From Candidatus Woesearchaeota archaeon (GTDB taxonomy: Archaea > Nanobdellota > Nanobdellia > Woesearchaeales > GW2011-AR9), in NCBI GenBank assembly GCA_016185625.1, contig JACPND010000040.1, positions 1-30,677 on the forward strand: DNA of 30,677 nt. The letters run 5' to 3'. Position 1 is the stretch's first letter. The number at the start of each line of letters is the position of its first letter. The position numbers and the translations under genes were made by a program. Positions 1-30,677 of the stretch are shown piece after piece. Under the pieces are notes generated by a model. The model searched no databases and was not told where the DNA came from. It saw only the letters and a list, made by a program, of their open reading frames with translations.

Positions 1-132
1 GAAATTTTGAGTGTACAGCACAATTTCATGGAAACAAAAAGAGGAAAAACACCGGCAATGATGGAGGGATTGACAGATAAGAAATGGACTTGGGCAACAT
101 TTTTTAATCAAAGATTAACAACATTAAGTTAG
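1..132 (+). CDS. 3' end of a DDE-type transposase gene (5' part outside the window)
   Basis: Frame 1 is open from the window edge to TAG at 130-132 and reads EILSVQHNFMETKRGKTPAMMEGLTDKKWTWATFFNQRLTTLS. The N-F-x-x-x-x-x-G-K-T-P-A-M-x-x-G-L-T-D-x-x-W-T tail is a recurrent C-terminal signature of prokaryotic DDE transposases. The family cannot be assigned from 43 residues. Confidence 0.45.
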   Translation, partial: EILSVQHNFMETKRGKTPAMMEGLTDKKWTWATFFNQRLTTLS

Positions 133-158
133 GTCACTTCGCGCTTTTACTGACGCAG

Positions 159-581
159 TTGCCGTCCTTTTTTGGGAATAAAAGAGTAATTCAGGAATTC
201 ATTACAGAGTATCAAGGAGAGATCTATCTTGCGGAATACATGCATGGAACACGATTCTTATCTCTTCTGGGCTTGCATTATCCGCAGTGTAAAGTCATCA
301 AGATGATGTATCCCTCAATTCATCCCTTTTCGGAAGAGCATTTCCAAGGAGAAATCCAGGAAAACGTGCGACAATACGGAAAGAATTTTATTGTTGGTTT
401 GGGATTAATTGCCGTCGGAATTCAGGGGAATGATCCGGTGTTATCATCTGTTGAATTGAAGAAGTATCTTGACTTGGTACGAAGATGCGGGGTTAAGGAA
501 GTGGTTTTGTATCGTTTGGGCGGGTTGGATAAAGAAAAAGCAGGAATCATTCAAAAACATTCTACACCAAATACCTCATAA
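159..581 (+). CDS. hypothetical protein, possibly a gene remnant
   Basis: 140-codon ORF from the track. Only a TTG start at 159 is available, because the frame is closed by TAA at 105-107. No domain recognised. Its last six codons and stop lie inside the duplicated reductase segment 561-680. Confidence 0.35.
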   Translation: MPSFFGNKRVIQEFITEYQGEIYLAEYMHGTRFLSLLGLHYPQCKVIKMMYPSIHPFSEEHFQGEIQENVRQYGKNFIVGLGLIAVGIQGNDPVLSSVELKKYLDLVRRCGVKEVVLYRLGGLDKEKAGIIQKHSTPNTS

Positions 582-680
582 AATACAAAAATCTTGGCTC
601 CCTAAATAATGTCTTCAGCACGATCGGCCAGGGATTCTCCCGCGTGTGCTGCTCTAAAATCGCCCGAATCCGGGGCTGAT
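561..680 (-). pseudogene. orphan duplicate of the 3' part of the geranylgeranyl reductase gene
   Basis: 564-680 matches 2197-2313 at 116 of 117 positions by hand alignment. Homology continues 3 nt further across a 1-nt indel. The copy encodes reductase residues QPRIRAILEQHTRENPWPIVLKTLFREPRFLYFMRYLV followed directly by TAG, with no reductase sequence upstream of it. Confidence 0.85.
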
Positions 681-714
681 GAAGCCCCAGAGGTTGGATA
701 AAAATACTCATTAT

Positions 715-1500
715 TTACTCTAAGAGTTCGATAATTCTTTTTATTTCTGGGAGTGTATGATTTAATTGAACACTTGCTTTCTGATAGTCGGCTTCATCAA
801 TGGTGGAGATTGTTTTAAGTATATTCCCTAAGGGCAGAAACTGAGTAATCTTCTTTTTCAATTCTTGCGGCTTCTCTTTCGAGTACCACAGCAAAGCAAA
901 AAGGTCGCAGAGATCTTTAATTTTCTTATGCTCTTTATCCCGCATTTTGAGAGCATTCAGCTTCGTGGCTAAAAGAAGTTCTGGTTTTGGCAGCCATAAT
1001 CTCTTGTTAAACTCTTTTAGTTCTGCTCTATGTTTTCCATCTTCAAATGCAAAACGTAATAATGGCTCATCTGCTGGCTGAAAATAGAACACCTCTCTGA
1101 ATTTTGAGGGAATATTGTCCACCAGCACGTCAACGTACATAGGAAAAATGAAATGTGCCGGAATTATCTTTCCTGTTTCGATTTCTTCTTCTGTTTCAGT
1201 ATGAACTTCTTTCAGTAGACGGAAAGAGACAGATTTGAATTTGAGCTTATTCTGGAGGATATCGAGCGACTTTGCGAGTGCAGAATTCTTCATCTGCTCC
1301 ACATTTGCAGTTTTCTCGAGATGGAAACCCAGATCAATATCTCTGCTTCCCAGATATGGTCTTCCCTGTGCTCTTTGGAAGTTCTTGTTCACCTGCAGAA
1401 AAACTGCCCATCCACCAAGAATACAAATTGGTTCCTCTAATGCAGAGATTACTTGTTGGAGGTATTTGTACGATGTTCGTGTTTCAAATTCAAGATACAT
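715..1500 (-). CDS. abiEii: AbiEii-like nucleotidyltransferase (type IV toxin-antitoxin toxin family)
   Basis: 261 aa. The N-terminal ILGGWAV...GSRDIDLGF matches the GG-x-A...S-x-D-I-D nucleotidyltransferase core of the AbiEii/DUF1814 family. Its start overlaps the stop of the upstream wHTH gene by 11 nt, the usual AbiEi-AbiEii order. Confidence 0.7.
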   Translation of the reverse strand: MYLEFETRTSYKYLQQVISALEEPICILGGWAVFLQVNKNFQRAQGRPYLGSRDIDLGFHLEKTANVEQMKNSALAKSLDILQNKLKFKSVSFRLLKEVHTETEEEIETGKIIPAHFIFPMYVDVLVDNIPSKFREVFYFQPADEPLLRFAFEDGKHRAELKEFNKRLWLPKPELLLATKLNALKMRDKEHKKIKDLCDLFALLWYSKEKPQELKKKITQFLPLGNILKTISTIDEADYQKASVQLNHTLPEIKRIIELLE

Positions 1501-2074
1501 GTTTTTTTAGCTTCACGAGAAGCATCTCGGCTGCCTCTGCTGCCGGTCCTCCCTCGGTATACAAATCTATTATTAATTGCGGTAATGAGACCACAAATAA
1601 GCCATTAATTTTTCTTTTTCCATAAGTGACTTGTTCTTCTGCCACAGTAATACGAACATTACCCTTCCCATACAATCCTTCTTTCAGCAGAAGGGAGTGC
1701 CACGTTTGTAAATCTTCTTCTTTAATGTAAATATCTATTCTTGATGGGAAAAGGTGGCGTTGTACAACATTTTCGGCCTGATAGGTGGTGAGAGCATAGT
1801 CTAATTTCGTCTTTTTTAGTAATTTTAATGGCCCTTTAATCATATATTCTCGATATTTTTGTGGCTTTTTGTGAATGGTTAGCCAGTATTTGATGAGTCC
1901 AGCAGGATTAACAACTTTCGTTCCTTTTACCAATTTCTTTTTTTCAAGTTCTCGTGAGAAGAGAATAATCCACTGCCGGGTACAGTTAGCCCTTTTAGAA
2001 AGTTCATTCTTGCTTAATGATTTAGGTTCTGTTAGGAGCACCCGCAGTATCCTTTCTTGTTTTAGTCCGCGCAT
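1490..2074 (-). CDS. abiEi: AbiEi-like antitoxin / winged-helix transcriptional regulator
   Basis: 194 aa. N-terminal HTH-like segment (ILRVLLTEPKSLSKNELSKRANCTRQWIILFSRELEKKKLV) followed by a C-terminal domain. Translationally overlapped with the AbiEii-like gene. Confidence 0.6.
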   Translation of the reverse strand: MRGLKQERILRVLLTEPKSLSKNELSKRANCTRQWIILFSRELEKKKLVKGTKVVNPAGLIKYWLTIHKKPQKYREYMIKGPLKLLKKTKLDYALTTYQAENVVQRHLFPSRIDIYIKEEDLQTWHSLLLKEGLYGKGNVRITVAEEQVTYGKRKINGLFVVSLPQLIIDLYTEGGPAAEAAEMLLVKLKKHVS

Positions 2075-2094
2075 GGGGTGTAATTAAATGAACT

Positions 2095-2121
2095 GATATA
2101 TAAATGTTACTTACATGTAAG
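2095..2121 (-). promoter_or_regulatory. TATA-like box plus 12-bp perfect palindrome upstream of the AbiEi-like gene
   Basis: On the minus strand TTTATATAT is centred about 26 nt upstream of the ATG at 2074. Immediately upstream is the perfect palindrome CTTACATGTAAG (2110-2121). Confidence 0.4.
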
Positions 2122-2170
2122 CATATCTGGCCGTTCATAAAGTAGAGTTGCAGGAAATGGGGCTCTTCGT

Positions 2171-3280
2171 TTACGGCAAAAAGTGTCCTATGTCTAACAC
2201 CAAATACCTCATAAAATACAAAAATCTTGGCTCCCTAAATAATGTCTTCAGCACGATCGGCCAGGGATTCTCACGCGTGTGCTGCTCTAAAATCGCCCGA
2301 ATCCGGGGCTGATCCATATACTTCACCATTTTGTCAAAGTCCTCATCTGAGAATTTGTCCAGCAGGTTCCGCAGTTTCAAATGCAGCCATAACCGTGTTC
2401 GGACAGGCTTTACTTCTTTTTCCAAATCCTTCCCTTCCAGGATGCTTTTCGCCACCGCTTCTGCTTGTTTCAATCCGGGAACCAGCCCGCCCAGCGTCGT
2501 CGCTTTCACAAATCCTGCGGCGTCGCCCAACACATAACAATTCTCTTTCTGTAACACCTGCTCAGAACAATAGACCGGAATCGTTCCCGCCTGTAATTCT
2601 TTCACTGTAAATCCCTTCTGCTGCATGAACGTATCAAAATAATGCTTCGTATTTTTCATCGTAGCCACGCCAACTCTGGCGATAGTAGCCGACTCCGGCA
2701 CAATCCAGGCAAACAGTCCGGGGCAGATTTCCTTCCCAAAATAAGCTTCATACCCACCAGGATCAAACTTCCCTTCCACCGTCGCCTGAATGCCGATGTA
2801 ATTCGTCCGCGTCGGATGAAACATCCCATATGCTTTCGCGGTCTTGGATAATGGACCATCGGCAGCGATCACGATATCGGGAGAAATTATCTTTTCCGTC
2901 TTATGTGCCGAATCACGTATCACCAGATTTTTCCCTTCCTTGCGCAGAAAAGAATGATTCAGATGCAATTGTGCTCCCTCTTTCATCGCCAGCTCCACGA
3001 AAAACCAGTCAAATTTCGGGCGAGAGACTAAATATTCTTTTTGGTTTATCGTCGTCGAAAAATGAGGGGAAGACACCGTACATTTGCGAAACGTATTCAC
3101 CAGGAACGAATCTTTTGGCAGATTAAACTGGTCAAAATCGTGCGTCAGCAATCCCGTGCATTGAATCGGACAGCCAACTTGAGCATGCTCTTCATACAGC
3201 TCTACGGAATGGCCGGCTTTGGCCAAAAGATACGCGGCATAGCCACCAATGGGGCCGGCACCGATGATAGCAATGTTCAT
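2171..3280 (-). CDS. geranylgeranyl reductase family FAD-dependent oxidoreductase (archaeal lipid saturation type)
   Basis: 369 aa. N-terminal Rossmann motif MNIAIIGAGPIGGYAAYLLAKAGHSVELYE, followed by VGCPIQCTGLL and LGDAAGFVKATTLGG, as in digeranylgeranylglycerophospholipid reductases. Confidence 0.9.
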   Translation of the reverse strand: MNIAIIGAGPIGGYAAYLLAKAGHSVELYEEHAQVGCPIQCTGLLTHDFDQFNLPKDSFLVNTFRKCTVSSPHFSTTINQKEYLVSRPKFDWFFVELAMKEGAQLHLNHSFLRKEGKNLVIRDSAHKTEKIISPDIVIAADGPLSKTAKAYGMFHPTRTNYIGIQATVEGKFDPGGYEAYFGKEICPGLFAWIVPESATIARVGVATMKNTKHYFDTFMQQKGFTVKELQAGTIPVYCSEQVLQKENCYVLGDAAGFVKATTLGGLVPGLKQAEAVAKSILEGKDLEKEVKPVRTRLWLHLKLRNLLDKFSDEDFDKMVKYMDQPRIRAILEQHTRENPWPIVLKTLFREPRFLYFMRYLVLDIGHFLP

Positions 3281-3300
3281 GTTTGGAGACGAAAGAATAC

Positions 3301-3312
3301 CATATAAAAAGG
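3301..3312 (-). promoter_or_regulatory. TATA-like box of the reductase gene
   Basis: Minus strand CCTTTTTATATG centred about 26 nt upstream of the ATG at 3280. This suggests a leaderless or near-leaderless transcript. Confidence 0.4.
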
Positions 3313-3363
3313 TTATTAAAAATAGTTAATCCCTGCGAAAGAAGACATAATCATTCGGCAATC

Positions 3364-4140
3364 CTACTGTTTTTCTATTTTCTCCACGAGACCACGAATT
3401 CGTCCCTTGGCCAGAACTTCGGGATGGAATTTTCTCAGTGAAGCTTCAATCCCTTCTCCTGCGTCGTATAAGCGTCGAAGTGCGCTATCTCTTGATGGAG
3501 AATCAAATCGAAGTTGTGTCGTGTATTCTCCTGATTTCTTGGCCGAAACGTTGATCCGTGCGGCGTATATGCCACTCACGTGAGGATGTTTCTCGTTCGA
3601 TGATATTTCACGAATACCACAGATCTGTATGGCATCTAAAACCCAAGGATTCCGAGAACTATCGCCTAGATTAGGGAGAGTGGCTCCCACAGATTCTGAC
3701 CACATCATCGCAACAGATGGTCGTCCAATGCTAACTTCCGTCTGGTTTCCTCTGTAAAACGTCAGAGGTTCGGAATACGGAATGCCCATCGAGGGGTCGG
3801 AATACGGCAAGGCCAGAGAAATTCTCGAACCTTTCATCTGAACTGGGAAAAGAGCAACTTCAATCTCTAATCCCTCTTCGTAAATCGAATGACGAGATGA
3901 TTCAGCGACGTTTTCTTCCTGATCCTCTGGAAAACGCAGAAAGCATCTCTGCCTACAAGAAGAATGCCCATAACAGTGATCGGTCTTGGAGCATTCTTCA
4001 ATTCCCAGAATTTCTAGAAAGGTCGGCATGACGCCGTCATGGTGTAACGATGCTTTGCCCACAACCATTCCCTTTCGTCTAATGTATGTTTCTGTCGGTC
4101 CATGAACGTCAAAAGTAATGTTTGTTTCCCTTTTTTTCAT
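3364..4140 (-). CDS. hypothetical protein (Cys/His-rich N-terminal third)
   Basis: 258-aa ORF with no competing ORF. Contains ECSKTDHCYGHSSCRQRC. No family recognised. Confidence 0.6.
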   Translation of the reverse strand: MKKRETNITFDVHGPTETYIRRKGMVVGKASLHHDGVMPTFLEILGIEECSKTDHCYGHSSCRQRCFLRFPEDQEENVAESSRHSIYEEGLEIEVALFPVQMKGSRISLALPYSDPSMGIPYSEPLTFYRGNQTEVSIGRPSVAMMWSESVGATLPNLGDSSRNPWVLDAIQICGIREISSNEKHPHVSGIYAARINVSAKKSGEYTTQLRFDSPSRDSALRRLYDAGEGIEASLRKFHPEVLAKGRIRGLVEKIEKQ

Positions 4141-4180
4141 TTTTTACTCATCGTTAGTTTTTCAACACGCTGGCTTGCTC

Positions 4181-4525
4181 TTAAAATAAATGCCTTGCTC
4201 TGTAGTATATTGAAGGATTTGCCATGACGTCATTAACAGTTTGTGCATGCCCTTCCTGGGCTTCTTCAATAGTGTTATATCTGTTCAGAGATGCTATCTT
4301 TTTCCTATCTCTTACGCCCAAAACAATTGTTTCATAGTAAGGAGAGGGACTTGTTCCAAAGTAATTCAATGGGGGACTGATATCAACCGTCGTAATTTCT
4401 CTCCCCCCAGATTTTGTTCTTAATTCAATTCCCAACACAACTTCAGTACTTTCTCTCTCCCCTACTATTGTTCTTAATTTCAATTCTAACATTTGATTCA
4501 CCTGTGTTTGTTTTCCTTCTTTCAC
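4181..4525 (-). CDS. small hypothetical protein
   Basis: 114-aa ORF lying 40 nt upstream of, and co-oriented with, 3364-4140. The C-terminal half reads YYETIVLGVRDRKKIASLNRYNTIEEAQEGHAQTV. Confidence 0.55.
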   Translation of the reverse strand: MKEGKQTQVNQMLELKLRTIVGERESTEVVLGIELRTKSGGREITTVDISPPLNYFGTSPSPYYETIVLGVRDRKKIASLNRYNTIEEAQEGHAQTVNDVMANPSIYYRARHLF

Positions 4526-4576
4526 GAATTGTTATTTAATAAGCTTTATGCAACTGGAGAAAATCTGCAAAACACT

Positions 4577-4594
4577 AAAAAAAAGAAAAAAAAA
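4577..4594 (-). terminator. oligo-T terminator after the envelope operon
   Basis: The minus strand reads T9-C-T8 beginning 25 nt downstream of the stop at 4619. Oligo-T tracts are the archaeal termination signal. Confidence 0.55.
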
Positions 4595-4618
4595 GATTTG
4601 GAGGAAGATAGCCTACTT

Positions 4619-5857
4619 TTAGTAGTAGGTCTTTTCTTCGTCGTCTTTCTTCAATCTGCTAAAGCCGATGACCAGACCGATGATCACTAACAGGACCACC
4701 AGCGCAATCAACGCAATTTCTAAGCCGTTTCGCAGATTGACACTTTGCTTGGCAGCGCCAGCCACATTCGCTTTCAAGCTCACTGTTTGCAGCACGTCGC
4801 TTCCTGACTTGATCGCTACGGAGGCAACTTGTGCGCTGCCGACAGCAGCCGCGGATGTGGGAGTCACATCAACATAGACCACTTGGTTTTTGTTGGACTC
4901 CAGCACGACTAAGCTTTCACTCACTTTGGCATTCGCCCAGTCGCCCGTCACTACTTCAACCATATAGGCCTTGCTGCCTGTTCCGGCATTGGTCAAAGCG
5001 ATGGCGTAGGTCGCAGTTTGGCCGACAGCCACATTTTGGCTTTCCGGTCCGACTGCCAGCACTAACTTATCGCTTGCCTGGAACAGTTCATTGGCAATGA
5101 CATTTAATTTGAACGTTTTGGTCACGCTTTCATACTCATCGTAACCAGCGGTCACTTTGACGTCATATTCGCCCGGTTGAGCCGTCGCAGGAATGCTGAC
5201 GAACATTTCTGGAACATCTTCATACTCGATGTTATGCTTAGCGGTGCTGATCACGTCCACAAATTCGGTCGCACTGACACCCAACGCCGGGATGCTTACG
5301 GTAACTTTGACGTCTTTTTCGTCCTTATCACCGTAATTCTGCAGCAACACCGTAGTCAGCAAGGAGCGTCCCGCTTTTACGGTCGTTCCCGGACTAAACG
5401 CCACGTCGCTGATATCCAATCCATGCCGCACCGGTTCTACTGCCAGCTTGATTTCTTTCACAAGATCGCTAGAATCCTTATTCTTCACGCTGATTTTCAG
5501 CAAGTATTCGCTTTTCTCCAGCTTCTTGGGCAGGGTCAATTCCAGACTTACCGTCTTGGTTGTTCCCTTCGCCAAGTCAAACACATGACTTTGCGCCGTC
5601 AGAGATTCATAGTCGGAATACTCATACCCATCGATTTCAGCCTGCACTTCGATGTCGGTCATGTCGGCTTTGCCTTCAAGTCCAACTTCAAGGTCCAGTT
5701 TTTTTCCTTCTTCTACTGCCAACATAGTTCCGTCAACAGTCACGTCTACATCGTTAACTTTCACGAATGCAAATTCTACTTGCTTCGCGTCAATGGCACT
5801 GACAACTGCCATTAAGCTAACGACAAATACAGCCATTAAACTTAACAGTTTTCTCAT
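4619..5857 (-). CDS. C-terminally anchored cell-surface protein with repeated CARDB/S-layer-like beta domains
   Basis: Signal peptide MRKLLSLMAVFVVSLMAVVSAIDA, then repeated beta-rich modules (for example DVKVTVSIPALG, GEYDVKVTAGY). Ends with a C-terminal TM helix LEIALIALVVLLVIIGLVIGF and a charged tail SRLKKDDEEKTYY. I prefer the ATG at 5857, preceded by GGAGGAAG, over the track's TTG at 5872. Confidence 0.75.
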   Translation of the reverse strand: MRKLLSLMAVFVVSLMAVVSAIDAKQVEFAFVKVNDVDVTVDGTMLAVEEGKKLDLEVGLEGKADMTDIEVQAEIDGYEYSDYESLTAQSHVFDLAKGTTKTVSLELTLPKKLEKSEYLLKISVKNKDSSDLVKEIKLAVEPVRHGLDISDVAFSPGTTVKAGRSLLTTVLLQNYGDKDEKDVKVTVSIPALGVSATEFVDVISTAKHNIEYEDVPEMFVSIPATAQPGEYDVKVTAGYDEYESVTKTFKLNVIANELFQASDKLVLAVGPESQNVAVGQTATYAIALTNAGTGSKAYMVEVVTGDWANAKVSESLVVLESNKNQVVYVDVTPTSAAAVGSAQVASVAIKSGSDVLQTVSLKANVAGAAKQSVNLRNGLEIALIALVVLLVIIGLVIGFSRLKKDDEEKTYY

Positions 5858-5911
5858 TTTATCTTCCTCCAAATTTGTTGAATGTGATTTTTTTTATGTC
5901 AAAACCCTCAG

Positions 5912-5924
5912 TTATATATAAAGG
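5912..5924 (-). promoter_or_regulatory. possible internal TATA-like box
   Basis: Minus strand CCTTTATATATAA sits in the 107-nt gap between the adhesin stop (5980) and the next gene. Confidence 0.35.
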
Positions 5925-5979
5925 TTTCGATTATTTTAGTATTTAAGAGTAGCTACATCATGTAGCTATTCTAAAATGC

Positions 5980-8034
5980 TTATTGTACTATGACCTGACG
6001 ATAGGCGGTGTCGTGGAACTGACTGTTGCCGACGGTAACTCGCACTTCGTATTGGCCGGCGCCTATCCACTCGGGCAGCGGCATCGTGACTGTCATCGAC
6101 GTTTTTTCATCGACGTCTAGGGCGAACTCGCCGCTGCTGGCTTTCAGGTTCAGGTCATACGCCAGCACGCTTACCCGCAGATTTTCCAGATCCGTATCGC
6201 CGTTGTTTTCAATATCCACGTGCACCGGAACGGCCTCTCCACTGCTGATTACCTCCAGCAGTCGCACTGAGGAAATCTTCAGGTTCTTGCTTAGAACTGA
6301 CGCAGATAGCGGTGTTTCATCACAGGCATCGCCCTTTCCGTCTTTATCACTATCTTTCTGATCGGCATTGGATATTGTCGGACAATTGTCTTGAGCATCA
6401 GGAATGCCGTCGCCATCCGTATCCTGCCCCGGCTTCACCGGATCGCAGGCATCGCCTTGGCCGTCGCCATCCGTATCTTTCTGGTCAGGATTAGGAGTCA
6501 GTGGGCAGTTGTCCTCTTGGTCAGGAATGCCGTCTAAATCACTATCCAGCACCGCTTCAGCGGTTATCATAATACTTTTGGACAGTTGAACTTTACCTCC
6601 GTAAGTATCGGAGATGGTTACCGTGACGGTATACTCTCCCGTAACGATATACTGCTTCACCAATGCGCTGCCCGTTCCCGTCGTTCCATCGCCGAAGTTC
6701 CAGTCGTAGGTAAGAGCGTCGCCGTCAGCATCACTTGCGGAAACACTAAATGCTCCCTGGTCACCAATCATTAATGCGAGAGGCATGGCCATAGATTCGA
6801 TGGCGGGATTTCTGTTTACGTCCTGAATGGTGATTTGAACTTCCTGCCAAGAGGAATAATTCTGTCCGTCATAGGCCCGGAATTGCAGCACGAAGGTCTT
6901 TTCGGCTGCCGGATGCTTGACGAAGTTAAAGCTGGGGGTGAATGAAAAGGTTCCGGTCGTCGGATTCAAGTTATCAACCCAGGGATTGCCAAACAACAGG
7001 TTTTCTATGAAGCAATCAAATGTTCCTGAACATGGCTTGCGCACCGAATAGGTCAGCGCATCTCCTTCCTGGTCTTTCGCCGAAACCGTAACAGTGACTG
7101 GTCCGCCTTCCTTTCCGGCGATTATGGTCCCTTTTTGATTCATCACCGGAGGCTGATTCTCTGCCGGAGGGGCTTCCACTTTCAGGATAAAGCCATACGA
7201 GCCGGTGTCTTGTCCATCGCTGACTTCCACCATGACAGGATAATTTCCGGCATTCAGTATTCCGGAAATCGTCGCCGTGTATTGTCCCTGTGCTTTCTTG
7301 CCGTTATTCTTCATCGTCAACCCATTCAGCGAGATGGCTGGTTCAGCTGACCAGAATTTGAACGCGAGTATATCACTTTTGTCTTCATCTACCGCAACGA
7401 CAGTAACCTTAATTGCTTGTCCGGCAGTGGCCTTATACGCCGGGAAAAAGCCAGCAACTTCATCAGCTTCGGGCAGAATGTTCACAATCGTGGGCGCATG
7501 ATTCATGGCTGGGGGAACTGCTTGATCACAGGCATCGCCCTTGCCGTCATTATCTGAATCCTTCTGATCTTTGTTTGACACGGAAGGGCAATTATCTTTA
7601 TCATTGGTAATGCCGTCGTTATCCATATCCTGAGGAACTGCATTCACTGTAAGGTCTAAAAATTTTATCTTGTCTTCTTCGCCATTGTTCACTTCGATCC
7701 GCACTGTATAACTTCCCGACAATTCTTTTGTATCTACAGAAAACCACTGCAGGTATGCTTTCAGATCATCACCGATGAAAACCGGCATCTTTTGAACTAC
7801 ATTCTGCACTACTTTTTTTCCTTGTAAGACGTCAATTTGCAAGGTGAAATCATTGCCGCTCACCACCTGAACTCCAAGTTCTGGATTCTCCCCCTGCTGC
7901 ACGGTCATCAGCGAATCTGCGCTGCCTTCCCACGTTGCAAAGAGGTCAAGGGTGCCAGCAAAAGCTGAAAAAACTGTTACCAGTACGAGCAACACGGCAG
8001 TGCTGATTTTAGCGATTTTAGCTCTCATGGTCAT
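5980..8034 (-). CDS. secreted multi-domain adhesin-like protein (thrombospondin type-3 repeats, cadherin-like and PKD-like domains, CARDB-like C-terminus)
   Basis: Signal peptide [24 protein letters not shown]. Six DxDxDG calcium-binding repeats of TSP3 type (DMDNDG, DSDNDG, DSDLDG, DTDGDG twice, DSDKDG), each within a D-N-C-P...D-Q-x-D...G-D-A-C-D context. PKD-like [13 protein letters not shown]. Cadherin-like [25 protein letters not shown] and [17 protein letters not shown]-like tail [20 protein letters not shown]. No membrane anchor. An alternative ATG at 8028 has better spacing from GAGGA. Confidence 0.85.
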
Positions 8035-8038
8035 ATCC

Positions 8039-16067: not shown

Positions 16068-16437
16068 ATAATTATACAAAAGTTATGTCCTTTGTATATA
16101 GCAACTGTTAATAATTGTCTAAACACGAGAAATTGGCGTGCAATTTCTGTGCCCCAGAAACTTCCAGTTTCTCAGGGTATTAATGTCAGTTACTATAGAT
16201 AGGGTAATAATTACTATAAATGCTAATCCGCCATCCTCGACAGAAGGGTATATCAAAGTGCCCTATATTTACTCCAAAGATATGTCCTTCGCATGAGCCC
16301 AGAACAACACAGTACTATTTTTATGCTCTCGTCGCCGTCTGCTTTTTTCACAACCATTAAATATTAGTTATGGTTATGATAACTAAAATGAAAATCCCTA
16401 CTGCTTTCAAGAAGTGGGGCATCAAACCCAGCAACAA

Positions 16438-16986
16438 ATGAAAAGCAAGCAAGACCGCCTCCTGGAGCTTTTCTTCAACAGCCCGAAATATTGGCATTTT
16501 GAAGAACTGCGAAAACAGGCAGTTATCGGCCGTCCACAGTTAGCCCGTTGGCTGCATATTTTTAAGGAGAAGGGGATTATTAAAAAAATAAAGCCAAAGG
16601 CGAAAATGCCCTATTATGTCCAGAATTCTCAAAGCCCGAAGTTCACGTTGCGGAAGAAGTTATTTGCCCAGCAGAAACTCCTGGAAAGCGGCCTGCTTGA
16701 GCACCTCGCTTCTCTTCCCCAGGCAAAAGTAGTGATTCTATTTGGAAGCTTTTCCCGTGCCGACTGGAACAGGGAAAGTGATATTGATCTCTTCATCTAT
16801 GGGAAAGACAGCGACTTTGAACAAGGCAAATACGAGTTAAAGCTTCATCGCGAGATCCAGGTCCACACCGCTCACAACGCCAAAGATTTTAAAAAAATAG
16901 AAAAACTATTGCCGTTTATCGTTTCCGGTGATTTTATTAAAGGTTCGATTCAGAATCTGGGAGTTGAAATCCATGCCAAAACCTAA
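16438..16986 (+). CDS. wHTH-fused minimal nucleotidyltransferase (MNT-type)
   Basis: VVILFGSFSRADWNRESDIDLFIYG is the GS-x(9-10)-D-x-D nucleotidyltransferase core. The N-terminus is HTH-like (ELRKQAVIGRPQLARWLHIFKEKGII). I use the ATG at 16438 rather than the GTG at 16414. Confidence 0.8.
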   Translation: MKSKQDRLLELFFNSPKYWHFEELRKQAVIGRPQLARWLHIFKEKGIIKKIKPKAKMPYYVQNSQSPKFTLRKKLFAQQKLLESGLLEHLASLPQAKVVILFGSFSRADWNRESDIDLFIYGKDSDFEQGKYELKLHREIQVHTAHNAKDFKKIEKLLPFIVSGDFIKGSIQNLGVEIHAKT

Positions 16987-17434
16987 GACTGCAGTGGAGG
17001 CGTATGAGTATGGCCTGGCCCAGGGTTTAATCCACAATATCAGTGAAGTAAATCAGGAGAAAGTACGCTCTCTGATGCAGAATGCTGAAATAAATATTAG
17101 CTCTGCTGCAATTATAGCCAAAGCCATAGATTCTAAAGCGAAGGAGTGGATGAATGTTTTTACACTCCATTATGAAGCCCTACGCATGTATGCTGAAGCG
17201 GTACTCCATTGTGAAAAAATTGAATCTCCGAATCACCAATGCCTGTTTGCCGCTCTCTGCATAAAATTCCCTCATCTGTCGCTGGATTGGGAGTTCTTGG
17301 ACAGGCTGCGGATAAAAAGAAATGGCCTCAATTATTATGGTGAAAGTATTACTTATGCCGACTGGAAATCAGTAGAATTACCGCTTAACCTTTATCTTTC
17401 GACGCTAAAAAAAGAATTGGCGAACATACTATGA
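16973..17434 (+). CDS. HEPN-domain protein, partner of the MNT
   Basis: All-helical 153-aa protein with LDRLRIKRNGLNYYG, the HEPN-family R-x-x-R-N...Y-G motif. Its ATG overlaps the MNT gene by 14 nt. Its TGA overlaps the livH ATG (ATGA). Confidence 0.75.
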   Translation: MPKPKTAVEAYEYGLAQGLIHNISEVNQEKVRSLMQNAEINISSAAIIAKAIDSKAKEWMNVFTLHYEALRMYAEAVLHCEKIESPNHQCLFAALCIKFPHLSLDWEFLDRLRIKRNGLNYYGESITYADWKSVELPLNLYLSTLKKELANIL

Positions 17435-18315
17435 CCTTCCCCTTCCTCCAACTGCTCTTTAACTCCCTCATCATCGGCAGCATCTATGCTCTCGTCGCCG
17501 TCGGCTTTAGCCTCATCTATTCCACCAACCGCTTCATGCATTTCGCCCATGGCGCCAGCGTCGTCATCGCCGGATACGCCCTCTTCACTTTTTTTCACTT
17601 GCTCCATCTTCATCTTATTATCAGCATTCTTCTCACGCTCGCGATAACGATGTCCATCGGTTACCTGATGCATCTCTGCATCTACAAGCCGCTCCAACAG
17701 CGAAAATCCTCAACAGTCATTTTACTCATCTCTTCTATCGCGCTTCTCATCCTTGCGGAAAATCTGATCCTTCTCTTCTATGGCGCAGACGTGAAATCGA
17801 TTGGCCTCATCCCGCCCAGAACTGGCATTTCCATTGGCGATGCCAACATCACTGTGCTGCAGATTTTTCTCATCGTCATTTCCGTCATCTTACTCATCTT
17901 TCTCTACCTATTCCTCCGCCATACGAGACTTGGACGGAATCTGCGAGCCGTTGCGGATAACAAAGAATTGGCGGCGATTATGGGATTGAATACCAGCCGA
18001 CTCCTGGCCTTTTCCTTTGTCATCGGTTCTCTGCTAGCTGGCATCGCCGGCATTCTTATCGGTCTGGAGCAGAATTTAAATCCAATGATGGGCACCAGCT
18101 TGATGATCAAAGGCTTCAGCGGTGCGGTCATCGGAGGAATATTTTCCGTTCCCGGCTCGATCCTGGGCAGCTATATTGTGGGAGGAGCAGAAAACTTCGG
18201 CACCTGGTATTTGCCATCAGGATATAAAGATGCCATCACCTTCACCTTATTATTCCTCTTTCTGCTGTTCAAACCGGCGGGACTATTCGGAATGGAAAAA
18301 GGAGTGAAAGCATGA
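17431..18315 (+). CDS. livH: branched-chain amino-acid ABC transporter permease
   Basis: 294 aa, multi-TM, with an N-terminus of the LivH pattern (LLFNSLIIGSIYALVAVGFSLIYS). Adjacent to livM/G/F-type genes with 4-nt overlaps. Confidence 0.9.
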   Translation: MTFPFLQLLFNSLIIGSIYALVAVGFSLIYSTNRFMHFAHGASVVIAGYALFTFFHLLHLHLIISILLTLAITMSIGYLMHLCIYKPLQQRKSSTVILLISSIALLILAENLILLFYGADVKSIGLIPPRTGISIGDANITVLQIFLIVISVILLIFLYLFLRHTRLGRNLRAVADNKELAAIMGLNTSRLLAFSFVIGSLLAGIAGILIGLEQNLNPMMGTSLMIKGFSGAVIGGIFSVPGSILGSYIVGGAENFGTWYLPSGYKDAITFTLLFLFLLFKPAGLFGMEKGVKA

Positions 18316-19178
18316 GCTACTGGATCCACATTTTGATTTTAGTAGGGATTTATCTCATTCTGGCAGTGAGCCTCAACCTGGCTCTGGGCTATACCGGCCT
18401 GCTCAATCTCGGCCACGTCGCCTTTTTTGGCCTCGGCGCATATACGTCAGTCTTATTAACCGATGCCGGCGTTCATTTTATCGTTGCTTTTCTTGCCGCC
18501 GGCCTGGTGGCCAGCCTATTTGGGTTGGGCTTAGTTCTCATCACCAGAAAATTGAAAGGCGACTATCTTGCTCTCGCCACTCTCAGCTTCCATTTTGTGA
18601 TCTATTCATTATTGCTCAACTGGGTCTCGCTGACGAGAGGGCCTCTGGGAATTGCCGGCATTGCCAAACCATCCTTCTTTGGATTTTCCATCACTTCCAA
18701 CACGGCCTATCTTTTTTTTGTCAGCAGTATCGCCCTGATCACTATCGTTATCATCTACAAGATCGTCTCTTCGCCTTTCGGCAGATTGCTCCAGGCCACA
18801 CGAGACGATGAACTCGGCCTGCGCGTGCTCGGCAAGAATACCACCAAACTCAAAGCCAAAGCGATGATGCTCTCGGCTTTTTTTGCGGGAATCGCCGGCA
18901 GCCTGTTTGCGCATTATATTACCTATATCGAGCCAAATTCTTTCACCTTAACCGAAATTATTCTCGTGCTCACTATTGTCATCGTCGGCGGATTGGCTTC
19001 CATCAAAGGAACGCTGGCCGCCACCTTTATCATCATCGCCATTCCGGAACTGCTGCGTTTCGTGGCGATTCCCAGCGCCATAGTCGGGCCATCTCGCCAA
19101 ATCCTCTATGCGTTGATCTTGCTGATGATTTTGCTTTATCGTCCCCGCGGATTATTTGGGAGGATTGATCTCACATGA
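18312..19178 (+). CDS. livM: branched-chain amino-acid ABC transporter permease
   Basis: 288 aa, multi-TM. LNLALGYTGLLNLGHVAFFGLGAY is the LivM signature region. Confidence 0.9.
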   Translation: MSYWIHILILVGIYLILAVSLNLALGYTGLLNLGHVAFFGLGAYTSVLLTDAGVHFIVAFLAAGLVASLFGLGLVLITRKLKGDYLALATLSFHFVIYSLLLNWVSLTRGPLGIAGIAKPSFFGFSITSNTAYLFFVSSIALITIVIIYKIVSSPFGRLLQATRDDELGLRVLGKNTTKLKAKAMMLSAFFAGIAGSLFAHYITYIEPNSFTLTEIILVLTIVIVGGLASIKGTLAATFIIIAIPELLRFVAIPSAIVGPSRQILYALILLMILLYRPRGLFGRIDLT

Positions 19179-19903
19179 TGCTCCACGTCGAACAGATTTA
19201 CAAGAACTTTGGCGGGATCACGGCGCTGGACGGCTGTACTCTTTCGATTGAAAAAGGAAGGATCACCGCTCTCATCGGCCCTAATGGTTCCGGCAAATCA
19301 ACCCTCTTCAATATTATTTCCCGGCTGCTCAAGGAAGATAGCGGAAAGATATCTTTTAATGGGCAGGACATCACCACCTCAGACGAAGTGCAGGTAGCTC
19401 GGCAGGGGATTTCCCGTACTTTTCAGGACGTCCGCTTATTCCGCAATCTGACCATCCAACAGCATTTGGAAATTGCCTTAAGCGATGAAGATGAATTTTT
19501 GTTGAAGAGTCTGAACAAGAAAACAGACCACGACCAAAAAATAAAAGAAATCCTCCATCTTGTCCGCCTGCACAAGCCACTCCAGACCTTGGCGACCGAT
19601 CTCAGTTACGGCCAGCGAAAGTTGCTTGATTTAGCCATCGCCATGGCGAAGCCGCATTCCTTGTTAATGCTGGATGAGCCCGTCGCCGGAATCAATCCGC
19701 AGCTTCGTCAGGAAATCAAAGAGATACTGCGGACACTGCATCAGCAAGGTGAGACCGTCTTGTTAATCGAGCATGACATGAATTTCGTGATGGATCTGGC
19801 CGGATATATCTACGTCTTAGACGCGGGAAAAGTCATTGCTCATGGTGAACCCCGGAAAATTCAGCAAAATCCCAACGTGCTCGCGGCCTATTTAGGAGAA
19901 TGA
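19175..19903 (+). CDS. livG: branched-chain amino-acid ABC transporter ATP-binding protein
   Basis: Walker A GPNGSGKST, signature LSYGQRKLL, Walker B LLMLDEP. Confidence 0.9.
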   Translation: MMLHVEQIYKNFGGITALDGCTLSIEKGRITALIGPNGSGKSTLFNIISRLLKEDSGKISFNGQDITTSDEVQVARQGISRTFQDVRLFRNLTIQQHLEIALSDEDEFLLKSLNKKTDHDQKIKEILHLVRLHKPLQTLATDLSYGQRKLLDLAIAMAKPHSLLMLDEPVAGINPQLRQEIKEILRTLHQQGETVLLIEHDMNFVMDLAGYIYVLDAGKVIAHGEPRKIQQNPNVLAAYLGE

Positions 19904-19904
19904 C

Positions 19905-20609
19905 ATGTTACAAATAACCCATCTTCAGGCCGGATATGGAGAACTGCAGATACTCCAGGGAATTGATCTCGAAGTAAAGGCAGATGAAATCGTGGCTTTG
20001 ATCGGGCCGAATGGCGCTGGGAAAAGCACGGTGTTAAAATCAATTTTTAATATCACCACTATCACCCAAGGCCAGATCATCTTTAAAGGAAAAAATATCA
20101 CTGGTTTACCAACGTACGAATTGCTGAAATTAGGGGTTAGTTTCGTTCCTCAGGGAAAAATCAATTTCGGCGAGTTGACCGTGCAGGAAAATCTGGAATT
20201 GGGCGCCGGGATGCGGGATAAGGCCATCATCCAGAAAAATCTGGAACGCGTCTATCATCAATTTCCCGCGCTTCGGGAGAGAAAAGAACAACTCGCGTTC
20301 TCCTTAAGCGGCGGACAGCAGCAGATGCTGGCTCTTGGCAGAGCTTTAATGCAGAGCCCATCTTTGTTATTGCTGGATGAGCCCTCGCTGGGCTTGAGTC
20401 CAAAGCTGCAAGTGGAATTATTTCAGATGCTGGTAAAGTTAAAACAGGAAGAAGGCCTTTCTCTCCTCATGGTCGAGCAGAACGCCAAAAAGGCCATCGA
20501 AATTGCCGATCGGACGTATCTGCTGGAAGACGGAAAAGTAGCGCTGCAGGGTGGGAAGGAAATTCTCTCCCATAAGAAAATTAAAGAAGTATATTTGGGA
20601 GGACGGTAA
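19905..20609 (+). CDS. livF: branched-chain amino-acid ABC transporter ATP-binding protein
   Basis: Walker A GPNGAGKST, signature LSGGQQQML, Walker B LLLLDEPS. Confidence 0.9.
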   Translation: MLQITHLQAGYGELQILQGIDLEVKADEIVALIGPNGAGKSTVLKSIFNITTITQGQIIFKGKNITGLPTYELLKLGVSFVPQGKINFGELTVQENLELGAGMRDKAIIQKNLERVYHQFPALRERKEQLAFSLSGGQQQMLALGRALMQSPSLLLLDEPSLGLSPKLQVELFQMLVKLKQEEGLSLLMVEQNAKKAIEIADRTYLLEDGKVALQGGKEILSHKKIKEVYLGGR

Positions 20610-20664
20610 GACTTCAGATTGGTTGACGATAACATTTATAAATAACCCACTTGTTTAGTCTGTC

Positions 20665-20835
20665 ATGGAACAGAAAACCTGCAGCTCCTGCAAAATTGAC
20701 GTTGTCAACGATCCCGGACGGGCGCGTTTCAAATGCCCCAGCTGCGGCGATTATGATATTGTCCGCTGCATCCAATGCCGCAAGAATGCAGTGAAATACA
20801 CTTGCCCCGGCTGCAATTTCCTGGGGCCGAACTAG
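20665..20835 (+). CDS. small Zn-ribbon protein (archaeal translation-associated type)
   Basis: 56-aa ORF absent from the track because it is under 60 aa: MEQKTCSSCKIDVVNDPGRARFKCPSCGDYDIVRCIQCRKNAVKYTCPGCNFLGPN. It has four CxxC pairs. Position immediately upstream of aEF-1beta is the conserved archaeal arrangement. Confidence 0.75.
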   Translation: MEQKTCSSCKIDVVNDPGRARFKCPSCGDYDIVRCIQCRKNAVKYTCPGCNFLGPN

Positions 20836-20842
20836 TTTTCTC

Positions 20843-21121
20843 ATGGCCAAGGCAATCATTACCTTCAAACTGATGCCGGAATCTCCCGATGTCAATCTCG
20901 AGCCAATCAAGCAGAAAGCCCAGGAGATCGCCAAAAAACATGGCGCTCTCGGCCAGATGCAGGCAAAAGAAGAACCTATTGCCTTCGGATTGAAAGCAGT
21001 GCTCATTCTCGCCATGTATACCGTGGAAGGCACGGACTTTGAAAAAATTGCCGAAGAGATGGGCACGATTCCAGATGTGGAAAGTTCTCAGGTAGCGAAG
21101 ATGGATCTGGCGCTGGGTTAG
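20843..21121 (+). CDS. ef1b: translation elongation factor aEF-1 beta
   Basis: 92 aa. FKLMPESPDVNLEPIK...EEPIAFGLKAVLI...EGTDFEKIAEEM matches the archaeal EF-1beta guanine-nucleotide-exchange domain. Confidence 0.9.
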   Translation: MAKAIITFKLMPESPDVNLEPIKQKAQEIAKKHGALGQMQAKEEPIAFGLKAVLILAMYTVEGTDFEKIAEEMGTIPDVESSQVAKMDLALG

Positions 21122-21672
21122 AACTGATCAGACCAAATCTCATGGAGTGAATAATGCACTCGATTTTTGTTTAAGAATTGCAATATTTGTATTCTACGCT
21201 CCATCGGTATAAGAATTATTGCTTTGCCTAGCTTTTTCCCACCAGCTTCTTGCACCAATCCGGCGGCAGAATACGTCTTATTGGCAATTTTTTGTGCGTA
21301 ACCATACAAATTTCTCCAGATTTGCATCTGTTCTGCGGTACTTTTCTTTCTGACATCCAGTGTTATCAAAGCAGAATATTTTGTCTTCTCAGGGATTTCA
21401 GAATATTTCCCGTAGAGCATAATGCCGGAACTGATTACTTCCCGACGAAGCCTCCATTTTTGCAAATTGCCCACTTTCACTGATATTTCGTTCATGACAT
21501 TTTTTAGCTTCCAGGTTTCTCGTGCTCTGGAAGCATCGAACAACTTCAGAATCTTCAAAACATCGCTCTCCAGTTTCTCGTCTGCATCGGCAAAGATGTC
21601 CACATCACTTTTTTCTGTAAAGTCTCCACGGGCTACAGAGCCAAAGAGGATAATTTTGTTAATCTTATCTCC
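21118..21672 (-). pseudogene. nucleotidyltransferase gene that has lost its start codon (5' end abutted by repeat II)
   Basis: Upstream of the track's GTG start (21603) the same frame reads GDKINKIILFGSVARGDFTEKSDVDIF, the catalytic GS...D-x-D core. No ATG, GTG or TTG occurs between that motif and an in-frame TGA lying inside the 97-bp repeat that starts at 21673. Confidence 0.6.
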
Positions 21673-21769
21673 TATAGAAGGGTTTGAATAACCTATCTTA
21701 ATAGTTCAAACCCTTCTAAGTAGGACTTTGAATATCGATGAATGGGATGGTTATTCAAAGTCCTCTATA
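21673..21769 (+). repeat. 97-bp twin-hairpin repeat (family II), copy 1
   Basis: Identical at 97 of 97 positions to 23579-23675 in the same orientation. It contains a 14-bp perfect stem (21675-21688 / 21705-21718) and a 13-bp perfect stem (21722-21734 / 21752-21764). Weaker similarity continues about 15 nt to the right. Confidence 0.9.
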
Positions 21770-22069
21770 GTACTATCTACTAAAAATGAAGCAAAATGTA
21801 AACCGACTGCCTCGGCTATCCCAATCGCAGCAAGCTGTGGGGATTTAGACCAAACCCACATTAAAATTGCCGGAGTACAACCCATTAATAATTATGCAGA
21901 GCAAGCAATTCGTGAAACTGTTTTAGTTCGCAAAATAATTGGGGCGTTCCGCTCCGTGGGTGGAACCAAAACATACGAAACTCTTGCTTCTCTGATTGCG
22001 ACATGGCAATTACAGAAACTGAACATCAAAAAAGAATTAACCAGAATGTTATCAGCAAATCTGTGCTAA
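21728..22069 (+). pseudogene. C-terminal remnant of an IS66-like transposase
   Basis: The last ~70 aa read QPINNYAEQAIRETVLVRKIIGAFRSVGGTKTYETLASLIATWQLQKLN. This matches the IS66-family C-terminal pattern (N-N-x-A-E-x-x-I-R...R-K...G...S-x-x-G...L-x-S-L-I-x-T). The ORF is far too short for a transposase and its first codons lie in repeat II. Confidence 0.5.
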
Positions 22070-22073
22070 AAAG

Positions 22074-22916
22074 CTAAACAAATACCGTTTCTCGGAACTT
22101 TCCAAAACCAATCTTGTAAAACTCATGTCTCTTATTAATCCTTATTTTCACCTGCGGCTTTATCTTCTCGTAACCAACATAGGTAAACGGCAGAAACAAT
22201 CCTACAAACCGCTGAATTTCTTTCTTGCTCATGCCTTTTCCGGTCTTCTTTTTCAATTCCCGTTCCTGCTGCCAGCGCCATCGTTGGTGCAAATCCGGAC
22301 TATCCGGCTTAAGCATGATGAAGAAATTAAGATATTTCCAGAGCTGCTGGTAGGATCTTATTTGTGTTAGTATGGTTGCAGAATGTTCTAAGGTAGGATC
22401 AATGTTTTTCAATGGAATCTTATTTTTCGTGCAGATTTGTACGAGTTGCTTAACTGAAACTGGAGGAATTCCCAAACACCAGCCTTCCATAATAACAAAA
22501 TCCAGTTTTCCTATCTTTCTGTTTTCGGCAATCTCGCCATAGGCGCCGTGAAGAGATTTGTCAAAAACGGGAATTTCTGTCGGTTTTCCTTGCTTTATTT
22601 TTTTCAGGACGGACAAAAGATATTTTATCCGATGTGTTCCCGGCAGGCCGCGGGGGATTTGGTAATAAGGATTATCAGGATATCTTTTAGCGAGTTGTTT
22701 TCGTTCAGCCGCACTTTTATAGAAATCATCCAGTGAGAAAACTTCAACTTTGAAACCTTTGTTCTGTAATTGCTCCCGCAGATATTTCGCCAGCGTCGTT
22801 TTTCCGGTTCCCTGGCCGCCCTGCAGGCCGATGATGGCTGGTCTCGGCAGGGAAATTATCTGTTGCAGTACCGGAATAATGATGCTCTTCGTCTCTTCTG
22901 AAGAAAAATATTCCAT
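22074..22916 (-). CDS. P-loop kinase resembling D-glycerate 3-kinase (GLYK type)
   Basis: IIGLQGGQGTGKTTLAKYL...FSLDDFY...RGLPGTHRIKYL...PVFDKSLHGAYGE...IMEGWCLG...WRWQQERELKKKTGKGMSKKEI follows the GLYK pattern known from plants, fungi and cyanobacteria. I start it at ATG 22916 (MEYFSSEE), one nt after the upstream gene's stop. Confidence 0.7.
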   Translation of the reverse strand: MEYFSSEETKSIIIPVLQQIISLPRPAIIGLQGGQGTGKTTLAKYLREQLQNKGFKVEVFSLDDFYKSAAERKQLAKRYPDNPYYQIPRGLPGTHRIKYLLSVLKKIKQGKPTEIPVFDKSLHGAYGEIAENRKIGKLDFVIMEGWCLGIPPVSVKQLVQICTKNKIPLKNIDPTLEHSATILTQIRSYQQLWKYLNFFIMLKPDSPDLHQRWRWQQERELKKKTGKGMSKKEIQRFVGLFLPFTYVGYEKIKPQVKIRINKRHEFYKIGFGKFRETVFV

Positions 22917-22917
22917 T

Positions 22918-23337
22918 TCAAAAACCGGCCGCTTTGGCTGCTCGCATAAGAACAATCTTTTGCCGAATACTTGAAAATTGGTTCTCTTGGAATCGCTGTC
23001 GAACATCGTTCCACGCTTTTCGATAGGTATAAAAATATTCAGAGAGATCTAAAGCATTGCCAAAAAGGACCCGATGATTCTCGATTATCCCCATTTGTAT
23101 ATCCAGAGGGAGAAGCTCAAAAATTTTCAGACCATATGGGAGAGGAACTTTTCCCAACAAGGCCTTCCAGATTTTAACATTTTCAGCATATTCTTTTTTT
23201 CTGGTAATTACTGCTACATCAATATCAGAACGCGCTGTCCGTGTTCCTTTGGAGTAACTGCCGTAGACAACAAGGTCATACTTTTGCAGCGACGCCAGGT
23301 TTTTCCTGATCTCATCTAAAGATTTTTTTGATGGCAT
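22918..23337 (-). CDS. minimal nucleotidyltransferase (MNT-type)
   Basis: LVVYGSYSKGTRTARSDIDVAVI is the nucleotidyltransferase core. I prefer the start MPSKKSLDEIRK at 23337 over the track's 23385. Confidence 0.75.
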   Translation of the reverse strand: MPSKKSLDEIRKNLASLQKYDLVVYGSYSKGTRTARSDIDVAVITRKKEYAENVKIWKALLGKVPLPYGLKIFELLPLDIQMGIIENHRVLFGNALDLSEYFYTYRKAWNDVRQRFQENQFSSIRQKIVLMRAAKAAGF

Positions 23338-23480
23338 ATTCGATCCGTTCGAGGAAATCGTAAAGATGTTCTTTAATGGCATCAATCCTGGTAAACAAAT
23401 TCATTTTTCGACGGTATTTTTGGAAGCGATCTGGCATAGGTTGAGAATAGTATAAAAGTATATAAAGATTGCTCAGTTTA

Positions 23481-23805
23481 GGCACTATCTTTTTTTGTGA
23501 GTCATGGCTTGGCCAGGAGGTGTCTGACCAAGAGGGCAATATGCTCTAATTAAGGTCTGAAAACCTTCCGGAAAACATTATAGAAGGGTTTGAATAACCT
23601 ATCTTAATAGTTCAAACCCTTCTAAGTAGGACTTTGAATATCGATGAATGGGATGGTTATTCAAAGTCCTCTATACTATTCACTCTAAAAAACATCAGGT
23701 TTTCGGTTGGTCAGACGGCCTGCCATCACCCACTCACGAGATGAGGCAACAACCTCATCTGTGCACAAGTGAAGTCGTTGCTTCACTTTGTGTTTTGGAT
23801 AGTGC
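23481..23805. mobile_element. MITE-like element, family I, copy c (325 bp, carrying two nested insertions)
   Basis: Family I termini are GGCACTATCT... and ...GGATAGTGC, with internal GTCTGACCAAGAG and TTGGTCAGACGG. Flanking 9-mers are CTCAGTTTA (23472-23480) and CTCAGTTTG (23806-23814). The centre is occupied by repeat II copy 2. A further ~50-nt double hairpin (23739-23788) splits the right terminus. Confidence 0.8.
23579..23675 (+). repeat. 97-bp twin-hairpin repeat (family II), copy 2, nested in MITE copy c
   Basis: Perfect copy of 21673-21769, offset by 1906 bp. Confidence 0.9.
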
Positions 23806-23846
23806 CTCAGTTTGACGTATCTTCTCCATCTTCATAATTCTTTTAA

Positions 23847-25307
23847 ATGCGGTCCTCATGGGATCATCGGGGTGAAAAAGAAGTGATCCGTCTTGGCCTT
23901 ACCTACAATGATGTTCTGCTCGTCCCTAAACGGACTCCTTTAAACTCGAGAACCGAAGCGGACGTGAAAACAAAATTCACCCGCAATCTTCCATTGAACA
24001 GCCCTTTAGTCAGCGCCAACATGGCGACTGTCACGGAACACAAGATGGCCATTGCCCTGGCGAGAGAAGGCGGTCTGGGGGTCATTCATCAGTTTGGCAC
24101 GATTGAAGACCAAATAGAAGAAATCGCCAAAGTGAAGAAAAGCACCAGTTACATCATCGAAAATCCGGTATCCGTTGCTCCAACGCTCACAATCGAGAAA
24201 GCAGTGCAGATTATGAAGAAAGAAAATGTGACCAGCCTGCTGGTGGTCGAGGAGGATCAATTGGTGGGAATTTTTACCTCCCGTGATTATCTGTTTGAAG
24301 ATGACAGGAATAAGAACATCAGCGCAGTCATGACACCCCAGTACAAATTAGTGACCGCCGCCTACGGCATTGAGTTAGAAGAAGCCAAGCACATTCTACA
24401 TCGGCACCGGATTGAAAAGCTGCCCCTGCTGGATCATGGAAAAGTCCGTGGTCTGATTACCACGCAAGACATCAAGAAATTAGAATATTGGCCGCACGCC
24501 AGCCGAGACCAGAAAGGCCGTTTGTGTGTAGGGGCAGCAGTAGGAGTGAAAGACGCGTTAGAACGCGCCAGAGCTTGTATCGATGCAGGAGTAGACGTTC
24601 TGGTTCTGGACATCGCCCATGGCCATTCGGAATTAGCGATTCAGCGGCTGAGGGAATTAAAAGCAGCCTTCCCATTGATCGACGTCATGGCCGGAAATAT
24701 TGCGACTGCGGAAGCAGCCTTGGATTTAATTGAAGCTGGAGCAGACGGACTAAAAGTGGGAATAGGGCCCAGTCCGGTCTGTACGACGCGGATCATTGCC
24801 GGATCGGGTGTTCCACAGTTGACCGCGGTCATGGACGTGGTGAGCATCGCCAAACGTTATAACCTGCCCGTATGCGCCGATGGCGGATTGAAATATCCGG
24901 GTGATGTCGCCAAAGCGATAGCTGCCGGGGCCAGCACGATTTTTTCCGGCTATCTTTTCGCAGGAACTGAGGAAGCGCCGGGCATGATCATCATGAAAGA
25001 TGGCAAGCGCTACAAGAAATACATGGGCAGTGCTTCCTATGACAGCAATCACGAACGGCGGGAAATGCAGGAAGGCAAGCAGGTCAAAGAGCGCTTAGAC
25101 GTGTTTGTGGAAGGAGTGGCTATCCTGGTGGATTATAAGGGTCCGGTGCAGGATGTCATTCACGCCCTGCTCAAAGGACTGCAAAGCGGGATGAGCTATT
25201 GCGGCGCCGGCACAGTCTTAGAAATGCAGGAAAAAGCGGAATTTATCCAAATAACTCCTGGCGGCTGGGAAGAAAGCAAAGAACGAGGGCAGAAATTAAG
25301 CGATTGA
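23847..25307 (+). CDS. guaB: IMP dehydrogenase
   Basis: [15 protein letters not shown]-terminus, an inserted CBS pair, the catalytic loop [11 protein letters not shown], and [17 protein letters not shown]. The in-frame GTG at 23883 is an alternative start. Confidence 0.92.
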
Positions 25308-25444
25308 TCTATTCGTCCAAGTCATCGTCACCGCTGTCCGAATCGTCTTCCCATTCGTCATCTACAGCTAGCCTGTTCATGATTCTCAACCCTCCACCGG
25401 GTAGCTCTTAAATGAGCTTAACTTTTTAAATCTTACGCTGAAAA

Positions 25445-25616
25445 GGCACTATCCGTTTTGTAGGTGAGGCTAGGCCAATAAGTGTCTGACCAAGAGAACT
25501 ATCTGCTCAAGTTAATGTCCGAAAATTATGAATAATTACGTGAGTTGTGCAGCTTGGAAAAAATCTGATTTTCGGTTGGTCAGACGGCCAGCCATCACTC
25601 ATTTTTGGGATTGTAC
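25445..25616. mobile_element. MITE-like element, family I, copy b (inverted relative to copy a)
   Basis: Aligns end to end with the reverse complement of 12130-12302 at roughly nine positions in ten by hand alignment. The right terminus has decayed (GGGATTGTAC). The flanking 9-mers CGCTGAAAA and CGCAAGAAC match at only 5 of 9. Confidence 0.75.
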
Positions 25617-25833
25617 CGCAAGAACCCAATTAATTCTTATTGTTTGCCATTCATACTTATAGTAAGTGACCTAAATTTTTATACAAATGTCACTTACTAT
25701 ATTCGAAGGACATATCAATTTTGTATATCTTGGGCTAGGCACAAGACTTGAAATCCGTAGATTTCATTGATTATTTATGTCCTTCGCTATAACATTCTAA
25801 GAATCACCAATACCCGCTGAAAATTGAGGCCTT

Positions 25834-25846
25834 AAAGTTTTTAAAC
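25834..25846 (+). promoter_or_regulatory. TATA-like box of valS
   Basis: AAAGTTTTTAAAC centred about 27 nt upstream of ATG 25868. Confidence 0.4.
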
Positions 25847-25867
25847 AAAGCAGGTTTCATCTAGCCT

Positions 25868-28342
25868 ATGGATGAACATTACCGCTCCAAAGAAGCCGAA
25901 CCGAAATGGCAGCAGTTCTGGGAAGAGAATGAGATTTACGTATTTCATCCTGATGCGAAACGTGAAACCTTTTCGATAGATACGCCGCCGCCCACCGTTT
26001 CGGGAAAGATGCACCTGGGGCATGCCTTCAGCTATACCCAGCAGGACATCATCGCCCGCTATCAGCGGATGAAGGGCAAGAATGTTTTTTTTCCTTTCGG
26101 CACGGATGACAATGGCTTACCTACTGAAAAATTAGTGGAGCAGAAAAAGAATGTTCTCTCCCGAACCCTGAGCCGTGAGGAGTTTGTCCGTCTCTGCCTC
26201 CAGGTTATCGAAGAAGAGAAGCCCAAATTCATCCACAGCTGGAAAGAGATCGGCATGAGTGCTGATTTCAAAGGATCATATTCTACCATCAACCAGCACA
26301 GCCAAATTACCTCCCAGGCATCGTTTATCGAGCTCTATCAAAAAGGCCGGATTTACCAGCAGGAATCTCCCTCTACGTTTTGCGTGGCCTGTCAGACCGC
26401 TATCGCCCAGGCAGAATTTGAAAATATCGAGATGAAATCTCATTTCAATGATATCGCCTTCAAAGCGCAGGGAAAAGATGTCATCATCTCCACCACGCGG
26501 CCGGAACTGATTCCCGCCTGTGTGGCGTTATTTTATCACCCGGATGATGTCCGCTATACGGCGTGGAAAGGAAAATTTGCGAGGGTTCCGCTGTTTGATT
26601 ATGACGTTCCTTTTCTGGCTGATGCCTCGGTCGATCCGGAGAAAGGAACGGGATTGATGATGGTCTGTACCTTTGGGGATAAAGAAGATGTGGATAAATG
26701 GCATCGCTTTCATCTGCCGTTGCGCGTGGTCATCGAAAAATATGGGCGGATGAATGAATTAGCCGGTGAATTCAAAGGGCTTAAACTCAAAGAAGCCCGG
26801 CAGAAGATTCTGGAAAAGCTCAAAGAACAGGGCTACCTTCTCCGACAGCAGGAAATCAGTCATCCTGTCAATGTACATGAACGCTGCAAGACCGAGATTG
26901 AATTTCTCAAGACCAAGCAATGGTACATCAGAATTCTCGACCGGAAGGAAGAATTACTGGAAGCAGGAAATCAGATCGCCTGGTATCCGCCTCATATGAA
27001 AGTGCGTTATGATCACTGGGTGCAGAATCTGAATTGGGATTGGTGTATCAGCCGGCAGCGGCATTTCGGCATTCCTCTTCCGGCGTGGAGGTGTAAAAAG
27101 TGCAATACGATTATTTTGCCCGACACCAAAGATCTGCCCGTTGATCCCGCGATTCATGCTCCGAAAAAGCCTTGCCGCTGCGGATCAACGCAGTTTATTT
27201 CCGAAACGGACGTCCTGGATACCTGGGCTACGTCGTCATTGACGCCGGAAATCGCCGGTAATTGGGTTCATCATGGCGAATATGGCTATGTCTTTGACAA
27301 CAAGCCCTTCGCCCTCCGTCCGCAGGCGCACGATATTATCCGGACCTGGCTGTTTTATACGATGGTCCAGAGCTCGTATCATCATGGCCGGGTTCCCTGG
27401 AAAAATGTGATGATCTCCGGCCATGCCCAGGATCCGCAGGGGAGAAAGATGTCCAAGTCTTTAGGAAATATCATCGAACCGCAGGCCATGATCCAAAAAT
27501 ATTCGGCTGATGCCCTGCGTTTTTGGGCCGCTGGCTCGAAACTCGGCGATGACCTGCCCTTTCTGGAGAAGGATCTGGTCACCGGGCAGAAATGTGTGAC
27601 TAAGCTCTGGAATGCCTCTAAATTGAGCCTGCTGCATCTGCAGGATTATATGCCAGAGAATATATTAGATAATAATGGCCAGGATGGCAGAAAGAGAGCT
27701 ACACTAGAACTCTTCGACCGCTGGCTGCTCAGCAGGCTGCATCGCGTGATTCAGGAAAGCACCGAATCATTTGACCATTATGAATATTCCCAGACCAAAT
27801 TAGGCGTGGAGAACTTCTTCTGGCATGTCTTTTGTGATTATTATTTGGAGATAGCGAAGGATCGGCTCTATAATCCAAATCGCCGCGGCGTGGAGGCGCG
27901 AAAAAGCGCCCAGTATGCCTTATATGAAGCGCTGCTCAGTATTGTAAAAATGATGGCGCCGATCATGCCTCATATCACCGAAGAGATCTATCAGCAGTAT
28001 TTTGCGCAAAAAGAGAAACAATCAAGCCTGCATCTTTCCTCCTGGCCGAAATTTGATCCAAGATTCATCGATGCCGATGCCGAAGCTGCGGGTGATCTGG
28101 GAATGGATATCATTGCTGCCGTGCGCAAACATAAATCTGAAGAAAAAGTCTCCATCAAAGAGGAAATTGCCGAACTGGTGGTGGAAAGCCAGGAGCCAGG
28201 TTTTGCGGACGTAATCTATGCGCTGCAGGATGATCTGAAAGCCACGCTTTCCTGTCAGGTGCTGAAGCTGACGGGCAAGACTTCATTTGAAAGTGAAAAA
28301 TTTGGAGTGAAAATCGGCGCCACCTTTGCGAAAGGTTTTTAA
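25868..28342 (+). CDS. valS: valyl-tRNA synthetase
   Basis: Class I motifs HLGH (in PPPTVSGKMHLGHAFSY) and KMSKS, plus DWCISRQRHFGIPLPAW. The PPP-x-x-SG N-terminal context and the 824-aa length fit archaeal ValRS better than IleRS or LeuRS. Confidence 0.85.
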   Translation: MDEHYRSKEAEPKWQQFWEENEIYVFHPDAKRETFSIDTPPPTVSGKMHLGHAFSYTQQDIIARYQRMKGKNVFFPFGTDDNGLPTEKLVEQKKNVLSRTLSREEFVRLCLQVIEEEKPKFIHSWKEIGMSADFKGSYSTINQHSQITSQASFIELYQKGRIYQQESPSTFCVACQTAIAQAEFENIEMKSHFNDIAFKAQGKDVIISTTRPELIPACVALFYHPDDVRYTAWKGKFARVPLFDYDVPFLADASVDPEKGTGLMMVCTFGDKEDVDKWHRFHLPLRVVIEKYGRMNELAGEFKGLKLKEARQKILEKLKEQGYLLRQQEISHPVNVHERCKTEIEFLKTKQWYIRILDRKEELLEAGNQIAWYPPHMKVRYDHWVQNLNWDWCISRQRHFGIPLPAWRCKKCNTIILPDTKDLPVDPAIHAPKKPCRCGSTQFISETDVLDTWATSSLTPEIAGNWVHHGEYGYVFDNKPFALRPQAHDIIRTWLFYTMVQSSYHHGRVPWKNVMISGHAQDPQGRKMSKSLGNIIEPQAMIQKYSADALRFWAAGSKLGDDLPFLEKDLVTGQKCVTKLWNASKLSLLHLQDYMPENILDNNGQDGRKRATLELFDRWLLSRLHRVIQESTESFDHYEYSQTKLGVENFFWHVFCDYYLEIAKDRLYNPNRRGVEARKSAQYALYEALLSIVKMMAPIMPHITEEIYQQYFAQKEKQSSLHLSSWPKFDPRFIDADAEAAGDLGMDIIAAVRKHKSEEKVSIKEEIAELVVESQEPGFADVIYALQDDLKATLSCQVLKLTGKTSFESEKFGVKIGATFAKGF

Positions 28343-28411
28343 TGAGAATCCCTCTTTTTAGCGTAAAACCATCAAAGGGGGGATTCCTTCTTATGGTCAG
28401 AGGTGTTTACT

Positions 28412-28573
28412 ATGGTTGAAGGCTATTGTGTTAAGTGTAAGGCAAAACGGGAAATGTCCGATGCCAAAGAAGTTTCCATGAAAGGAAAAGGCGGCGTTAC
28501 GCGGAAAGCCATGAAAGGAAAATGCCCGAAATGCGGCACGACCATGTTCAGAATCATGGGCAAGAAAAAGTAA
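28412..28573 (+). CDS. small Zn-ribbon protein (CxxC...CxxC)
   Basis: 53-aa ORF absent from the track: MVEGYCVKCKAKREMSDAKEVSMKGKGGVTRKAMKGKCPKCGTTMFRIMGKKK. From memory it resembles the widespread DUF5679-type small proteins. Confidence 0.6.
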   Translation: MVEGYCVKCKAKREMSDAKEVSMKGKGGVTRKAMKGKCPKCGTTMFRIMGKKK

Positions 28574-28639
28574 GGCTAAAACGTAAAGTCAATAAGAAAA
28601 AAGCAAGATTAATAAGTACTCTTTTCTTTCTTCTTTTTT

Positions 28640-29287
28640 ATGATTAAAGCGGTGGGTTTTGACTTTGACGGCACGCTGATCATGTCTGAGGAGCGTAAGG
28701 CGCAGGCAATGGCCAGAGTGTTGGCAGAACAGTTCGGGATTAGGAAAGGCGTGGAAAGAGCCTATCGCCAGGTGCGAGGCCTCAATCGGAATCGGAAGGT
28801 CGCCAAATTACTGCAGAAATTTCTCAAAAGAGCGCCGACGAAGATGGAAATCAAGAATGCGGAAAAGTCTTTTGCGAAGTATTATCAGACCTTTCTGCAG
28901 GCTTGTCCGCTTTTCCAATGCACGAACGTGATCCAGGAATTGAAAAAGCAGGTTGATTTTTTGTTTCTGCTCAGCTTGGAGAATGAAGAAGAGGTCGTGA
29001 AGGTAGCGAAACATTGCGGCCTAGTAAAATTTTTTGACGAGATTCTGGGCGGACCTCCCACGAAAGTGGAAAACTTAAAACACATCATCAAAAAACACCA
29101 TCTCCTGCCGCGGGAAATGCTCTATATCGCCGATGCCAGTTCTGATATTGCGGCCACCAAAAAAGTGGGAGTGAAGATCGTCCTCATCGGCCGGAAATTC
29201 AATTATCATGATCTGCTGCAGGAACTGCAGGCGGATTTCGTCTTCAGTTCGCTCTGTGAAGTGCCGTATCTGGAAAAGCTGCAATAA
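28640..29287 (+). CDS. HAD-superfamily hydrolase
   Basis: N-terminal motif I FDFDGTL. Later YIADASSDIAATKKVG supplies the motif IV acidic residues. Confidence 0.8.
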   Translation: MIKAVGFDFDGTLIMSEERKAQAMARVLAEQFGIRKGVERAYRQVRGLNRNRKVAKLLQKFLKRAPTKMEIKNAEKSFAKYYQTFLQACPLFQCTNVIQELKKQVDFLFLLSLENEEEVVKVAKHCGLVKFFDEILGGPPTKVENLKHIIKKHHLLPREMLYIADASSDIAATKKVGVKIVLIGRKFNYHDLLQELQADFVFSSLCEVPYLEKLQ

Positions 29288-29295
29288 GGCCAGAG

Positions 29296-29460
29296 AGCAC
29301 TATCCAAAAAGTGAGTGATGCGCCAATGAGTGCAGTGAGGGAGAAGGTATAGTGCTGTTCTGAGGTCGGATTAGCACTATCAACACAATGAGATAACTGA
29401 CAAATACCCGGCAATCGATCCACCTGAACTGCTGCGCATCACTCACAAAACGGATAGTGA
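29296..29460. mobile_element. MITE-like element, family I termini with an unrelated core (copy d)
   Basis: Ends are AGCACTATCC-AAAAA-GTGAGTGATG and CATCACTCAC-AAAAC-GGATAGTGA. The flanking 9-mers AGGCCAGAG and CAGCCAGAG match at 7 of 9. The interior lacks the GTCTGACCAA boxes of copies a-c. Confidence 0.65.
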
Positions 29461-29582
29461 CAGCCAGAGCGAGTAACGTAAACCTCTTAGTCGGAGAAAA
29501 GATTTATAATATCAAAGTCCTTTATATTCTTAAATCTGAATACACTACAGAAATTATTACAAACTAGAGGAGGACAATAAAG

Positions 29583-29702
29583 ATGGGCAAAGAACTAAAA
29601 GATAGATTAAAACAATTTTTAACAATTGTTGGTTGGATTATTATTGGATTTGCAGTTATAGCACTGACAAGATTTATTATAAAATCTGGTGTATTGAGAT
29701 GA
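29583..29702 (+). CDS. 39-aa single-TM peptide
   Basis: GAGGAGG lies 9 nt upstream of the ATG. Sequence: MGKELKDRLKQFLTIVGWIIIGFAVIALTRFIIKSGVLR. The stop overlaps the next ATG (ATGA). Not in the track. Confidence 0.45.
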   Translation: MGKELKDRLKQFLTIVGWIIIGFAVIALTRFIIKSGVLR

Positions 29703-29881
29703 CTCTCTATAGAACCACATTAATTTTTGCAGAAATACTTGGCGTGATTTTAGCAGGTATTTGGATAATTTACAAAATTAATGCAATGCAGATAGACGAT
29801 TTAATATTAAACACTGCAACCTATTCTCTGATGATTTATGTAGCTATTGGAAACCTCATAGAACAAGTGTTTAAAAGTTAA
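29699..29881 (+). CDS. 60-aa two-TM peptide
   Basis: MTLYRTTLIFAEILGVILAGIWIIYKINAMQIDDLILNTATYSLMIYVAIGNLIEQVFKS. The track ORF 29633-29881 starts at an upstream TTG. The ATG at 29699 is coupled to the preceding peptide gene. Confidence 0.45.
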   Translation: MTLYRTTLIFAEILGVILAGIWIIYKINAMQIDDLILNTATYSLMIYVAIGNLIEQVFKS

Positions 29882-29942
29882 ATAGTGAAGTAATGAATTC
29901 CTCCCCCGGGATGTGGCATCCAACCCTAGAATGTTATGAAGA

Positions 29943-30677
29943 ATGGCTAAAACCAAACCCGTACTCACAGATTCTGTACTTCGGATATTTTCCTATAGTT
30001 GGATGGCCTGGTTTGCGCTTCCCATCCTCTTTCTTACGTTTCTTGTCGTATTCAAATCCGTGGCCGTGAGCGCGGTTCTTCAGGATATGCGATTTTGGTA
30101 TGCCTTTCTGATCAGTTTGGCAGCCGCGTTGGTGGTCATTATTCTGACACCTCTCTTTGCCATACCGACGGCCTATTTTCTGACCTACCGGAATTTCCGA
30201 CATCAAAAAGTGGCGGAGTCCATCCTGATTGATATTCCCCAGACTTTTCCGCCGGTCGCGGTAGGAGTCATTTATCTGTTTGCATTTGGACCAAATTCTC
30301 CTCTTAATCTGGCGTATACGTTCATGGCTGTGGTGATTGCCAAACTGTTTGTTTCGGCGCCGTTTACGCTGAGCCACACCCTGCGGAAATTCCGGGAGAT
30401 TAAACAGTCAAAATTAGATTTAGTGGCTCGTTCGCTGGGATCAGACACCAAACATCTTCTGTTCAGAGTCTTGATACCCTTGGCCCGGAATGATATTGTG
30501 GCCGGACTGACGCTCTCCTGGGCACGGGCAATGGGTGAATTTGGCGGCTCGCTGATTTTTGCCGGCGTGATTGCCTATAAGACGGAAATTTTGCCCACCT
30601 ATACCAGCCGCGTGGTCACCATCGATCCTTTTCTGGCCCTCGCTGCGACGTTGGTATTAACTTTCTTTTCCATCCTC
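29943..30677 (+). CDS. ABC transporter permease, molybdate/tungstate/sulfate (ModB/WtpB-like) type, 3' end outside the window
   Basis: Frame open from ATG 29943 to the window end (245 codons). It is absent from the track because there is no stop. ARSLGSDTKHLLFRVLIPLARNDIVAGLTLSWARAMGEFGGSLIFAG is the EAA-loop region typical of ModB-like permeases. Confidence 0.75.
   Translation, partial: MAKTKPVLTDSVLRIFSYSWMAWFALPILFLTFLVVFKSVAVSAVLQDMRFWYAFLISLAAALVVIILTPLFAIPTAYFLTYRNFRHQKVAESILIDIPQTFPPVAVGVIYLFAFGPNSPLNLAYTFMAVVIAKLFVSAPFTLSHTLRKFREIKQSKLDLVARSLGSDTKHLLFRVLIPLARNDIVAGLTLSWARAMGEFGGSLIFAGVIAYKTEILPTYTSRVVTIDPFLALAATLVLTFFSIL

Follow-up and report, generated by a model that had tools for sequence, protein, structure and literature searches.

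The twin-hairpin repeat present in two copies in the window, by which we mean the whole 30,677-nucleotide stretch of Candidatus Woesearchaeota DNA that was analysed, probably represents a MITE family with an 89-bp unit and imperfect terminal inverted repeats, which inserts at TATA and duplicates it. The family is a new one of an ordinary kind, found in a few Woesearchaeota-like archaea, and our comparisons showed that this element inserted twice in the window, independently and recently. The initial annotation had described perfect 97-bp direct repeats 1906 bp apart, and this was borne out on comparison, as positions 21673-21769 and 23579-23675 (both on the plus strand) are identical at 97/97 positions, in direct orientation and 1906 bp apart from start to start. 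Copy 1 consists of a TATA (21673-21676), the 89-bp element (21677-21765) and a second TATA (21766-21769) and is situated inside the coding sequence of a nucleotidyltransferase (NTase) gene. Copy 2, equal to copy 1 and with TATA on both sides as well, is situated in the central part of another MITE. Outside the 97 nt the similarity of the flanks is not significant (right flanks p=0.3), and the boundaries of the repeat are therefore sharp; a repeat longer than 97 nt, or a copy 1 with MITE-derived flank, was rejected for the same lack of significant similarity. The junction between the NTase gene and the repeat was found also in Logan contigs of the runs SRR12113385, SRR12113420, SRR12113424 and SRR12113431, as was the segment 21740-23607, reaching from within copy 1 to within copy 2, and one Logan contig (L012) starts in one repeat copy and ends in the other. 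Since independent assemblies of several runs reproduce the same junctions, the repeat is not an artefact of one assembly.

In both copies the sequence folds into a 14-bp and a 13-bp stem, each perfectly paired as had been described earlier, with loops of 16-17 nt. The predicted fold is very stable for both strands (RNA -41.9 kcal/mol, z=-6.6; DNA -24.8 kcal/mol, z=-8.8), and no shuffled sequence was equally stable in either case. The ends had been called weakly inverted; they are indeed inverted, but not weakly, as the arms span 21-22 nt including the TATA and are 86% complementary. Within the 89-bp unit, the tips of which read GAAGGG...GTCCTC (ends GAAGGGTTTGAATAACC...GGTTATTCAAAGTCCTC), the left terminal inverted repeat GAAGGGTTTGAATAACC occupies 21677-21693 on the plus strand (23583-23599 in copy 2) and the right one, read inward on the minus strand as GAGGACTTTGAATAACC, occupies 21749-21765 (23655-23671 in copy 2). 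These 17-bp repeats are imperfect, with 14/17 matching positions, and are kept in all five variants of the element described below. The element is dyad-symmetric overall, the edges of the loops (TAACC/GGTTA) included, and read inward from either end the sequence has stops in all three frames and thus no coding capacity. Each terminal inverted repeat is also paired with an internal inverted copy of itself, so that each end is a perfect palindrome. The two hairpins differ in the alignment by a compensated block of four nucleotides (AGGG/CCCT versus GGAC/GTCC), by which the pairing within each hairpin is preserved. The stems start at the third base of the left TATA and stop 5 nt before the right boundary.

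The NTase gene provides the most direct evidence for insertion. According to the initial annotation, copy 1 decapitates this gene. We found instead that the 5' end of the gene lies directly across the repeat. The 3' part (21118-21676, minus strand) runs from IGDKINKIILFGS to the stop codon of a DPANN-type protein of about 207 aa with Polbeta/NTP_transf_2 domains, and the 5' part (21766-21861, minus strand), ending in ...LHFASFLVDST followed by I, has been displaced by the insertion and now lies between copy 1 and an IS66-like remnant. Deleting exactly 93 nt, that is the element and one TATA, makes the open reading frame uninterrupted again. The product of this deletion, FASFLVDSTIGDKINKIILFGS, aligns without gaps with seven homologues and has invariant residues on either side of the junction; the homologues are 206-208 aa long. 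When different deletions were scored against a profile of 96 homologues, the highest score was obtained with 93 nt (316.1 bits), followed by 90 nt (311.0), 96 nt (309.0), 97 nt (299.5) and 95 nt (294.4), the in-frame variants aligning from profile position 11. Restoration of the gene by the 93-nt deletion indicates that the inserted unit is the 89-bp element together with a 4-bp TATA duplication. Combined with terminal inverted repeats, such a duplication is typical of MITEs moved by a DDE transposase. The gene is otherwise without defect, and its annotation should be corrected from a truncated to a recently interrupted gene. This agrees with the suggestion made earlier of a recent mobile element, which is small and non-coding, has hairpin-forming ends and is present in two copies identical at every position.

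The absence of a target-site duplication, also stated in the initial annotation, did not hold, as TATA flanks both ends of the element and the pre-insertion gene has a single TATA (reconstructed empty site ...ATCTCCTATAGTACTATC...). Judged from the sequence, the TATA is a 4-bp target-site duplication, for which the direct reconstruction of an empty site comes from one site only, the NTase gene. A constant TATA could also arise without duplication, if an element itself ending in TATA inserted beside a TATA. A TA duplication of the Tc1/IS630 type was rejected, since deletion of 95 nt leaves the NTase gene frameshifted. Around copy 2, a longer duplication (the 7-nt AAAACAT) was rejected because the repeats are not equidistant from the element, and the similarity between the left and right flanks of that copy (p about 0.03) was dropped as low-complexity or palindromic MITE sequence.

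The host of copy 2 is an inverted-repeat element of about 180 bp, the 'family I' MITE, of which the left half lies at 23493-23578 and the right half at 23676-23760 (both plus strand). As had been noted earlier, copy 2 is inside this MITE: when 93 nt are removed, the host aligns gap-free across its centre with two intact copies. The DNA between the two copies of the repeat thus begins with the 5' end of the NTase gene and ends with half of another MITE. Between these there are, as the initial annotation had listed, an IS66-like remnant, a kinase gene and an MNT gene. The remnant (21854-22085, plus strand) comprises the 3' part of an IS66-family transposase, covering positions 322-386 of the 387 in the NCBIfam IS66 model, and the right end of the insertion sequence (...GCTAAACAAATAC), and is an older, unrelated element; DNA homology to another locus (L018) is confined to exactly these coordinates. 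The P-loop nucleoside/nucleotide-kinase-like gene (22074-22916, minus strand; 280 aa as called in independent contigs) has its last three codons and stop within the IS66-like end, and it is abutted by the MNT-type NTase gene (22918-23337, minus strand; 139 aa), the gene calls for which come from L012. The IS66-like element was also considered as source or partner of the repeat and rejected, as the end of this element, GCTAAACAAATAC, shows no relation to the repeat, and the same remnant occurs at eight loci without the twin-hairpin element.

Direct repeats of 97 bp flanking 1.8 kb of DNA that is somewhat AT-richer than its surroundings could in principle be the ends of a 2-kb composite or cassette unit, or mark an integrated 1906-bp circle, that carries the kinase-MNT module, and a contig running from one copy to the other, such as L012, would also fit a circle. 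We regard this as extremely unlikely. The NTase gene continues across copy 1, so that the supposed interior includes the 5' portion of a gene whose 3' end lies outside, and the host MITE likewise continues across copy 2. Moreover, the interior contains an older and unrelated IS66-like remnant wedged between resident genes, and in other genomes the copies are solo, 2.9-4.4 kb apart and in mixed orientation. It was thus shown that each copy simply inserted into DNA already resident there and that the intervening 1.8 kb is not cargo; the copies do not bracket an accessory module as had been proposed, and the kinase-MNT pair should not be annotated as a mobilised cassette.

Further copies had been expected elsewhere, and genome searches found them in other genomes with equally sharp boundaries. 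The family is represented by five sequence variants, dispersed over six loci with unrelated flanks in at least two genomes of Woesearchaeota type. Two copies are in the window, three in the UBA10194-like contigs L003/L006 and one at L005, and all are bounded by TATA-GAAGG...CCTC-TATA, so that the element has TATA at either end at 6/6 loci. The search pattern matched only one contig in 185,579 species genomes and three true metagenome contigs, and viral contigs, plasmids and phages searched for the hairpin and tip patterns gave chance matches or none. Most copies are intergenic, and their orientation relative to the neighbouring genes is mixed. The copy at L005 is situated just downstream of an orc1/cdc6-like gene. 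In a UBA10194-like species the same three copies were found, identical, in 10/10 strain contigs (at least 98.6% identical), these being the contigs with identical L21e protein. Among these ten contigs there were no empty sites and no presence/absence polymorphism, and protein identity to the next closest relatives is about 70%. The copies in this species are fixed, so activity of the element is evidenced by the pair in the window only.

Variation among the five variants is concentrated in the loops, where 22/34 columns are variable compared to 4/64 elsewhere (Fisher p about 1e-9). The left terminal inverted repeat is invariant but for one A>T, the inner arms of the hairpins are as invariant as the outer arms, and even among old paralogues within one genome the loops drift and the stems do not. 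No compensatory changes were seen among the variants, and all three stem changes that were observed break pairs. Variation in the loops together with the lack of compensatory changes indicates that the constraint is on primary sequence, not on pairing alone. Invariant stems with drifting loops, the stable fold of both strands, the fixation in all ten strain contigs and the mostly intergenic position would be expected also if the repeat were a structured small-RNA gene, an alternative raised already in the initial annotation, or a cis element kept by the host (terminator, insulator or protein-binding site), its mobility being secondary or historical. This explanation is very improbable, as pairs are broken and not compensated, the copies have no consistent orientation to neighbouring genes, and one of them splits a gene and another a MITE, with target duplication. 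In addition, Rfam covariance models gave no match at the gathering score, and a permissive scan gave only sub-threshold generic microRNA-hairpin hits. An origin-recognition or centromere-like site was considered separately, in view of the orc1/cdc6-like gene beside the L005 copy, and dropped after the insertion in coding sequence and the duplication were found.

As a MITE, the element would depend for its movement on a DDE-type cut-and-paste transposase acting in trans. This enzyme would recognise the conserved arms and cut TATA with a 4-bp stagger. No transposase with matching ends was found in the window or in the roughly 20 kb surrounding the related copies. The best guess would be an IS5-family enzyme, on the basis of the 4-bp target-site duplication and the similarity of the tips. 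The left tip GAAGGGTTTGAATAACC matches the left end of Escherichia coli IS5, GGAAGGTGCGAATAAGC, at 12/17 positions tip to tip (p about 1e-4, in a post hoc comparison and uncorrected), whereas the right tip matches the IS5 end poorly in the same kind of post hoc comparison (7-9/17). IS5 duplicates a 4-bp YTAR (PMC5009759), and the element resembles it in duplicating 4 bp of a short palindromic motif that contains TA. Unlike IS5, it targets TATA, which does not fit YTAR, and it is without a transposase gene. The kinship with IS5 suggested by these sequences is a lead rather than a demonstrated membership.

The initial annotation had favoured an IS200/IS605-derived, palindrome-associated origin. 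In such a case the element would be a PATE, or an archaeal analogue of REPIN/BIME, moved as ssDNA by a Y1 (HUH) transposase to a position beside TATA, without duplication. Much of the anatomy invites this comparison: the element is for the most part a pair of perfect hairpins, the 4-nt block by which these differ is compensated so that pairing is kept, inner and outer arms are equally invariant, and the flank is constantly TATA. BIME and REPIN are doublets of related hairpins in inverted orientation, and the layout of the element is alike. We nevertheless consider this origin very unlikely. Elements of the IS200/IS605 type have asymmetric ends without terminal inverted repeats and insert without target duplication, and their subterminal hairpins lie at some distance from the cleavage sites and have guide tetranucleotides at their foot. 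The present element is dyad-symmetric overall, with inverted repeats at its termini, and its stems begin within the flanking TATA, leaving no space for a guide tetranucleotide. The net gain of 93 nt at the NTase site, with TATA on either side, also counts against PATE insertion without duplication, and an ordinary target-site duplication with DDE-type ends is what the initial annotation itself had set against its IS200/IS605 reading. Furthermore, the loops of 16-17 nt far exceed in size the ones known from TnpA or RAYT hairpins. As had been noted earlier, no TnpA (Y1) or TnpB was found among the window ORFs scanned, nor among the Pfam hits precomputed for the related loci, and no RAYT gene was seen in the window or at these loci.

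In being short, non-coding and hairpin-rich with a constant flank motif, the element is like PATEs, from which it differs in its terminal inverted repeats and 4-bp flanking repeat and in that TnpA/TnpB were not found nearby. REPs and REPINs are strictly extragenic, occur in tens to hundreds of copies and have an associated RAYT gene, the Y1 transposase by which they are mobilised; to our knowledge, a REP/BIME/REPIN-RAYT system has not been described in archaea. The element shares with them a length of about 100 bp, a mostly extragenic position and arms better conserved than the spacer. Unlike them, it has large loops and a duplicated TATA flank, its copies are few and one of them interrupts a coding sequence, and no RAYT was seen.

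The features of the element match the published definition of MITEs (PMC10969869). Like prokaryotic MITEs, including those of the archaea Sulfolobus, Halobacterium and Haloquadratum (PMC10969869, PMC11602168), it is shorter than 500 bp, non-coding and multi-copy, carries terminal inverted repeats, is flanked by a short direct repeat, inserts at AT-rich and mostly intergenic sites, folds stably and is restricted to a lineage. DPANN and Woesearchaeal genomes have already been reported as MITE-rich, and one Woesearchaeal genome ranks with the archaeal genomes of highest MITE density (PMC11602168). In contrast to prokaryotic MITEs, the element is little more than two perfect palindromes placed back to back, its inner arms are conserved like the tips, its target is strictly TATA, and its copy number in the data at hand is very low.

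The MITE model requires only the outer arms, and it leaves the invariance of the inner arms without explanation. The inner arms are constrained as strongly as the outer, which suggests that they are extra transposase-binding sites, or that a hairpin or cruciform is required. It is also conceivable, if unlikely, that the hairpins themselves are the functional substrate, either in a hairpin- or cruciform-dependent transposition (REPIN-like, with an unseen enzyme) or in a TATA-box-homing element co-opted at promoters. We keep this explanation in view because of the invariant inner arms, the compensated 4-nt block and one promoter-like pre-insertion site. At that site, the related locus L003b, the reconstructed pre-insertion sequence AAAAATTTATATAAATAG lies about 25 nt upstream of the ATG of a small ORF and, from its sequence and position, looks like a promoter TATA box.

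These results add a well-delimited MITE family to the DPANN archaea, the mobile elements of which are known mostly from bulk censuses. A double palindrome in which the inner arms too are constrained is an unusual layout among MITEs, and otherwise the element is ordinary genome furniture. Archaeal promoters are defined by TATA boxes, and with its strict TATA target such an element could split archaeal promoters or re-create them.

The two repeats (copy 1, 21673-21769; copy 2, 23579-23675) lie in direct orientation 1906 bp apart and are identical at 97/97 nt, while the similarity of their flanks outside the 97 nt was not significant. In each copy there are two stem-loops, one with a perfect 14-bp stem (arms TAGAAGGGTTTGAA/TTCAAACCCTTCTA) and one with a perfect 13-bp stem (arms AGGACTTTGAATA/TATTCAAAGTCCT), both with loops of 16-17 nt, and the outer arms make an inverted repeat of 21-22 nt with 86% complementarity. 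The folds were far better than those of shuffles as RNA of the plus strand (-41.9 kcal/mol, z=-6.6), as RNA of the minus strand (-39 kcal/mol, z=-5.2) and as DNA (-24.8 kcal/mol, z=-8.8). Repeat comparison and folding together confirmed the identical direct repeats with two perfect hairpins. No Rfam family matched the element.

The initial annotation described the nucleotidyltransferase (NTase) gene as decapitated by copy 1, with no target-site duplication, and neither point held. Homologues of the NTase have 206-208 aa and the gene in the window is without about 23 N-terminal residues, but exactly this part is encoded by 90 nt on the far side of copy 1 (21770-21861, minus strand). Removal of 21677-21769 (93 nt, the element and one TATA) yields ...LHFASFLVDSTIGDKINKIILFGSVARGD... 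and restores a gene that aligns gap-free to seven homologues (consensus FASFLLDSKIGxKINKIILFGS), with invariant residues flanking the junction on both sides. When deletions of 84-102 nt were scored against a profile of 96 NTase homologues, the score peaked at 93 nt (316.1 bits), followed by 90 nt (311.0 bits) and 96 nt (309.0 bits), and the match reached the N-terminal part (positions 11-207) with in-frame deletions only. The gene thus held a single TATA before an insertion that brought 89 bp and the second TATA. Neither a duplication of TA (removal of 95 nt, 294.4 bits) nor an insertion without duplication (removal of 97 nt, 299.5 bits) was accepted.

Copy 2 sits, as had been noted earlier, in the centre of a MITE of another family, and after removal of 93 nt this host MITE (23493-23578 plus 23676-23760, +) shows no gap across its centre when aligned with the two intact copies (25440-25617, +; 12130-12308, -). 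The MITE centre is too diverged for a call on whether the target was the TATAGA named in the initial annotation. The host family is MITE-like (about 180 bp) and unrelated to the twin-hairpin element; it has the ends GGCACTATCC...GGATAGTGCC, an internal palindrome (GTCTGACCAA/TTGGTCAGAC), three good copies of 85-93% identity and a more diverged one at 29294-29459.

Assembly breaks are expected at a repeated palindrome. Here the contig breaks fall inside the repeat, yet the junctions recur across assemblies, and the copy-bearing structure is backed by contigs from four sequencing runs, assembled independently. Three contigs with an identical aEF-1beta protein traverse the NTase and end 7-29 nt into copy 1, and one contig (L012) equals 21740-23607 exactly, starting within copy 1 and ending within copy 2. 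The short contigs alone could be read as one chromosomal copy plus a 1906-bp circle, but this is unlikely because copy 1 is a simple insertion into the NTase with a 4-bp duplication.

The DNA between the copies had been proposed to be an accessory module bracketed by them. It consists, from left to right, of the NTase 5' end, a 232-bp IS66-family 3' remnant (21854-22085) that has an end of its own, GCTAAACAAATAC, a gene for a P-loop kinase, the final three codons of which extend into the IS end, an abutting MNT gene (also of NTase type) and the host MITE's left half. It is a resident patchwork that happens to separate two insertions, not a module that they brought. The IS66-family remnant is not confined to the window: dozens of Woesearchaeota contigs have C-terminal fragments of 104 aa that are nearly identical (up to 93%). 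The DNA of two such loci, L018 and L019, departs directly past their common IS end GCTAAACAAATACAA, which marks a rearrangement breakpoint, and no full-length IS66-family copy was seen among loci L018-L025.

The window DNA is archaeal: among its products are aEF-1beta and a zinc-finger protein of the HVO_2753 type, and its protein homologues carry the names Woesearchaeota or Nanoarchaeota. An archaeal intron-containing tRNA gene (12499-12617, -; Rfam 46 bits), whose anticodon region carries about 50 nt of inserted sequence and which ARAGORN in bacterial mode missed, adjoins a copy of the host MITE family. The second copy of a 117-nt direct repeat (564-680 and 2197-2313; 116/117 identical, 1633 bp apart) overlaps a geranylgeranyl-reductase-like gene (2171-3280, -) at its 3' end. 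Toxin-antitoxin or defence-like genes are abundant: an NTase and a small partner ORF (16414-16986 and 16928-17434, +) with matches to PDC-M05A (E=6e-14) and PDC-M05B (E=3e-4), which form a candidate defence pair in PADLOC, a PIN-domain gene (12658-13032) and two further NTases.

In a scan of one genome for each of 185,579 species, a pattern describing the two hairpins matched one contig only, from Candidatus Woesearchaeota UBA10194, and in metagenomes it gave three true matches plus three terminator-like hairpins that are unrelated. Additional copies, missed by the strict pattern, were recovered with BLASTN and an nhmmer profile; viral, plasmid and phage collections held nothing similar. The family comprises six loci with five sequence variants: the identical pair in the window, three intergenic copies of mixed orientation within 7.4 kb (2.9 and 4.4 kb apart) in the UBA10194-like species, and one in the contig L005, flanked by the 3' ends of an orc1/cdc6-like and a MazG-like gene. 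All are 97-98 nt with the bounds TATA-GAAGG...CCTC-TATA, and the sequence outside is unrelated. About 750 bp downstream of the orc1/cdc6-like gene, L005 also carries three TTTCTG-N-ACAGAAA-type palindromes in about 200 bp (1300-1520), which could be origin-recognition boxes. In one strain contig (L028, 2126-2971) an SfLAP/DsbD-like ORF of 255 aa, not 235 aa, enters the element and stops there, illustrating the stops in three frames in its arms. At another of these loci (L003 6640-6800, equal to L001 150-300), removal of the element and one TATA gives AAAAATTTATATAAATAGAGG. The ATG of a zinc-finger-like ORF (44 aa) follows about 25 nt downstream, and the element seems to have inserted into a promoter-like TATA box here.

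The insertions in the window are recent, as had been suggested, since the two copies are 100% identical and the interrupted NTase has no other defect. The three copies of the UBA10194-like species differ mutually at 4-12 positions and were present, identical, in 10/10 strain contigs examined (contigs at least 98.6% identical overall); there the element is old and fixed. Among the five variants, variable columns are concentrated in the loops (22/34 vs 4/64 in stems, linker and termini; Fisher p about 1e-9). Compensatory changes were absent among these copies and all three stem changes break a pair, which suggests that the primary sequence itself is constrained, as would be expected if a protein recognises it. 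Relative to hairpin 1, hairpin 2 is a diverged copy in inverted orientation, with a likeness that extends to the loop edges TAACC/GGTTA, and one fully compensated block (AGGG/CCCT vs GGAC/GTCC), constant in all copies, differs between them, pointing to preservation of local palindromy itself. The inner arms are no less invariant than the tips, an observation not predicted by a simple MITE model in which only the tips matter. Because of these constrained inner arms a REPIN-like element, which has the hairpin-doublet layout in common, is retained as a minor rival, but it does not fit the copy number, the insertion into a gene or the size of the loops.

We conclude that the twin-hairpin repeat is a real, recently active mobile element and a new MITE family. 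It is short and non-coding, with terminal inverted repeats, a fixed-length flanking duplication, a stable fold and AT-rich, mostly intergenic sites, and the published definition of prokaryotic MITEs fits these combined traits (PMC10969869). The IS200/IS605 derivation with hairpin ends, favoured by the initial annotation, is contradicted by the inverted repeats, the symmetry, the 4-bp duplication and the placement of the hairpins. No transposase genes are encoded in the window. A DDE transposase supplied in trans, the standard mechanism for MITE-type elements, would move the element. Our best guess for the mobiliser is an IS5-family enzyme, because the left tip GAAGGGTTTGAATAACC agrees from the first base with the end of E. 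coli IS5 GGAAGGTGCGAATAAGC at 12/17 positions in a post hoc comparison and IS5 makes 4-bp duplications (PMC5009759). The guess is weakened by the post hoc nature of this likeness, by the poor match of the right tip and by the IS5 target, YTAR rather than TATA. MITE-rich Woesearchaeal genomes have been reported before (PMC11602168), and what remains noteworthy here is the strict TATA target in an archaeon together with the double-palindrome architecture.
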